The position numbers were made by a program, and so were the translations under genes. This document shows positions 1 through 59,919 of a DNA stretch of 59,919 nt, piece by piece (positions within the stretch are counted from its first letter, which is position 1; every line of letters starts with the position of its first letter). The stretch lies in the UHGV virus genome UHGV-0342645; one strand, written 5' to 3'. The DNA comes from a virus. Under the pieces are notes generated by a model. The model was not told the DNA's origin, ran no database searches, and was given only the letters and a program-made list of their open reading frames with translations.

Positions 1-29
1 ACACTAATAGCTACAGAACTCTTTTTCAT
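1..29 (-). CDS. 5' end of head scaffolding-like protein gene split by the window boundary (continues at 59919 downward)
   Basis: ATG at 29..27 with GGAGA Shine-Dalgarno at 37..33. Reading past position 1 joins in frame to 59919 and runs into the 59076..59876 ORF, whose track start is only an internal GTG. Confidence 0.6.
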
Positions 30-124
30 TTCTTATCTCCGTTGTCACCCGTGTGACGTTTTTGGGGCTGAGCCGTCCCAGCCCCGTGTTCGTTAATATA
101 AACCAATCAATTTGGAAGTTGCAA

Positions 125-1621
125 CTATTCTTTATCGGAAGCGTCGTCTTCCTTAGGATCTTTGTTTACTTGCTGCTCTGCGTTTAAATCAGCTTTAGCA
201 TCATCGGGCAGAGGCCACTTCTTAAGCTCTTCTTCAAGAATTGCCATTTCTTCTTCAAAGCTTAGTGTGGTCAAGCCCTGATCAACAAGCCAGCCATGAA
301 TAGACTGCAAGCTGATCGGAGCCTTAAGGTTGCGTGCAGTAATAATTTGAACAAAGTCCTGACCGTTAAACATGCTCTTGGTAAATTCAAGATTAGGCTT
401 AACCACAACCTTCTCTGGATCAGCACCCATCCATTTAGCACAAACCTTCAGCAAGTTTTCCAAACCTGCCGCACCAGTATACGCAATTCGAATCAGGCTA
501 GCGGTACGCGCAGCAATACGCGTTTTCATAGCTTCGCCCGATTCCTGCGTGCTCTTGGTGTTGTTTACCATCTGCCCGGCTTTAATCTGAGCTTCTTGCT
601 TATCCGCTGCTAATGCGAGGCGTTGCTCGGACAAACCGTCACCGCTAACGCCTACATATTTAGCGTCACCACCAATAGCAACGTTAATGACCGCTCCAGG
701 ACCGATGCGCTGAGGGGCTTTATCTCCATTCTCCCCAGTACCGCCAACAACAACTAATGTGTCCTGCCCCTGCATATGCAGACTCTGACGGTAATCAGCA
801 TCACTTCGGTACATGCTTAGGCAGATGTTAGCTAGCCCCAATAATGGTGGCGCTTCCGGTGCTGGGGTAATATCTGTCGTATTAACAAACTGGAAAGGTA
901 TTTCGTCCAGCGTGTTACCTTTATAATAAGGAGCAATCATTTGCCCTTCATCATAATTGGTATTGTTGATAAACAAATGCTGGGAGTAGACCGCCCCACC
1001 TGCAACTTCATCTGTGTCCATCGGGCCTAATTGCAGGACGCGATAACGCTTCTCTTCTTTCCAGTCAAACTGATTGACACGTACAGGACCGCTTTCATCC
1101 AGAACAACCATGTTCAAGTTGATATTGCCTAATTCATCTTTACCATCATCCCAGTTGATAATGGATAAAGCATCATAAACGCTAATATAAGGTCTGTTAT
1201 TTACATCCTCACCTTTCGGCAAGTCCAGCAGCAGGCCCAAACGTCCATTTTTTAACTGCATTTCGTTGATGCGACGTAGCAGAGCAATAATGTCTTCACC
1301 GTCCGCAGTACACAGCTCCCGCATGTACTCCATTTCAGGAGGAAGCTGGATTGTAGGAGGCTTCTGGTGCAACAGACCTAAATTGTTTGTGACCGCACTT
1401 GAATAATCGTCAGGGAAGTTAGCACGCAGACGATAAGCAAGCCAACGTTGAAAGCCCAAATCATTAGGATTATTCATCCCATCAATAATCATGGAAGCTA
1501 AAGGTGGTAGATATTTAACACCTTCTTCCTTAATTTTATCTTCACCCTCATAGCAGTCGTTGCACTTAACCCATGCATCCTTCCACTTGTCATATAGCGG
1601 GTGAGTTGCATCAATACCCAT
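125..1621 (-). CDS. portal protein
   Basis: 498 aa ORF directly downstream of the terminase large subunit and upstream of scaffold/capsid genes. Size, order and acidic C-terminus are typical of siphovirus portals. Confidence 0.75.
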   Translation of the reverse strand: MGIDATHPLYDKWKDAWVKCNDCYEGEDKIKEEGVKYLPPLASMIIDGMNNPNDLGFQRWLAYRLRANFPDDYSSAVTNNLGLLHQKPPTIQLPPEMEYMRELCTADGEDIIALLRRINEMQLKNGRLGLLLDLPKGEDVNNRPYISVYDALSIINWDDGKDELGNINLNMVVLDESGPVRVNQFDWKEEKRYRVLQLGPMDTDEVAGGAVYSQHLFINNTNYDEGQMIAPYYKGNTLDEIPFQFVNTTDITPAPEAPPLLGLANICLSMYRSDADYRQSLHMQGQDTLVVVGGTGENGDKAPQRIGPGAVINVAIGGDAKYVGVSGDGLSEQRLALAADKQEAQIKAGQMVNNTKSTQESGEAMKTRIAARTASLIRIAYTGAAGLENLLKVCAKWMGADPEKVVVKPNLEFTKSMFNGQDFVQIITARNLKAPISLQSIHGWLVDQGLTTLSFEEEMAILEEELKKWPLPDDAKADLNAEQQVNKDPKEDDASDKE

Positions 1622-1632
1622 ATACCCTCCAG

Positions 1633-3192
1633 TTAAATACCGATAGTTTTACCAACACCTGTATAAACAGCTTGATCCAGAACCATATAACGTACTTCAT
1701 CCCCCATATGGTCTTCGCATTCCGTATCAACGTCGTCCTGATCTACTTCATCGCGCGGAAGACTTGGAACCAGCTCAAAGAAATAATTGCAATTATCGAA
1801 AACATACATTGCTGGATTTTCACGTGGTCCCGGCAAAGGTTTACCGTTTGCATCTTCCCGCAACGCGGCTTTAAGAAACTCACGCATTTTCTGCCATCCG
1901 CGTTTACGCGACCCAGCAGATTTATCACTTCTCTTCCAATGGATGCCGTTATACAGCTTGCCGTTGAGACGGATTTTCTTCGCCATTGTTGCAGCGGTGG
2001 AGTTATTGTTCTCCAGATCCCAAATAGAATTATCCGCAGGTCCAGGAACTACACGGTCGTGTATGCCCCAGGCCAATTCCCGCTCCAGTATACCGCTTGC
2101 AATCTCTGAGTCCAGCAAATGTAGACCTTCGTTTGTTTTACCGTTAGTGCCGTACCATTCGTTAATACGGAACAAGTCACCGCGTACAGTAGAGAATGTA
2201 GTACCGTCCTCACGTACAACATCCGAACCGTCACTAATAGCCCACCAGCCAACGGAGAATGGTTTTGAAGAACCCCAGTCGAAAGAACGTGTAATCTTCC
2301 AGCTTGATGGGATTGGGAATGGGCGTATTTTATGAACAGTGCTACGCCACAGATCATCGAACATACCGCCGGAGGTGATATCCCAGCTACCGCCTAACCA
2401 TGCAGCTCGTTTGTTCGGATCTGTGATGGACATAAGCTCTGCAATATATTTCGGGCTCAGGTTTTTGTTCTCGCGGTAAGATCCGAAGATATGGCATTGC
2501 GTCGTAACCACATCTTCCTCTTTCTGCGTCCGCGGGTTAAACACTCGCGTAGTTTTCCTGAGTATCTTACCCATCGGTGCAGCATCAATGAAGCGTTTCT
2601 TAACCCAGTTATGCCCCGCACCAAACGGGTTACTGGTAGCAAATACTTCCAGAGGAATGTCTGGTAAATATGTGACAGTACCGTCCGGATCGATAATTGG
2701 ATTATCTTCGGGTAGGAAGGATGAACGGTTACAGGACATCATTGCTTCAAACAAACGCCCGTCCGGATACTTTGTTAATTCGTTCCATCCGATAAACGGG
2801 TATTCGTGACCATGATAAGACCAATAATCCTTTTCTTTGCAAGCAACACGGAACAGCAATTCTTCCCCAGTGGGCCAAACCCATTTATAATCAGACTTCG
2901 AGCTAAGGAATTTAGCACCATCTTTAAATTCAGGGAACCAACGCTGTGATTTGGTTACAAGGTCATCAAGGTTTTTATATTCACGATCGAATATAATACC
3001 CTTCCAGAATTTACCGTACCCTACGCCAACATTCTTACGGAAACGCATAAGCTGGCAGTCCGTCTTTCCAGGACCGCGAGTACCGTGGTATAAAATGATA
3101 TCAGCAGGACAGGATAGAGCGAGTGTCTGTGAACCTGGATGTGGCTTCCAGACTACTCGCGGCATGTTATCAGGTTGTCGGTTTAGCTCCAT
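1633..3192 (-). CDS. terL: terminase large subunit
   Basis: 519 aa. N-terminal ATPase with P-loop-like HGTRGPGKTD and a C-terminal nuclease-sized domain. Overlaps the upstream small-subunit-like ORF by 23 nt. Confidence 0.85.
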   Translation of the reverse strand: MELNRQPDNMPRVVWKPHPGSQTLALSCPADIILYHGTRGPGKTDCQLMRFRKNVGVGYGKFWKGIIFDREYKNLDDLVTKSQRWFPEFKDGAKFLSSKSDYKWVWPTGEELLFRVACKEKDYWSYHGHEYPFIGWNELTKYPDGRLFEAMMSCNRSSFLPEDNPIIDPDGTVTYLPDIPLEVFATSNPFGAGHNWVKKRFIDAAPMGKILRKTTRVFNPRTQKEEDVVTTQCHIFGSYRENKNLSPKYIAELMSITDPNKRAAWLGGSWDITSGGMFDDLWRSTVHKIRPFPIPSSWKITRSFDWGSSKPFSVGWWAISDGSDVVREDGTTFSTVRGDLFRINEWYGTNGKTNEGLHLLDSEIASGILERELAWGIHDRVVPGPADNSIWDLENNNSTAATMAKKIRLNGKLYNGIHWKRSDKSAGSRKRGWQKMREFLKAALREDANGKPLPGPRENPAMYVFDNCNYFFELVPSLPRDEVDQDDVDTECEDHMGDEVRYMVLDQAVYTGVGKTIGI

Positions 3193-3727
3193 CTTCAGTC
3201 TCTTTAACTAGTCGTTGTTGAGACTCGGATGCAGTTTTTTCCCATTCGTCAATATTTGCTACAGCAGGGACTATCATTACGCCGCCTCTGTTAGTAACAT
3301 CAATTTTAGCCTTCTTGGGAGCATCCAAATCATAAATTTGTGCAAGCTTGCCCAATGCGGCTACTCTAGCAGCTTGAGAAGATCCCGGTCCTGTATAATG
3401 AGCTTCACGTTTTAATGCTTCAATGATATGCTGACGCTCTAGGTCTGCTTCAATGTTAGCTTGCTCAGAAGTACGTTGAACACGGGATCTTTCAATCTCC
3501 TTGAGCTTCCATCGAACGTAACAGTCCGTGGCAAAGCGTTGGCCAAGCTCCTGTGCAAACATAGCATTGAACCCGCATCTCATGCAAGCGTTAGTCCAAT
3601 TGTAGTCGAACATATACTCAGCAACAACTTTGTCACGTATTGCCATCTCGTCAGCGGACAAGCTATTTGCATACTGGATATAGTTCGTCCAGTCACGATC
3701 ATATTGCTCTTGACTTGCCCCGTTCAT
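3170..3727 (-). CDS. terS: putative terminase small subunit
   Basis: 185 aa ORF with GGGGAG SD, immediately upstream of and overlapping terL. Call rests on position and size only. Confidence 0.5.
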   Translation of the reverse strand: MNGASQEQYDRDWTNYIQYANSLSADEMAIRDKVVAEYMFDYNWTNACMRCGFNAMFAQELGQRFATDCYVRWKLKEIERSRVQRTSEQANIEADLERQHIIEALKREAHYTGPGSSQAARVAALGKLAQIYDLDAPKKAKIDVTNRGGVMIVPAVANIDEWEKTASESQQRLVKETEDGAKPTT

Positions 3728-3747
3728 GGAAGCTCCCCTTCTTATTG

Positions 3748-4053
3748 CTATTTAGGCTGAATATAATTGCTTGATCCTACAAAATCAAGCGAAACATTTT
3801 CAGCTTCATAGCGTATGATTTCCTTAACCCTTAGCTTACATTCGGTCAGAGCAGTTTCTGTATCCTGTAAACGTCGGATAATATCTCTTGTGTAAACCAA
3901 AGGAATTTTCTCAACTTCCCGACATTCCACCAGTAGATGCGCGGGTAGTCTTACCTTCACTATCTGTGGAGCTGGGGGAGGTTGAGTCTGCGTCGAGCAA
4001 CCTGCGCAAATCATCAGGAATACGCTCGTTAAGATAAGCTTTGACGTCAGCAT
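3748..4053 (-). CDS. Rz1: o-spanin (Rz1-like outer-membrane lipoprotein)
   Basis: Internal ATG at 4053 gives MLTSKLILTSVFLMICAGC: signal peptide plus lipobox, then a Pro-rich mature N-terminus. Starts inside the 3' end of the i-spanin gene in another frame. Confidence 0.7.
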   Translation of the reverse strand: MLTSKLILTSVFLMICAGCSTQTQPPPAPQIVKVRLPAHLLVECREVEKIPLVYTRDIIRRLQDTETALTECKLRVKEIIRYEAENVSLDFVGSSNYIQPK

Positions 4054-4387
4054 TGCTTTTCTCCAGTGTCTGCAACTTGTCCTGAAGCAACTTGTGGTTA
4101 TGTTGTTCATCTTGAATTGCAGAAGTTAGTTTCTTGAAAGAGTCCGTGTCCTTCTCCCTTTGTGCAGCAAGAAATACAACAGCCTCGCCCAGCTTTGCAT
4201 TGTCTTTCTCCACAACGGTTAAACGTTCTTCAGCCAAACTTAAATTTGATTTGTTAAGCTCGTTCTGTGACCACAGGTAGGCAGCCACCCCGCATAAAAA
4301 CACCACCGCGCCAATCATCAGGTACTCGATAAATAGACGCGGTTTAGCTTTTATAAAACTGAAGAAGTTATTTAGAATCATTTTCAT
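3911..4387 (-). CDS. Rz: i-spanin (Rz-like)
   Basis: N-terminal TM helix (LFIEYLMIGAVVFLCGVAAYLW) followed by a coiled-coil-like periplasmic domain. Lies downstream of the holin and overlaps the o-spanin. Confidence 0.7.
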   Translation of the reverse strand: MKMILNNFFSFIKAKPRLFIEYLMIGAVVFLCGVAAYLWSQNELNKSNLSLAEERLTVVEKDNAKLGEAVVFLAAQREKDTDSFKKLTSAIQDEQHNHKLLQDKLQTLEKSNADVKAYLNERIPDDLRRLLDADSTSPSSTDSEGKTTRASTGGMSGS

Positions 4388-4712
4388 GTTTGCAGTCCTC
4401 TGAGTCGAGTTTGATCCCTGTCCGCGATGCTAGAAGCGACTTTAGAGCTTTTAGCGTAGCACGTGAACCCGCCCAAGCGAATAGGCCAGCAAGGCCAAAA
4501 GCGAACCAAAGGCTGATATTAAACTCCCTGTAGATCGCGTACATTATAACGCCGAAGAACGCGGCGGATAAGCCTTCAAGACATGCAATGCTTAACCGTA
4601 CTTTCTTACCAGCGTCAATTGTGCGCATGACGTAACCGAGAGCTCCCCCAATGAGGGAAATCAGAGCAAACCCCGCTAGAACTGCCCAATGTTCGTTTGA
4701 TGAGTTGAACAT
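4368..4712 (-). CDS. holin (three predicted TM helices)
   Basis: ATG 4712 with GGAGGG SD. 114 aa with three hydrophobic helices and a charged C-terminus. Lies between the endolysin-like gene and the spanins. Confidence 0.65.
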   Translation of the reverse strand: MFNSSNEHWAVLAGFALISLIGGALGYVMRTIDAGKKVRLSIACLEGLSAAFFGVIMYAIYREFNISLWFAFGLAGLFAWAGSRATLKALKSLLASRTGIKLDSEDCKHENDSK

Positions 4713-4721
4713 GTTCCCTCC

Positions 4722-4743
4722 AATAAAAAGGGGCTGACGCCCC
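4722..4743 (-). terminator. intrinsic terminator-like hairpin between endolysin-like gene and holin
   Basis: Minus strand GGGGC-gtca-GCCCC followed by TTTTTATT. Ends just before the holin SD. Confidence 0.55.
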
Positions 4744-4748
4744 ATCAG

Positions 4749-5186
4749 TTAAATTACCATTGCAATAGCGCGGTCGATCACGTCATCAGTATAAGGCATC
4801 ATGCCATTTTCATGACGAATGATTGCTTTCACCAAACCTGACATTATCGTCTTGTCGAAGACATTAATTGGATCGTTGGGTTGAACACCAATTGCTTTGG
4901 CAACAGAACGAATATACGCTTCCGTATCGTTTTCATTAGGCGGAGCCCAGCGAGCGATAATTTCACGTACAGTGTCGATGTTTCTCTTACCCACATTGGG
5001 CAAGCCTTCACGTTTGGTGTAGTTTGTCAGGACTTTCGCCAGAGCGCGGATGCCGTAGATCGGTTGCGTAAATTGCGCAAAAGATTTGTCGGTCCGCTTA
5101 TCAACAGGGACCAATCCCTGCCAATTATCACCCCAGCGAATATTACCTGGATTGTTATTACGAATACCACGAGGTTGAAGCGCCAT
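4749..5186 (-). CDS. putative endolysin (RNNNPGNIR-motif lysin / structural-protein-P5-like family)
   Basis: ATG 5186 with GGAGGA SD. The 235-aa track ORF overlaps the upstream gene and lacks an SD. 145 aa beginning MALQPRGIRNNNPGNIRWG. First gene of the lysis cassette. Confidence 0.5.
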   Translation of the reverse strand: MALQPRGIRNNNPGNIRWGDNWQGLVPVDKRTDKSFAQFTQPIYGIRALAKVLTNYTKREGLPNVGKRNIDTVREIIARWAPPNENDTEAYIRSVAKAIGVQPNDPINVFDKTIMSGLVKAIIRHENGMMPYTDDVIDRAIAMVI

Positions 5187-5268
5187 ATCGAGTTCCTCCG
5201 CTTGACATGAACCACTCAAGGGTAACAGAGAAACTTGATACGGCGCAAGGAGAATTGATCTAAGAAGA

Positions 5269-5529
5269 TTACCCGTCAAACCACTCGCCAATGTACCAGC
5301 TAACAAGACCTTTTCCACCTTTATCGACCCCGTAGCTGGAGTAAAAAGTGAAGTTATCGGGTTCGTGTTGCAGGATAACCATAAAGTCATGCTGAGTGTT
5401 GTCAATAATTGCAATAGCGATTTCCTCGTTATCTGTGATAAAGATTTCGCCACCAATTACAACATGCGTCCCGTGGTCAACTACCTTACTATGATAAGCA
5501 GGTGGGATCAGGTGACTGAATGTAGTCAT
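5269..5529 (-). CDS. hypothetical protein
   Basis: 86 aa with GAGGG SD. Abuts the upstream gene stop, in the same-strand operon. Confidence 0.6.
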   Translation of the reverse strand: MTTFSHLIPPAYHSKVVDHGTHVVIGGEIFITDNEEIAIAIIDNTQHDFMVILQHEPDNFTFYSSYGVDKGGKGLVSWYIGEWFDG

Positions 5530-5994
5530 TTAAAAACCCTCAAATGATATTGTATCAACTCCCAGGAATGCGCATGTGGTGTGTTTAATTGCTAACTCAA
5601 TAGCTTCGCTCGCACTTGCACCAGCAGCTAACGCGCCAGCAGCAAACACACAACCGCTACCCTCAGATCCCCATCCATCCAGCATGGGTTTGCTCAAAGT
5701 ACCATCATTATAAATAAAATGGCAAGTACCTTCCGGAGTAACCGCAAGACCGCAAGTTTGCCCGTAATCATCATCTTTGCTGTAAAGTTTAATATCAGGG
5801 AACTTAACAGGTTCCGCGCTATTAAAATAACGCAACACCTGATCGGTAAATGCTGTAAGGCCGCACAATCCCAGTAAAAACCGTCCACGATGTCCATTTA
5901 CGCTATGAACTTTCTTATAAGCAGTCACAGCTTCCCCGCGCATAACTCCACGGTCCGCAGCTAATACTTTTCCATCAAACGCAATTGTGGTCAT
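5530..5994 (-). CDS. HslV / proteasome beta-like Ntn-hydrolase peptidase
   Basis: MTTIAFDGKVLAADRG (Thr exposed after Met removal), a YKKV lysine at the HslV K33-like position, and GSGCVFAAGALAAGASASEAIELA matching the HslV GSG...A motif region. Confidence 0.7.
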   Translation of the reverse strand: MTTIAFDGKVLAADRGVMRGEAVTAYKKVHSVNGHRGRFLLGLCGLTAFTDQVLRYFNSAEPVKFPDIKLYSKDDDYGQTCGLAVTPEGTCHFIYNDGTLSKPMLDGWGSEGSGCVFAAGALAAGASASEAIELAIKHTTCAFLGVDTISFEGF

Positions 5995-6176
5995 TTAATT
6001 TTCCTTTGGTCTTGGATAATAACAATGCATAAAACAAATAGAATAAGACAGATACAAAGCCCTGTACTTGCAAAGATTCGGATAACCGTGGAAGGTTGTT
6101 CGACTACTGTATAGGTATAAAGCCCAGCGAACATTAACGTCGCAAATAAAAACAATCCGGCGTATAGTTTGGTCAT
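5991..6176 (-). CDS. small membrane protein (2 TM)
   Basis: 61 aa with two hydrophobic helices and a GGGG SD. 4-nt overlap with the downstream gene. Confidence 0.55.
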   Translation of the reverse strand: MTKLYAGLFLFATLMFAGLYTYTVVEQPSTVIRIFASTGLCICLILFVLCIVIIQDQRKIK

Positions 6177-6238
6177 TGTGTACCCCTCTTATTCGATGGG
6201 TACACAATACAATGAAGGGTTATGTGATAGCAAGGTTT

Positions 6239-6661
6239 TTAATTAAGCACAATCTCAACGTCTTTAACCCAAGTATGAATGATAAATGCTCCTGGCTGTT
6301 CAGGATCTTGATCCGGGCCAACGTAGAACTTTTTACCTTCCCAACCTTTAATTGGGTCATGTACAATAAACTTGTGATTAGTTGTATCGATCACAACCTG
6401 ATGCAGTGCTCCAGGAACATTGAGACTTGGGACAGTGCACAAAAACAAACCACCCATGTATATAGTCTCACGCCCACCGCCTACAGAACAGATGTGGTCA
6501 ACATTGTTTTGTACTAAATATTCGGAAATTGTTATTTCCCAGTTGTTGTAATATCGATCATGAAATTCCGCAATTACTTCTTCTACAGGTCTATTAAGGA
6601 TCATTGCTAGACACGCAGAAACGCATGTATTTAAAGAAGGTTGCTTGACGTGTTTAATCAT
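6239..6661 (-). CDS. papain-fold cysteine peptidase, C39-like
   Basis: N-terminal QPSLNTCVSACLAMIL (Q...C catalytic-Cys context of C39-type peptidases) and downstream HQVVID..HDP as candidate His/Asp. Confidence 0.5.
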   Translation of the reverse strand: MIKHVKQPSLNTCVSACLAMILNRPVEEVIAEFHDRYYNNWEITISEYLVQNNVDHICSVGGGRETIYMGGLFLCTVPSLNVPGALHQVVIDTTNHKFIVHDPIKGWEGKKFYVGPDQDPEQPGAFIIHTWVKDVEIVLN

Positions 6662-6662
6662 T

Positions 6663-7133
6663 TTACGCCTCGTATATGACTTCTGGCTCGTTATTATAAG
6701 GACGCAGCAGCAAACGCGCTACCAGCGACGTACGCTTGCTCAACCCTTGCGGATGCACAAACCCAACAAACTGGTAGTGACAACCGCGCAGGTGGTGCAA
6801 ACTCTTAGCACAATGACACGCTTCCAAACGAAGTGTCTCGCCCGACTGCCATTTAACCACAATAGTAGAGCCCGCGATCATGTTAATTTCTACGTCACCA
6901 ATATCTATTTGAAGACGTAAAAGATCTTCTACAACATTACGGACATAGACAAGGATCTGTGATGTGGGCATAACAATAAGCCCGTTCCAGTCTTTCCCGC
7001 GCCCCAAGCCGCAACGACGTGCGAATCTTGATATTAACTGAGTCTCTGTAACCTGTTTTACTTCAAACGACTTCTTCAGTTGGCAGTCTTTGGATTCGTC
7101 CATTGCATCAACAATAGTTTTAACGTCAGCCAT
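6663..7133 (-). CDS. hypothetical protein
   Basis: 156 aa with GGAG SD, tightly packed in the operon. Confidence 0.6.
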   Translation of the reverse strand: MADVKTIVDAMDESKDCQLKKSFEVKQVTETQLISRFARRCGLGRGKDWNGLIVMPTSQILVYVRNVVEDLLRLQIDIGDVEINMIAGSTIVVKWQSGETLRLEACHCAKSLHHLRGCHYQFVGFVHPQGLSKRTSLVARLLLRPYNNEPEVIYEA

Positions 7134-7136
7134 TAT

Positions 7137-7529
7137 TTACTCCGCTAATGTGTAAGGAATACCGGATGCTTTAATCTGTCTGTACATGTCCATAGTACCA
7201 GCTCCGCCCGGAAACACAATAGCGTGATCTGGTTTGGGATCAGTATCCAGCATTAATTGATTGCGGTAAGCGCCAGCTTGTGCATTATAAGCACCTCTGG
7301 CGTTATACCGTATCTTAGTATTCGGTAAGGAAAGATTGTCCCACGGCGCAGGAAACGCCTCCGTCTTAATACCGTTCCGCTCCGCCCAATGTGCGCAAAT
7401 GCGGTCAACACCGTCAGCGTCACCGTGGCGAAGTGTGGTTATCCTTCTTTGCATATGCAGCTTATCCAATTGAGCATAGATATACTCCACATTCTTAAAA
7501 TTACGACCTCCGGTAACAACTAATAGCAT
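7137..7529 (-). CDS. SLOG-superfamily DUF2493-like protein
   Basis: MLLVVTGGRNF...HGDADGVD...IVFPGGAGT. Rossmann-like GG / GDxxGxD / PGG pattern typical of DUF2493 (YspA-related SLOG). Confidence 0.55.
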   Translation of the reverse strand: MLLVVTGGRNFKNVEYIYAQLDKLHMQRRITTLRHGDADGVDRICAHWAERNGIKTEAFPAPWDNLSLPNTKIRYNARGAYNAQAGAYRNQLMLDTDPKPDHAIVFPGGAGTMDMYRQIKASGIPYTLAE

Positions 7530-7592
7530 TATTTCTTCTCCAATGGTTTCAACATTTCGTCAATAAAACCTTTCCAATATTTGATATTTTCT

Positions 7593-8066
7593 TCAATCAA
7601 CAATAATCTCCTTAAAACGGTTATACAAATCACGATAGAACAAAGGACCATTAGCATTGCGACGCAGGAAGTCCTTTGCTACAGCTTCCAGAGCTTCGCA
7701 GCGATCACGCAACTCTTGAGCCTTCTTCTCGGTATGCGCCCACACCTCTTCGCTGGTCACACCCGGCGGATTCATTGCACCAACAATTTGACGCAAACGA
7801 ATATAAGAATCGGATAAAGCGTGTTCAGCAGCACGCATGTCGACAAGGTTAGTTTCAGCATTTTCGGCACGTTCTTCCTGAGCTCGCCATTCTGCTTCTA
7901 GCTGGTCAATGCGCATATCACGATAACCCAGTTCCGCAGCAATATCACCTTTGCTGTGCAAACCTTCGGATGTCATTGCCATAACATGACGGGAGTAATA
8001 ACCTCCAGCTTGATCCAGTTCCCAAGCGTCGCGTTCTAAATCATAGCATTTATTTTTCTGTGACAT
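7593..8066 (-). CDS. hypothetical protein (possibly Ea22/Ead-like)
   Basis: 157 aa with GGAGA SD. The MAMTSEGLHSKGDIAAELGYRD segment recalls Ead/Ea22-like prophage proteins, from weak recollection only. Confidence 0.55.
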   Translation of the reverse strand: MSQKNKCYDLERDAWELDQAGGYYSRHVMAMTSEGLHSKGDIAAELGYRDMRIDQLEAEWRAQEERAENAETNLVDMRAAEHALSDSYIRLRQIVGAMNPPGVTSEEVWAHTEKKAQELRDRCEALEAVAKDFLRRNANGPLFYRDLYNRFKEIIVD

Positions 8067-8352
8067 ATGTAGTAATCTCCTTCAGCGTATCGCGCCAGTC
8101 CGCACCTTCAAGGTCAACTTCACCGCAGTAGCGACACTTATCACCATCATACAGCCATTCTTTAAGTTGTTCATATGCTTTAGGCTTACTATTATAACAG
8201 TGGACAACACCGTTAGCATCCACTGCAATGTGAGTAGCCCAAGGTGCCACAGGGATTTCCTGACCAAAAAACAGGACTTTGATTGCAGTTTTAGAATCGA
8301 CCGCAGGGATATCCGGTTTTTCTCGATTTAAATCCATTCCTAAATAAAGCAT
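8050..8352 (-). CDS. hypothetical protein, member of a 3-copy paralogue family
   Basis: GGAGG SD. Shares VAPWATHIAVD...DLEGADWRDTLKEI with 8683..8934 and 29405..29659. Confidence 0.65.
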   Translation of the reverse strand: MLYLGMDLNREKPDIPAVDSKTAIKVLFFGQEIPVAPWATHIAVDANGVVHCYNSKPKAYEQLKEWLYDGDKCRYCGEVDLEGADWRDTLKEITTYVTEK

Positions 8353-8403
8353 AACAACCTCCAGATAATTAAGGGCTCCGTAGAGCCCATTATAGATTGA
8401 TAA

Positions 8404-8682
8404 TTACACTTCCTCCAGGAAATTGGCGCCTACAAGACCAGTATAACTGATTTCGTAAGCATCCTCTTCTTCATCGTATTCATCGCTACCCTGGCTAACA
8501 ATTACAGTATGGTTCCACTGCCCGAAAAGGCTATGCAGATCAAACACCACCTTATTAACAGTAACAATAGAACCAGCTTTCAGTTCCCGGAACTCAACAC
8601 CATCGCCCGGAGCATACCCAACACCGCCAATATCAGTCAGTAAACGATACTCTTTACCTTCAACAATCTCTTCTACACGCAT
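8404..8682 (-). CDS. hypothetical protein
   Basis: 92 aa with GGAGG SD. Start abuts the upstream stop. Confidence 0.6.
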   Translation of the reverse strand: MRVEEIVEGKEYRLLTDIGGVGYAPGDGVEFRELKAGSIVTVNKVVFDLHSLFGQWNHTVIVSQGSDEYDEEEDAYEISYTGLVGANFLEEV

Positions 8683-8934
8683 TTAAGCCTCCGAACTAAC
8701 ATTAACTAAAGAATTTACCCAACGACCTTCTTCGAAAGGAAACTCGCCAATAAAGACGGATTTACCCGTATCCTCATACCATCTGTCGTAATCGTCGTAT
8801 CCGTCTATATAAGGCTCATTTTCATAAGCATAGAGCTCTTCACACTTATCAACCGCGAGCCAGTTAGCCCAGACAGGCACTACAACCCGAGTCCCGAAAT
8901 AGTTAACAACCTTTTCATCATATTCTACACGCAT
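8683..8934 (-). CDS. hypothetical protein, paralogue family member
   Basis: ATG 8934 with GAGGAA SD preferred over track start 8964, which has no SD. The MRV... start aligns with paralogue 29405. Contains the VPVWANWLAVD motif. Confidence 0.55.
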   Translation of the reverse strand: MRVEYDEKVVNYFGTRVVVPVWANWLAVDKCEELYAYENEPYIDGYDDYDRWYEDTGKSVFIGEFPFEEGRWVNSLVNVSSEA

Positions 8935-8945
8935 TCTTCTTTCCT

Positions 8946-9302
8946 CTATATATTTTTCTGCCATTGACGAACAGTTTCTAACATAGATTTATAATCGTCA
9001 TCCCAATCATAATTCTCAACATCTTTTTGAAGTTTGGCGATCATTTCTTCAAGGCTGTTAGCTGGTAAGTAGCTTTCACCAAATGCAGCAAGACGTTTGT
9101 GATAATCGGGGCTTTGTTCATCCACCCAGCCAAATTCAGCTTCAAATGAATCACAACCCGAGCACGATCCATAAGAACCTTCACAAACCCCCAATACACC
9201 ATCTTTTCTTATCAGGGCAAGCCATTCACCCTGATAACAACCAAACTCAACAAAATCTAATACTTCGCATCCAGCAGCTTCTAATGCTAATTGATAAGAC
9301 AT
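8946..9302 (-). CDS. hypothetical protein
   Basis: 118 aa with GAGGAG SD and a Cys-rich central segment (SYGSCSGCDSF). Confidence 0.6.
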   Translation of the reverse strand: MSYQLALEAAGCEVLDFVEFGCYQGEWLALIRKDGVLGVCEGSYGSCSGCDSFEAEFGWVDEQSPDYHKRLAAFGESYLPANSLEEMIAKLQKDVENYDWDDDYKSMLETVRQWQKNI

Positions 9303-9544
9303 TCTTCTTGCTCCTCTACATATTTAGTGACACATTTTTGAAAATTAAGAACGATATTTTTCTCTTTTACGGAGTGAAATTTAACACGTTCCGGGCAGAT
9401 AATCCAGCCTTCAAAACGTTGAGTAGCGTCATTCCATGCAGCACGACCATAATAGCCGCGATATGGACCTAATCGCATTGCATTTACCTCTGTAACCACA
9501 TTGCTGGAGGTGCTGGGTGTAGCGCTTACACTGGAGTCGCACAT
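9287..9544 (-). CDS. hypothetical protein with HicB-like fold signature
   Basis: ATG 9544 with AGGAGG SD. GYYGRAAWNDATQRFEGWI...KFHSVKEKNIVLNFQKCVTKYVE resembles HicB-like antitoxin N-domains, from pattern recollection only. Confidence 0.5.
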   Translation of the reverse strand: MCDSSVSATPSTSSNVVTEVNAMRLGPYRGYYGRAAWNDATQRFEGWIICPERVKFHSVKEKNIVLNFQKCVTKYVEEQEECLIN

Positions 9545-9653
9545 AATACCTCCTTGATGCTCTAAAAACAGGTGTGAATTGATAGAAATTGCTTGCATCC
9601 GCTTAAAGATGGTAGCTATGGAGCAGCTACAAGACGAATTATACGTTGACGAC

Positions 9654-9878
9654 TCAGAATTTACTACCAAAATCCATATATTTGACGGTTATAGTGAATA
9701 TGCCATGTTTAATATTGTCCGTGAGATACAAATTACTATCCAATTCCTCTTTAGTGTACAGATAAGCATTACTTACTTCATCTGTAAGTCCTTGCATCGG
9801 AGCAAGCAGCCACCAACCCCTCCAGTCAAACATAGGCGATTTATCAGACACTCTTAATATATAACGTTTATTATTCAA
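9654..9878 (-). CDS. hypothetical protein
   Basis: 74 aa ORF with a TTG start and only a weak SD. Coding status is uncertain. Confidence 0.35.
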   Translation of the reverse strand: MNNKRYILRVSDKSPMFDWRGWWLLAPMQGLTDEVSNAYLYTKEELDSNLYLTDNIKHGIFTITVKYMDFGSKF

Positions 9879-9899
9879 ACCAATACCTTGTCACCAGAC

Positions 9900-9995
9900 T
9901 AATTTCGCATTGCTAGTACAACAATTAGCACCATTAACATTGCTCCAGCTACCATACCGAGCACAAATACACTAGCTAATCCGATTAAACTCATT
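9900..9995 (-). CDS. small hydrophobic peptide (31 aa, single TM)
   Basis: Not in the track (<60 aa). GGAGA SD 7 nt upstream of ATG 9995. Translation: MSLIGLASVFVLGMVAGAMLMVLIVVLAMRN. Confidence 0.4.
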
Positions 9996-10340
9996 TCAAT
10001 ATCTCCGATCAGTTTTATATCATCCATATTTTAACACTAAACCCAGTATATAGAAAGCGTGAAATACTCAAGGGTCCGTTTTTAAGGTAGGTGGGGTCAT
10101 GGATGTAGGTGGATAGTAAAGTGATGGGTGAGATTTAGACAAGGACTTACTATCAGGATGGACAGGGCACGCCCCAGCGCTCCAAGTACCTGGAAAAGGA
10201 TGGGTCGGGTTGCGCGGCTGGGCCTGCGTGGGTCGGTGTGCGCTGTGCGAGCTGTGCGCCACGCTGTGCGCCTGTTTCACCCGAGCTAATGCATTACCAT
10301 TGCCTATATGCATTAGCTCGCTAGCGTGGCGCTGTGTGTG

Positions 10341-10499
10341 TTATAGCGCCGCTCCTCCTTTGCGGGCTTTACGTGCTGCATAACGCTGTTCCCTTACTTC
10401 GTTGTATTGGCGATCCCATTTAGCATCCATTACTTCGGTTACGATCAGTGCTACCAGTGGACTTACTACTGCGATAACCATCATAATTAAAATTAACAT
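10341..10499 (-). CDS. small membrane protein (52 aa, N-terminal TM, basic C-terminus)
   Basis: Not in the track. GGAG SD then ATG 10499. Translation: MLILIMMVIAVVSPLVALIVTEVMDAKWDRQYNEVREQRYAARKARKGGAAL. Confidence 0.5.
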   Translation of the reverse strand: MLILIMMVIAVVSPLVALIVTEVMDAKWDRQYNEVREQRYAARKARKGGAAL

Positions 10500-10548
10500 T
10501 TTGTTTACTCCGTTATTTGGTTGATGTATGTAGTATCCACCAGACCGA

Positions 10549-10731
10549 TCACGATGTCCAGATGTTTTGGTCGATTAATTTTGCATAGAAGTCGCGCCCT
10601 GTCTGCATGGCTTGGGACCAGTTGGTTTCTTCCCATTCCATGCGCATAACCTGCAATAATAACGCGTGTTGTGCGCGGGTAAGTTTGTTTTTACTGGACA
10701 TAATATACCTCTGCATAGTTAAGTTAGCCAT
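10549..10731 (-). CDS. hypothetical protein (first gene of leftward arm)
   Basis: 60 aa with AGGGG SD, downstream of the leftward promoter. Confidence 0.55.
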   Translation of the reverse strand: MANLTMQRYIMSSKNKLTRAQHALLLQVMRMEWEETNWSQAMQTGRDFYAKLIDQNIWTS

Positions 10732-10782
10732 TTTGTGTACCCCTTTAAGTTAAGTTTTACTGTATTACCTTGCTATGTGTAT

Positions 10783-10811
10783 ATAGTAATGCTAGACCTA
10801 AAACTTGCCAA
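10783..10811 (-). promoter_or_regulatory. sigma70-like leftward promoter
   Basis: Minus strand TTGGCA (10811..10806), 17 nt spacer, TACTAT (10788..10783). The -35 overlaps the -35 of the rightward promoter. Confidence 0.55.
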
Positions 10812-10833
10812 GTGTTTTTGCACTTTTTATAAA
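10805..10833 (+). promoter_or_regulatory. sigma70-like rightward promoter
   Basis: TTGCCA (10805..10810), 17 nt spacer, TATAAA (10828..10833). The -10 lies within the 12-bp palindrome TTTTTATAAAAA. Confidence 0.55.
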
Positions 10834-11053
10834 AATATTTTGGCACCTTTTATGCCTGCGTGTGCGTGCCCGCGCGTATAGTGCAATTCGTGTGATGTTA
10901 GTTAGGCCGTTTGTGCTAAACATGCAGGGCAAGCATAATTTTCACTAGATGCAAAACAATATCAAAATAGCACTTTTGGCCTATTCAATATCACGATGCA
11001 AGGCTATTATTACTTCAACAAAGCAATACTGCTTAACCACATTAGGTAGCATC

Positions 11054-11206
11054 ATGGAATTCAAATTAGTGGGACTCGAGTCCGGTAAAATAGCTGGTTA
11101 TGTATCTGCTCCAAGCTGGGAAGAGGCCGAAATCTTCTTAATGGGTCAGTTCGATATGTACATTAGCGAAATTTACAAAGAATACGATTTAGTCCAAATT
11201 AAGTGA
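11054..11206 (+). CDS. hypothetical protein
   Basis: Internal ATG 11054 (MEFKLVGL...) with AGGTAG SD-like sequence. 50 aa. Confidence 0.4.
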   Translation: MEFKLVGLESGKIAGYVSAPSWEEAEIFLMGQFDMYISEIYKEYDLVQIK

Positions 11207-11274
11207 TTTATATCTTGCCTAGTTGATACGACTGGGCAATAATAAGTCAACTTAAACAAAACGAGGATTACATC

Positions 11275-11523
11275 ATGGCTACTTCTATCGTCACCAAATT
11301 TTTGGCACCAACTAACACCAAAGGCGCACGCATTGCAGTTAAAGGTTTTGGCAAGCGCAAAGTCTATAGCTGGGACTATGCACTCGACGTAACGCTTAAC
11401 CATAAAGCAGCGGTACAGCAGTTCCTCAAAGCGTTTAACGCCGAAAACGACACCGACTATGGCATCGTTGCTTTCGCAAGCATGGATATCGCAACCGCCG
11501 ATTTCGTAGCAATCGTGCAGTAA
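11275..11523 (+). CDS. hypothetical protein
   Basis: 82 aa with GAGGA SD. Confidence 0.6.
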   Translation: MATSIVTKFLAPTNTKGARIAVKGFGKRKVYSWDYALDVTLNHKAAVQQFLKAFNAENDTDYGIVAFASMDIATADFVAIVQ

Positions 11524-11596
11524 GTTTTCTTATACACTGCTCATCATTACGGTGGGCAGTAATAAGCAAACTAACATTAACGAAAGGAGATATACC

Positions 11597-12169
11597 ATGT
11601 CTAAAGTAACTCACCGCGAACAGGACAAAATGCGCTACACCATGAAAACGAATGCACGCCGCGCCCTTAAGACCCGTTGGGGCCAGGTTGCACGCGATGC
11701 ACACGAACAGTTAATCCATCAGGACGATATCGGTTTTTACATCGTCGAAAAGGAAGTCCTTCAGGTTCTGCGCGACCATGAAAAAGCTCAAAAGCCGGAG
11801 CAGAAAGTCCCAGCACCGACCGCCGCGCCAGCTGCCCGCGTCTCGGTACTGCGCCCGATGGTAAATCCGGAAATCGTCAAAAGCTGCCTCGAAGCTCTGG
11901 AGCAGGAGGAAGAGAAAGATATGAAACACGCAAAAGCTGCCGCACCAAAACAGGATGCAAAAGCTGCTCGCTGTGATTTCAAAAATGGCGCTCGCAAGCC
12001 GCTCAAAGGAAAAACTGCCGAAGTGTGGGCAATGGGTGACAAACTTCTGAAGGAACTGGGCCGCACGCCGGAGCTGAAAGAAATGAAAGCTGCAATGCCT
12101 TCTTACAACGGGACAACTGTTGCCATTCAGTTCTACGCCTGGCGCAAATATAACGACCTGGACGCATAA
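11597..12169 (+). CDS. hypothetical protein
   Basis: ATG 11597 with AAGGAG SD (MSKVTHREQ...). 190 aa, Lys/Ala/Glu-rich. Confidence 0.6.
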   Translation: MSKVTHREQDKMRYTMKTNARRALKTRWGQVARDAHEQLIHQDDIGFYIVEKEVLQVLRDHEKAQKPEQKVPAPTAAPAARVSVLRPMVNPEIVKSCLEALEQEEEKDMKHAKAAAPKQDAKAARCDFKNGARKPLKGKTAEVWAMGDKLLKELGRTPELKEMKAAMPSYNGTTVAIQFYAWRKYNDLDA

Positions 12170-12209
12170 TCTATAACCACACTGTTCACTGACGGCTTCT
12201 GCGGGAGCC

Positions 12210-12539
12210 CTATTTAAGATAAAGATTTTCAATCATATCGTTTTTCGGGTCGTTAATATACTTCCCGAAGACAGCTTTCTTACCCTGCGGCCCGTGGAAC
12301 ATTTCGTACACAATACGGGTCCGTAACACTTTACGGTTTTCCCCGCCACAAATTGGAGCAAGACTAATCCTAGCTTGCAGATGAGCAGCGCATATATCCT
12401 TAGCTTCGTCACCTTTAGTTATGCCATATTTTTTAAAAGACTTCTTCCAGAATAAATCCCCGTCGCGGTATTCAAAATATTTATTCCAATTAGGTTCCTT
12501 CTTCCACCAGTGCTTTTCATAATCCCATTCAAGGCTCAT
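12210..12539 (-). CDS. hypothetical protein, possibly a degenerate homing-endonuclease-like DNA-binding protein
   Basis: Lone minus-strand gene in the plus arm. ATG 12539 with GGAG SD. FEYRDGDLFWKK...RISL...RIVYEMFHG recalls N-terminal regions of phage HNH/AP2 endonucleases, but no HNH motif is present. Confidence 0.45.
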   Translation of the reverse strand: MSLEWDYEKHWWKKEPNWNKYFEYRDGDLFWKKSFKKYGITKGDEAKDICAAHLQARISLAPICGGENRKVLRTRIVYEMFHGPQGKKAVFGKYINDPKNDMIENLYLK

Positions 12540-12755
12540 AGTCACTCCTCTTGATGATTTAATTTGCGCGCGCTACGTAAGACAGCCTCCTTAGACTTGT
12601 TATCGCGGCTGCGGCTACCCGTGTTACCGGACCGCTGCAATAACTCCTCTCTGCCTTAACGCAGATTATAGCTTGATATACCTTCCGATCACAATAGTTC
12701 AATAAATTTGCCTCAAAAGCACTTGACTTCTCGTTTTTGATCTGCATCCGTTCAG

Positions 12756-13063
12756 GTTTATGAAAGTTTATAGAGTTTATATTGTGAAGTATAAACAATC
12801 ACATAATACCAATAGGTACTATATACATTAATAATAAATCCTTATTTTATATATATTTATAGTTATTATTAATATTAGTTTAATTTGGTTTATTTTAGTT
12901 AGTTGACTGAAAGTTTATAAGTTTATAGGGGTATACTCCCAACTTTTTTCAGATAATTAATAGTATAGTAGTGATAGTGGTTTTTGCACGTTTTCACTAC
13001 TACTACTAATTATTTGTTTGAAAAGGGGGTAATAAGGGGAAACCGTAAACTTATAAACTTTGC
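12756..13063. repeat. GTTTAT(A) iteron-like repeats
   Basis: GTTTAT at 12756, 12766 and 12775. AAAGTTTATAAGTTTATAGG at 12910..12929. Its inverted copy AAACTTATAAACTTTG at ~13048..13063. All lie in very AT-rich DNA. Confidence 0.6.
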
Positions 13064-13229
13064 TCTGTGTAAAAATAAAAAATTAGTGAATAGTGAGATA
13101 GTGGTTCATAGTGGCAAACTTTTACAAAGCGAGTAACGACGCACTATACACATTTTGCCCACTATGTACGCCACTAAGCACTATATTAAAACAATCCTTG
13201 CAAATAGCTAATGTCTGTTTTATAGTGGC
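12961..13229. repeat. ATAGTG(G) / CACTAT motif array
   Basis: ATAGTGG at 12974, 13098, 13108 and 13222. TAGTG at 13084 and 13091. Inverted CCACTAT/CACTAT at 13142, 13159 and 13179. Confidence 0.6.
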
Positions 13230-13253
13230 TTCACCAGTTGACTAGGAGGATTT

Positions 13254-13982
13254 ATGAGCGAAGAAACTATTACGTCTAAAACTGTGGTTAAAGATTTGTG
13301 CTATGTTGCATGGGTTGCTCAAGCTTGCTCGCAGTTGCGCGGTGCACCAACCAAATCACAGGCGCTTGCTATGGTGGAGAATTACTTCAACGATGATTTG
13401 GAACAGCCAGTTAAAAAATCTGTAAGACCGAAAGCGGGAAAGCTGGATGCAGAACGGGCGACTTTTCTTGCATGGGTTAGCGATAAGCTGGGCCATGAAC
13501 TGGATGCCAAAGAGCTTCGCAGCTATACGGGCAAATTCAATTACCACACGGGCAAGGGTAACGACCCATATGAAGAAGCATTTAAGGTGAAAGAAGATAA
13601 GGGTAAGGTAGGGCGCAAGGAAAACGTCGAGCTTAAAGCATGGATAGAGCGCCAAGCTTTGCTCAAAGGGGATTCTCTGACAGATAAGGAAGCGGATAAA
13701 TTGACACATCGTTGGTACAGGATGCGCCGGAGCGGCGATATCCAGGACTGGGATAATCGCGGTCGCTGGCCTACCTGTTCCCTGCACCATTACGAAACCG
13801 CTACCGCTATCCGTGTCAAGCTTGGCGCTCATTGGGTAGACCTTGCAATATACAAGGATGCTGAGCAGGCTAAAAATATTCTTCCGAACATTGATAATTG
13901 GCTTATTAGCTTAAGACAGGGAAGGGAACCACAGGACGTTATGTTAGAAGTTGGTAACCATATTATCACAACTCCGCACTAA
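13254..13982 (+). CDS. hypothetical protein (C-terminal AP2-like segment)
   Basis: 242 aa with AGGAGG SD. First gene after the iteron region. C-terminus AIRVKLGAHWVDLAIYKDAEQAKNIL. Confidence 0.65.
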   Translation: MSEETITSKTVVKDLCYVAWVAQACSQLRGAPTKSQALAMVENYFNDDLEQPVKKSVRPKAGKLDAERATFLAWVSDKLGHELDAKELRSYTGKFNYHTGKGNDPYEEAFKVKEDKGKVGRKENVELKAWIERQALLKGDSLTDKEADKLTHRWYRMRRSGDIQDWDNRGRWPTCSLHHYETATAIRVKLGAHWVDLAIYKDAEQAKNILPNIDNWLISLRQGREPQDVMLEVGNHIITTPH

Positions 13983-14047
13983 TGCAAAAATAGTTGCAAA
14001 GTAAGGCGTTACTGTGTATTGTGTGGACGGTTGTAACGGAGGGTATT

Positions 14048-14251
14048 ATGGATCACGAATCGGAATTTGATTTGAACTACATAACGGCGGCGGAAATCGA
14101 AGACCGTTATGGCATATCTAAGTTTAAGATGTCGCGCATACGTGATAGCATCCCGGGCGCTATCAGAATTGCTAACCAGTACATCTACAAACGTTCCTTA
14201 GCGGTGCCCGCCCTGGAAAAGATGCAAGGCGATAAGCGTCGGAGGTCATGA
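14048..14251 (+). CDS. small helix-turn-helix DNA-binding protein
   Basis: ATG 14048 with GGAGGG SD. ITAAEIEDRYGISKFKMSRIRD resembles AlpA/excisionase-type HTH. Confidence 0.45.
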   Translation: MDHESEFDLNYITAAEIEDRYGISKFKMSRIRDSIPGAIRIANQYIYKRSLAVPALEKMQGDKRRRS

Positions 14252-14463
14252 TGGTACTTAGTGAAGTTGGACAAAATAAGCTTCGGGAGCAGGGTTGGTT
14301 TATTGGGCATTACATGCATTACCGCACAGCTTATATTATGGTTGCTGGGACTATTGTTTACCTTGGACATTATGAGAGCTATCTGGATGCAGAGAAAGTC
14401 ATCAACAAGACTAAGGAGCACTTATTAGTCGCCATCGGTTGCGCAATGGTTAGTTCTCAGTAA
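14248..14463 (+). CDS. hypothetical protein (AP2-like segment)
   Basis: 71 aa with an ATGA overlap with the upstream gene. Contains GTIVYLGHYESYLDAEKVI. Confidence 0.55.
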   Translation: MMVLSEVGQNKLREQGWFIGHYMHYRTAYIMVAGTIVYLGHYESYLDAEKVINKTKEHLLVAIGCAMVSSQ

Positions 14464-14474
14464 AAGGATAAATC

Positions 14475-16817
14475 ATGGAACTGTTTCCCGCTGAAATTAA
14501 AGCTTTCCCACAATGGGCGGTCGCTGATGCGGATAAAAAGCCGCTTGTATGGGACAACGATATCGGACGTTTGATGGCGGCGGACGTTACCGATCCGGAT
14601 ATGCTAATGACGTTTGAAGCTGCCAAAGGTTGCGCTGCTCATTTCAATAAACCTTATATTGGCTTCGTGCTTACTGCGCAAGACCCGTTCACCTGCATCG
14701 ACCTGGATGTAAAGAACGCAACCAATGAACCTGATCCCAAGAAGCACACGACGCCGGAACAGTTGCGCCGCTTCGAACAGATTATGACCGCGTTCGATAC
14801 TTACACCGAAGTAAGTCGCTCAGGATTGGGCGTCCACCTGTGGTTAAGAGGTAACATCGGTAAAGGTCGTCGGCGTGATGGTGTCGAGGTTTATAGTCAG
14901 GAGCGTTTTATTATCTGCACGGGTAATCCTGTCTATAACAAACCAGTTGCAGAACGTGATCATTATCTTACTATGCTTGTGAATGAAATTGATCTTCAGC
15001 GCAAGACATATGAAATTGAACTGGTAGAAAAAGATCCGGTAGAAGACGACGCAACTATTCACCAGCGTGCGCTTGAAGCAGACAACGGCGATAAGTATGC
15101 ACGCCTCTTCAATGGTGAATGGGTTGAAATGGGATTCCCTTCCCAGTCTGAAGCAGATCTTGCCCTTATTTCCATGTATGCATTCTACACAGAAAGTAAT
15201 GAGCAATGTCGTCGTCTCTTCCGTTACAGTGCACTGGGCAAACGTGAGAAGGCTAATAAGAACAATGTTCATATTGACCGTTGTTTACGCATGTGTCGTG
15301 GTCGCATGGAACGTGAGCGCATTGCTCAGGAAAACGTAGCGGCGCTGGCGCGGGATTACGCTGCCCGTATGCAAGCCGCACACAGTGCAATGCAGCAGGT
15401 AACAGAAATGCCTGTAACCGTCGAAACAACACAGGGGCAGACAGTAGTTGCAGAAAGCACATCCGTTGATGCAACAGCTATTGAATGGCCGCCGGGGCTT
15501 GCTGGTGAGCTTGCTAAATATATATACAAAGCATCCGTCAGACCAGTGAAAGAAATCTCTATTGTTACCTCGCTCGGATTTATGGCTGGGGTATGCGGGA
15601 AAGTATGGCAGATCCCGCAATCCGGTCTTAATGGATATTTTGTCTTAATTGCTCGTTCTGGTGTTGGTAAAGAGACGTTGAACAGTGGGCTGTCTAATAT
15701 AGTTAGCCAGATTCAGGACCAGTTTCCGCAGATTCATAGCTTTGTATCTTTTGATAGATGCGCTTCTGGATCTGCACTGCGTAAATCTTTTGCAGACAAA
15801 CAATCTTTTATCAACCTGAATGGTGAGTTCGGTAAGATTATCAAAGCAATGGCAACGGCTCCAGCAGGCTCGCCGATGCAAAGTTTCAAGAATGACCTTA
15901 CCGATGTTTATCAAAAGTCCGGTCAGATGTCTATCGTTGGTGGTATGTCTTATTCTGATAAGGCTAATAATACTGAAGCTCAACAAGGTGTGGCATATAG
16001 CATCATGGGCGAAACGACACCGGATACGTTCTTTGAAGCATTAACCCGTGAAATGATGGAGGATGGATTCTTATCCCGTTTCCATGTTGTACGCTATGAA
16101 GGTGATCGACCGCCTTTAAACAAAAATCAGCAGACTACAATGGATCAGCATTTGAAGGACATGGTGTGCCATCTTGTTAACCACACTTTAGTAACAATGG
16201 CAAAGCATCAGAGTATTGAAGTACAGTTTAGCCCGGATGCGGAAGCATTATGCGATCAGTTTAACGATGAATGTGATCGCAATATTAACGCAACCAAAGA
16301 CGAAGCAATCCGTCAGCCGTGGAACCGTGCTCACCTGAAGGTCTTGCGACTTTCTGCCTTGTTAGCCGTGGGTGAGAACTGGATCAATCCGGTGGTACAA
16401 ACCTATCATGTGCAATGGGCTTTGGACTTCGTGCGTCATGGGCAGGATATTATTATGAAGGAATGGCATAGCGGAGGCATTGGGACTAATGATGAAGCTC
16501 GTATCCGTACTATGTGTCAGGTCTGTGTGAATTATCTAACTAAAGACTGGGTGAAAGTTAAACGTGTAGATTTGCGCAAAGAAGGTATTATCACGCGAGG
16601 GGATATTACTACGCGTCTTGCAAGTAAGTCCGCGTTTAAAAACTATCATCACGGATTATCCGCTGCAATCGAGTCTACAATCAAGGAGATGGTTGCTATG
16701 GGTGCACTTGTTCCGGTAACACGGGAGGAGACTATTAAACTGGGATTTACTGGGGTAGCTTGGCGCATTACGCAAGATGTTGAAGGAATTATGGCAAACT
16801 TAGGTGAAGAGGAATAA
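14475..16817 (+). CDS. bifunctional DNA primase-polymerase / helicase
   Basis: 780 aa. N-terminal AEP prim-pol signature (FTCIDLDVK, GVHLWLRG), PriCT-like SQSEADLALISMYAFYT, and a central P-loop ARSGVGKETL. Confidence 0.8.
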   Translation: MELFPAEIKAFPQWAVADADKKPLVWDNDIGRLMAADVTDPDMLMTFEAAKGCAAHFNKPYIGFVLTAQDPFTCIDLDVKNATNEPDPKKHTTPEQLRRFEQIMTAFDTYTEVSRSGLGVHLWLRGNIGKGRRRDGVEVYSQERFIICTGNPVYNKPVAERDHYLTMLVNEIDLQRKTYEIELVEKDPVEDDATIHQRALEADNGDKYARLFNGEWVEMGFPSQSEADLALISMYAFYTESNEQCRRLFRYSALGKREKANKNNVHIDRCLRMCRGRMERERIAQENVAALARDYAARMQAAHSAMQQVTEMPVTVETTQGQTVVAESTSVDATAIEWPPGLAGELAKYIYKASVRPVKEISIVTSLGFMAGVCGKVWQIPQSGLNGYFVLIARSGVGKETLNSGLSNIVSQIQDQFPQIHSFVSFDRCASGSALRKSFADKQSFINLNGEFGKIIKAMATAPAGSPMQSFKNDLTDVYQKSGQMSIVGGMSYSDKANNTEAQQGVAYSIMGETTPDTFFEALTREMMEDGFLSRFHVVRYEGDRPPLNKNQQTTMDQHLKDMVCHLVNHTLVTMAKHQSIEVQFSPDAEALCDQFNDECDRNINATKDEAIRQPWNRAHLKVLRLSALLAVGENWINPVVQTYHVQWALDFVRHGQDIIMKEWHSGGIGTNDEARIRTMCQVCVNYLTKDWVKVKRVDLRKEGIITRGDITTRLASKSAFKNYHHGLSAAIESTIKEMVAMGALVPVTREETIKLGFTGVAWRITQDVEGIMANLGEEE

Positions 16818-16818
16818 A

Positions 16819-16840
16819 TAAAGGGCCTTCCGGCCCTTTA
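16819..16840. terminator. bidirectional intrinsic terminator
   Basis: AAGGGCC-ttcc-GGCCCTT flanked by A-tract and T-tract. Lies between convergent genes 14475..16817 (+) and 16838..17068 (-). Confidence 0.7.
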
Positions 16841-17068
16841 TTGGTAGTTAAGATAGTAATCATGGATGTCGTACCTTGCCATAATTTCGGATGCTTCCGC
16901 CGCACTTTCCGCTTCTTCATAAGCTTGCTCAGCGTCGTCATAAGTACCGTAATACATCCAACCTTCACCCATTGGACGGATATATGCTTCAAATTTGCCA
17001 GTACGCGGGTGACGTACAACTTTATAATCTGCGCCCATTGTGCTATATACTTTATTCAGCATGACCAT
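16838..17068 (-). CDS. small AP2-like DNA-binding domain protein
   Basis: GGAGGA SD. HPRTGKFEAYIRPMGEGWMYYGTYDDAEQAYEEAESAA matches the AP2 pattern (GKW.A.I...lG.f.t.eeAa.AY). Minus-strand gene inside the plus arm. Confidence 0.55.
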   Translation of the reverse strand: MVMLNKVYSTMGADYKVVRHPRTGKFEAYIRPMGEGWMYYGTYDDAEQAYEEAESAAEASEIMARYDIHDYYLNYQ

Positions 17069-17171
17069 TTTGTAATCCTCCGTTTTGCTTATGAGTTAAT
17101 AGTACAGTTAGACTGATCAGATGTAAAGGCAAATCGTGCTATTTTATAGATGCATTTCAAGTCTAAAGTTG

Positions 17172-17199
17172 TTGCATACATCTCAAGTCCTGCTATACT
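17172..17199 (+). promoter_or_regulatory. sigma70-like promoter
   Basis: TTGCAT (17172..17177), 16 nt spacer, TATACT (17194..17199). Confidence 0.5.
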
Positions 17200-17226
17200 T
17201 ACAGCATAAAGTTAACGGAGGGAACA

Positions 17227-17301
17227 ATGTTCGAGCTTTTAAAATTATTTGCGGGTGCTATTTTCGTAGCTGGTTATTTCTGGTTTATGTATATATTATG
17301 A
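17227..17301 (+). CDS. micro-ORF, 24-aa hydrophobic peptide
   Basis: Not in the track. GGAGGG SD then ATG 17227. Translation: MFELLKLFAGAIFVAGYFWFMYIL. Confidence 0.4.
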   Translation: MFELLKLFAGAIFVAGYFWFMYIL

Positions 17302-17309
17302 GGTGTGAA

Positions 17310-17618
17310 ATGAAAAAGTTAACAACCGTATTAATGTTTACGACTGCTTTTATGTTTTCTGCTAGCTGCATTAGCGCAACTAAGGATTGCCAAAAAGCGG
17401 TCACTGAGTTTCAGTCAAAGTTGCAACTTAAACGAACTGAATTGCAGACTAGCAACGACATTGCATTTTGTACAACTATTCAGCGTAAAGCTCAGCACGC
17501 AACAGTTGATGAAATTATGGAACCATTGAAAAACTTTAAAAACCCGGAACGTAAGTACTATGTGTCTATTGCCACTTATGCTTTCGTAACACGGTCTTTA
17601 GCGGAGGATTTAAAATGA
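17310..17618 (+). CDS. secreted/periplasmic protein with signal peptide
   Basis: ATG 17310 with AGGTG SD. MKKLTTVLMFTTAFMFSASCISA signal-like N-terminus. 102 aa. Confidence 0.6.
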   Translation: MKKLTTVLMFTTAFMFSASCISATKDCQKAVTEFQSKLQLKRTELQTSNDIAFCTTIQRKAQHATVDEIMEPLKNFKNPERKYYVSIATYAFVTRSLAEDLK

Positions 17619-17920
17619 GCATTGTAAATACTATCTGCGAAGCAATCTATGCAGAGCTTATCCGTGAAAACGTAAATAATGAGGACAATAACCAAATCCA
17701 AAAGATTTTGGTTGATCATAAAACTTATGCAGAGATTCGTCACGACAATGCTTTTCCTCATTGGTGTCATATTTATTATCCGCGTCGTGAGGATGAATCT
17801 ATTGTACTTACAATCATGGGCTATGCTATTGTTCCAACTTATGAAGTACAAGGTTTTGAAATACTTCTAAGAGGTGGTACTTTAGCACCAAAAGCGGCAA
17901 AGGGAACCGCGCAAAATTGA
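17615..17920 (+). CDS. hypothetical protein
   Basis: 101 aa with an ATGA overlap with the upstream gene. Confidence 0.6.
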   Translation: MSIVNTICEAIYAELIRENVNNEDNNQIQKILVDHKTYAEIRHDNAFPHWCHIYYPRREDESIVLTIMGYAIVPTYEVQGFEILLRGGTLAPKAAKGTAQN

Positions 17921-17923
17921 AGC

Positions 17924-17952
17924 TTGCCATTCAAGACTGCATCCTTTAAGAT
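17924..17952 (+). promoter_or_regulatory. sigma70-like promoter of a non-coding unit
   Basis: TTGCCA (17924..17929), 17 nt spacer, TAAGAT (17947..17952). Confidence 0.5.
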
Positions 17953-17958
17953 AACCAC

Positions 17959-18263
17959 AGTTAACGAGGTTTAACAATTTAACAACATTAACTTAGTGAA
18001 CGATGCTTAACTCAAGCCCTTGAAAGTGGTAGCTGTACCTCCTTACAGCAACTACTTTCGCTGGGCTTCCTGGAGCGGACAGGGTAAACCCGCAACTTAC
18101 TGAACGATGTGAACGATGTTTAACGCGACGGCGCCAGATGTACCAAACCGTCACCAGCCTTTGGCGAGGCTGTACAAGTAGGCCAGGATAGACGAAGACG
18201 GCAGTCAAAGTAAGCTATCCGACAATCAAGAGAGCCCAGGAATCCTTATGCCTGGGCTTTTTT
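17959..18263 (+). ncRNA. candidate ~300-nt non-coding RNA (promoter-to-terminator unit without ORF)
   Basis: No SD-preceded ORF on either strand. Internal hairpins and repeats, bounded by promoter 17924..17952 and terminator 18233..18263. Confidence 0.45.
18233..18263 (+). terminator. intrinsic terminator
   Basis: AGCCCAGG, 10-nt loop, CCTGGGCT, followed by TTTTTT. Confidence 0.8.
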
Positions 18264-18337
18264 GTTCCTTGAGATCAACAGAACTTCAATATAAAATTCT
18301 TTATGAAGTGTTTTACATTAAAGTTATGGAGACAAAC

Positions 18338-18805
18338 ATGGCAGTAAATATTCGCGCTAAAGGTCAACGCGGTGAGCGGGAAGTATGCGATTTCTTTAAT
18401 GCAATTTATGCCGAAATCTACGCAGAGCTGGGGATGCAGTTACCGGAAAAACCTATTGCTCAGCGTAACCAGAATCAAAGTGCGGTCGGTGGTTGCGACA
18501 TTAGCAATACGTGTCACCATGCGGTTGAAGTAAAAAACCATGCTACGCCACAAGTAAACACATGGTGGAAGCAGACTGTTCAATCTGCTAAAGAACTTGG
18601 CAGATATCCAGTTCTCATGTATAAAATAGAACGGAAAGGATGGAAGGTTGTTCTACCGCTCAATCCAGTTGTCTTTAGCAATGGTGAGTGGCAGTGGTAC
18701 GAAGTTAAAGATTCCATCCGCGCGGAGATTAGTCTTGATGACTATCGCATTATTTTTAAAGCTCACGCGAAACAATGGTTAATTGATCGCGGTTCAATTC
18801 AATAA
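18338..18805 (+). CDS. PD-(D/E)XK nuclease, Holliday-junction-resolvase-like
   Basis: ATG 18338 with GGAGA SD. RAKGQRGEREVCDFF ... GGCDIS ... AVEVKN resembles the Hjc-type KG..ER / D / E.K motifs. Confidence 0.55.
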   Translation: MAVNIRAKGQRGEREVCDFFNAIYAEIYAELGMQLPEKPIAQRNQNQSAVGGCDISNTCHHAVEVKNHATPQVNTWWKQTVQSAKELGRYPVLMYKIERKGWKVVLPLNPVVFSNGEWQWYEVKDSIRAEISLDDYRIIFKAHAKQWLIDRGSIQ

Positions 18806-18814
18806 GGTGAAATT

Positions 18815-19417
18815 ATGACTGACGTATTAAATAACATGCACACTATTTCTATAACTGATTCTAGCGTAACTGATTCTAGCGTAACTGTTACACCCTTTGC
18901 GCCAACTCTTCTCGGGGTGAAGCGGTTAACTGATACGGCAATTCTACCAGCGTTCGCTACTGCTGGGGCAGCTTGCTTTGACCTGCACGCGGATCTCAAA
19001 AGTGAAGACGGTTGTGAACAAATCATTTTCTCTTACGAGCACATATTCCGCACAGGGTTGGCGTTTGATATCCCTAAAGGGTATGCGCTTATGGTCTATT
19101 CCCGTAGTGGACACGGATTCAAAAATGACGTGCGTTTGGCAAACTGCGTGGGCGTTATTGATAGCGATTACACTGGCGAAGTTAAAGTTAAGCTTACTAT
19201 TGATCATGATGGTAGTTTTACCGTTAGTCATGGTGATCGTATTGCGCAAGCTATGCTTATTAAGGTGCCTTGCGTGCAACTGGTAGAAGTAGACGAGCTT
19301 AAGACTACTGAGCGCGGTGCTAATGGCTTCGGGTCCACTGGTACGTCTGCCAATGTGGTTACAGCAGAGGAAGAAGCTGCTACGCATCCAATTATAACTT
19401 CCCGCTATTTGAAATAG
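18815..19417 (+). CDS. dut: dUTPase (trimeric type) with N- and C-terminal extensions
   Basis: Motifs AGAACFDL, SRSG, GVIDSDYTGEV, RIAQ and RGANGFGSTG. AAGGTG SD. Confidence 0.85.
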   Translation: MTDVLNNMHTISITDSSVTDSSVTVTPFAPTLLGVKRLTDTAILPAFATAGAACFDLHADLKSEDGCEQIIFSYEHIFRTGLAFDIPKGYALMVYSRSGHGFKNDVRLANCVGVIDSDYTGEVKVKLTIDHDGSFTVSHGDRIAQAMLIKVPCVQLVEVDELKTTERGANGFGSTGTSANVVTAEEEAATHPIITSRYLK

Positions 19418-19424
19418 GTTATTT

Positions 19425-19595
19425 ATGGGTAAACGGAAGAAAAAGTTATCAAAGCAAGTAATATCTGACATGGAACCCTATACACCTTGTCAGATACCTG
19501 AAGCGTATAAGCCTTCACCATTAATGGAGGATGCTGAATGGAGGAAGGTTGCTAGATTACTAATCCGTTTAAAAAGATTAATTGATACGAATTGA
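19425..19595 (+). CDS. small basic protein (56 aa)
   Basis: Not in the track. MGKRKKKLSKQ... fills the gap between dut and the next gene. Weak SD. Confidence 0.35.
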   Translation: MGKRKKKLSKQVISDMEPYTPCQIPEAYKPSPLMEDAEWRKVARLLIRLKRLIDTN

Positions 19596-19658
19596 GTCTT
19601 GCCCTGCCACATGGATGTGCTATTATACATACATCGAAACACAACAGAGGACAGAAAA

Positions 19659-20069
19659 ATGTTCGACGCAGATAAAGCAGTACAAGCAACAGAAGCAGAT
19701 GTAATTGAGTGGTATAAAACTAAAGCGGAATTGCAGAAGCTGCAAGCTCGTGAGCGAGCACTCCGTGATAAGATTATTAAGTCCTATTTTCCAGCGCCGT
19801 CTGAGGGGACTAATAAAGTTGAAATTACTGGCGGGGTTATGAAGATGACCCACAAGATTGATCGTAAGATTGATCTTCCAAGCCTTAACGGAATCCTGGG
19901 CGATCTGATTAAAGTTGGTGTTAACGTTGATCAGCTTGTGGAAAATAAACCTGTATTGAAAGTTGCAGCTTGGCGTAAACTTACAGCGGAGCAAGCCGCA
20001 GTCTTCAACCAGTGTGTTGAATCTAAAGTTGGATCTGCGTCACTGGAAATTGTTCCAAATAAAGCTTAA
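19659..20069 (+). CDS. hypothetical protein
   Basis: ATG 19659 with GAGGA SD. 136 aa. Confidence 0.6.
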   Translation: MFDADKAVQATEADVIEWYKTKAELQKLQARERALRDKIIKSYFPAPSEGTNKVEITGGVMKMTHKIDRKIDLPSLNGILGDLIKVGVNVDQLVENKPVLKVAAWRKLTAEQAAVFNQCVESKVGSASLEIVPNKA

Positions 20070-20110
20070 CCACATTAACGGGCGGTTGATCCGCCCGAGA
20101 GGAAACTAAA

Positions 20111-20902
20111 ATGCGTAAAGAATCTCAGAAAGCTTATCATGCCCTGTTAAAAGGTGTTGTAACTGTCAAAGTTAAGTTTGAAGCAGGTGGTCGTCTTTAT
20201 ACCTACCGTGCTTTGGAAAGCGACGAATTACAGCCGGGCGATACTGTTGTAATTCAATATAACGGCAAGTTCTTTACTACGGAAGTAGTAGAAGTGGATC
20301 AGTATCCGGACTTCAGCAAGGATGTTGAATATAAATGGATTGTGTGCAAAGTGGACGAAGAACGCTATGCCCACTTCCTGGAACAGGAACACATGTTCGA
20401 ACAACAGATGTTGGCTTTGTCCGCAAACAAAGAAGCAGAAGCGACCAAGAAAGAACTGATCGAGTTGTACGGTGAAGAAAATGTCGGTTATTTAGCAGGT
20501 ATTGCTCAGGGTAAAGTAATGGTCCCGACATTGAATGACGTTATTGAAACTATGCTACACAACTTTGCGGATGGTACAGATCTTAACGGTAGTGTTGTTG
20601 AGTTTAAAACCGGACCTTATAATGACGAAGCTGTACAACGTCAGAAAGATTTATATGTACAGGTGCTTGGTCGCGGCTTACGCACAATGGAAGGTCCGCG
20701 TGTAGACTGGGAAAGCCGTTACAATAAACACATTGCAAACATGTATACTCTGAACGGTTTCACATGGCATGACTTTATGGCACCGGGCGCAAATAAGGAG
20801 AATAAAGAGGAGGTGAAAGCTGCTAAGATTTTGTTTGATCGTTTCAAACGCAAACAGTACCCGATTGAGAAATATATCGAAGAGTTCAAAGACAAATTAT
20901 AA
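20111..20902 (+). CDS. hypothetical protein
   Basis: 263 aa with GAGAGGA SD. Confidence 0.65.
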   Translation: MRKESQKAYHALLKGVVTVKVKFEAGGRLYTYRALESDELQPGDTVVIQYNGKFFTTEVVEVDQYPDFSKDVEYKWIVCKVDEERYAHFLEQEHMFEQQMLALSANKEAEATKKELIELYGEENVGYLAGIAQGKVMVPTLNDVIETMLHNFADGTDLNGSVVEFKTGPYNDEAVQRQKDLYVQVLGRGLRTMEGPRVDWESRYNKHIANMYTLNGFTWHDFMAPGANKENKEEVKAAKILFDRFKRKQYPIEKYIEEFKDKL

Positions 20903-20908
20903 TAAACT

Positions 20909-20932
20909 AAAGGGGGAGCAAGCCCCCTTTTT
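20909..20932 (+). terminator. intrinsic terminator
   Basis: GGGGG-agcaag-CCCCC followed by TTTTT. Confidence 0.7.
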
Positions 20933-20945
20933 AACAGGAGTTATT

Positions 20946-21590
20946 ATGAGAGTAACAATTATTTCTGATGCAAGTTTTTGTCCAAATACAAAAGCCGCAG
21001 GCTATGGTGGATGGGTAGTTTGCAACCGCGGAAGTAATGCTAATGGTGGTCCATTACGCGGCGCTCCGGATAACAATGCAGCCGAAACAATGGCAATTTG
21101 CAATGTTATTTGGGAAGGATTCAAAGCTAACTTAATTCATTCTGGTGATCATTTAGTTGTCCAGACAGATTGTTCAACTGCTATTAAAGTGTACAAGGAA
21201 GCAAGTTGGAAAAGCGAGCAAGAAGGTGTCGCTTTCAAGTGGTTGAACGATCAACTTCGTAAATATAACCTTACTATTGAGTTTCGTCATGTTAAAGGTC
21301 ATACGAGTAATCAGGACCAACGTAGCAAAGCTCAAAGATTCTGCGATGAACGTGCGCGTTCTGCTATGCGGCTGGAAAGAAGCAAAATTCGTTTGCAGGA
21401 ATGCAAAGAGCTTATTTCCGAAGCAAAGAAAAAGGAAAATAGACCTAAAAAGGGCAGCGGGCATTTACGTCGCAATACTCGCCTAAACCAGAAAGCAGAA
21501 ACCGTTTGGCGGCGTTCTATGGGTAAAGGTATGGGTGTAAATTCAATTACAACTCGCTCGGACTGGTCAGACTTTGACTATGAAATGTAA
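20946..21590 (+). CDS. RNase H-like nuclease with basic C-terminal extension
   Basis: ATG 20946 with AGGAG SD. The ISDASF, NNAAE, VQTDCS, VKGHT series corresponds to the RNase HI D-E-D-H pattern. Confidence 0.6.
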   Translation: MRVTIISDASFCPNTKAAGYGGWVVCNRGSNANGGPLRGAPDNNAAETMAICNVIWEGFKANLIHSGDHLVVQTDCSTAIKVYKEASWKSEQEGVAFKWLNDQLRKYNLTIEFRHVKGHTSNQDQRSKAQRFCDERARSAMRLERSKIRLQECKELISEAKKKENRPKKGSGHLRRNTRLNQKAETVWRRSMGKGMGVNSITTRSDWSDFDYEM

Positions 21591-21599
21591 GGAGGGGAT

Positions 21600-22514
21600 A
21601 TGGCATTCAAGCCACATTTAGCAACTGACGCGGTTGAAGAAAAGATTAAGTTTCCGTGCTGCATACTGCCTAAAATCGACGGTGTGCGCGGTTTAAATCC
21701 GGATGGGCAAATAGTAGGGCGCAGCTTAAAGCTGTTTAAAAACCGCCATACAAGCGCAATTTTCAGCGGTCCTCAATACATGGGCTATGACGGTGAGCTT
21801 GCAGCAGGAGTTGAAACGGACCCGGATCTGTGCCGTAAAACAACCAGTGCGGTAAATACAATTGAAGGTGAGCCATTCCTGAAATGGCACATCTTTGATC
21901 TGTGCGCGGAAAGTGTTGCAGAGCTGGGCTATGAAGCACGCTACAACATGATGAAAGACTTTATAACCACACAGCACGCGAAAGGTGAACTGCTCGATCT
22001 GCAAGTTGTGCCGATGTATGTGGTTAAGTCTTTGCAAGAGCTGCTCTACTGGGAAAACATCTGGCTTGATATGGGCTATGAAGGTATTATTATCCGCGAT
22101 CCTGAAAAGCCTTATAAGCATGGGCGCGGTACAGTTCGTGAAGGCGGATATCTTCGTATTAAACGCTTTATTCAGGAAGACGCTATTGTCCTCGATATTA
22201 TTGAGGGTGAAACTAATCTTAATGAAGTTACTGTTAACGAGCTGGGAAGGACTACACGATCTTCACATCAGGAAAATAAAGTTCCTAACGGTATGATCGG
22301 GACGCTTGTTTGTAAAGACGTCAAGACTGGCAATACAATCAACGTTAGTCCTGGTAAACTAACGCAAGAGGATAAGATTTATTATTGGAATAACCCTGAC
22401 AAGATTAAAGGTCGGACTATTTCATATAAACACTTTCCTCATGGCGTTAAAGATAAACCGCGTTTTGCTAACTTTATGCATTTCCGCGATGAAACTGATC
22501 AGGCTTTAGATTAA
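21600..22514 (+). CDS. ATP-dependent DNA ligase
   Basis: Adenylation motif I KIDGVRG, plus EGIIIRD and LRIKRF motifs. 304 aa with AGGAGG SD. Confidence 0.85.
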   Translation: MAFKPHLATDAVEEKIKFPCCILPKIDGVRGLNPDGQIVGRSLKLFKNRHTSAIFSGPQYMGYDGELAAGVETDPDLCRKTTSAVNTIEGEPFLKWHIFDLCAESVAELGYEARYNMMKDFITTQHAKGELLDLQVVPMYVVKSLQELLYWENIWLDMGYEGIIIRDPEKPYKHGRGTVREGGYLRIKRFIQEDAIVLDIIEGETNLNEVTVNELGRTTRSSHQENKVPNGMIGTLVCKDVKTGNTINVSPGKLTQEDKIYYWNNPDKIKGRTISYKHFPHGVKDKPRFANFMHFRDETDQALD

Positions 22515-22579
22515 AAAGTAATTGAGGGTTCAAAGTATATTACGTTACAATGAGCACGAACTTAAAAGAGAGGCGTTAA

Positions 22580-23308
22580 ATGGCCATTGAAATTAAAATG
22601 TCTTCACAAGTAGTGCAAGACACAGGCGTTAAAATTCTGGTTTACGGTGAAGCGGGTATGGGTAAAACCAGCCTTGTAGCGACGCTACCTAAACCAATTT
22701 TGATCAGCGCAGAGTCCGGTCTGTTATCTATTGCAGCGGAAAACCTTAATCGCGTTTATGGTAACATGGGATTGCCGATCGTTTATGATATCCCAGTTAT
22801 TGAAGTTAAATGTCTGGAGAACGTTGAAGCTGCTTATCAGTGGTGTGTAACTCCAGCTAACCAGCAGTATTTCGATTCTATTGCGCTTGACAGCTTGAGC
22901 GAAATTGCTGAACAATGTTTAAATAATGCGAAAAAAGGAACAAAAGATCCTCGTCAAGCTTATGGTACTTTGCTTGAAAAGATGCAAGATCTGATCCGTA
23001 AATTTCGCGATATTCCTGGCAAACATGTTTATATGTCTGCTAAAATGGGCAAAGACAAAGATGAAGTCTCCGGTGTTACCGCGTATGCTCCATCTATGCC
23101 TGGGTCCAAATTGGGGCAAATGCTCCCTTATTTCTTCGACGAAGTGTTTCGTCTGAATGTAAATAAGGATCAGCAAGGTAACTCGTATCGTTACTTGCAA
23201 ACTCAACCGGACTTTAATACAATCGCTAAGGATCGTTCGGGACGTTTAGATGCGGTTGAAGTCCCACACTTAGGTTCTGTTATCAACAAAATGAAAGGTA
23301 TCAACTAA
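22580..23308 (+). CDS. Sak4-like RecA-fold ATPase (AAA_24-type recombination protein)
   Basis: Walker A GEAGMGKTS near the N-terminus. Size and position upstream of the DUF669 SSB and Cas4-like nuclease fit the family. Confidence 0.65.
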   Translation: MAIEIKMSSQVVQDTGVKILVYGEAGMGKTSLVATLPKPILISAESGLLSIAAENLNRVYGNMGLPIVYDIPVIEVKCLENVEAAYQWCVTPANQQYFDSIALDSLSEIAEQCLNNAKKGTKDPRQAYGTLLEKMQDLIRKFRDIPGKHVYMSAKMGKDKDEVSGVTAYAPSMPGSKLGQMLPYFFDEVFRLNVNKDQQGNSYRYLQTQPDFNTIAKDRSGRLDAVEVPHLGSVINKMKGIN

Positions 23309-24192
23309 TGACTATGCCAACTAATTTCCACTTTGACGCGAGCAGCTATCAAGCACCTTCTTACGGCGCATTGCCGAAAGGTTGGTATAAAGCAGTAATT
23401 GAAGCATCTGAATTTAAACCGACCAAAAATGGCGGTATGGCAATCCAGGTAACGTTTAGCATCATTGACGGTTTTGCTAAAGGTCGTAAAATCTTTGCTC
23501 GTTATAACGTCATTAACGACAACGAAGATACTGTACGCATCGCTTACGAGCAGTTGGGCGCTCTTTCCCACGCTGTAGGCGTAATTCGCTGGGATACTCC
23601 TGCTCAATTGCATAACATTCCGCTGAACCTGCGTCTGAAAGTTCGTTCTCAGGAAGGTTATGAAGACAGCAACGAGCCTAACGGTTACGCTAACATTAAC
23701 GATCCGGTTAAATATGCGGAAAAAGCAGCAGAGGCTCCATCAATGGGTGCTCCAGCAGTAGCTAACCCGTTTGGTGCAGGTGCGCCAGCACAGCAGCCAA
23801 CTTTCCCGGGCGCAGCGCCACAGCAGCCAGCAGCTAACCCGTTTGCTCAGCAACAGCAAGCACCTGTACAACAGCAAGCTCCGGTGCAGCAACAGCAGCC
23901 AGTTCAGCAGCCTGTGCAGCAGCAACCAGCACCGCAGCAGGGCACAGCAGCTCAACCGTGGCAGAATGCCGCACCGCAGCCGTGGGATAACCCTGCTCAA
24001 AACGCAGCGCTACAGCAGCCAGTTCAGCAAGCTCCGGTACAACAGCCAGTAGCGCCGGAAGCAGCTCAGCAACCGTGGGCGCAGCAGGTAGCGCAGCCGG
24101 GTCAGGCAGCGGCACCGCAGCAGCAAGCGCAGCCACAGCAGCAAGCTGAACCGCATCCGGCACAAGCCGCAGTCCCGCCGTGGCAGCAGTAA
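23308..24192 (+). CDS. DUF669-type single-stranded DNA-binding protein with long Q/P/A-rich tail
   Basis: N-terminal ALPKGWYKAVIEASEFKPTKNGG...GRKIF is the DUF669 pattern. The C-terminal ~150 aa is low complexity (QQPVQQ repeats). Confidence 0.6.
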   Translation: MTMPTNFHFDASSYQAPSYGALPKGWYKAVIEASEFKPTKNGGMAIQVTFSIIDGFAKGRKIFARYNVINDNEDTVRIAYEQLGALSHAVGVIRWDTPAQLHNIPLNLRLKVRSQEGYEDSNEPNGYANINDPVKYAEKAAEAPSMGAPAVANPFGAGAPAQQPTFPGAAPQQPAANPFAQQQQAPVQQQAPVQQQQPVQQPVQQQPAPQQGTAAQPWQNAAPQPWDNPAQNAALQQPVQQAPVQQPVAPEAAQQPWAQQVAQPGQAAAPQQQAQPQQQAEPHPAQAAVPPWQQ

Positions 24193-24218
24193 GTTAACCC
24201 TCCCTCTGTAGTGTCCCT

Positions 24219-24245
24219 AAGCCGTCGAAAGACGGCTTATTTTTC
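24219..24245 (+). terminator. intrinsic terminator
   Basis: AAGCCGTC-gaaa-GACGGCTT followed by ATTTTT. Confidence 0.75.
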
Positions 24246-24257
24246 TAAGGTACTCCA

Positions 24258-25166
24258 ATGGCTATTTATATTGCAGAAAAAACACTTCAAGCAATCAATG
24301 ACGGTGTGCAAAAAGATCAGGGCGGGACTTACCGTAAATATCTCGGCGTAGTTATTCCTACAATTGAAGACGCATATCGTCCTGAAAGCGGAAACCGCAG
24401 CCACTTAGGCGCTTCCCTTATTGGACAACAATGTGCTCGCAAGCTGTTCTACGGATATCGCTGGGCTACGCGTAAAGAGTTTGATGGACGCCAGCTTCGA
24501 TTGTTTAACCGCGGACATCTGGAAGAAGCGCGCTTTATTGCTATGCTTCTTGCGGCAGGTATGCAGGTCTACCAGCAGGATGAAAACGGACACCAGTTCC
24601 GTATTAGCGAAGCTGGCGGACACTTTGGTGGTTCCTGTGATGGTGTGGTTATAGGTTGTCCGGATGTTCAGCCTGGGATGCCTGTGCTTACTGAAATGAA
24701 GACCCACAACGATAAGTCTTTCAAGAAACTGAAAGCTAAAGGTGTCAAAGAAGCTAAACCTGAGCACTATGTGCAGATGAACGTGTATATGCGAAAGCTT
24801 GGACTTGGTGCAGCGTTATATCTTGCTGTAAACAAGAACGATGATGAAGTTTACGCAGAAATTATTCCATTTGATCCGGTCACTGCGGACATGTATATTG
24901 ATCGTGGTGTGCAGATTGCTATTGCTACGGATATTCCTGACCGTGCATTCAAAGACTCTACCTTCTTCGAATGCAAATGGTGCGACCACTCCTCATTGTG
25001 CTGGCGTAAAACTATGCCGGAAGTAAACTGTCGTACATGTCAATTTCTTGAGCCAAAAGATGATGGAACATGGTATTGCAATTTCCATTCCGTTGCAGTA
25101 GATACGCAGGGTCAAAAAGTTGGTTGTCAAAACTATCAAGTAGCTAACTATTACGGGAAAGATTGA
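24258..25166 (+). CDS. PD-(D/E)XK exonuclease, Cas4/RecB-like with C-terminal Cys cluster
   Basis: GSCDGV ... LTEMKTH (D...ExK) and C-terminal CKWCDHSSLC...CRTC cysteines, which may bind an Fe-S cluster. Confidence 0.65.
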   Translation: MAIYIAEKTLQAINDGVQKDQGGTYRKYLGVVIPTIEDAYRPESGNRSHLGASLIGQQCARKLFYGYRWATRKEFDGRQLRLFNRGHLEEARFIAMLLAAGMQVYQQDENGHQFRISEAGGHFGGSCDGVVIGCPDVQPGMPVLTEMKTHNDKSFKKLKAKGVKEAKPEHYVQMNVYMRKLGLGAALYLAVNKNDDEVYAEIIPFDPVTADMYIDRGVQIAIATDIPDRAFKDSTFFECKWCDHSSLCWRKTMPEVNCRTCQFLEPKDDGTWYCNFHSVAVDTQGQKVGCQNYQVANYYGKD

Positions 25167-25168
25167 TT

Positions 25169-27145
25169 ATGCATCTCCGCGATTATCAACAGGAAGCAGT
25201 TTATAGCGTATTCCGCTATTTTGATGCCGAAAAGGGTAACGCGGGGAACCCTTTGATCCTGTTACCAACAGGGACAGGAAAATCGCTCGTTATCGCGGGG
25301 TTCCTCGATCTGCTTTATAAATGGTATCCAAACCAGCGCGTAATGATGTTAACTCACGTCAAAGAGTTGATCGCGCAAAACTATGATAAATTAATGAAAG
25401 TCTGGCCTGAAGCGCCAGCAGGTATTTACAGCGCTGGTTTGAAGCGTAAAGAAGTTTATAATCTTATCACATTTGCGGGGGTTGCATCTGTTGCTAAGCA
25501 TCCTAAAAAGTTTGGCAAGGTTGATCTAATCTTTGTGGATGAAGCGCACCTTATTAGTCCTCGTGATGCAACAATGTATAAGAAGTTCTTTGCAGCATTG
25601 CGTGAAGTTAACCCGTATTTAAAAATTATCGGTCTTACCGCTACACCTTATCGACTGGGTTACGGCTCAATTGTTAAGGAAAACGAAGACGATGATGCTT
25701 TATTTGATAAAGTAACGTTTGATGCAACTACCCCTGAAGCCTTTAACTGGTTCCTGGAGCAAGGCTATTTGCTTCCGGTTGTGCCAAAGCGTACAAAGAT
25801 GGAACTGGACCTCAATGGTGTAGGGAAACGCGGCGGTGAGTTTATTCAGAGTGAGCTGCAAAGTGCGGTAAACCGCAACGACGCAACACTCCGCGCACTT
25901 GAGGAAGCCATTGAATGCGGTGAAGACCGTCAAAGCTGGCTTATATTTTGTTCTGGCATTGAACACGCTAAAGATGCGTGTGACATGCTGAACGATATGG
26001 GTATTAGTTGCGGATGTATTCACTCAAAGCTTGATGCAAAAGAGCGTGATGAAATTATTGAAAAGTTCAAGCGCGGGGAGTTTCGAGCATTAACGAACAA
26101 CAACGTCTTAACCACAGGTTTCGACCATCCGATGCTCGATCTAATTATTATGCTCCGCCCAACTGCCTCGGCGGTGCTATGGGTTCAGATGTTGGGTCGC
26201 GGTACGCGTCCGGTATACGCGGAAGGCTTTGATCTTTCCACGCAGGAAGGCCGCTTGCAAGCTATTGCAGCAAGCCCTAAGCAAAACTGTCTTGTACTGG
26301 ATTTCAGCGGTAATACGCGTCGTTTGGGCCCTATTAACGACCCTGTTAAACCCAAGCGCCCGGGCGAAAAAGGTGCTGGCACTGCTCCGGTTAAAGAATG
26401 CGATGTGTGCGGGTCGTATAATCATGCATCTGCTCGCTATTGCGGTGGCTTTGCACCAATTCCTATGGACAGCGTTACACAGGAACAAGTTCAACAATTA
26501 TATTTGAAGGGATTCAGACTACGTGGAACGGATTATGTTAAAGAAGGATTTTGCGGTCATGAGTTTAAGTTCCAGACCAAACTTAAAAAGGCAGCAAGTA
26601 CCGAAGCATTGATCAAGCAGGACATTCCTGTAGTTGAAGACTTTAAAGTTACGCATGTTACTTATGCGAAGCACACTAAACGCAATGACAGCTCTAAACC
26701 TCCAACAATGAAGGTGACTTATTATTGCGGTAGTAAAATATTCAGCGAATGGGTAGCTCTGCTTCATGGTGACTGGGCAGGTCGTAAAGCGGTTGCATGG
26801 TGGAAGAAAAGGACGCATCTACCTTTACCACAAACTATTGAAGAAGCTCTTGATGTTGCTGCAATGCTCAAAACGCCGAAATACATCAAAGTTCATACCA
26901 ATAAGAAATGGCCTGAGATATTGAACTATGATTATGATGGTACGTGTTTCGGTAAGTTTGAAGCACCACAGGAAGACGAAGCTATTCAAGTTAAAGTATA
27001 CGGGCAAGATGGAACAACCGAAGGTCCAAGCTATAACGATGATGTGAGCTGGGATGATATTGTTTCGCAGAATACGCAAGGTATAACAGTGAACAATGTG
27101 GTTAACCCTGTACAAGTAGATGATCCGGATTACGTTCCGTTCTAA
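25169..27145 (+). CDS. SF2 DEAH-box DNA helicase
   Basis: ATG 25169 (the track start is a TTG). Walker A LPTGTGKS, DEAH in FVDEAHL, motif VI QMLGRGTR. ~200-aa C-terminal extension. Confidence 0.8.
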   Translation: MHLRDYQQEAVYSVFRYFDAEKGNAGNPLILLPTGTGKSLVIAGFLDLLYKWYPNQRVMMLTHVKELIAQNYDKLMKVWPEAPAGIYSAGLKRKEVYNLITFAGVASVAKHPKKFGKVDLIFVDEAHLISPRDATMYKKFFAALREVNPYLKIIGLTATPYRLGYGSIVKENEDDDALFDKVTFDATTPEAFNWFLEQGYLLPVVPKRTKMELDLNGVGKRGGEFIQSELQSAVNRNDATLRALEEAIECGEDRQSWLIFCSGIEHAKDACDMLNDMGISCGCIHSKLDAKERDEIIEKFKRGEFRALTNNNVLTTGFDHPMLDLIIMLRPTASAVLWVQMLGRGTRPVYAEGFDLSTQEGRLQAIAASPKQNCLVLDFSGNTRRLGPINDPVKPKRPGEKGAGTAPVKECDVCGSYNHASARYCGGFAPIPMDSVTQEQVQQLYLKGFRLRGTDYVKEGFCGHEFKFQTKLKKAASTEALIKQDIPVVEDFKVTHVTYAKHTKRNDSSKPPTMKVTYYCGSKIFSEWVALLHGDWAGRKAVAWWKKRTHLPLPQTIEEALDVAAMLKTPKYIKVHTNKKWPEILNYDYDGTCFGKFEAPQEDEAIQVKVYGQDGTTEGPSYNDDVSWDDIVSQNTQGITVNNVVNPVQVDDPDYVPF

Positions 27146-27160
27146 TTGACTTCAACATCT

Positions 27161-27183
27161 AATGCCCCTACTATTGGGGCATT
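27161..27183 (+). terminator. terminator-like hairpin
   Basis: AATGCCCC-tactatt-GGGGCATT with a weak T-rich tail. Confidence 0.5.
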
Positions 27184-27204
27184 ACTTATTTATAGGGGAT
27201 TGCA

Positions 27205-27699
27205 ATGTACGTCCTGATTGATACAGATAAATTTGAACTCTTGGCAAAGCATCCCAATTGGCTGACACTACACCAACTTGGAATTATTTGTTGCCCTGAG
27301 TCAACACTGGTAACACCAGTAGACGATTTACACGATCTTGAAGATGTTGATCTTCAAATGCTTTATATTAACTTGACAGAAAACTTAGGAGCTGCACCTT
27401 ATGAACGGGAAATCGTTGAGCGCATTTTGTTTGATTACTTTACGCAACTTCCAGAAACAATCCTGGATCACGCCCAAATCAGCGCACAAGCCGAATTCTG
27501 TGTGGAATACGATATCCAAGGCTTTTGCTCACCTCAAATTGGGCAATACGTTCCGTCAATGGATGAAGGACTTTGGAAACCTGCCCGTGTCAAATACGAT
27601 GCTGAACGGGAGGGTGGTATTATTTCCGGTGCCAGGGTCGTTTGTGAGCAACCCGCATTGCAAGCTGCATGGACGCCGGGCAGAGGGGCAAAGAGCTAG
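27205..27699 (+). CDS. hypothetical protein
   Basis: 164 aa with AGGGG SD. Confidence 0.6.
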   Translation: MYVLIDTDKFELLAKHPNWLTLHQLGIICCPESTLVTPVDDLHDLEDVDLQMLYINLTENLGAAPYEREIVERILFDYFTQLPETILDHAQISAQAEFCVEYDIQGFCSPQIGQYVPSMDEGLWKPARVKYDAEREGGIISGARVVCEQPALQAAWTPGRGAKS

Positions 27700-27750
27700 T
27701 AAGTTCTAAGCTTGATCAAAAAATATTTTTAAAAATGTTCAGATAAGGGG

Positions 27751-27779
27751 TTGCGTGTCACAAAATCCTTTGGTACATT
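27751..27779 (+). promoter_or_regulatory. possible sigma70-like promoter
   Basis: TTGCGT, 17 nt spacer, TACATT, preceded by an A/T-rich palindrome AAAAATATTTTT. Confidence 0.35.
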
Positions 27780-27827
27780 TAACCCCGTTGGTAACAAACG
27801 AACCCATAACAATTCGGAGTGAAGAGA

Positions 27828-28628
27828 ATGAGCAACATTGAAGACAAAAAAGCTGCCGCCGCAGCCGCCGCTGCCGCTGCAAAATCTGCTAAACCTGCAA
27901 AGAAAGAAGCTACTGTGAATGATGCAGAAGCTAAGAAAGCCGCTGCCGCTGAAGCTGCACGCGTAGCAAAAGAGAAAAAAGAAGCAGAGAAAAAAGCTGC
28001 CGCTGAAAAGAAACAAGCTGAAATCCGCACTGAAGCGGAAAACAAATTTACCGCTCTTTCCCAGGCAGTTGAAACCGTGAAGTTTGCTTTATCTGGTATT
28101 ACCGATGAAAGCACTGTTGAACAGATTACGGAAGCAGAATCTAAGGGTTCTGAACAGCTGAAGCATTTAAAGAATGCTCTGAAAGAGCTGAAAGCAGTTG
28201 TTAAAAAATCCAAAGGTGAAGATCTGTCCGGTGCAGTGACTGCTGCTCAGAGCATGGTAGACGAACTGGATTCGTCTATTAAAGGCTTCAAAGACAAGAT
28301 CCGTGCTGCAAAACAGGCAGAAAAAGAAGCGGAAAAAGCACGCGCTAAAGAGCTCCGCGAGAAAGAAAAAGAAGCTAATCGTATGCCGGAACAGAACGGT
28401 GTTCGTCGTCCGCAACCGGAAACTTCCTGCGGTCGTGCCTGGGCTCTGATGGACCAGATTAGCGCTACGCTGGGTCAGCCTGCTCCGATCTCTTATGTTC
28501 TGAATCTGGCTGGTCGCCAGGGGCTGAACGAAGATACCGTTAAAACCCAGTATGCACGCTGGAAGAAATTTAATGGTGTAACTGGTCGCGTACCTGTACC
28601 AGTACCGGAAGCCCTGAACGGCTTGTAA
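27828..28628 (+). CDS. Ala/Lys/Glu-rich (histone-H1-like) protein with globular C-terminal domain
   Basis: ATG 27828 with GGAG SD. The N-terminal ~190 aa are AKE repeats (KKAAAAAAAAAAKSAKPAKKE...). The C-terminal ~70 aa are non-repetitive. Confidence 0.65.
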   Translation: MSNIEDKKAAAAAAAAAAKSAKPAKKEATVNDAEAKKAAAAEAARVAKEKKEAEKKAAAEKKQAEIRTEAENKFTALSQAVETVKFALSGITDESTVEQITEAESKGSEQLKHLKNALKELKAVVKKSKGEDLSGAVTAAQSMVDELDSSIKGFKDKIRAAKQAEKEAEKARAKELREKEKEANRMPEQNGVRRPQPETSCGRAWALMDQISATLGQPAPISYVLNLAGRQGLNEDTVKTQYARWKKFNGVTGRVPVPVPEALNGL

Positions 28629-28654
28629 TATCAAAACATATCACGTTATAATGA

Positions 28655-28682
28655 AGGCGCCCAATGAGGCGCTTTCTTTTTC
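28655..28682 (+). terminator. intrinsic terminator
   Basis: 7-bp GC-rich stem (AGGCGCC / GGCGCTT) with a 6-nt loop, followed by TTTCTTTTT. Confidence 0.65.
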
Positions 28683-28697
28683 ACTAGAGGATTTAAG

Positions 28698-29405
28698 ATG
28701 AATATTAATCAACAAGCTCCCGAGTCTCGTTCTAAAGAAAACGATATGTATTTAGACGTGCATTCGGTATTCTCTACCATTCAGGGTGAAGGTCCGTTCT
28801 GCGGCCAGCCTGCTGTATTTGTGCGCCTTGCTGGATGTAACCTGCAATGCCCAGGCTGCGACACGGATTATACTGTTGGTCGTTCTCTTTACCACATTGT
28901 TGATATCATGCGTTTAATCGAAAGCCGTAAGCTGGAATCAGGCAATAGCACCTCACTTGTGGTTATTACTGGGGGTGAACCGTTCCGTCAGCAAATTAAC
29001 CCGCTTATTGAACAACTGTTATCGCGGGGCTATTTGGTGCAAATCGAAACTAATGGGTCTATGCCTTTACCTAAGAACTTTTCCCAGTTGCCTGTGATTG
29101 TATGTAGCCCCAAGACCTCAAAGATTCATCCTTCTGTGCTTTACCGCGCTAATGCATTTAAATATGTACTTAAAGCGTGCTGTGTAAACGTGGAAGATGG
29201 TTTACCCCTTCAAGCATTAGATCATCAAGCTACGCCATTTATCGCTAGACCTCCGAAGGGGTTCAAGGGTAAGATATATTTACAGCCAATGGACGAGCAG
29301 GATGAAGACCTTAACCACAGTAACATCCAAGCGGTTGTCCAAAGCTGTATGAAACACGGATACACGTTGCAGCTTCAGGTTCACAAATATATCGGGGTGG
29401 AATAA
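28698..29405 (+). CDS. queE: 7-carboxy-7-deazaguanine synthase (radical SAM)
   Basis: TIQGEGPFCGQPAVFVRLAGCNLQCPGCDTDYT is the QueE CxxxCxxC cluster context. 235 aa. Confidence 0.85.
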   Translation: MNINQQAPESRSKENDMYLDVHSVFSTIQGEGPFCGQPAVFVRLAGCNLQCPGCDTDYTVGRSLYHIVDIMRLIESRKLESGNSTSLVVITGGEPFRQQINPLIEQLLSRGYLVQIETNGSMPLPKNFSQLPVIVCSPKTSKIHPSVLYRANAFKYVLKACCVNVEDGLPLQALDHQATPFIARPPKGFKGKIYLQPMDEQDEDLNHSNIQAVVQSCMKHGYTLQLQVHKYIGVE

Positions 29406-29659
29406 TGCGTGTGTTAAGTCGGGTTGTGCATACTAAAGATGTTAATTTTTATGGTGTCACTTTAACCGTTCCAAGTCGAGTTGATTATCTGGCAGCTGAC
29501 AAGGATGGAAAGGTTTGTGGGTATGAAGTAGCTCCTCCAGAACTCAGTCATCGATTTGATAGATGGCTGCCAGCAGATCCGGGAGCTTACGAGTACGATG
29601 AAATAGCTTATGTAGACCTTGAAGGCTTAGACTGGACTCAAACATTAAGGGAGGTTTAA
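29405..29659 (+). CDS. hypothetical protein, third member of the paralogue family
   Basis: TAATG overlap with queE. VDYLAADKDGKV...VDLEGLDWTQTLREV matches 8050..8352 and 8683..8934. Confidence 0.65.
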   Translation: MRVLSRVVHTKDVNFYGVTLTVPSRVDYLAADKDGKVCGYEVAPPELSHRFDRWLPADPGAYEYDEIAYVDLEGLDWTQTLREV

Positions 29660-29872
29660 ATGATCACTTTAGAAGAAGCGAAACAGCATCAGGAAATGAT
29701 CACTGAGATTGTAGAAAAACTTAATTCTGCAATTGCTCACGCTACTATGCAGGGTGTACATGTTGAATTAGATATTAACCACGTTAGCACAATCGGAGCA
29801 CGCAATCATCCGATTGTGCTGTCAAATGTAACAATTAATCCTTGTGATATTAAAGGTGTAGAAGATGAATGA
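29660..29872 (+). CDS. hypothetical protein (tandem paralogue A)
   Basis: 70 aa. EKLNSAIAHATMQGVHVELDI aligns with DELNDAICRAASKNIHSELEI of the next ORF. Confidence 0.6.
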   Translation: MITLEEAKQHQEMITEIVEKLNSAIAHATMQGVHVELDINHVSTIGARNHPIVLSNVTINPCDIKGVEDE

Positions 29873-30053
29873 AGAAACTGTAATTCTTATGCAGAAAATT
29901 CAACGTTTACAGGACGAGTTGAATGACGCTATTTGCCGCGCTGCATCCAAGAACATACATTCGGAGCTTGAAATACACCAGCGTAAGGTAACATCTGAAG
30001 CGGTGGTGGAACAAGTAGTCATTAACCTCAATATTAGTCTTAAAGGTTTCTAA
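29865..30053 (+). CDS. hypothetical protein (tandem paralogue B)
   Basis: 62 aa with an 8-nt overlap with the upstream ORF. Ends 1 nt before queC. Confidence 0.6.
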   Translation: MNEETVILMQKIQRLQDELNDAICRAASKNIHSELEIHQRKVTSEAVVEQVVINLNISLKGF

Positions 30054-30054
30054 A

Positions 30055-30762
30055 ATGAATAAATTAGATAAACTGGTATTCCCTGTAAAAAATCATAACT
30101 CCGCCGTTGTAGTCCTGTCTGGCGGCCAGGACAGTGTGACCTGTTTAGGTCTTGCACTTAATAACTATGATAAGGTTTACGCTATTGGTTTTGCATACGG
30201 TCAACGTCATAACATTGAGCTGGCTTGTGCTAATCAAATTTGTAAAGAGCACGATGTCCCATTTGTTGTCTTTGAATTACCTGCTTTGAAACAGATTGGG
30301 AATAGCGCTTTAATCGGGGATGAAGGTGATGTTAACGAACATCACGAACAGCACAACAACCTTCCGGCAAGCTTTGTGCCAAACCGTAATGCTCTTTTCC
30401 TCACTACCGCGCACGCTTACGCACAGAAAGTTGGCGCTCGATATGTGGTTACGGGCGTTTGTGAAACAGACTATAGCGGTTATCCGGATTGCCGCCAGCA
30501 GTTTGTAAACTTGCTTGAAGCTACATTAAACGTTGGATATGAAACTGATATCCATTTTGTTACACCGCTTATGCGTTTAAATAAAGCGGAAACGTTTGAA
30601 CTGGCGGATAAGGTTGGTTTCTTAACCACAGTAATTGAACAGTCCCATACTTGCTATAACGGTGTCCGTCGCACTCTGCATGACTGGGGCTATGGTTGCG
30701 GTGAATGCCCTGCGTGCAAACTGCGTGCTAAAGGGTACAGCGAATTTATTAGCAAAGCTTAA
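30055..30762 (+). CDS. queC: 7-cyano-7-deazaguanine (preQ0) synthase, stand-alone form
   Basis: PP-loop VVLSGGQDS, C-terminal Zn-site cysteines (CYNG...CGECPAC). 235 aa with no fused amidotransferase domain. Confidence 0.85.
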   Translation: MNKLDKLVFPVKNHNSAVVVLSGGQDSVTCLGLALNNYDKVYAIGFAYGQRHNIELACANQICKEHDVPFVVFELPALKQIGNSALIGDEGDVNEHHEQHNNLPASFVPNRNALFLTTAHAYAQKVGARYVVTGVCETDYSGYPDCRQQFVNLLEATLNVGYETDIHFVTPLMRLNKAETFELADKVGFLTTVIEQSHTCYNGVRRTLHDWGYGCGECPACKLRAKGYSEFISKA

Positions 30763-30882
30763 TCTTACCGCGAAAACCGCACCGCTAGCGCATTGTTTAG
30801 GGTGCGGGAACCCAACTATACTACTAAAGCTTTTAAACCCAACAACCAGCGAATACCGCTGTTAAAACTGGAGAACAAAAGT

Positions 30883-31362
30883 ATGAAATTTATCGTCGCT
30901 TATTTGGCTGCAATTACATTCGTAAATCTGGGCTTTTCCTACCTCCCAATGCTTAACACGCCTCTTGGCGTAGTCCCCATGATGGCTTTCTTTGTAGGTA
31001 TTATCTTTGTGTTGCGTGACTACGCACAGCGTAACGCTGGCAAAGGCGTTATCCCTGCAATGATTGTGGGTTGCATCCTTAGCTGGGTATTTGGGGACCC
31101 TGCTGTTGTAGTTGCATCCGTTGCATCCTTTGCTCTTAGCGAGTTTGCGGACTATGCGGTATACACGATTACTAAGAAGCCGTTTCATCAACGTGTATTT
31201 ATCAGCTCTTTGGTAGCTGTACCAATTGACTCCATTGTGTTCTTAAGTATTATAGGTATTGTTAATCCGGGATCAATGGTAGCAATGAGCTTAAGTAAGT
31301 TCACAGCATCTGCCATCCTTTGGGTTGTTTACGAAGTTCATTCACGTACAGCGAGAGCGTAA
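30883..31362 (+). CDS. yhhQ: YhhQ/DUF165-like queuosine-precursor transporter (short form)
   Basis: ATG 30883 with GGAG SD. Polytopic membrane protein. VLRDYAQR, SEFADYAVY and PIDSIVF align with conserved YhhQ segments. Confidence 0.6.
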   Translation: MKFIVAYLAAITFVNLGFSYLPMLNTPLGVVPMMAFFVGIIFVLRDYAQRNAGKGVIPAMIVGCILSWVFGDPAVVVASVASFALSEFADYAVYTITKKPFHQRVFISSLVAVPIDSIVFLSIIGIVNPGSMVAMSLSKFTASAILWVVYEVHSRTARA

Positions 31363-31363
31363 A

Positions 31364-31954
31364 ATGAAAGATAATTTGAATAAAATTTGGCATCAACACG
31401 ACGGTAAAGGAATGCCTATTTTTCTTCGTAATGAGAAGTTTGAAGTTCGTTTGCGCAACGGCACACACGTTAAGAATCTATTACATGGATGGGATTGGGC
31501 TATGGAAGGGCGTTCAGCTATGGATGAGAATAGCCCTTATAAAGTTCAAGATATTATAGCCTGGCGATATATTGTTGCGGATGATTACGTCAAACAAGCC
31601 GGCGAAAACACTCGCTCCGGAGTGTGCCATCAATCTTCTTCTGGAATAAGCATAAGTAATACATTTAATGGTGCAGTTTTTACGAAATATGAACCATCTA
31701 AAATTCCCATGAATAAATATCAGAAAATTATTTATGGTAAAGATCAAAACGGCAATGTTGTAAAATGCATCGTGGACGTGTATGATGTCTTGGAAGCTTG
31801 GAAAACGACTAACCCAGCTTTACAACATTTGATTAAAAAGGCGTTGCAGCCTGGCGAACGCGGTCATAAAAGTCTGGTAGAAGACTTGAAAGATATTATT
31901 GCATCTGCACAGCGTGCGTTAGAAATTGAACAGTCTAAAGAGGTGTTAAAATGA
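31364..31954 (+). CDS. hypothetical protein with DUF3310-like C-terminus
   Basis: ATG 31364, 1 nt after the yhhQ-like stop. C-terminal VDVYDVLEAW...ALQHLIKKALQPGERGHKSLVEDLKDIIASAQRALE resembles DUF3310. Confidence 0.55.
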   Translation: MKDNLNKIWHQHDGKGMPIFLRNEKFEVRLRNGTHVKNLLHGWDWAMEGRSAMDENSPYKVQDIIAWRYIVADDYVKQAGENTRSGVCHQSSSGISISNTFNGAVFTKYEPSKIPMNKYQKIIYGKDQNGNVVKCIVDVYDVLEAWKTTNPALQHLIKKALQPGERGHKSLVEDLKDIIASAQRALEIEQSKEVLK

Positions 31955-32484
31955 GCTATACAGTAATTCGTTCACATGAAATTTGTGCTGGACATCGTGT
32001 TGTAGGACATGAAAGCAAGTGTCGTCATCTTCACGGTCACAACTATAAGTTTCACTTTAAGGTTGCACCGAAGCGCGTAGAAAGCGAAAACTACATCCCG
32101 GGCGCGAAAGGTTTCTCCGTTGAAGGTAAACTGGACGATGTCGGGCGCGTTATTGATTTTAGTGTGGTTAAGACTACGCTCTGTCAGTGGCTGGAAGACA
32201 ACTGGGATCACAAGTTCCTGCACTGGGAAAATGATCCTCTCATTAAAGGCCTCGATGCTCTTTTACGTCACGACGCTGCTATAGGGTATGACGTGGTAGA
32301 GCAAGAGGACGGATCCCATTTCTTTGACTCACTGGTAGCGCTACCGTTCAACCCAACTGCGGAGAACTTAGCTGCATATATGGTTAACGTAATTGGACCG
32401 CAACTACTTGACGGACATGGTGTTCAACTTGTAGAATGCACCATCGAAGAAACTTCGAAATGCCACGTAAATTATAGCCTGTAA
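31951..32484 (+). CDS. queD: 6-carboxy-5,6,7,8-tetrahydropterin synthase
   Basis: EICAGHRV...CRHLHGHNY (Cys/His zinc and catalytic motifs of QueD/PTPS). ATGA overlap with the upstream ORF. Confidence 0.85.
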   Translation: MSYTVIRSHEICAGHRVVGHESKCRHLHGHNYKFHFKVAPKRVESENYIPGAKGFSVEGKLDDVGRVIDFSVVKTTLCQWLEDNWDHKFLHWENDPLIKGLDALLRHDAAIGYDVVEQEDGSHFFDSLVALPFNPTAENLAAYMVNVIGPQLLDGHGVQLVECTIEETSKCHVNYSL

Positions 32485-32519
32485 TATGACCACATTAACA
32501 AACAAGGAAACTGCAAACC

Positions 32520-33101
32520 ATGCGTAAAGATACTGTAAAAATTGCTATTAGTTCATTACTTTTAAATATTGAAGGTTCAACAGAACTCCGTCCTGGGTTG
32601 GAAGAGACTCCTGAACGTGTCGCTAAAGCATACCAGACGTGGTTCGGCGGTTACGATGTAGATATCGCTGGATTGTTTAAAACCTTTGAGGATGGGGCTG
32701 AAAACACCAATGAAATGGTCATTGCCCGTGATATTCCTGTATACAGTCATTGTGAGCATCACATGGCTCCTATTATCGGTCATGCTGTTGTGGGTTATGT
32801 TCCCAATGGGAAGATCGTTGGGCTCAGTAAACTGTCTCGCGTAGTTGATGCTTTTAGCCGTCGCTTGCAAGTCCAAGAGCGTCTAACTAACCAGATTGCA
32901 GACGCTATCCAGGAGCATTTAAACCCGAAAGCTGTATGCGTTTATATTGACGCCAAACATATGTGCATGGAGTCGCGCGGTGTTAAGCAGGTATGCGGCA
33001 GCTCTACCATTACCAAAGCGTTCCGGGGCGCTACAGAACTGGAGCATGGTAGCGATATTGGTAAAGAATGGCGCCGGGAGTTCCTTGAAGCTTGTAAATA
33101 A
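32520..33101 (+). CDS. folE: GTP cyclohydrolase I
   Basis: YSHCEHHMAPIIG and QVQERLT motifs. 193 aa. Confidence 0.9.
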   Translation: MRKDTVKIAISSLLLNIEGSTELRPGLEETPERVAKAYQTWFGGYDVDIAGLFKTFEDGAENTNEMVIARDIPVYSHCEHHMAPIIGHAVVGYVPNGKIVGLSKLSRVVDAFSRRLQVQERLTNQIADAIQEHLNPKAVCVYIDAKHMCMESRGVKQVCGSSTITKAFRGATELEHGSDIGKEWRREFLEACK

Positions 33102-33119
33102 TAGATAGCTTTACAGATC

Positions 33120-33156
33120 AAGCCCATATCGGTCATAATACTGGTATGGGCTTTTT
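33120..33156 (+). terminator. intrinsic terminator after folE
   Basis: AAGCCCATA, 16-nt loop, TATGGGCTT, followed by TTTT. Confidence 0.55.
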
Positions 33157-33171
33157 AGTTGGTATAAGACA

Positions 33172-33729
33172 ATGGAAATTATCACAAGAGCTGAAGCAAA
33201 AGAAAGAGGTTTGAAATATTATTTTACTGGTAAGCCTTGTGCGAAAGGTCATCTTTCTGAAAGAAAGACTGTAGATGGCTATTGCATTACTTGTGACAGA
33301 GAAGCACGAAAGAAAAGAATGCGTATTTACAATAAAACAGAAGCTGCAAGGAATGCTATTAAGAGATATCATAAGTCACAGAAAGGAAAAGAAGCCCTTC
33401 AACGTTCAAAAGCTGCTTATAATTCTACTGAGAAAGGTAAAGAACAAAATAAAGAAAGGCTGAAACGCTGGGCTAAGACAGATTACGGTAAAGCTAGATC
33501 AAGATTACATTCCCTTGAAGTGCATAAGAAAAGGTCTTTAAGAATCCCTGCGTGGTCTGAAAAAGAACAAATTGAATTGTTCTACGCTAACTGCCCGGAT
33601 GGGATGGAGGTTGATCATATTATACCTCTTTGCGGTAAAAGAGTTAGTGGACTTCACGTCCTTAGTAACCTACAATACTTATCTATTGAAGAAAACAGAT
33701 CTAAGCGTAATAAATTTGAGGTGGAATAA
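33172..33729 (+). CDS. HNH homing-type endonuclease
   Basis: C-terminal EVDHIIPL...GLHVLSNLQYLSIEENRSKRN (H-N-H). N-terminal YYFTGKPCAKGH...CITC zinc-ribbon-like repeat. Confidence 0.8.
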   Translation: MEIITRAEAKERGLKYYFTGKPCAKGHLSERKTVDGYCITCDREARKKRMRIYNKTEAARNAIKRYHKSQKGKEALQRSKAAYNSTEKGKEQNKERLKRWAKTDYGKARSRLHSLEVHKKRSLRIPAWSEKEQIELFYANCPDGMEVDHIIPLCGKRVSGLHVLSNLQYLSIEENRSKRNKFEVE

Positions 33730-34649
33730 TGCATCTGTTTGTTGCTGCGGTATATACCAACGGCTATAAAGCTGGTCAACAACGATATGAAAAGTTAAAC
33801 GATCGGGAAAAGGACATCGTTAATAGCCTACCAAATATTTTGGAATCATACCACTACGTTGGACGTCAGAAGTATGTTGATCAAATGCGTGCGGACGGGG
33901 CTAAAGTGTTTCTCGACTCCGGAGCATTCTCCGCGCACTCGTTAGGTGCTCACATTGATATTGTCGAATATTGCGAATACATCAAACGCAATAAAGATAT
34001 CCTGCGCGTAGAAGATGGTGCTGTAATGGCGTCAGTGCTTGATGGTATCGGTGATCCACTGCAAACCTACCGTAACCAGCTTGAAATGGAAGCACGCGGT
34101 GCTAAACCGTTACCTTGCTTTCACTTTGGGGAGGACTTCCGCTATCTCGAATATTACATGAAGAACTACGAATATATCACCATCGGGGGCATGGTAGGGC
34201 GTTCCACGGACACGCTTAAAACTTGGCTTGACCGCATGTGGGATAAATATATTTGCGATGGTAGCGGTCGCCCTAAGATTAAGCTTCATGCATTTGGTAT
34301 TACGTCCACTACCATTATGGAACGTTACCCGTGGTATAGCTGTGACTCATCCTCCTGGATTCAAGCGGCAGCGTTTGGAAGTGTGGTTACTCCTCCGTGG
34401 GGCCCGATGCGCGTATCTGACAAGTCACCGGACCGACACCATTTCGGTAAGCACGTTTCAACGCTAACTGAAATTGAACAAGACGCTGTCCTTAAATACC
34501 TTGAGCAAAACGGTTTCACTTACGAACGTTTATCAACAATCTATGAATCACGTGCTGCCTTCAACTTATGGGCGTATGGTGTAATTGCTGCAAACATTAA
34601 CGCTACCCATGACGGCACATTCCGTGATCGTGTAATGGAGTTGTTCTGA
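33729..34649 (+). CDS. dpdA: DpdA-like DNA 7-deazaguanine transglycosylase (TGT superfamily)
   Basis: 306 aa. MHLFVAAVYTNG..., ILESYHY and FLDSGAFS (catalytic Asp context) resemble phage DpdA. Genetically linked to the preQ0 pathway. Confidence 0.7.
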   Translation: MHLFVAAVYTNGYKAGQQRYEKLNDREKDIVNSLPNILESYHYVGRQKYVDQMRADGAKVFLDSGAFSAHSLGAHIDIVEYCEYIKRNKDILRVEDGAVMASVLDGIGDPLQTYRNQLEMEARGAKPLPCFHFGEDFRYLEYYMKNYEYITIGGMVGRSTDTLKTWLDRMWDKYICDGSGRPKIKLHAFGITSTTIMERYPWYSCDSSSWIQAAAFGSVVTPPWGPMRVSDKSPDRHHFGKHVSTLTEIEQDAVLKYLEQNGFTYERLSTIYESRAAFNLWAYGVIAANINATHDGTFRDRVMELF

Positions 34650-34876
34650 TGGCTAACTTAAGAAGACCAAAAGGTAAACGTAAATATACTCACACAGGCG
34701 TAAGAATTAATTACTACGGTGAAAACAGAGTAGTATTCCTCCACAAGACACCTAAGCAGTGGCAGGATCCGTCAGGCACATGGTTTAATGCACAAGGGAA
34801 ACAAATGGGACTTTATGGATACCCTCCAACCTGTGAATTAGATTTAACCACAATTAGAGCAATCGAGGATCGCTAA
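34649..34876 (+). CDS. hypothetical protein
   Basis: 75 aa, basic N-terminus. Start and stop overlap the neighbouring genes. Confidence 0.55.
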   Translation: MANLRRPKGKRKYTHTGVRINYYGENRVVFLHKTPKQWQDPSGTWFNAQGKQMGLYGYPPTCELDLTTIRAIEDR

Positions 34877-35829
34877 TGTTAGACGCTCTTAAATTTGTTC
34901 AAGGCTCCGTTGCTAAAAAGGAACTGGTAGAAGGGCTTACCAGTTTTCTTATTCGTGACGGCCAAGTACAGGGCTTTAACGGTGTTATCGCACTGGGTAG
35001 CCCTATTGAGTTGGATATTGATTGCAAGCCCGAAGCTGGACCTATGATCAAAGCTATTTCAAACTGTGATGAAACAGTGCAGTTAACAATGATGGCTAAC
35101 GGTAAGCTGAATATCAAGTCAGGTCCGTTTCGTGTTGCTATACGCTGCATTGATAAAGAAACGCCGCACGTATTCCCTGAAGGCGATTTGTACGAAATAG
35201 ACGGTGCTCGCTTTGTTCATGGTGTGAAGTCCGTTGCTCCATTTGTAGGCTCCGATGCTTCCCGTCCGTGGGCTTGCGGTATCCTGATTAATAACGGTAG
35301 CCTGTTTGCTACAAATAACGTCACTATTGCGGAATACTGGTTTGGTAATCAATTCCCTATCGATTGCATAATACCTTCCGTTGCAATTAAAGAAATACTG
35401 CGTATTAAAGCTAACCCGACGCATATTCAGGTCAGTAAAAATAACGTAACGTTTCATTATTCGGAAGGTCGCTGGTTGCGCACACAGCTTATTGATGCAG
35501 AGTGGCCCGATATACGTCGTATTTTAAATGTTCAATGCAATGCACATCCTGTTGATCCAGGTCTTTTTGAAGGCTTGCATAAAATTAAACCGTTCGCAGA
35601 AGACCGACCGCGTGTATATATTGAAAACGGTCTAGCCCGTACTCACTATGATGATGCGGAAGGTGCAAGCTTTGTATTACAGGACCGCACAATAACGGGA
35701 GTGTACAATATTGACATCCTGCTATTGCTTGAAAATGTGGTTAAGACTGCGGACTTTAGTTTATATCCGCAACCTTGCGCATTCTTTGGGGAAAATCTTC
35801 GCGGTGTATTAATTGGAGAACGTGTCTAA
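34876..35829 (+). CDS. sliding-clamp (DnaN beta)-like protein
   Basis: 317 aa. LKFVQGSVAKKELVEGLTSFLIRDG...KLNIKSGPFRVAIRCIDKETPHVFP parallels the beta-clamp N-domain pattern. TAATG-coupled to the polymerase gene. Confidence 0.5.
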   Translation: MLDALKFVQGSVAKKELVEGLTSFLIRDGQVQGFNGVIALGSPIELDIDCKPEAGPMIKAISNCDETVQLTMMANGKLNIKSGPFRVAIRCIDKETPHVFPEGDLYEIDGARFVHGVKSVAPFVGSDASRPWACGILINNGSLFATNNVTIAEYWFGNQFPIDCIIPSVAIKEILRIKANPTHIQVSKNNVTFHYSEGRWLRTQLIDAEWPDIRRILNVQCNAHPVDPGLFEGLHKIKPFAEDRPRVYIENGLARTHYDDAEGASFVLQDRTITGVYNIDILLLLENVVKTADFSLYPQPCAFFGENLRGVLIGERV

Positions 35830-37814
35830 TGCGGACAGATGCTATTGGTTTCTTTTGGCAGGACTTACCGCCTGAGCCAAAAGCAAAGAAAGAAAAAGTT
35901 AAACGTTTACCGCCGGAGCGCACTTGGGAGCGCCCGGATTATTTGCCCAATCTTGAGGAAGCGCGGAACTTCCAATACAACCTGTATACGCAGGACGAAC
36001 TTATTCAAGCATGGATTAACCGCGAACCGCTTGTATACGATATTGAATGTTATCCAAATTATTTCTTAATCGCGTTTCGCGGAGTACGGACTAAGAAAGT
36101 CGTCTACTTCGAAATGTATCACGGTTGTAGTTTGAATTGCTTGTTACTTAACTGGGTAATGACAAACTTCCTTATCGTAAGCTTTAACGGTAACGGGTAC
36201 GATATGCCCATTGCTACGCTTGCGCTTAACGGCTGCTCTAATGCTCAGCTTAAAGATGCAACCGATAAAATAATCGTGGAAGACTGGCGACCTTCCGATG
36301 TGTTGAAGAGTTACCGGCTTAAGCGTATGCAGAATGTTAACCACATTGATATTATGGAAGTTCTGCCTGGGTCCGGTGGTTTGAAACAATATGGCGGACG
36401 TGTACATACTCGCCGTATGCAGGATTTACCATTTAAGCCAAATACAATGTTGACGCAGGACCAGATGTTGATTGTACGCTGGTACTGTATTAACGACCTT
36501 GTACAGACAGAAGAATGTTTTATCGCATTACAAGAACCTTTGCACCTTCGTGAAATTATGTCGCAAGAATACGGTGTGGATCTGCGTTCACGTTCCGATG
36601 CACAGATCGCAGAAGACGTAATTAAGCACGAAATCCAAGCGTTAACTGGTGTGCGTCCGCAGCGCCCCCAAGTTTATCCTGGAACAAAGTATGCATACAA
36701 CATACCGGACTTCATTCGTTTTCAAACACCTCTAATGAATAGTGTTTTGGATATTGTTCGGGACTGTCGTTTTATTGTTAGCGATAACGGTGGTGTTAGC
36801 CTACCCCCAGCGTTAACAGGGCTTGAGATTAAGATCGCGGACGGTGTCTACCGTATGGGTATTGGCGGTTTGCACAGCTCTGAAGAATGTGCTGGTCACG
36901 GTAAAGAGCCAGGTATTAAGAAGCGGGACATTGACGTAACGTCCTATTACCCTTCTATTATTCTTAATCAGGGCTTGTATCCTGAGCAGTTGGGGCCAGC
37001 GTTTCTTCGTGTTTATAAAAGCATTGTAGACCGACGTATTGCAGCTAAGCACTCAGGGGACAAGAACACAGCCAATACGCTGAAGATCGTAATCAACGGA
37101 TCGTTCGGTAAATTGGGCTCAATGTGGTCCGTACTGTACGCTCCGCAATTATTGATACAAGTTACATTAACTGGACAGTTATCACTGTTGATGCTTATTG
37201 AAGCGTTTGAACTGAACGGCGTTAAAGTAATTTCAGCTAACACGGATGGTATTGTGGTTAAGTACCCTGACCACATGCAGGACTTCGTTGATAACATGAT
37301 CAAGTGGTGGGAGTCCGTGACAGGCTTTGAAATGGAATCCAACTACTATGACAAGCTGTACAGTGCTAACGTCAATAACTATGTTGCAGTAAAAGAACCT
37401 GATGAGGAAGGAAATGTTGAAATCAAACGTAAAGGCTGGTTCGCAAAAACAGGGCTTCAAAAGAACTGTACTGGTGAAATTATTATGGAAGCTGTATGTG
37501 AATGTTTGGCCCACGGTACGCCTGTTTCTCGTACTATACGCAATTGCAACGATATTAGAAAATTCATTATCCTACGTGCGGTGAAAGGCGGCGCAGTATG
37601 GAATGGCGAATTTTTGGGTAAGGTTGTACGCTGGTACTTAAGCACTAATGAAGAAACACCTGAAATAATCTATGCTAACTCGGGCAACCGTGTAGCTGGT
37701 AGTGCTGGAGGCGTACCGATCATGACGTTACCGGATAAAGTGCCGGACGATATAGATTATGACGCTTACATAGCTAAGGCTGAAAAGTATCTCGAAGACA
37801 TGGGATACGCCTAA
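35829..37814 (+). CDS. family B DNA polymerase with 3'-5' exonuclease domain
   Basis: ATG 35829. Exo motifs YDIECYPNYF, FNGNGYDMPI and YCINDL. Pol motif A DVTSYYPSI, motif B KIVINGSFGKLG, motif C SANTDGIVV. Confidence 0.85.
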   Translation: MRTDAIGFFWQDLPPEPKAKKEKVKRLPPERTWERPDYLPNLEEARNFQYNLYTQDELIQAWINREPLVYDIECYPNYFLIAFRGVRTKKVVYFEMYHGCSLNCLLLNWVMTNFLIVSFNGNGYDMPIATLALNGCSNAQLKDATDKIIVEDWRPSDVLKSYRLKRMQNVNHIDIMEVLPGSGGLKQYGGRVHTRRMQDLPFKPNTMLTQDQMLIVRWYCINDLVQTEECFIALQEPLHLREIMSQEYGVDLRSRSDAQIAEDVIKHEIQALTGVRPQRPQVYPGTKYAYNIPDFIRFQTPLMNSVLDIVRDCRFIVSDNGGVSLPPALTGLEIKIADGVYRMGIGGLHSSEECAGHGKEPGIKKRDIDVTSYYPSIILNQGLYPEQLGPAFLRVYKSIVDRRIAAKHSGDKNTANTLKIVINGSFGKLGSMWSVLYAPQLLIQVTLTGQLSLLMLIEAFELNGVKVISANTDGIVVKYPDHMQDFVDNMIKWWESVTGFEMESNYYDKLYSANVNNYVAVKEPDEEGNVEIKRKGWFAKTGLQKNCTGEIIMEAVCECLAHGTPVSRTIRNCNDIRKFIILRAVKGGAVWNGEFLGKVVRWYLSTNEETPEIIYANSGNRVAGSAGGVPIMTLPDKVPDDIDYDAYIAKAEKYLEDMGYA

Positions 37815-37824
37815 ATTCTACTTG

Positions 37825-37848
37825 CAGACCCTTCGCGGGTCTGTTTTA
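37825..37848 (+). terminator. intrinsic terminator
   Basis: CAGACCC-ttcgc-GGGTCTG followed by TTTT. Confidence 0.75.
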
Positions 37849-37878
37849 ATATATGCATACAACAAGAGGAGATACAAA

Positions 37879-38163
37879 ATGAGCTTAGTAGACGATTACA
37901 ATAAAGGTAAAATTGATGCTGTGGAACTTAACCGTCAGCTTAATAAACAAAATGAAGAACGCAAACAAGGTAAATACCTTACAATGATTGTTGCGCTTAT
38001 CTTCACTGTTATTGGTGGATGTGTTTACGGCTACATTAACCACACTGTTGAAGTCGGCAACGAATGTCGCGCTAAATATCCAATTCACGTTGGTGTAACT
38101 CCACAGGAAGACATTGATGCGCTTCTTGAACTTCAAGCCTTATGTCGTAAAGGAAAAGCATAA
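37879..38163 (+). CDS. membrane protein (1 TM)
   Basis: ATG 37879 with GAGGAG SD. TM helix YLTMIVALIFTVIGGCVYGYI. Confidence 0.55.
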   Translation: MSLVDDYNKGKIDAVELNRQLNKQNEERKQGKYLTMIVALIFTVIGGCVYGYINHTVEVGNECRAKYPIHVGVTPQEDIDALLELQALCRKGKA

Positions 38164-38456
38164 TGAAACGTTTATTACTCGTAACTTTGATGATAGCGCC
38201 TACGGTCCAAGCTGTAGACTTAAAGGAAGCAACAAAGAAATTATGCCAAGACCATCCTATTAGGGTACAATGTGAACAACTTGTATCCAGTATGTTGACG
38301 CATTCTTACGTGATGGGTCAAACTCAAATTGGATGTGAGTTAGGTATTATTGATGCGTGCAAAGCGGCGCGTACCAATAAACATTTTGAAAAGAACGCAC
38401 GTTGGCTGGAGCAGCGCATTAGAGCCCTTGATCATAGGGGTACTTTTGGGGGTTAG
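38163..38456 (+). CDS. secreted protein with signal peptide
   Basis: MKRLLLVTLMIAPTVQA signal-like N-terminus. 97 aa with 4 Cys. Confidence 0.55.
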   Translation: MKRLLLVTLMIAPTVQAVDLKEATKKLCQDHPIRVQCEQLVSSMLTHSYVMGQTQIGCELGIIDACKAARTNKHFEKNARWLEQRIRALDHRGTFGG

Positions 38457-38488
38457 CCGCGTGTAAAACCTTAAAGGGGTACATTAGC

Positions 38489-38695
38489 ATGGCTGGTAAA
38501 GAAAAGAGCGTAGCAAGCGATTTAGGTGCGGATGTAGTAGGTCGCGAACCGTGGCAACATGGTGACAAACCAGTAGTTTACATTCACGTCTATTACTGGA
38601 ATAATATGACCGCGGAGCAACAAGAAGCGTTAAAGGTTTTAGCCGACGTTATTGTTGTTCCAGATGAGGTATCACCGGAAACACCGGAAGCGTAA
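38489..38695 (+). CDS. hypothetical protein
   Basis: 68 aa with AAGGGG SD. Confidence 0.5.
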   Translation: MAGKEKSVASDLGADVVGREPWQHGDKPVVYIHVYYWNNMTAEQQEALKVLADVIVVPDEVSPETPEA

Positions 38696-38702
38696 TAAAA
38701 TA

Positions 38703-38726
38703 ATACCCGCGTTCGCGCGGGTATTT
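38703..38726 (+). terminator. terminator-like hairpin
   Basis: ATACCCGCG-ttcg-CGCGGGTAT with a short T tail. Confidence 0.45.
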
Positions 38727-38737
38727 AAGGAGTGAAT

Positions 38738-38926
38738 ATGGCTAGAGCAGCAAAAGGTTACAGACAGACTTTTAAGCTAATTGGTGGACCGTGGGACGGG
38801 CAAAAGGTGCAACTATATAGCGCCGGAACGCTGGAGTTCTCAGTGAAAAGCTTCGATCCACGTCCAGGGCGCTATGTATCCGCGGGTAATGCTTATAATC
38901 TAATTTGGGAGTTTACCGATGAGTGA
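38738..38926 (+). CDS. hypothetical protein
   Basis: ATG 38738 with AAGGAG SD (the track start is a GTG inside the SD). 62 aa. Confidence 0.55.
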   Translation: MARAAKGYRQTFKLIGGPWDGQKVQLYSAGTLEFSVKSFDPRPGRYVSAGNAYNLIWEFTDE

Positions 38927-39125
38927 GTATGTGGTTATGTATTTTGTAATTGGCGCAATTGTTGCAGCAATGACTTATTGCTTCTGTTGGGATAACTATG
39001 ATTATGCAATAGCTCATAAGAAACGTTGGGAGAAGATTGTAAGTCTTCTATGTATACTCGCTTGCTGGCCGGTCACTATTATTGCGACTGCTTATGATCA
39101 ATACATGTACAGGAGACGCAAATGA
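38919..39125 (+). CDS. membrane protein (2 TM)
   Basis: 68 aa with two hydrophobic helices. Overlaps both neighbours. Confidence 0.55.
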   Translation: MSEYVVMYFVIGAIVAAMTYCFCWDNYDYAIAHKKRWEKIVSLLCILACWPVTIIATAYDQYMYRRRK

Positions 39126-39403
39126 TGGAATATCTATTAGTTGTCGTTGCGCTATTTCTAATCATTGTTGTTATAATGACCGGAGATAGTAATGAGAAGG
39201 GCTTTACAGCAATGAGCAGGGCGTTATTACGCGCCCTTGCTGTTGCACTGCTTGGGACAAGTTTTGCTATGGCGTTTGGGGTTGTGGAGATCCCTAGCAC
39301 CTATTACGGTTTTGTTAAAGTTCAACATCAACTCACTTATGCTACCGTCGTCGGATTGGGTGCTGTAACACTTGCAATCCTGTCAGCTTTTCATAAGCGT
39401 TAA
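39122..39403 (+). CDS. membrane protein (3 TM), last gene of rightward arm
   Basis: 93 aa with three hydrophobic helices. Confidence 0.55.
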   Translation: MMEYLLVVVALFLIIVVIMTGDSNEKGFTAMSRALLRALAVALLGTSFAMAFGVVEIPSTYYGFVKVQHQLTYATVVGLGAVTLAILSAFHKR

Positions 39404-39405
39404 AG

Positions 39406-39424
39406 AAAGGGCGTTTGCCCCTTT
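39406..39424. terminator. weak hairpin at the convergence point of the two arms
   Basis: AAAGGGC-gttt-GCCCCTTT in the 28-bp gap between convergent genes. The stem is short. Confidence 0.35.
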
Positions 39425-39431
39425 TCTCTTC

Positions 39432-39635
39432 TTAGAATATACGAAAGAAAGAACCGTATGGGTATACGCCAAAAGTATTGAAAACAGGCGGTGCAAAAGC
39501 ATTCACAAACACAGGAGTTGGCGCTACTGGTTGAAAAGTTTTGCAATTACACGCCGCTTGAGCCAATTGTCCCTGAAGTATACCTGCTTGTGTTGCAGGA
39601 CTGCCTAGACAGCAACGGTTAGTATTACCACACAT
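39432..39635 (-). CDS. small Cys-rich protein with aromatic C-terminus
   Basis: 67 aa: MCGNTNRCCLG...AACNCK...FGVYPYGSFFRIF. Last gene of the leftward arm. Confidence 0.5.
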   Translation of the reverse strand: MCGNTNRCCLGSPATQAGILQGQLAQAACNCKTFQPVAPTPVFVNAFAPPVFNTFGVYPYGSFFRIF

Positions 39636-39646
39636 AGTAGACCTCC

Positions 39647-39931
39647 TTAAAGGTCGCTTTCGTTATCCTGCTTGGAACTGGGCTTTTCAGATTCAATCAT
39701 TCCAAGTACCGCAATAACTTTAACAGCAATACGCTGAGCCAGACTGATTTGCTGCTGGGTTAATTTTCCGGTCGACACCACAGTCATTAACCCGCTCAAG
39801 TTTCCAAGAGACTTGAAATCGCTGAATGCTGATTTCATAATACTAAGTTGATCATGACCTTCATCAGCTATAACATGAGCACGAATAGAAAGTCCTTCAA
39901 CAACTTTATCAATACCTTCATTCTTCGTCAT
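39647..39931 (-). CDS. hypothetical protein
   Basis: 94 aa. Overlaps the upstream gene by 14 nt. Confidence 0.55.
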   Translation of the reverse strand: MTKNEGIDKVVEGLSIRAHVIADEGHDQLSIMKSAFSDFKSLGNLSGLMTVVSTGKLTQQQISLAQRIAVKVIAVLGMIESEKPSSKQDNESDL

Positions 39932-40448
39932 TTGGTTTTACCTTCTGCTCCGGTTTCTGAGGGACCGTTTGAGCGGTCTTTGGCTGCAACACTTCCTGAT
40001 CAATCATTGGTGGCCACGGACTAATATGTTCCCGGGCTTCTACAGGTTGCTCCGGTTGCACGCCAAGAAACTTATTAATAAAATCACCTGCAAAGTCTGT
40101 ACCATCGCTGACATAAACGTGCATACGATCAAGATCAGACTGACTAATGGAGTTTGGAGCGATCGTGATTTTAAACTGGTGGAAGCCGACATACATCACA
40201 TTCACGGGTCGTTCGATAGTGCCCGGCGTAGGCGGTATCACTCCCATAATCCAACAGTAATGAACCCTTCCATCACCCATAGGTTCACAGCCAGCATTAA
40301 GCCAGCTAACCTTCTGGTGTGGGAACATGGTAGTTGAATCGGTAGCGTCCCGACGTAACGTCCAATCAACACCGCCCATGTTGATGGAGTTTTTCGGTTT
40401 CATCCCGTTGAACTGGGTTACGCCCATTCCTGCGTTTACGTTTTGCAT
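39918..40448 (-). CDS. hypothetical protein
   Basis: 176 aa with AGGAAG SD-like sequence. Confidence 0.6.
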   Translation of the reverse strand: MQNVNAGMGVTQFNGMKPKNSINMGGVDWTLRRDATDSTTMFPHQKVSWLNAGCEPMGDGRVHYCWIMGVIPPTPGTIERPVNVMYVGFHQFKITIAPNSISQSDLDRMHVYVSDGTDFAGDFINKFLGVQPEQPVEAREHISPWPPMIDQEVLQPKTAQTVPQKPEQKVKPNDEE

Positions 40449-40463
40449 GTCGGCTTCCTATTA

Positions 40464-40832
40464 TTACATATCTTTCATTTTTTGAAGAGCGCAAGTACAA
40501 GCTGCGGCAAGATCAGTCAACTCTTTCATGATCCCTGCGCGGTCGCCTTCTTTCTTACACTCCATTAATTCGCGGTATTCCATTTCAACAATGGACATCA
40601 TACCGCCGGGCTTGTCGTGGTACGCCGCCCACGTATGCGGAGGTTCTTCCATCCGGTCAAGAACATTTGACATAGCTGCCATATGTTCATGATCTCGAGC
40701 ATAAGAGTGAGCATGTTTATATTCCTCTTTCTCATGTTCATGGTGGTGCTCACCTACGCTAATTCGAGGTAAAGCAACCTTAGGCAATTTGACCCGTGGC
40801 ATTCCCATCGTTGCAATTTTAATGTGGCTCAT
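40464..40832 (-). CDS. His-rich hypothetical protein
   Basis: 122 aa. GEHHHEHEKEEYKHAHSYARDHEH tract and a C-terminal helical segment with Cys residues. Confidence 0.6.
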   Translation of the reverse strand: MSHIKIATMGMPRVKLPKVALPRISVGEHHHEHEKEEYKHAHSYARDHEHMAAMSNVLDRMEEPPHTWAAYHDKPGGMMSIVEMEYRELMECKKEGDRAGIMKELTDLAAACTCALQKMKDM

Positions 40833-40903
40833 GATAGTACCTCTGTTAAAAGCGCCCCAAGCGGAGGAGCGAAAGGCGCTTTAGTTTAACCACACTTCAA
40901 CGA

Positions 40904-41611
40904 TTAGCAGCAGCCAGTCGGAGGAGTCGGAGGGGTTGGCAGCTTAAAATTGACCAGATCATAAACCTGATCAATTTCGCAGCGAAGCTTAGCGGTCTGT
41001 GCCAGCTGGGAGTTCTGGAAGCGCGATTCCTGCAACTGAGACTTCAGGTCGCAGATAAGAACTGCTTGCGCCTGTGCGTGCTGGTCACGGATCAGCGCAC
41101 GGGTAGCTTCAGCTTGACGCTCGATGTTCAGGTTGGTTTCGCAGCAACACTTCTGAGCTTCTAACTGTGCTTGGAAAGAACGGGTGATGTTAGCCGCTTC
41201 GTTGCTACACAGAGCCGCGAGCACTTGGCTGGTGCCACCCTGAATCTGAGTGTTCAGACCGGCAAAGCCCTGAACGGAAGCCAGCAGGTTCTGAGTGTTC
41301 TGCTGAGTGATGCCATTATAGGTAGAAGCAGCGGAGCGCTCAACAGTCAGGTTAGTACCGTTCTGCCCCTGAATGGTCTGAAGAATGCCGTTGTTGATAG
41401 CTTGCAGAATTGCGTTGGTGTCAACAGAAGCTTGCACTTCTACCGGACCAGCGAAGTTACCGCGACCACCCCAACCACCATTGCCACCCCAACCATTACC
41501 GATCCAGGAACCAATTAAGCCACCGATGGCGCCACCGATACCAGCCGCACCAGCTTCACCGCCGAAGCCATCGCCACCGAGATTAGTAGGTAAAAGAGTC
41601 ATGTCAGACAT
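40904..41611 (-). CDS. Gly-rich / Gln-Asn-rich / Cys-rich protein of unknown function
   Basis: ATG 41611 with GGAGA SD (the longer track ORF lacks an SD). N-terminus GGDGFGGEAGAAGIGGAIGG...GWGGNGGWGGRG, Q/N-rich middle, 8 Cys including CCC and a C-terminal PTPPTPPTGCC. Confidence 0.65.
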   Translation of the reverse strand: MSDMTLLPTNLGGDGFGGEAGAAGIGGAIGGLIGSWIGNGWGGNGGWGGRGNFAGPVEVQASVDTNAILQAINNGILQTIQGQNGTNLTVERSAASTYNGITQQNTQNLLASVQGFAGLNTQIQGGTSQVLAALCSNEAANITRSFQAQLEAQKCCCETNLNIERQAEATRALIRDQHAQAQAVLICDLKSQLQESRFQNSQLAQTAKLRCEIDQVYDLVNFKLPTPPTPPTGCC

Positions 41612-41740
41612 AGGAAAATCTCCATATATGGATTTGTTAAGCGGATGTAACCAACTGGTTACGAAGTAAAGCATACCCCTTAACATGCTTTTTACAATGA
41701 TCCATATGTAAAGATTTTGTAAATTAGGATTGACAGCCAA

Positions 41741-41765
41741 TAAAAAGCGCGCCCGAAGACGCGCT
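41741..41765 (-). terminator. intrinsic terminator after the tail spike gene
   Basis: Minus strand AGCGCGTC-ttcg-GGCGCGCT followed by TTTTTATT. Confidence 0.75.
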
Positions 41766-41782
41766 GTTGAAGTCAGATGTGG

Positions 41783-42763
41783 TTATGGGAGAAGTTGCTC
41801 CGGTTGCTTGTTAATGAGCGTTGCTACTAGTTTTTTAAGATCTTCAACTTCTGTCTCAAGCTTAGTAATGCGATCGTCAGTTTCACGACATACCTGAACA
41901 AGCAGACCAACAATACCAGAATAGTTAACGGTAAGATAACGCGTCCCTATTTCCTTATCTTCTTCAGTGTAAACTGTCATCCCACCAACTGCTTCCGGCA
42001 ATGCTTCCATAACCTCTTGTGCGATCACACCAGAATAAGGCATTCTATCAGATTTAAGGGTATATGTGTATCCGTACATCTTGCGCAGCTTTTCGGTGGC
42101 ATTAGCGATGATTTCAATATCGGTTTTCAAGTCTCGGTCAGATCCCGCACTTACGTTATTTGCTATAATATTTCCATTTACATGAAACTCTCTTGAATTA
42201 TCACTATTACGCTGCATATAGAAGCCATAACCATTACTCCAGCTGTATTCAAATACGTCCGCACGTGTCCCGGAACCCCACATATTCAAACGACCATCCA
42301 TTGACGCTGTGCCATCATTTGCAATACGAAAACGTCTTGTGCTAAGATTTTGTTTCGGCGGAATTACAATTTCGCCATTATCATTAAAATCGTAATATAT
42401 TGAGTCACCGGCAGCGTTAACAACATTAATACGCGCGTTTATAACTCCGTCAGATCTAACCCGCACCATTTCCAGTGACGAAGCATATGTTTTTCCATCA
42501 ATATCTATACCTTGAGAGATTAATTTATAACCTGTCCCGAAGTTGCTAGATGAATCGGTCTGCTGATTCTGCGGTCGCTGTGCTGTCCAATCAGTATTCA
42601 CAATCTCCCGTGTTTCCAAGTTACCAACTTCGGACTTTAGAGTTGACACATCGGACTTCAACGTGGAGGTATCTTGCGTTAATGTTGATACTTCTCCGTT
42701 TATTGCTTCAACGTCAGTTTTAAGTTTGGTTATATCTGTTGGTATAACGGTCTTAGTCACCAT
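41783..42763 (-). CDS. tail fibre/spike protein with C-terminal S74-type intramolecular chaperone domain
   Basis: C-terminus GSDRDLKTDIE...YTYTLK...GVIAQEV...NYSGIVGLLVQ plus a coiled coil is the endosialidase/T5 pb1-type autoprocessing chaperone signature. Confidence 0.7.
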   Translation of the reverse strand: MVTKTVIPTDITKLKTDVEAINGEVSTLTQDTSTLKSDVSTLKSEVGNLETREIVNTDWTAQRPQNQQTDSSSNFGTGYKLISQGIDIDGKTYASSLEMVRVRSDGVINARINVVNAAGDSIYYDFNDNGEIVIPPKQNLSTRRFRIANDGTASMDGRLNMWGSGTRADVFEYSWSNGYGFYMQRNSDNSREFHVNGNIIANNVSAGSDRDLKTDIEIIANATEKLRKMYGYTYTLKSDRMPYSGVIAQEVMEALPEAVGGMTVYTEEDKEIGTRYLTVNYSGIVGLLVQVCRETDDRITKLETEVEDLKKLVATLINKQPEQLLP

Positions 42764-42772
42764 AACTACTCC

Positions 42773-43048
42773 TTAAGCCCATTCTCTTAGAGGTTGATCA
42801 AGAATAACACTGTGGTTACTGTACTGGGTAAAATCAAATGAGTCATCAATAACTCTTACGTTTACATAATATCCTTCATTTTGAATATATGTTGGTTCGT
42901 CTGATAGACTTTCAACTTCTGTATAGGTGTAGCCTATTACGTCAAGTAAAATCTGGTTTTGCAAAGTTTCATTGTATTCCCAATCAATAACCACAAGGAA
43001 ATCTTCAAATGCTTTCTTATCCTTAAATTTCATCGTTAAGTCTTTCAT
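42773..43048 (-). CDS. hypothetical protein (between the two fibre genes)
   Basis: 91 aa with a 4-nt overlap with the upstream fibre gene. Confidence 0.55.
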   Translation of the reverse strand: MKDLTMKFKDKKAFEDFLVVIDWEYNETLQNQILLDVIGYTYTEVESLSDEPTYIQNEGYYVNVRVIDDSFDFTQYSNHSVILDQPLREWA

Positions 43049-45183
43049 ACAGACTCCTTCATTTGACGATCTGTTAATTCTTTATGCCAGATTCTAAAGT
43101 TACGAATGTGACCGAAAAGATGACGTAGGCCGCTATTATTCTGCCCGCCAATCCTGAAGAAATAACCAGATTTAACACCGACATGATCCGTGGTTTTAGG
43201 AGTCCCATGCTGGGCATTGCTAACGAAATGCACATTACCAGATTCATTTAAAACAAATCCAAGAACAGATTTTTGTTCAAATAATACTGGCGATACGGCA
43301 ACTACTGTACTACCGTCTTTATTGTACATCGTAACACTAGGAAATAATGTTGAACTAATAGCAACACTTATATATTGACCCGGAGTTGTGCTCCCACCAC
43401 TGGTATCAAAAATTCGTGGTGCTGCATTTGGCGTTTCGTTCCAGTTTGTATGAACTTCAGCTAGAAATGTTAAAGGTGGTGTACCGATATTGTTATTTGT
43501 TGGTATATTCACCATATCACTGGCTCTTGTGACTGGCGTTTCCTCAGTAATAATAAACGAAGAAGCGCACGAACCGCCTTCGAGCTGAGGAGTTGCAACA
43601 TAAATATAATCATCTGCGCCAGTGCTTCCCCCTTTTGGTGGTGCATATTGCACCATCGCACCGATCATATTTTCTGTATCAAGTGCCTTAATTGTTGCCT
43701 CAAAGAAAATCCATTTGCTTGCTTCATTTTTAACAGCCCTTGCAGTAATACGACTTGCATCGCCGCCAGTTTTATCAATCGATAAATCTGTCATATTTAA
43801 GAAAGCATCACCCACGAATTTGTGGGTAGATCCATCATATTCTTCAAATCGTAATCGACATCTTAAATTTGGAGTCCCACTTTGTACCCTGCATGAGATA
43901 GTTACATACTTTTCATCGCCGGTAACATCATATCCTTTGCTTCCAGATACTGTGACAATAGAAAGGGATGAGGTTTGCCCCACCATTTCTGGTTTTAATG
44001 TGAATTTTGCGTACTGGAAACCAAAATCATCTACACCTGATGTATTTAAAATCATATTTGATGACTTGTTCCACTTTGATGGATTTGTGCTATTTATTAA
44101 CAGGTTTGTACGCTGCCCTTCAATCAGCAATCCATACTTTTCAAAGCGAGGTTCATCGATTGCAGCCTCTGTCAGCACACCAGATTTATTAATGTAAGTT
44201 GCTTTTGATGCACGTTTAAACTTAACAATCTTGTCACCAGGCATTGTAATTTCATCGTCATCAATTACAATCTTTTTATATGAAGGCGAAAAGCCCGTAA
44301 TCATATCTAGAGAATCGTTAAACGGTATCCACACATCAGGTAACGGCTGAATTTCTGGTGCATTGTTGGCAGCAGATTCCGCACGGTCAGCTTCCGTCTT
44401 TGCACGGTCCGCGTCGTTTTTAGCTGCGGTTGCGCTTGTGCTTGCGTTACCTGCTTGTTTTCCGGCTTCGGTAGCACTATTACCCGCTTCCGTAGCAGAA
44501 GCAGCGGCAGCGTCTTTTAAAGCGGTAGTTTCGGACACAGCGGCATCTTTAATTGCTTGCGTCTCACTTACTGCATTGTTCTTAATAGTCTGTGTATTGG
44601 ACTTTAACTTTTCAACATCCTTTTTGAGATTTGTTATTGTGGTTACAGCTTGTGTTGCAGTGTTGGCGGAACCAGCAGCACCTGCTTGTGCTTGTTTAGC
44701 TGCATCCGCGTTGGCCTTAGAATCATTCTTGTAAGTTAATGCTTGACTTGCTGAGGTTGCAGCCGCCGCTTTACTGTTACGTGCGTCCGTAGCGTCTGCG
44801 TTTGCTGCCGCAGCAGAACGTCCAGCTTGTAACGCATATTCCTCAGAGTTAGCCACAAGTCGCTGGACTTGCTTAATAACGTCCGGTGTCAACTGTTCCG
44901 GAGCCCAGTTAATCAAATAGCCGTTGAGCGAACCTTCAGGACTATCGCCATAAATAACAATTTCACCCGCTTTATAAGGCTCAATACCCTGCGGACCAAT
45001 GATCACCTTATAATGGCCTGTTTGTACGGTTACATTGTACGCACCTTCCCCGTCTGTGCGGAATATTGCTTCACTTCCGTTCAATACCGTAATTGTATTT
45101 CCTTTTGCAATAAGCGCAACCGTAGCGTTGATAATTGGCTTATTCAAACCATCCAGCAAGATACCGTGCAAGCGCGTAGCCAT
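43045..45183 (-). CDS. side tail fibre protein (lambda Stf-like N-terminus)
   Basis: ATG 45183 with GGAG SD. N-terminus MATRLHGILLDGLNKPIINATVALIAKGNT...GHYKVII resembles the prophage tail-fibre N-terminal domain of lambda Stf. Ala-rich coiled-coil segment. Confidence 0.7.
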   Translation of the reverse strand: MATRLHGILLDGLNKPIINATVALIAKGNTITVLNGSEAIFRTDGEGAYNVTVQTGHYKVIIGPQGIEPYKAGEIVIYGDSPEGSLNGYLINWAPEQLTPDVIKQVQRLVANSEEYALQAGRSAAAANADATDARNSKAAAATSASQALTYKNDSKANADAAKQAQAGAAGSANTATQAVTTITNLKKDVEKLKSNTQTIKNNAVSETQAIKDAAVSETTALKDAAAASATEAGNSATEAGKQAGNASTSATAAKNDADRAKTEADRAESAANNAPEIQPLPDVWIPFNDSLDMITGFSPSYKKIVIDDDEITMPGDKIVKFKRASKATYINKSGVLTEAAIDEPRFEKYGLLIEGQRTNLLINSTNPSKWNKSSNMILNTSGVDDFGFQYAKFTLKPEMVGQTSSLSIVTVSGSKGYDVTGDEKYVTISCRVQSGTPNLRCRLRFEEYDGSTHKFVGDAFLNMTDLSIDKTGGDASRITARAVKNEASKWIFFEATIKALDTENMIGAMVQYAPPKGGSTGADDYIYVATPQLEGGSCASSFIITEETPVTRASDMVNIPTNNNIGTPPLTFLAEVHTNWNETPNAAPRIFDTSGGSTTPGQYISVAISSTLFPSVTMYNKDGSTVVAVSPVLFEQKSVLGFVLNESGNVHFVSNAQHGTPKTTDHVGVKSGYFFRIGGQNNSGLRHLFGHIRNFRIWHKELTDRQMKESV

Positions 45184-45201
45184 AATTTCTCCCACATTTA
45201 A

Positions 45202-45229
45202 TTGACTTACTCAACCTAACAAGTATATT
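45202..45229 (+). promoter_or_regulatory. strong sigma70-like promoter of the lipoprotein cassette
   Basis: TTGACT (45202..45207), 16 nt spacer, TATATT (45224..45229). Confidence 0.6.
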
Positions 45230-45266
45230 AAACTTGAACCTTGACAACAACCTAAAAGGAGTCCCG

Positions 45267-45500
45267 ATGAAACGTTCTATTGTAATTTTAGCATTAACAT
45301 TTCTGTTAGCTGCTTGCGGTACTGGTCTGGACACAGGAAAGCCTAATTCCGGTGTTATTCCAAAACCTTTAGACCGTGACGGTAACGGTTCTTTAATCTA
45401 TGATACCGAAAAACTTCCAATGACTGGGCAATGGTGTCATGAGATTGATCACGAGTACCGACGAATTGGTAGTCCTTCCAACTGTGTTATAGATTACTAA
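45267..45500 (+). CDS. small outer-membrane-type lipoprotein, candidate superinfection-exclusion factor (Llp/Cor-like role)
   Basis: ATG 45267 with AGGAG SD. MKRSIVILALTFLLAACG has a signal peptide plus lipobox. 77 aa with two further Cys. Opposite strand, inside the tail module. Confidence 0.65.
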   Translation: MKRSIVILALTFLLAACGTGLDTGKPNSGVIPKPLDRDGNGSLIYDTEKLPMTGQWCHEIDHEYRRIGSPSNCVIDY

Positions 45501-45506
45501 AAATTA

Positions 45507-45530
45507 CCCCGCATTAGCGGGGTTTTGTTT
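45507..45530. terminator. bidirectional intrinsic terminator
   Basis: CCCCGC-atta-GCGGGG with TTTTGTTT on the plus side and TAATTTTT on the minus side. Serves the lipoprotein gene (+) and the J-like gene (-). Confidence 0.75.
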
Positions 45531-48492
45531 AACCAGTGAATGAACCGGATCCGTGCGAAACAATAATAGTAGGCGAGGCTATATACGCCCCTCTATTGTT
45601 CTGAGCGGAAATTGTAATTCTTACCGTAACGTTTGGACCAGTTACAACAGCAGAATGCATAATAAGTCGTTCTATATCCTGTACTCTGGAAGAGCCCTCA
45701 GATCCGTTAATATTTATCGTACCTGCACCATTCCCACTCACGTTTGCTATAACACAGACGTGTCTTGCGTGACCTGAGGAGGATGAATCTGTGTATGTCA
45801 TTACCTTTTCCAGTACACCGTTATTCGTTCGACTTACATTCGTCCCAGTATGCATGTTTGCAATATCGCCAATAAAGCTTTGAGCTTCAACAGTTCCGGT
45901 AAACTTACCATTAGTTGCATACACGGTCCCTCTAAACTCACCGTTGGTTGCGTAAATAGTCCCTCTTGCAATTATGTTGTTAACGTGGAAATAACCGTCT
46001 TTAGTAATTGCCCAACCTTGATCGTCACCGTTCCAGTTATAGGATTGAATAATATTACCAATTTTTGCGTTATTGATAGAACCGTCTTCAATGAAGCCTT
46101 CACGAATAAAGGTTTGACCGTTCTTAATAACAAACGCTAAGCTTGCAGCCCCCGCTACCGGATTATAAACAGCAAAGTTGTCCGCACTTACCATCCAGTA
46201 TGATTGATATTGCCCACCCTGCCCTTCCACGCCCATCTGCATACCAGCAACGTATTTATTTCCGTTGTTGTCAATCTGAACCTTCTGCCCCCATTGTGCG
46301 GATAATTTACCGTTTAAATCAGCAAACGCGGAAGCTTGTTGTTGTACAGTAGCGCTAACATTGCCCACACTGCTCTGGACTGAGTTGATCTGCTCCGTAT
46401 ATTTAGTGTCATTTTCCTCTATAGTTGTTTGAAGGGATGTCACACCATCTTCAACTTCTTTAACCGTTGCAACAAGATTTTTATATGATTCAGTTTGCGA
46501 TAACGTGTCTTCTACAAAGTCAATCAGCTGTCCAGTTTCTGCATGAACTACAGCCGCAACTTCCACGAATGCGGACGAACCAAATGCGTTTATCGAACGG
46601 ACGTACCAGTAATAAGTGTGGTCATTCTTAAGGTTTTGGTCGGTCCATGTTGTACCCATCCCTTTTCTTGTTGCTTGCGCTTCAACAATTTCGGTTGCAT
46701 AAGATGGTAATTTTGTTTCACCGGATGTCCAGAAATCAAATTGCGTACTAACGCTAGTCAAATCTTTAATACGCGGAATTAACGTTATAGCAAAATACCC
46801 ATTTTGGACTTCTACATTGGACGGAGGTGGCGGTGCCTGAATGTTAAATTCCAAATAGGCTTCAGGCGACACAGCACCATTATAGCCAACAGCTTGCACA
46901 TGAGCGGTATAACCGCCGCGCAATAGCCCAGTTACACGCACGTTCTGCCCAGGAACCTGTGCGGTCCATATCGTTTGCCCGTTCTGCTTAATTGCAACAC
47001 GGTTATATGAAAAAGATCCTATATTGCTCCACGTTAATACACCTTGTACAACGTCGCTAATCTGCAACACCTGATACTGCAAATTCTGAGGTTGGGGGAT
47101 TCCACCAGTAGGAAGATCGACAAGATCCGGACGCTCTATTGGTTTACCGATAGCATCATCCCACATCTCAAGGAAGTCCTGACGTAATGTAAGGTTAACA
47201 CCTCCTTTAGGATCAAAAGACCATTTAGTTACACGCATTTCAACATCGCGCATACCAATCTGTGGGATTGATACTTTTAAGTACATGCCTGGGCGGAATT
47301 TATACCCCTTCATATTACAAGGAATTTCAAGCGTTCTGCCTACACGTTTACGACGTAAAATAATATTTGCAAGACGCTGGGCTTGGTATGGACTTACAAC
47401 GAAGCGGTATTCCATATCCTGCGTGATTTCCCCTCCATCTTTCTCCACCCATTCCTTAACCACAACTGAGGGGAAGTCTGCTTCTGTATAGTTTTGTTCC
47501 GGATCGATGAATGTACCTGTGATGGTGTTAGTACGGTCTTTATATGATGTCTCCGGTACTATTTTAATATCACCAGCAATACAACTTTCGTCCAACGTCA
47601 TTGTTGCAGGGCCGTAATAAGCGCCAACAAGCAAGCCGTGTTTACCCCCAATATATGTTAGTTCACCGCCGCAAGCTTCCAGCATTGCATCGAGTATTTT
47701 GGACGGGGCCTCTTCAACCTCAAACTCGCCATTAATGCGATAGCGGCGTTCAGATGTACCATCTGCGTTATTTATGATTTCATCACAAATATTGGCAGCT
47801 TCAATAAACTGATCCCAGTTTATGCTGGAGTCTTTACGATTTAAGTACACACGAAAATAATCCAATATCACTAACGCAGCGTTATCGCTAAAGACTTCTG
47901 TCCCTGAACGCGGGTCGTACACCCTTCTACCTTTCTTTAAAACTTTAACGTTAGGTAAACCAGAAGGGAACTTTTCAGCATCAAACTTATAGGTCAGTCT
48001 TAGCCATGCTAAACCTTTACCAATCATGTCCTCCTTCCACGAAGGACAATTATTCAACATATAGGGGTCAACTGTTTGACGGTCGTTATGAAACTCCCAC
48101 GATACCAAATCCCCAAAAGTTTCAATAGCATCGTCGCCAAGCCATATTGGTCCTATCCCTTCTAGCCTATGGGATGCAAGGACAAGCACCATATTTAGAA
48201 TTTCTTTATCATCCTGATCACCAGCTTGTTCCTCTGCAAAGGATAATAGACCGGATGAAACAGTTGTACCGTAGACAACAACTCTTGAAGAGGCAGCGGA
48301 CCGCAAAACTTGTTTACGTTCTTGCTGACCTTTAAAGGCGTTGAAATCAAATTTAGGCGTTTTGGTAAGCAAAGCACCCGCTGCGGTTGCAGCCATGCCT
48401 ATCACTAAAGCGGTTGTAACGGAAATAATACTAGCAGCCGCGGCAGCGGACGCGCCTAGTGCAATTGCTGCTCCAATTATTGCTGGTGGCAT
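45529..48492 (-). CDS. tail tip / host-specificity protein (lambda J-like)
   Basis: 987 aa after the minor tail genes. Hydrophobic Ala/Gly-rich N-terminus, and central segments that look like fibronectin type III repeats. Call rests on position and size. Confidence 0.75.
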   Translation of the reverse strand: MPPAIIGAAIALGASAAAAASIISVTTALVIGMAATAAGALLTKTPKFDFNAFKGQQERKQVLRSAASSRVVVYGTTVSSGLLSFAEEQAGDQDDKEILNMVLVLASHRLEGIGPIWLGDDAIETFGDLVSWEFHNDRQTVDPYMLNNCPSWKEDMIGKGLAWLRLTYKFDAEKFPSGLPNVKVLKKGRRVYDPRSGTEVFSDNAALVILDYFRVYLNRKDSSINWDQFIEAANICDEIINNADGTSERRYRINGEFEVEEAPSKILDAMLEACGGELTYIGGKHGLLVGAYYGPATMTLDESCIAGDIKIVPETSYKDRTNTITGTFIDPEQNYTEADFPSVVVKEWVEKDGGEITQDMEYRFVVSPYQAQRLANIILRRKRVGRTLEIPCNMKGYKFRPGMYLKVSIPQIGMRDVEMRVTKWSFDPKGGVNLTLRQDFLEMWDDAIGKPIERPDLVDLPTGGIPQPQNLQYQVLQISDVVQGVLTWSNIGSFSYNRVAIKQNGQTIWTAQVPGQNVRVTGLLRGGYTAHVQAVGYNGAVSPEAYLEFNIQAPPPPSNVEVQNGYFAITLIPRIKDLTSVSTQFDFWTSGETKLPSYATEIVEAQATRKGMGTTWTDQNLKNDHTYYWYVRSINAFGSSAFVEVAAVVHAETGQLIDFVEDTLSQTESYKNLVATVKEVEDGVTSLQTTIEENDTKYTEQINSVQSSVGNVSATVQQQASAFADLNGKLSAQWGQKVQIDNNGNKYVAGMQMGVEGQGGQYQSYWMVSADNFAVYNPVAGAASLAFVIKNGQTFIREGFIEDGSINNAKIGNIIQSYNWNGDDQGWAITKDGYFHVNNIIARGTIYATNGEFRGTVYATNGKFTGTVEAQSFIGDIANMHTGTNVSRTNNGVLEKVMTYTDSSSSGHARHVCVIANVSGNGAGTININGSEGSSRVQDIERLIMHSAVVTGPNVTVRITISAQNNRGAYIASPTIIVSHGSGSFTG

Positions 48493-48909
48493 TTACATCC
48501 TCCAAATGTCGGTAATTTCAATCTTACTTAATGGAAAAGTTTCAACACCGTTTGGACCCATAGCCCAAACAACACCCGACCATAATACGCCAGCGGTTAA
48601 ACCTAAGTCACCATTAAATGTAACCACATCTCCGCGCTGCGCATATTTCTTATCGACACGCTGCGTGATGTATACATCCAACATTGTAGGCAAATACGTG
48701 CTCTTGGCTTTTTCCAGCATAAATCTCTTGCTTCCAAGCTCTGTGCTGTACTGACCAATTATCCCGTCTGCAATACTAGTCCCGTATTGTGCGTCTAAAC
48801 ATTTAGCGACAAATATACAGCAATCATTTTGCCCCCAAACAAAAGGGACTTCCTTTAGCTCGTTTACTGTGGTTAATAGGCGTGTCTGCCACCCTGCGGT
48901 TTTATTCAT
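48493..48909 (-). CDS. tail assembly protein with NlpC/P60-like Cys motif (gpK-like position)
   Basis: ATG 48909 (ATGAATAA overlap with the upstream stop). The 194-aa track form overlaps the upstream gene. Contains VWGQNDCCIFVAKC. Confidence 0.5.
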   Translation of the reverse strand: MNKTAGWQTRLLTTVNELKEVPFVWGQNDCCIFVAKCLDAQYGTSIADGIIGQYSTELGSKRFMLEKAKSTYLPTMLDVYITQRVDKKYAQRGDVVTFNGDLGLTAGVLWSGVVWAMGPNGVETFPLSKIEITDIWRM

Positions 48910-49486
48910 AGTAGAATCCCGGCGCATCTTTCTTACTTCCCCAAAAGATTGAACGTTCTGCCATTTGTGCAACATATCTAAAAAAGCGGTCCCCTGGATG
49001 TAACCGCTGTTGACTTTCATCCGTGTAGCGGTCAGGCAATCCCTGCGACCATCTTTCAAATACGTTAGCAACAACATAACTTAATGCGTTCTGTTGACCC
49101 GCTTGCATTGCAGTATCTGTAATAAAACCTTCAAAGAGAACGTTAGCACCAGTTACAACACCTTGACTATTTAATACCGCAATGTAGCATATAACTGTAC
49201 ATCCGATTACTTCTTCGTTCAACGTCTCACCAACAAGACTCATATCAAGTCCGTTAAGTGTCATAGACATGGTACTTGAACTTGTGCTGTTTTCTTCAGT
49301 AACCGAGCCAACGTCCCCTAACGTTCCAACTCCAAGAAACGTTTGACCGTCAATAACAACAACTCCGGTCCCTGTATGGACTCTAGTTATACCAGAAGGG
49401 AAATGTATTTCCGCAGCAAGGACAAGCTTAACATCCGGTTGATCCATGGCAGTTAAAACACTATTGCTAAAAGGGCTGAACAGCAT
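48902..49486 (-). CDS. minor tail protein (gpL-like position)
   Basis: 194 aa, TAATG-coupled to the upstream gene. Confidence 0.55.
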   Translation of the reverse strand: MLFSPFSNSVLTAMDQPDVKLVLAAEIHFPSGITRVHTGTGVVVIDGQTFLGVGTLGDVGSVTEENSTSSSTMSMTLNGLDMSLVGETLNEEVIGCTVICYIAVLNSQGVVTGANVLFEGFITDTAMQAGQQNALSYVVANVFERWSQGLPDRYTDESQQRLHPGDRFFRYVAQMAERSIFWGSKKDAPGFYYE

Positions 49487-50070
49487 TAGAAAGCCTCCGA
49501 AAACTTTAAAGTAAATGAGTTGTTGAAAGCTGGTTGACGTTTGACGCCGTTGGTATTGTCGGATAAGCGAAAGGCGCCTTGTGGTTTCTGCGTTTCAACT
49601 TTAGCACCATTGGGGGGAATAGTTCTCAGCATTGGCGCAATATTTAAGATAACGTTACCAGCACCATCGCTCCATGCGTCCTCAGTGACCATCTTTAACT
49701 CACCGTTCACGGTAATATAGTCCCCTTCCCATAAGACTTTTCTGTTAGGTGTCCAACCTTTAGTCGCCAATGTAGTTCCTGTGTTGCTTGCACCATTAAC
49801 CACAGGTGTTCCCATAGGAGGTCTGCCCCAACGTCCAAAATCTTGAAGCATAATACGACCAGATTTACCATCCAGCTTAACTAGAGTGGATTCTAATTTT
49901 CTAGATTGCCAATCGTTTAAATTGTTAAAAGATAAAGTTGCCTCCCATCTAGACCCAGGATAGGAGACAGTTTGTGTAGCCCCATTGAAGGGGCTAGTGA
50001 ATTCCACGGAGTTAGATACCAGATACCACTCCATCGAAGATGGTCTAAGTTCCTCAGGCCAGTCAAGCAT
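49486..50070 (-). CDS. minor / distal tail protein (gpM-like position)
   Basis: 194 aa, directly after the tape measure gene. Confidence 0.55.
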   Translation of the reverse strand: MLDWPEELRPSSMEWYLVSNSVEFTSPFNGATQTVSYPGSRWEATLSFNNLNDWQSRKLESTLVKLDGKSGRIMLQDFGRWGRPPMGTPVVNGASNTGTTLATKGWTPNRKVLWEGDYITVNGELKMVTEDAWSDGAGNVILNIAPMLRTIPPNGAKVETQKPQGAFRLSDNTNGVKRQPAFNNSFTLKFSEAF

Positions 50071-50073
50071 ATG

Positions 50074-53000
50074 TTACCCCATTGCAGTTCTACGAATTGT
50101 TCCTCGGGAAGCAAAGTCTGCAAGAACCTTGTTATATCCCTGCTCTGCACCATCACGAGCGGCTTGCTGCATTGCTTGCTTGAGCGCTGCATCGCCGTTC
50201 CCTTGTACAGTAATATTCTGAATAATGGTAACACCGCCTGACATATTCACGCCACCTTGTTGCGAAGCTTGGCTATCCAGGAAGCGATTTAACTTGTCAT
50301 TAGACGGAGCATTAAGCACACGTTCACCTTTATCCAATAACCATGTACCTTCGCGCGGAACATTATCAATACCGTCATGTGCCATACCAGCGATTGCTAA
50401 GCCACCCACGGTAGCGGCTGACGCATAACCCATAGCTTTCACTATACCCGCCATAGCTGCGCCCATTGTAGCACCGCCTTGCTGTGTACCCCACGCAAGC
50501 GCTGCTGATGCCGCTGTCTCCGTGTTAGCAAGGATTGATGGGATCTGCATTGCTTTCTGTGCTGCAAACATTGCCTTATAAATAAAGTTCTGTTTACTAA
50601 CACCTTCTTCCAGCCCTGACAAGATAATACCCAATGATTCCTGAGAAAAGGATATCATTCGGTTCATAAGAACTTTATCCAGGTTTTCCCTTTCCATGCT
50701 TGCTTTCTTCAGAACTTGAGTTTTGGCATCCTCATAAAGTTGATAATAAGCTAGGTCATCCGCTCGCTGTTTTGCATTAAGCTCTGTAATCTTTGTATTT
50801 TGCTCGTACGCGATTTTTTCATAGTCTGTCATACCTTCATCTAACAGACCCTCAGCAAACTTACGATTCTTCTTACGCTCGTCCAGTTTCTTTTGAGCTT
50901 CTTCTGCATCGTAAATTGCAGCAGCAAGACTAACGACTTCTGCTTTTTCCGCAGCAGTTGCAGACGCATTGAGCTTATTGAGGGCGGCAGCTTGGGCTTT
51001 CGCTTTGGCGTTTTCCTTAACCCCTGTGGTTACTTCGTTAAGCTTGTTTCGTAAATTGTCAATAACCTTAGCGTTTTGTTGATCCGCCCTAATAGCGTCT
51101 TTTGTAGCTTTGGTTCGGTTTCTCTCCGCTTCCTCAAGATCGTAGTTCTTGCCAAGAGCTTGGGCTAAATCTTGAGCATATTTAACAAGCTCTTTAGCGG
51201 ATTCGCTTGTTGCCTCTGAGCTAACGTCCTGACCCATAGCTACTTTGCGAATTAGACTTCCGTAGGTGTCCGCATCCTTACCTAAAGTTTGATACAACCC
51301 TTTAAGTATTTCAGCTTGACGCGCATTACCCGCACCTTTAACAGTATTAACATCAATTTCACGGTTAACGTCACCTAACTGGCCTTTAAAACGATCAAGG
51401 ACATTTTTGTCAATAATTGGTCCGGTGTTAACGTTAAGCACAGCCTTCATATCGGCAGCAAGCTGACGAGCTAACGGAATTATCTTCTCGATAGCGGGGC
51501 TTGTCATTTCCAATACGTTATTGTAACGACGTTGCGCTTCTTCCGCACGCTCAGCAGCAAGCTTGACATTATCCGTAGCAATTTGTAAGTTCTTCTCAGC
51601 ACTAGCAGTATCTCGACCGGATGCAGCTCGACGCTTCAATTGTGCTTCATAGAACTTCTGCGTTTCCGTTGCAGATTTAAGAGCGGTTTGCTCGCGCTTC
51701 ATTTGCTCTTCAAGTTCCGGAAGTATTGCTCTAGCTTTAACAGCATTAGCCGCAAGCTGAGCTTCCGTCATTTGCATCAATTTATCGCGTACTGTGTCAA
51801 CGCTATCTGCAAATTGATTATTTTCAGCACGACCCGCTTCCAGCGACGCTTTATAAGAGTAAATTGCACCCGCTGCCAGCATTGCTACACCAACAGGACC
51901 GCCAATTAACCCCATAGCACCGCGCAGCACGCTCATTGCTGTAGCTGCTCGGCTTGCGGCTGGTACAGTTGCGTTAAGCGCAGCATTGAGCGCTTGCCGC
52001 GCTTGCACGTCCGCCACAATTGCCGCAGAATGCGCACGGGTAGCATTGATAAGCGCAAGACGAGCACCTGCTTCCGCTGCCGTACCCTTAGCAACCGCTA
52101 AGGACCCTCGAGCAACCTGTAACGCTGCAAGCGAAGCCGCACGATCCGCAGCCGCTTTCTGTGCGGTAACGCCAATAGAGCTTCGCATCACCGCCGTAGT
52201 TGCCGCAGTTTGTGCAGCCTCCATCTGAGATGCTTTTGCAGCAGCTATAGACGCTTTAGTCTTAGCAAGCATTGCCGTAATGATACGGGCGGTGATTACT
52301 GTGGCTAAAGCTGAACTAACCGTTACAACCGTTCCTAAGTTTTCGGATAATGCAACAAACGTCTGCCCCAATGCAGCGACCGCACCTTGAGTCTTTTGGG
52401 ATTCGCCCATAAACTTAGTCAGGTTGTTTGTTGCGATCGTCCATTGCTGTTTGAACGTTGGCATAGTGCGGCTAAATTCTTTATCAATTGTATCCGCAGC
52501 AGCAGACAACGATTTGATAACCACATCGGCTGTTAACTTGCCGCTGTACGCCAGCTCACGCAATTGTCCAATGGTAACGCCTAAAGAATCGGACATGATT
52601 TGAGTTAAGCGCGGAGCTTGTTCTGCAACAGAGCGGAATTCATCCCCGCGCAAAACACCGGATGCCATCGCTTGCGAAAACTGAATAAGAGCAGCACTTG
52701 CTTCGTTGGACGTTGCACCAGAAACGATCATTGCTTTGTTAATTGTTTCCGTGATGCGCCCGAGCTCCATAGCTGTCATACCAGTATTCTTCATTACACG
52801 CTGGAGGCGGGAGTACAGAGTTGCAGTCGCTTCTAAGCTTGTACGTGACCGCTGGGCAATATCAAACACGCGTTGCTGCGCATCCGCAACGGTTTCATTA
52901 CCCGTACGAGCCAGTTCAAGTTTGTTGGTGAGGATAGTCCAGGAGTCCGATAGCGAAATAACACGGTTAATGGTGTCGACGCTAATCATTCCTACAATTG

Positions 53001-53190
53001 CAGCATCTAAACGACTTGTGACAGTTGCAAGTTCGTTAGATGTGTTAGACAATGTTTTATAGCTGGAGGTAACACGTTGAGCAGACCGCTCCGCTGTGTC
53101 ACCTGTACGCGCTAAGTTCCGCAACATAGAGTCCGCGGTACTAATCCCTCTCGCGTCAACTCTGATTACTAGCGAAGCGGTTTCGGCCAT
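50074..53190 (-). CDS. tape measure protein
   Basis: 1038 aa, Ala-rich helical protein with hydrophobic segments, directly after the frameshifted chaperone pair. Confidence 0.9.
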   Translation of the reverse strand: MAETASLVIRVDARGISTADSMLRNLARTGDTAERSAQRVTSSYKTLSNTSNELATVTSRLDAAIVGMISVDTINRVISLSDSWTILTNKLELARTGNETVADAQQRVFDIAQRSRTSLEATATLYSRLQRVMKNTGMTAMELGRITETINKAMIVSGATSNEASAALIQFSQAMASGVLRGDEFRSVAEQAPRLTQIMSDSLGVTIGQLRELAYSGKLTADVVIKSLSAAADTIDKEFSRTMPTFKQQWTIATNNLTKFMGESQKTQGAVAALGQTFVALSENLGTVVTVSSALATVITARIITAMLAKTKASIAAAKASQMEAAQTAATTAVMRSSIGVTAQKAAADRAASLAALQVARGSLAVAKGTAAEAGARLALINATRAHSAAIVADVQARQALNAALNATVPAASRAATAMSVLRGAMGLIGGPVGVAMLAAGAIYSYKASLEAGRAENNQFADSVDTVRDKLMQMTEAQLAANAVKARAILPELEEQMKREQTALKSATETQKFYEAQLKRRAASGRDTASAEKNLQIATDNVKLAAERAEEAQRRYNNVLEMTSPAIEKIIPLARQLAADMKAVLNVNTGPIIDKNVLDRFKGQLGDVNREIDVNTVKGAGNARQAEILKGLYQTLGKDADTYGSLIRKVAMGQDVSSEATSESAKELVKYAQDLAQALGKNYDLEEAERNRTKATKDAIRADQQNAKVIDNLRNKLNEVTTGVKENAKAKAQAAALNKLNASATAAEKAEVVSLAAAIYDAEEAQKKLDERKKNRKFAEGLLDEGMTDYEKIAYEQNTKITELNAKQRADDLAYYQLYEDAKTQVLKKASMERENLDKVLMNRMISFSQESLGIILSGLEEGVSKQNFIYKAMFAAQKAMQIPSILANTETAASAALAWGTQQGGATMGAAMAGIVKAMGYASAATVGGLAIAGMAHDGIDNVPREGTWLLDKGERVLNAPSNDKLNRFLDSQASQQGGVNMSGGVTIIQNITVQGNGDAALKQAMQQAARDGAEQGYNKVLADFASRGTIRRTAMG

Positions 53191-53995
53191 TATCTTCTCC
53201 TTTTTCTTCTACCTTTATTTTGATTTTGCATTTGACTTTCCATGAGTTTAGCATTTTGTTCAGCTTCTGACACGCGCTTTTCAAGCCATAGCTGCCGCAG
53301 TATTTCGCATTCGTACGGTTGAAGATGTAAGCCCATTGTCACTTGATAGCTGTGCAATTCTGTATAACTAAAATCTCCTCCAGTGTAGATATCATCAAAT
53401 AAAGTAGATAGATATTCGAAGCAAAGCGGTATTTCCTTTTCCCGATATTCTTTAAGCTTAGGTGGCGTCTTACCAGACTGTTCCTCAACCTTTTGCAGTT
53501 GCGATAATAAAGAAGATCCCCCGCCGGGGACTTTACTATTTAGTTCCCATTGGAGGATCTTCTTATCAATTAACTGTCTGCGCGCTTTTAGAAAAAATTA
53601 CTATCTTTAGCGGCAAATACGTTAAGGTCTTCTCGGACAGTTGGGTTCTCCGTTAAGAACTCAAACACGTTGTCAACGGTTGGAGGCTCGTCAAACGTCC
53701 AACCTGCTACAAGATTACACAGTGAACGGGTAAGGATGTCTTCCTTCATAGCATCCGTTACTTCCCCGTCTTTACCCTGCATAAGTGCCAACAGTTGACG
53801 TTGTGCTTTCAATTCTGCGTCACGATACTCTGTGCAGTAACGGCTACGAATGTAGAGTTTTTCGCCAGTGTCGCCTACACCAGGAATAACCACATTCATA
53901 GGCTTAGTGTTTGCCGGATCATTTGCCCGGCTCACAGTTTTAAAATCACGGAAGCTTTTAGCTACTGCAACTTTGGCTTTTTTGGTGTCGGTCAT
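53190..53995 (-). CDS. tail assembly chaperone, -1 frameshift fusion product (gpGT-like)
   Basis: Slippery heptamer T_TTT_TTC at 53597..53591, just before the stop of the 135-aa ORF. The -1 frame stays open for ~133 codons (LKARRQLIDKKILQWE...GRRKRRR) and stops at a TAATG overlapping the tape measure start. Confidence 0.7.
53588..53995 (-). CDS. tail assembly chaperone (gpG-like)
   Basis: 135 aa between the major tail and tape measure genes. Ends in the slippery sequence. Confidence 0.75.
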   Translation of the reverse strand: MTDTKKAKVAVAKSFRDFKTVSRANDPANTKPMNVVIPGVGDTGEKLYIRSRYCTEYRDAELKAQRQLLALMQGKDGEVTDAMKEDILTRSLCNLVAGWTFDEPPTVDNVFEFLTENPTVREDLNVFAAKDSNFF

Positions 53996-54004
53996 TTCTT
54001 ATCC

Positions 54005-54928
54005 TTATGCTCCCGCTAAAACGCGGGTAATTTTGATAGAACTTGCGCTTGTTGGGTCCAGCAATCCGCGGTAGCCCATATTAAGCATGATATCGCCTTC
54101 ACCGTCAATAGGACGCGGAGCCTCAGTGAATTTCACGCGAGGGATTTCCACAGTGTATTTTTGTTGCGGATTGCTTGGGTCAATCAGATCAAACTTGATT
54201 GAAGTTTCCACTTCATCCAGATACTTCTTACGCAGTTTGTTATCCAGGAAGTAAACGTTAGCTGTACCAGTTACAGCACGGCGACCAGCAGACGGTTCAA
54301 TGGAGAACTTCGAGCCAACAACGAAGCGCGGAGTGATATCGTTTTCAACGGTAAGACCGATTTCCGTAATAACGCTAATTTCCTGACCGCCTTCCAGCAA
54401 GCGACCGGAGAAGCCGTCCATCGGTGAAGAAGTTGTACGAGCTTTGATGGAAGCACCAGCAGGAAGTGATTCAGCAATTTCCATCGAGCGACCAACAATG
54501 CCGAACTCTACTGTGGTCATGTTTTCAGCAGACAATGAGAAAGTCATGCTGTTAACTTCACAACCGCGATAGATTGTGTATTTACCTGATGGCAGATCTG
54601 CGTTATAGTCTACAAAAGTAAATGACTGGCGAACAATACCACCTTTAAGGACGTTGTCCTGCCATTCACCGCGCAGTGCTGCCGCAATGAGGTCGTCAAA
54701 CGTACCGAAGGACATTTCGCCTGTTACCGTACCTTCAACGCTTCGAGCGCCAAGACGGAAGTCTGCGGTTTCTGCGTCATCACGCAGTTCTTCAGACTCC
54801 AGCGTCGCAATGTTAATATCCAGACCGGAACTCGTTACACGAAACGGGGTAAACTTCGCGCTTGCTGGAGTTGTGTTGCTCACATCTTCTTTGACGTAAT
54901 AACACGAATAACGTGAACCTGTAGCCAT
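54005..54928 (-). CDS. major tail protein
   Basis: 307 aa with GAGAGGA SD. Lies between the tail terminator-like and chaperone genes. Confidence 0.75.
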   Translation of the reverse strand: MATGSRYSCYYVKEDVSNTTPASAKFTPFRVTSSGLDINIATLESEELRDDAETADFRLGARSVEGTVTGEMSFGTFDDLIAAALRGEWQDNVLKGGIVRQSFTFVDYNADLPSGKYTIYRGCEVNSMTFSLSAENMTTVEFGIVGRSMEIAESLPAGASIKARTTSSPMDGFSGRLLEGGQEISVITEIGLTVENDITPRFVVGSKFSIEPSAGRRAVTGTANVYFLDNKLRKKYLDEVETSIKFDLIDPSNPQQKYTVEIPRVKFTEAPRPIDGEGDIMLNMGYRGLLDPTSASSIKITRVLAGA

Positions 54929-54942
54929 ATTTAGATCCTCTC

Positions 54943-55392
54943 TTACCTCGGCTCACGAGCCGACCAATAGATTGTAATAAAGTTAACGTCCCAGTTGTCT
55001 TCAACCCCGCCTCTGGTAAAATCATTCAGCGAAGTTTGTCCACCCTGCGAAAAGTCTAAGCTGACAATTCGTATCGTGTGGTCATCCGGGCACGGGATAC
55101 GCAAGCCCAGTTTAAACTTTTTCCGAATGGAATCCAAGATTTGATTCTGTTTAGACGTTCCAGTGTTTAACGGACTGTACACTGTAACTTGATAGAATCC
55201 TGGAATTTCATTCAGACCGTTGTCACCTAACGTTGCCGCGTATGTAGATGCAGGTGCATTGATTGCCTTTAACCACATCTGATTCGCTTTAGGTGTAAAC
55301 TTCTTGTTCTTCCACGCTATACCTATATCCGGTCCAACGGCTTCGCGTAGCATCTTATTAAATGCGTCATTGATAAAATCGTATCCCAGCAT
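54943..55392 (-). CDS. tail terminator / tail completion protein
   Basis: 149 aa. Call rests on position immediately upstream of the major tail gene. Confidence 0.5.
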   Translation of the reverse strand: MLGYDFINDAFNKMLREAVGPDIGIAWKNKKFTPKANQMWLKAINAPASTYAATLGDNGLNEIPGFYQVTVYSPLNTGTSKQNQILDSIRKKFKLGLRIPCPDDHTIRIVSLDFSQGGQTSLNDFTRGGVEDNWDVNFITIYWSAREPR

Positions 55393-55799
55393 TATAGTTT
55401 TCCTTCTACAATAGCTTGGCGTATCAACATTGGAAGCTTCGCTACGTTAATACGCACCATGCCATTTGGCGCTTGCTGCGACCAACCAAGATATTCAAGT
55501 TTCGGAGCATACGGGGTTAAATTGCTAAAGTAGAAAGTCCAGTCTTTATCATCTGGCAACTGTCTTATAATAACCCTAGCTTCCGCTTTAGCTAACTCCC
55601 CAGTAGGATCGAGGCGGATAGTTTCCGTCGCATATGGTGTACCAATGGATGAACGCCAACCGCCTTTTGTACGTCCGGTCTTAACAGGAGTATCCTGAAT
55701 TACATTCTCCGTGAACTTGACAACAACCTTTTTGGCTTGCTCCCCAGTCTGGACAAGCACCTTTTGACTTGCACGCCGTATATCCGCCCCGAATCCCAT
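55392..55799 (-). CDS. HK97 gp10-like neck/tail-component protein
   Basis: 135 aa. VIQDTPVKTGRTKGGWRSS matches the gp10-family DTP.dTG..r..W motif. Confidence 0.6.
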   Translation of the reverse strand: MGFGADIRRASQKVLVQTGEQAKKVVVKFTENVIQDTPVKTGRTKGGWRSSIGTPYATETIRLDPTGELAKAEARVIIRQLPDDKDWTFYFSNLTPYAPKLEYLGWSQQAPNGMVRINVAKLPMLIRQAIVEGKL

Positions 55800-56179
55800 T
55801 ATCGCGTCACCTTGAAAGTATAAAGAACAGAAACATTAGCAGGTCTTGTATCAACAAACTCATTTATGGTCCACACTTCCAACTCACCATCAGGAGACAT
55901 ACGCTCAATGCGTGCAGTCATTGCTTTATCTCGTGTCAATGGTGGAGTCATTGGATAGGTTAAGACTTTCAATTCGCCAGTAGCAACAAGGCTCCCACCG
56001 ATCATTTTTTCCTTCGGGGAAAGAAAAGCTCCGATAAATGGGTAGCGTTTTTCAACACTAGGATCGTCCCACTCATCTTGACCTTCTCCTTTTTCCATGA
56101 CCACAAGGGTACAGTTCACGCCAGCGTCGTTGATCATTTGCTTTGCAGCTTCAACTAACTGCTCATAAGGAAAGCTCAT
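55799..56179 (-). CDS. head closure / head-tail joining protein
   Basis: 126 aa. Call rests on position only. Confidence 0.5.
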   Translation of the reverse strand: MSFPYEQLVEAAKQMINDAGVNCTLVVMEKGEGQDEWDDPSVEKRYPFIGAFLSPKEKMIGGSLVATGELKVLTYPMTPPLTRDKAMTARIERMSPDGELEVWTINEFVDTRPANVSVLYTFKVTR

Positions 56180-56182
56180 AAC

Positions 56183-56689
56183 TCACCGTATTAATCTGTT
56201 ACCCATTTGATAACCCAGCAAAGGTGATAAAAACGTCATAGCTTTATCATATGTTTTTGCTGGACCTGACTGTGCTGTGCTACCAGTTGCATATTCAATC
56301 TCAAGACCTTCTACTTTAGTTCTTTTGACTGCATATGCAGTAGTTTTCCCATTAAGAGGACCGCCAGTAGCTGAGTCCGCTGTAAGCTGGCAAACAGCGT
56401 TTATAAGCGCCTTTGGCAAAGGGCTTTGGGGTAGCTCGAACCCATCCACAAACACCCCGTAGCGTGGCCAATTTAGGGGTTGCTGTGGGTCCATTTTATA
56501 ACCCTTAAACCGTTGGCCGTATCCTTCCACAAAATCCATAGCGTCGAAGATCTTTGTCTTTAGATCTTCATCTTCACTTGGAAGTACAATACCTCGCATT
56601 GCGGCATACATCCGGACTTGTTCAATGGTCACATAACTGTTGGCGTCCGGTACACCAGTACCATCTTCAACTATCAGTGGAATCTCCAT
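56183..56689 (-). CDS. head-tail adaptor (gp6-like connector)
   Basis: 168 aa. The N-terminus ...ANSYVTIEQVRMYAAMRG... is typical of phage head-tail connector family proteins. Confidence 0.55.
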   Translation of the reverse strand: MEIPLIVEDGTGVPDANSYVTIEQVRMYAAMRGIVLPSEDEDLKTKIFDAMDFVEGYGQRFKGYKMDPQQPLNWPRYGVFVDGFELPQSPLPKALINAVCQLTADSATGGPLNGKTTAYAVKRTKVEGLEIEYATGSTAQSGPAKTYDKAMTFLSPLLGYQMGNRLIR

Positions 56690-56742
56690 CTTTCTTCCTC
56701 ATTGCGATGGTTGTAGGGATAAGTGGCGGGAGCTCTTCTTCA

Positions 56743-56774
56743 GGAACAGAAACGGCGTCTTCTTGACGCCGTTT
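56743..56774 (-). terminator. terminator/attenuator hairpin
   Basis: Perfect 10-bp stem AAACGGCGTC / GACGCCGTTT with a 5-nt loop, followed on the minus strand by TCTGTTCC (the stem ends in TTT). Confidence 0.45.
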
Positions 56775-56827
56775 TCTATTACGTCGGAGGAGCCACAACA
56801 CATATTGTCTATGGCTCATTTCCATGA

Positions 56828-57481
56828 TTAACCTCGACGCATCATATTACGTGCAACCATACGGGCAACCGGATCGTCAATAGGGTTCTGGAAGCGATGG
56901 TCAGAAAGCATGTCTTCCGGTTTACGTTTTTTCTGCGCTTCAAGATACATCTGAGTTGCAGTAAGACCGGACTTAGGACGACGACTTTCCTGCTCAACAA
57001 TAATCTTATCCAGATCCGCTTGAACGTCTGCAATAGCAAGCTCCAGCGCGTGCTTAGTGTCAGCAATCTCTTTAACCACATTGCTAAGCTTTTCACGCTT
57101 CGCTTTCAGTTCTTCATCGGTTAAGCTGGAAGTGTCACCGATTTTTTCCGGCTCCAGAAGAGCACGCAGTGCTTCGCTAATCTTAACTTCGATTTGCATC
57201 GTTGCAACCGCGACTTTCTTTTGTTCTTCATGAGCTTTCTCCTGTTTGACAGCTTCATGTAAAACTGGATCAGCAGATTTAACAGGTTCCACTGGCTCTG
57301 GCTCTTCCAGCACGCGGTTATCGCGGGTAAACAGCGGAGCAGCAGTTGTAATATCGTCGCGGGTTAAAGACGGGTTAGCGGTAGCGAAACGCAGAGCGTC
57401 AACTTTAGGTAAGCCATCGCTGGTCCAATGATTCGGGTTATCCGGATCAAGTTCTAACAATGCTTCAATTAATGTCTTCAT
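56828..57481 (-). CDS. hypothetical head-module protein
   Basis: 217 aa, charged and helical, between the decoration-like and connector genes. Confidence 0.6.
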   Translation of the reverse strand: MKTLIEALLELDPDNPNHWTSDGLPKVDALRFATANPSLTRDDITTAAPLFTRDNRVLEEPEPVEPVKSADPVLHEAVKQEKAHEEQKKVAVATMQIEVKISEALRALLEPEKIGDTSSLTDEELKAKREKLSNVVKEIADTKHALELAIADVQADLDKIIVEQESRRPKSGLTATQMYLEAQKKRKPEDMLSDHRFQNPIDDPVARMVARNMMRRG

Positions 57482-57498
57482 TGTTTAATCCTTATTTT

Positions 57499-57822
57499 TT
57501 AGGTCACATTAATAACACATGTACCAGTAACACTATCCTTTGCCTTGGACGTTACTGTCAAGTTTGAAGTACCACTGCTTGCGGTTGTGGTCACGGTAAT
57601 TGTACCGTCCCCGTTGTCTTTAATTGTAGCAGAGGAACCGTCAACTGACGCGCTATACGCTTTGTTTGTAGTTCCGCCTGGGACAAAGTTTATTTTAACA
57701 GTAACCGTCTTTACTTCTGAAGTTGTGGTGTCAATCTTAGCAGGATCGAGAGTAATCGAAATTGGCTCCACCTGCAACGATTTTTCCATCAAGTCATGTC
57801 GTTCATAACGTTGATAACGCAT
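57499..57822 (-). CDS. Ig-like (Big_2-type) domain protein, probable capsid decoration
   Basis: 107 aa. KAYSASVDGSSATIKDNGDGTITVTTTASSGTSNLTVTSKAKDSVTGTCVINVT is a bacterial Ig-like pattern. Directly after the capsid gene. Confidence 0.6.
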   Translation of the reverse strand: MRYQRYERHDLMEKSLQVEPISITLDPAKIDTTTSEVKTVTVKINFVPGGTTNKAYSASVDGSSATIKDNGDGTITVTTTASSGTSNLTVTSKAKDSVTGTCVINVT

Positions 57823-57833
57823 GGTTGTTCTCC

Positions 57834-57860
57834 TAAAAAAGAGGGGACATAAATGTCCCC
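57834..57860 (-). terminator. intrinsic terminator after major capsid gene
   Basis: Minus strand GGGGACA-ttta-TGTCCCC followed by TCTTTTTT. Confidence 0.75.
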
Positions 57861-57891
57861 AAAATACTACAGCGCGGCGTTGAGTGAAGCC

Positions 57892-58953
57892 TTAGGAACC
57901 CTGATACTCACGAGTGATCAGGCGTGCGACTTTAAGCTGCTTGCGCTCAAGGAACGCACGACGCCAGGAATCTTCATGGGCCAGGTTGTTAGTGGTAGCA
58001 GCGTTAGACGGACCACCTTTAGCAGTTTGGGCAGCAGCCCAAGCATGACCGACCGGATGCAGAATCCATTCAACACGGTTGTGAAGAACTTCTTCACCAG
58101 CACCATTGTTAGCAGCTTCGTCACGAACCACAGCGGTCGGAACTTTTGGTGAACCAGCACCCATTGCAGTCGCGCCCGGGCCGAACAGCCAGCTTTCAAA
58201 GATACCAGTAGACGGATCGTGCGGCATGGAGTCGTCTTCAATAATACGCAAACCCTGATAATACTCGAACTGAGTTTCACCGCGAGCATCCGGAATGAAG
58301 TCGATCAGGTTCAGCTGACGCATACGATTACGAACGGTAGAGTGTACCATAATCATGGTCAGACCACGAGCAGCATCACCCATCGTTGCAGTTGCGTTGA
58401 TGAAGTTAGACGCGGTAAAGTTGGTCTGGTTGTTTACAAATGAAGAACCGGAAATATCGAACGTCAGATCGTCCGAATGGGATTTCTTGGCATTAGCAAA
58501 TACACCTTTCCAGGTTGCAATGTATGCAGCTTGCAGACGGCGAACCCACCACGCAGACACGCGATTACCGATAGCGGTCATTGGGTCGTTACCAATCAAA
58601 GCAGATACCAGATCCGCAGAACCCCAGGATTTTGAGCGACTCATACGAACCTGAACTTCAGATCCGGTAGTGATGTTTGACGGTTTGGACGGAGCACCTT
58701 TATCGATCGCAATATCTTCGTCTTCGTCTTTCAGGTCATTATAGAACGGCTCGTTAAAAGTCAAACCTGCACCAGCAAGGTTAGCAGATAAACGCTCGTC
58801 CATTACAACTGCACCGGATTGAATCAGAGCAGAAAGTTCAGCGGTCTGCGTCTGCACATAACCAGTGAAGATTTCAGGGACGATCACGTCAGCCAAACGA
58901 GTCAGGTCACTGTCACCACGACCAAATGGCAGAATAATTTTAGATTTAGACAT
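57892..58953 (-). CDS. major capsid protein
   Basis: 353 aa with AGGAGA-type SD, after the scaffold-like gene and followed by a strong terminator. Size and order fit HK97-fold capsid proteins. Confidence 0.8.
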   Translation of the reverse strand: MSKSKIILPFGRGDSDLTRLADVIVPEIFTGYVQTQTAELSALIQSGAVVMDERLSANLAGAGLTFNEPFYNDLKDEDEDIAIDKGAPSKPSNITTGSEVQVRMSRSKSWGSADLVSALIGNDPMTAIGNRVSAWWVRRLQAAYIATWKGVFANAKKSHSDDLTFDISGSSFVNNQTNFTASNFINATATMGDAARGLTMIMVHSTVRNRMRQLNLIDFIPDARGETQFEYYQGLRIIEDDSMPHDPSTGIFESWLFGPGATAMGAGSPKVPTAVVRDEAANNGAGEEVLHNRVEWILHPVGHAWAAAQTAKGGPSNAATTNNLAHEDSWRRAFLERKQLKVARLITREYQGS

Positions 58954-59075
58954 ACTTGTCTCCAGGAAAAGGATTGATTTGTTTACTGTTGGTAGCCTTT
59001 CCCCGTGGAAGGCTGTTTAGGAACCCGTGTCCCTGATGTGTTGAAACTTAACATCAGGGACGTCGGGATGTCAAC

Positions 59076-59919
59076 TTATTTCTTAGCAGGACGTACAGGC
59101 TTCAGTGGGTCTACGCCATTCTTTTCAGCTAAACGTTTAGCTAAAGATTGGTTAGTTTTCCAGAGATTCATCTGCTTAGAGATGTTCCAACCGTCGTGAC
59201 TGTATGGATCTTCACCGTGATGGCCACCCGCGCCCGGACCAGATGCACCACCACCAGCAGATCCTTCAACCCAGTGCGGACGTTTCGGAAGGATTTCGTT
59301 CAGCCAGTCCGCCGGAGTTAGGTAAGGAGTTACACCAGCCCCATCTTTCGTAACCACATTACCGTTCTCGTCGACAGTCATTTGCAACTGCGCATAAGTT
59401 ACAGCGTCTTCGATAGCAGATGGACGCAATTTAGCACCAGAAGCAGCGGCAATAACTGCATCTTTAATCTTCGCTTTAGTTTCGCGAGTGCGGTAGCCTT
59501 CAATTTCCTGCTTAACCGTGTCACGCTCGGCGATAACAGTTTGCAATTGACGCTCGAGCGGCGCAAGACGGGCTTTGACCATCTTCTCAATGTCTTCCGG
59601 ATTGCCTTTACCGTTAGCAGCAGCTTCCAGCTCAGGGATACGATCCAAATCCGCCAGGACTTCTTCAACTGGACGCCCCAGTGCGCTAATTTGTTGTTTC
59701 ACCTGACGATGATCGTTACGCTCTTTTGCTAACGCACTTTCCAGACGACGAACGCTATCAGCAGGTGCTACACCTTTGACTTTTGCAAGAACGTATTTAC
59801 CGCCCTGCTCTGCGTAAAGAGTTGCAAATTCCGCTGGGATTTCTTCCGCAGATGCGTACTCGTATTGTAATTCCACATCACCTTCACCGCGAGCGCGTGG
59901 ATTAATTAAAGCAAAACCA
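59076..59919 (-). CDS. head scaffolding-like protein (3' portion; true start at 29 across the window junction)
   Basis: Open frame continues upstream of the track GTG start to the window edge, with no SD before the GTG. Charged helical protein with a Gly-rich C-terminal region, between the portal and capsid genes. Confidence 0.65.
   Translation of the reverse strand, partial: GFALINPRARGEGDVELQYEYASAEEIPAEFATLYAEQGGKYVLAKVKGVAPADSVRRLESALAKERNDHRQVKQQISALGRPVEEVLADLDRIPELEAAANGKGNPEDIEKMVKARLAPLERQLQTVIAERDTVKQEIEGYRTRETKAKIKDAVIAAASGAKLRPSAIEDAVTYAQLQMTVDENGNVVTKDGAGVTPYLTPADWLNEILPKRPHWVEGSAGGGASGPGAGGHHGEDPYSHDGWNISKQMNLWKTNQSLAKRLAEKNGVDPLKPVRPAKK

What the first reader, a model, noticed from the sequence alone, without database searches (positions are those of the whole stretch)
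45202..45530. Self-contained opposite-strand lipoprotein cassette between the J-like gene and the side-fibre gene
Seen: a near-consensus promoter (TTGACT-16-TATATT), an AGGAG SD, a 77-aa ORF with signal peptide and lipobox (LLAAC|G) plus two further Cys, and a bidirectional terminator (45507..45530). All of it is antisense to the surrounding late tail operon. Known: T5 Llp and the Cor proteins of T1/phi80-type phages are small lipoproteins encoded next to receptor-binding genes. They block the phage's own outer-membrane receptor and so cause superinfection exclusion. Inference: this has the same role here, which makes it a pointer to the receptor-binding locus. The cassette also places a terminator and a head-on promoter between J and the fibre genes, which should affect fibre expression.
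Basis: partly seen in the sequence, partly recalled or inferred. Interest (0 to 1): 0.5.

Follow-up and report, generated by a model that had tools for sequence, protein, structure and literature searches.

The report
LamB-linked phage superinfection-exclusion lipoprotein cassette
This is a real, self-expressed gene for a small outer-membrane lipoprotein, placed next to the receptor-binding end of a coliphage tail-tip gene; a tested relative stops LamB-using phages, including lambda, from infecting, so the finding is correct but largely already described.

Summary
Window 45202-45530 holds a promoter (TTGACT-16-TATATT), a Shine-Dalgarno site, a 77-aa lipoprotein ORF (45267-45500) and a bidirectional hairpin terminator. 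All of it is antisense to the J-like gene and the lateral-fibre gene. The ORF is under strong purifying selection (median dN/dS 0.07).

The window is a Seuratvirus-like (Queuovirinae) phage. The protein matches phrog_12984 over its full length. It is 96-97% identical to genes of phages KurtStettler (Bas22) and Dru_SM1. It is 55% identical (E 9e-32) to Lpp010 of phage mEp010, which on expression excludes the LamB-dependent phages mEp010, mEp044 and mEp554, and also lambda.

In all 36 loci examined the gene lies 29-40 nt, across a conserved hairpin, from the stop codon of a J gene with an HK97-type C-terminal domain. Among BASEL small siphoviruses it occurs in all four LamB-dependent phages and in none of the eight FhuA- or LptD-dependent ones.

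The likely receptor is LamB. The protein is an analogue of T5 Llp and Cor, not a homologue: there is no sequence similarity and it sits in a different PHROG. How a lipoprotein disables LamB is still unknown. The claimed effect on fibre expression was not tested.

The parts
45202..45229 (+). Sigma-70-type promoter: TTGACT (-35), 16-nt spacer, TATATT (-10)
   Evidence: It scores 10/12 and is the best site in 42-49 kb. It is conserved at -64/-65 from the ATG in Queuovirinae and lambdoid-like loci, with an invariant -10 hexamer. The match alone is not above chance.
45256..45261 (+). Shine-Dalgarno site AAGGAG, 5 nt before the ATG
   Evidence: Read directly from the sequence. AAAGGAGTCCC(A/G)ATG is conserved across relatives.
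45267..45500 (+). Lipoprotein precursor gene, 77 aa plus stop codon
   Evidence: Translation. Matches phrog_12984 'lipoprotein' at E 2.5e-49 over 1-77 of 77. 55% identical to Lpp010, E 9e-32. Median dN/dS 0.075.
45267..45314 (+). Signal peptide (residues 1-16). The lipobox L-A-A-C is completed by Cys17 at 45315-45317.
   Evidence: Sequence features. Weak matches to lipoprotein signal-peptide profiles, confined to residues 1-18. The Cys is invariant in 29 family sequences.
45315..45497 (+). Mature 61-aa lipoprotein. Gly at +2 predicts sorting to the outer membrane. Conserved motifs are PNSGV, DTEKLPxTGQWC and SPSNC. C57 and C73 probably form a disulfide.
   Evidence: Alignment A1: PNSGV, T47, E48 and G54 are invariant; C57 and C73 are conserved in at least 90% of sequences. 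The disulfide and the membrane sorting are inferred.
45506..45523 (.). GC-rich hairpin acting as a bidirectional intrinsic terminator between the convergent lipoprotein and J genes
   Evidence: Seven pairs, six of them G-C, with T-runs on both strands. -14.9 kcal/mol on both strands. Present in all loci, with compensatory variants CCCCGC/GCGGGG versus CCCCTC/GAGGGG. Annotated as the 'H1 loop' in 9g and as terminators in mEp phages.
45529..45958 (-). C-terminal ~143 codons of J: HK97-type receptor-binding domain, inferred to bind LamB
   Evidence: 88.8% DNA identity to the HK97 J 3' end over 45517-45918. The last 145 aa are 86% identical to HK97 and 70% identical to mEp010. This part is absent from the J of LptD-dependent VogelGryff.
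45529..48492 (-). J-like tail-tip (central fibre) gene, 987 aa
   Evidence: Pfam Phage_Tail_Tip and Ig_J_second; phrog_31 'central tail fiber J'.
43045..45183 (-). Lateral tail-fibre gene, divergent from the lipoprotein gene. Its ATG is 19 nt from the -35 box.
   Evidence: Pfam phage_tail_N at residues 5-138; phrog_1419. The start at ATG 45183 was chosen by comparison with the KurtStettler annotation.
45184..45958 (.). Exchangeable host-recognition module: J receptor-binding domain, hairpin, lipoprotein gene and promoter
   Evidence: Similarity to VogelGryff (LptD-dependent) stops at 45183 and resumes at 45959. Similarity to slur01-type phages breaks at the hairpin, at 45524.

Best explanation
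The cassette is an autonomously expressed, 'moron'-style unit (own promoter, ORF and terminator). It belongs to the host-recognition module of a Seuratvirus-like virulent coliphage.

Proposed sequence of events (all steps inferred unless marked otherwise):
1. Host RNA polymerase transcribes the gene from its sigma-70 promoter, independently of the late tail operon. Early timing is inferred by analogy with T5 llp.
2. The 77-aa precursor is exported, lipidated at Cys17 and cleaved by signal peptidase II.
3. Because residue +2 is Gly, the Lol system delivers the 61-aa mature protein to the outer membrane.
4. There it acts on LamB, the terminal receptor recognised by the HK97-type C-terminal domain of the adjacent J protein.
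5. As a result, further LamB-dependent phages cannot infect, and progeny phage are not wasted on cell debris.

Exclusion of LamB-dependent phages and of lambda has been shown experimentally for the homologue Lpp010, not for this protein. The physical mechanism on LamB is unknown. Candidates are binding at the periplasmic rim or in the lumen of the porin that alters the surface loops, as the lipoprotein Rtp45 does on LptD, or exposure of the lipoprotein at the cell surface.
For: Anatomy: promoter, Shine-Dalgarno site, lipobox ORF and bidirectional terminator are all present.

Gene status: a real gene under strong constraint, with median dN/dS 0.075. The lipobox Cys is invariant and two further Cys are near-invariant.

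Family: phrog_12984 over the full length, E 2.5e-49. Lpp010 (mEp010_116) falls in the same PHROG and is 55% identical, E 9e-32.

Experiment on the homologue: Lpp010 expressed from a plasmid excludes LamB-dependent mEp010, mEp044 and mEp554, and also lambda. The unrelated type-A lipoprotein excludes the OmpA-dependent phages (PMC11893012).

Linkage: in all 36 loci (window, Queuovirinae, Dhillonvirus, lambdoid-like prophages, mEpimmI) the gene is convergent with J, 29-40 nt from its stop. The last 250 aa of J are always HK97-type, with E from 7e-20 to 3e-171.

Association with receptor: the closest relative, KurtStettler (Bas22), depends on LamB, shown with complementation. The tblastn search listed all 44 phage records with a homologue. 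These include Bas21-24, all LamB-dependent, and none of Bas14-20 or Bas25, which use FhuA or LptD. Bas19, Bas20 and Bas25 were confirmed to be in the collection and to carry a different 321-aa antisense gene in this slot.

Target is host, not phage: the lipoprotein is far more conserved than the J domain. For example, 97% versus 39% identity against slur01-type loci. Lpp010 also excludes lambda, whose receptor-binding domain is not homologous. Both points favour a host target.

Prior proposals for this family: PMC9586334, and PMC8594841 and PMC11990801.
Against: - There is no experiment on this protein. The tested homologue is only 55% identical.
- Lpp010 failed to exclude mEp013, which is also LamB-dependent and encodes an identical mature lipoprotein. 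Exclusion is therefore not absolute for every LamB user.
- Binding to LamB has never been shown for any family member.
- LamB has no plug domain and no known allostery, so the Llp-FhuA mechanism cannot simply be transferred.
- HK97 has the same type of J domain but lacks the cassette, so the link is not obligatory.
- Neither lipidation nor cellular location has been shown.
- Structure predictions were of low confidence, with pLDDT 66.7 and 50.2.
- The association counts are not phylogenetically independent.
Confidence: 0.8

Rival explanations
1. The lipoprotein excludes phages after adsorption. It would block passage of the tail tip or DNA through the periplasm or inner membrane, rather than inactivating LamB as a binding site.
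For: LamB lacks a plug and has no known allostery. Lpp010 excludes both lambda and mEp phages, whose J receptor-binding domains are unrelated. A periplasm-facing lipoprotein is well placed to interfere with events below the outer membrane. From my own knowledge, post-adsorption exclusion is known in HK97 (gp15).
Against: From established knowledge, lambda and HK97-type phages use different inner-membrane components (ManYZ versus PtsG), so LamB is the obvious shared element. The gene is linked strictly to the LamB-type J domain, not to tape-measure alleles. The escape of mEp013, which differs in its J terminus, points to the receptor-binding interface.
Confidence: 0.12
2. The cassette is a prophage-style moron whose main role is host fitness, for example serum resistance or adhesion as with lambda Bor or Lom. 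Phage exclusion would be incidental.
For: It has the moron architecture and sits in the slot downstream of J where lambda carries lom. Copies exist in lambdoid-like prophages and temperate mEp phages.
Against: It is conserved in strictly virulent Queuovirinae and Dhillonvirus, which never reside in a host. There is no similarity to Bor or Lom, or to any Pfam family beyond the signal peptide. An exclusion phenotype is shown for the homologue. Several prophage copies are decayed. Only 3 of 5426 complete E. coli genomes carry it at megablast level.
Confidence: 0.04
3. It is the outer-membrane spanin subunit (Rz1-like), or another lysis lipoprotein.
For: It is a small outer-membrane lipoprotein of about 60 aa, the same general size class as o-spanins.
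Against: It lies in the tail module, with no i-spanin gene overlapping or adjacent. In the near-identical Dru_SM1, the endolysin-holin cassette is about 40 kb away. It has no C-terminal transmembrane segment, so it is not a u-spanin. The homologue gives exclusion, not lysis.
Confidence: 0.01

Closest known systems
Type-C Lpp exclusion lipoprotein of mEpimmI phages (Lpp010 = mEp010 gp116; PMC11893012)
   Same: Homologous over the whole length: 55% identity, E 9e-32, same phrog_12984. Both have a lipobox, the PNSGV and TGQWC motifs and two conserved Cys. Both are convergent with a J gene that has an HK97-type terminus, across a terminator hairpin. The phages that carry them depend on LamB.
   Different: The mature protein here is 3 residues shorter in the linker after the lipid anchor (61 versus 64 aa). 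It sits in a virulent Seuratvirus rather than a temperate phage. It has a different upstream region with its own near-consensus promoter, whereas the mEp loci carry an extra 37-42-aa ORF upstream. This allele has not been tested.
Orthologues in Queuovirinae: KurtStettler bas22_0021, Dru_SM1 NGRRMQZB_21, WildeMaa (Bas23), 9g gp69, Seurat and CAjan lipoproteins
   Same: 82-97% identical, in the same slot and with the same promoter and terminator. The Bas23 copy was named a likely superinfection-exclusion lipoprotein for LamB in PMC9586334.
   Different: Allelic differences only. The window phage is about 93-95% identical in DNA to the nearest records around this locus.
T5 Llp and the Cor proteins of T1, phi80, HK022 and mEp167 (phrog_1119)
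   Same: The design and logic match. Both are ~77-aa precursors giving ~61-aa outer-membrane lipoproteins with two further Cys. Both have their own promoter, are encoded next to the receptor-binding gene on the opposite strand, and serve receptor-directed exclusion (Llp biology).
   Different: No detectable sequence similarity: BLASTP gives no alignment at E <= 100, and the PHROGs differ. The target there is the TonB-dependent transporter FhuA, acting through plug-mediated allostery. Here the target is presumably the plug-less porin LamB. T5 llp is divergent from the pb5 gene, whereas this gene is convergent with J. A shared fold could not be tested.
Rtp45 of phage Rtp, and the SE lipoprotein of Oekolampad (target LptDE; PMC12685063)
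   Same: A ~6-kDa exclusion lipoprotein with an internal disulfide, encoded in the same 'RBP locus downstream of gpJ' of small siphoviruses. Its target is not a TonB-dependent transporter. It acts from the periplasmic side, with a hairpin reaching into the barrel lumen.
   Different: The receptor differs (LptDE). No PDB chain matched the family by sequence or by profile. The LptD-type alleles in Queuovirinae fill the slot with a 321-aa antisense gene instead.
Morons of lambdoid phages (e.g. lambda lom downstream of J; HK97 morons)
   Same: An autonomous promoter-gene-terminator unit inserted between genes of the late operon. It is present or absent among otherwise similar genomes, and lambda lom occupies the same post-J position.
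   Different: It is oriented against the operon. It is tied to a particular receptor-binding allele. It is also kept by virulent phages.

Membership tests
Type-C Lpp / phrog_12984 LamB-linked exclusion lipoproteins | Full-length sequence homology to family members, including the tested Lpp010 | tested here: met
   phrog_12984 at E 2.5e-49 over 1-77 of 77. BLASTP against Lpp010 gives 55% identity, E 9e-32. Lpp010 itself hits phrog_12984 at E 1e-26.
Type-C Lpp / phrog_12984 LamB-linked exclusion lipoproteins | Lipoprotein signal peptide with a lipobox Cys and no Asp at +2; conserved core with two further Cys | tested here: met
   The lipobox is LAAC with G at +2. C17 is invariant; C57 and C73 are conserved in at least 90% of 29 sequences.
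Type-C Lpp / phrog_12984 LamB-linked exclusion lipoproteins | Position convergent with a J gene that carries the HK97-type (LamB-associated) C-terminal domain | tested here: met
   29 nt separate the gene from the J stop codon. The last 145 aa of J are 86% identical to HK97 and 70% identical to mEp010.
Type-C Lpp / phrog_12984 LamB-linked exclusion lipoproteins | Expression excludes LamB-dependent phages | not testable with these tools
   Shown only for Lpp010 (PMC11893012).
Llp/Cor family (phrog_1119) | Sequence or profile similarity to Llp or Cor | tested here: not met
   BLASTP against T5 Llp gives no alignment at E <= 100. T5 Llp falls in phrog_1119, while the query hits only phrog_12984 at E <= 0.1.
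Llp/Cor family (phrog_1119) | Shared Llp/Cor fold | tested here: inconclusive
   The AF2 models have low confidence (pLDDT 66.7 and 50.2). Foldseek against PDB found nothing at E <= 0.001.
Llp/Cor family (phrog_1119) | Targets FhuA, and the cognate phage uses FhuA | tested here: not met
   Carriers with a known receptor use LamB. The FhuA-dependent phages Bas15-17 are absent from the 44 phage records with a homologue. The target of this protein itself is inferred.
Rtp45-type LptD exclusion lipoproteins | Sequence similarity to Rtp45 (PDB 9RPS) | tested here: inconclusive
   No PDB chain matched at E <= 10 by phmmer, and the profile search gave only three chance-level hits. I did not verify that 9RPS is in the PDB copy.
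Moron (autonomous unit within a late operon) | Own promoter and terminator flanking one ORF between late genes; present or absent among related genomes | tested here: met
   Promoter and terminator are present. HK97 lacks the unit, while lambdoid-like loci with 92-93% identical J termini have it. Transcription was not measured.
o-spanin (Rz1-like) | Located in the lysis cassette, embedded in or next to an i-spanin gene | tested here: not met
   It lies in the tail module. In Dru_SM1 the lysis genes are at 59-60.5 kb and this gene is at 18.2 kb.

The most novel reading that the evidence does not exclude
The lipoprotein disables LamB, a trimeric porin with no plug and no known allostery, by a mechanism not yet described for any exclusion protein. 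One possibility is that it threads a disulfide-stapled beta-hairpin into the maltoporin lumen from the periplasm, or clamps the trimer rim, so that the surface loops used by two unrelated receptor-binding domains (lambda-type and HK97-type) are both remodelled. Another is that it is flipped to the cell surface. Its extreme conservation against fast-evolving J termini would make it a generic anti-LamB-phage factor. The escape of mEp013 would then be a natural counter-adaptation.
Probability: 0.4. Interest if true: 0.55.

Novelty: new member of a known kind. Interest (0 to 1): 0.25.

Why it matters
The cassette marks the host-recognition module of this phage and allows its terminal receptor to be predicted from sequence, as LamB. 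It also shows that the receptor-binding domain and its cognate exclusion factor travel as a ~775-bp exchangeable block across at least four phage groups.

The biology is already outlined in the literature, so the window adds another allele rather than a new principle. One question remains open and testable: how a ~6-kDa lipoprotein inactivates a porin that has no plug and no known allostery. This compact, highly conserved family would be a good subject for a LamB-lipoprotein structure. On the practical side, such genes matter for phage-cocktail design, because a phage carrying one may protect infected cells from other LamB-dependent phages.

Tried and rejected
- Structure route. Two AlphaFold2 runs were made, on the full precursor with 29 sequences and on the mature part with 28. 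They gave pLDDT 66.7 and 50.2. Foldseek against PDB gave only noise. No statement about the fold is therefore possible.
- Sequence route to solved structures. phmmer and profile hmmsearch against PDB found nothing meaningful.
- Curated libraries. Pfam, NCBIfam and PADLOC gave only sub-threshold signal-peptide matches (LptM_cons, LPAM_1), or nothing.
- Exhaustive profile search of 1.8 billion representative proteins. It returned only three small-protein clusters, plus two repeat proteins that match weakly. The family is therefore narrow, and no bridge to Llp or Cor was found.
- Scan of one genome per species. It returned only a spurious Streptomyces hit that contains a stop codon.
- The 9g genome paper does not discuss the gene or the 'H1/H2 loops' annotated in its record.
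- Spanin and chance-ORF readings were rejected.
- Promoter significance from the match alone was rejected, because 10/12 sites are as common as in shuffles.
- A search for a small lipoprotein ORF in the alternative LptD-type slot of VogelGryff found none of at least 40 aa.
Full report
**1. What is in the sequence**

Between the stop codon of a 987-aa J-like tail-tip gene (45529-48492, - strand) and the start of a lateral tail-fibre gene (43045-45183, - strand) lies a compact unit on the + strand. The J gene carries Pfam Phage_Tail_Tip and Ig_J_second and matches phrog_31. The fibre gene carries Pfam phage_tail_N and matches phrog_1419.

The unit has four elements:
- A promoter, TTGACT-16-TATATT, at 45202-45229. 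It scores 10/12 and is the best site in 42-49 kb.
- An AAGGAG ribosome-binding site at 45256-45261.
- An ATG at 45267 opening a 77-codon ORF that ends at 45500.
- A 7-bp GC-rich hairpin at 45506-45523, with T-runs on both strands and -14.9 kcal/mol in either orientation.

The protein has a typical lipoprotein signal peptide: MKR, a hydrophobic core, and the lipobox LAA|C17. Residue +2 is Gly, which by the standard +2 rule predicts sorting to the outer membrane. The mature part has two more cysteines, C57 and C73.

- Signal peptidase II cuts before the Cys, not after it.
- The fibre gene most likely starts at ATG 45183, 83 nt from the lipoprotein ATG, as annotated in the closest relative.
- A 10/12 promoter match is no rarer here than in shuffled sequence, 18 versus 18.4 +/- 4.2 per window. 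The promoter is credible because of where it sits and because it is conserved (section 4), not because of its score.

**2. It is a real gene, and the window is a Seuratvirus-like phage**

Around this locus the window is 93-95% identical in DNA to Escherichia phages Dru_SM1 and KurtStettler (Bas22), both Queuovirinae, genus Seuratvirus. The ORF matches phrog_12984 ('lipoprotein') end to end at E 2.5e-49.

A tblastn search of 50,697 phage records found it in 44:
- Seuratvirus and Nonagvirus phages, at 82-97% identity.
- Dhillonvirus phages, at 67-72%.
- One Enterobacter phage.
- The temperate mEpimmI phages, at 52-55%.

The family is narrow. There are 28 clusters at 90% identity among 5.8 billion proteins. 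A profile search of 1.8 billion representatives found only three small-protein clusters.

The alignment shows an invariant lipobox Cys and an invariant PNSGV motif. The DTEKLPxTGQWC block and both distal Cys are near-invariant. Over the conserved 52 codons the median pairwise dN/dS is 0.075. Against 9g, dN is 0.025 and dS is 1.06. This is a protein under strong purifying selection, not a chance ORF.

**3. What the family does**

The mEpimmI 'type-C' lipoprotein Lpp010 is gene mEp010_116. It is 55% identical to the window protein (E 9e-32) and falls in the same PHROG.

Negrete-Mendez et al. 2025 (PMC11893012) report three relevant results:
- mEp010, mEp013, mEp044 and mEp554 all require LamB.
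- Plasmid expression of Lpp010 excludes mEp010, mEp044, mEp554 and, unexpectedly, lambda. It does not exclude mEp013.
- An unrelated type-A lipoprotein excludes the OmpA-dependent phages.

For the Queuovirinae, the BASEL study showed that KurtStettler depends on LamB, with complementation. Its S5 Table lists these receptors:
- Bas21-24: LamB.
- Bas14, 18, 19, 20 and 25: LptD.
- Bas15-17: FhuA.

The 44 tblastn hits, all of which were listed, include Bas21, 22, 23 and 24 and none of the other eight. I confirmed that Bas19, Bas20 and Bas25 are in the collection. In the same slot they carry a 321-aa antisense gene and a shorter J.

Counting the mEp phages as the paper describes them, the family is present in 8 of 8 LamB-dependent phages and 0 of 10 non-LamB phages. 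Fisher's exact test gives about 2e-5 by my own arithmetic. The phages are related, so this is an association, not a probability.

van den Berg et al. 2022 had already remarked that LamB-targeting phages such as Bas23 'likely do have SE lipoproteins' downstream of gpJ, and asked how they could work on a receptor without allostery (PMC9586334). The two BASEL papers describe this locus in general terms as encoding receptor-binding proteins together with exclusion factors.

**4. Anatomy of the module across relatives**

I examined 36 loci: the window, fetched phage records, and 31 IMG/VR contigs.

- **Position.** In every locus the lipoprotein gene is convergent with a J-like gene and ends 29-40 nt from its stop codon.
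- **Hairpin.** A GC hairpin lies between the two genes in every locus. Its sequence varies in a compensatory way, CCCCGC...GCGGGG versus CCCCTC...GAGGGG, and the outer pairs also covary. The hairpin is annotated independently as a stem-loop in 9g and as a Rho-independent terminator in the mEp genomes.
- **J terminus.** The last 250 aa of the neighbouring J are always of the HK97 type, with E from 7e-20 to 3e-171. They are not of the lambda type. The window's last 145 aa are 86% identical to HK97 and 70% identical to mEp010. From my own knowledge, HK97 is a LamB-dependent phage.
- **Promoter.** TT(G/A/T)ACT-16-TATATT lies at -64/-65 from the ATG in all Queuovirinae and lambdoid-like loci (9g has a weaker TTTAGC-17-TATATT). 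The -10 hexamer is invariant. The mEp loci have a different upstream region with an extra small ORF.
- **Module boundaries.** DNA similarity to the LptD-dependent Seuratvirus VogelGryff stops exactly at the fibre ATG (45183) and resumes at 45959 inside J. The replaceable unit is therefore 45184-45958: the J receptor-binding domain, the hairpin, the lipoprotein gene and the promoter.
- **Recombination within the module.** HK97 matches only 45517-45918. slur01-type phages match 44875-45524 but not the J terminus. The hairpin is thus also a recombination joint inside the module.
- **Relative conservation.** The lipoprotein is much more conserved than the J terminus it travels with, for example 97% versus 39% identity against slur01-type loci. 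That fits a lipoprotein that contacts an invariant host protein and a J domain that evolves quickly.

**5. Mechanism**

Shown directly by the sequence: the cassette architecture, the lipoprotein signature, purifying selection, and linkage to the LamB-type J domain.

Shown by published experiment on homologues or near-identical phages: exclusion of LamB-dependent phages and of lambda by Lpp010, and LamB dependence of Bas21-24.

Inferred:
- The window phage uses LamB.
- Its lipoprotein is lipidated and reaches the outer membrane.
- It neutralises LamB.
- It is transcribed by host RNA polymerase independently of the late operon. By analogy with T5 llp this would be early in infection.
- Its main benefit to a virulent phage is to protect the infected cell, and to stop progeny being lost on debris.

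Lpp010 blocks lambda, whose receptor-binding domain is not homologous to the HK97 type. From established knowledge, lambda and HK97-type phages use different inner-membrane components. LamB is therefore the obvious common target.

How the block works physically is unknown. The Llp-FhuA mechanism relies on the plug domain. The closer analogy is Rtp45. It is a ~6-kDa disulfide-containing lipoprotein that binds LptDE from the periplasm and pushes a hairpin up the barrel lumen, which remodels the surface loops.

mEp013 escapes Lpp010 although it encodes an identical mature lipoprotein. Its J terminus is 65% identical to that of mEp010 and 77% identical to that of mEp044. This shows that exclusion can be bypassed, probably at the binding interface.

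**6. Comparison with known families**

The protein works like Llp and Cor but is not a member of that family.
- T5 Llp is by coincidence also 77 codons long. It is also encoded next to a receptor-binding gene, pb5, with its own promoter.
- T5 Llp falls in phrog_1119. BLASTP between the two proteins gives no alignment at E <= 100.
- No PDB sequence or profile hit was obtained.
- A shared fold could not be tested, because both AlphaFold2 models were of low confidence.

The protein is a member of phrog_12984, the type-C Lpp family.

The unit also meets the descriptive definition of a moron: promoter, gene and terminator set between late genes. It occupies the post-J position where lambda carries lom.

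A spanin role is excluded by context. In Dru_SM1 the lysis cassette lies about 40 kb away.

**7. The fibre-expression claim**

The -35 box is 19 nt from the fibre ATG, and the hairpin is 5 nt from the J stop codon. Any fibre transcript coming from the J operon must therefore read through the hairpin and run antisense across the whole cassette.

No - strand promoter of at least 9/12 lies between 45183 and 45530. Attenuation or transcriptional interference is therefore plausible. It is untested, and the arrangement is conserved in all lineages. The alternative LptD-type allele also places an antisense gene in this slot.

**8. Verdict**

The feature is another allele of a small family that has been described and partly characterised. 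Interest is modest. The one open and worthwhile question is the structural mechanism by which this lipoprotein disables LamB.

Noticed in passing
L017:~1037-1270; L031 and L032 (lipoprotein ORFs); L033:2522-2751; protein cluster P0025: Some prophage-like copies of the lipoprotein gene look chimeric or decayed. L017 joins a window-type N-terminal half to an mEp-type C-terminal half and has ATA in place of ATG. L031 and L032 have ATA starts and the last Cys changed to Arg. L033 and P0025 (seen on 29 contigs) are frameshifted after ...LPMTG.
   Followed up: partly
L038:6473-7474 (VogelGryff); L045:4467-5432 (ChristophMerian); L046:4590-5555 (FritzHoffmann): LptD-dependent Queuovirinae fill the same J/fibre slot with a 321-333-aa antisense ORF, and their J is 60-110 aa shorter. 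This is presumably a separate receptor-binding protein. No small lipoprotein ORF of at least 40 aa is visible there in VogelGryff, so these phages may lack an exclusion lipoprotein or encode it elsewhere.
   Followed up: partly
window 48493-50070 (- strand): Immediately upstream of J there are three 194-aa mechanical ORFs. Two of them (48902-49486 and 49486-50070) correspond to the two adjacent, equal-length (585-nt) tail genes annotated in KurtStettler, Dru_SM1 and other relatives (distal tail protein and tail protein). They may be tandem paralogues.
   Followed up: no
window 45315-45497 versus P0031 (704 aa) and P0030 (4467 aa): The family profile weakly matches repeated units of two large repeat proteins. 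P0031 has MORN_2-like beta-hairpin repeats, and the pairwise E-value is 7e-4. The lipoprotein core may amount to about one and a half such hairpin units. The match is weak and may reflect composition only.
   Followed up: partly
window 43125-43403 and 44427-44801 (lateral fibre gene): The lateral-fibre gene is mosaic relative to KurtStettler. It is about 82% identical in blocks, interrupted by stretches with no match, and the proteins differ in length (712 versus 583 aa). The C-terminus has a weak ConA-like lectin (Laminin_G_3) match. This fits the highly variable lateral-fibre locus described for this subfamily.
   Followed up: no
L039:2111-2239; L003:2747-2860; L040:2725-2844: The mEpimmI loci carry an extra 37-42-aa ORF on the same strand, just upstream of the lipoprotein gene. 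It has no PHROG match, and its function and reality are unknown.
   Followed up: no
L041:26350-26663 (phage T5): T5 llp is exactly the same length as the window ORF (77 codons plus stop) and is annotated with overlapping divergent promoters shared with the pb5 gene. The architectures have converged without any sequence similarity.
   Followed up: yes
E. coli genomes H56-H58: Only 3 of 5426 complete E. coli genomes carry the cassette at megablast level (87-89% identity). In each it lies next to a TipJ/DUF1983 tail-tip gene, and PGAP annotates it as a hypothetical protein.
   Followed up: no
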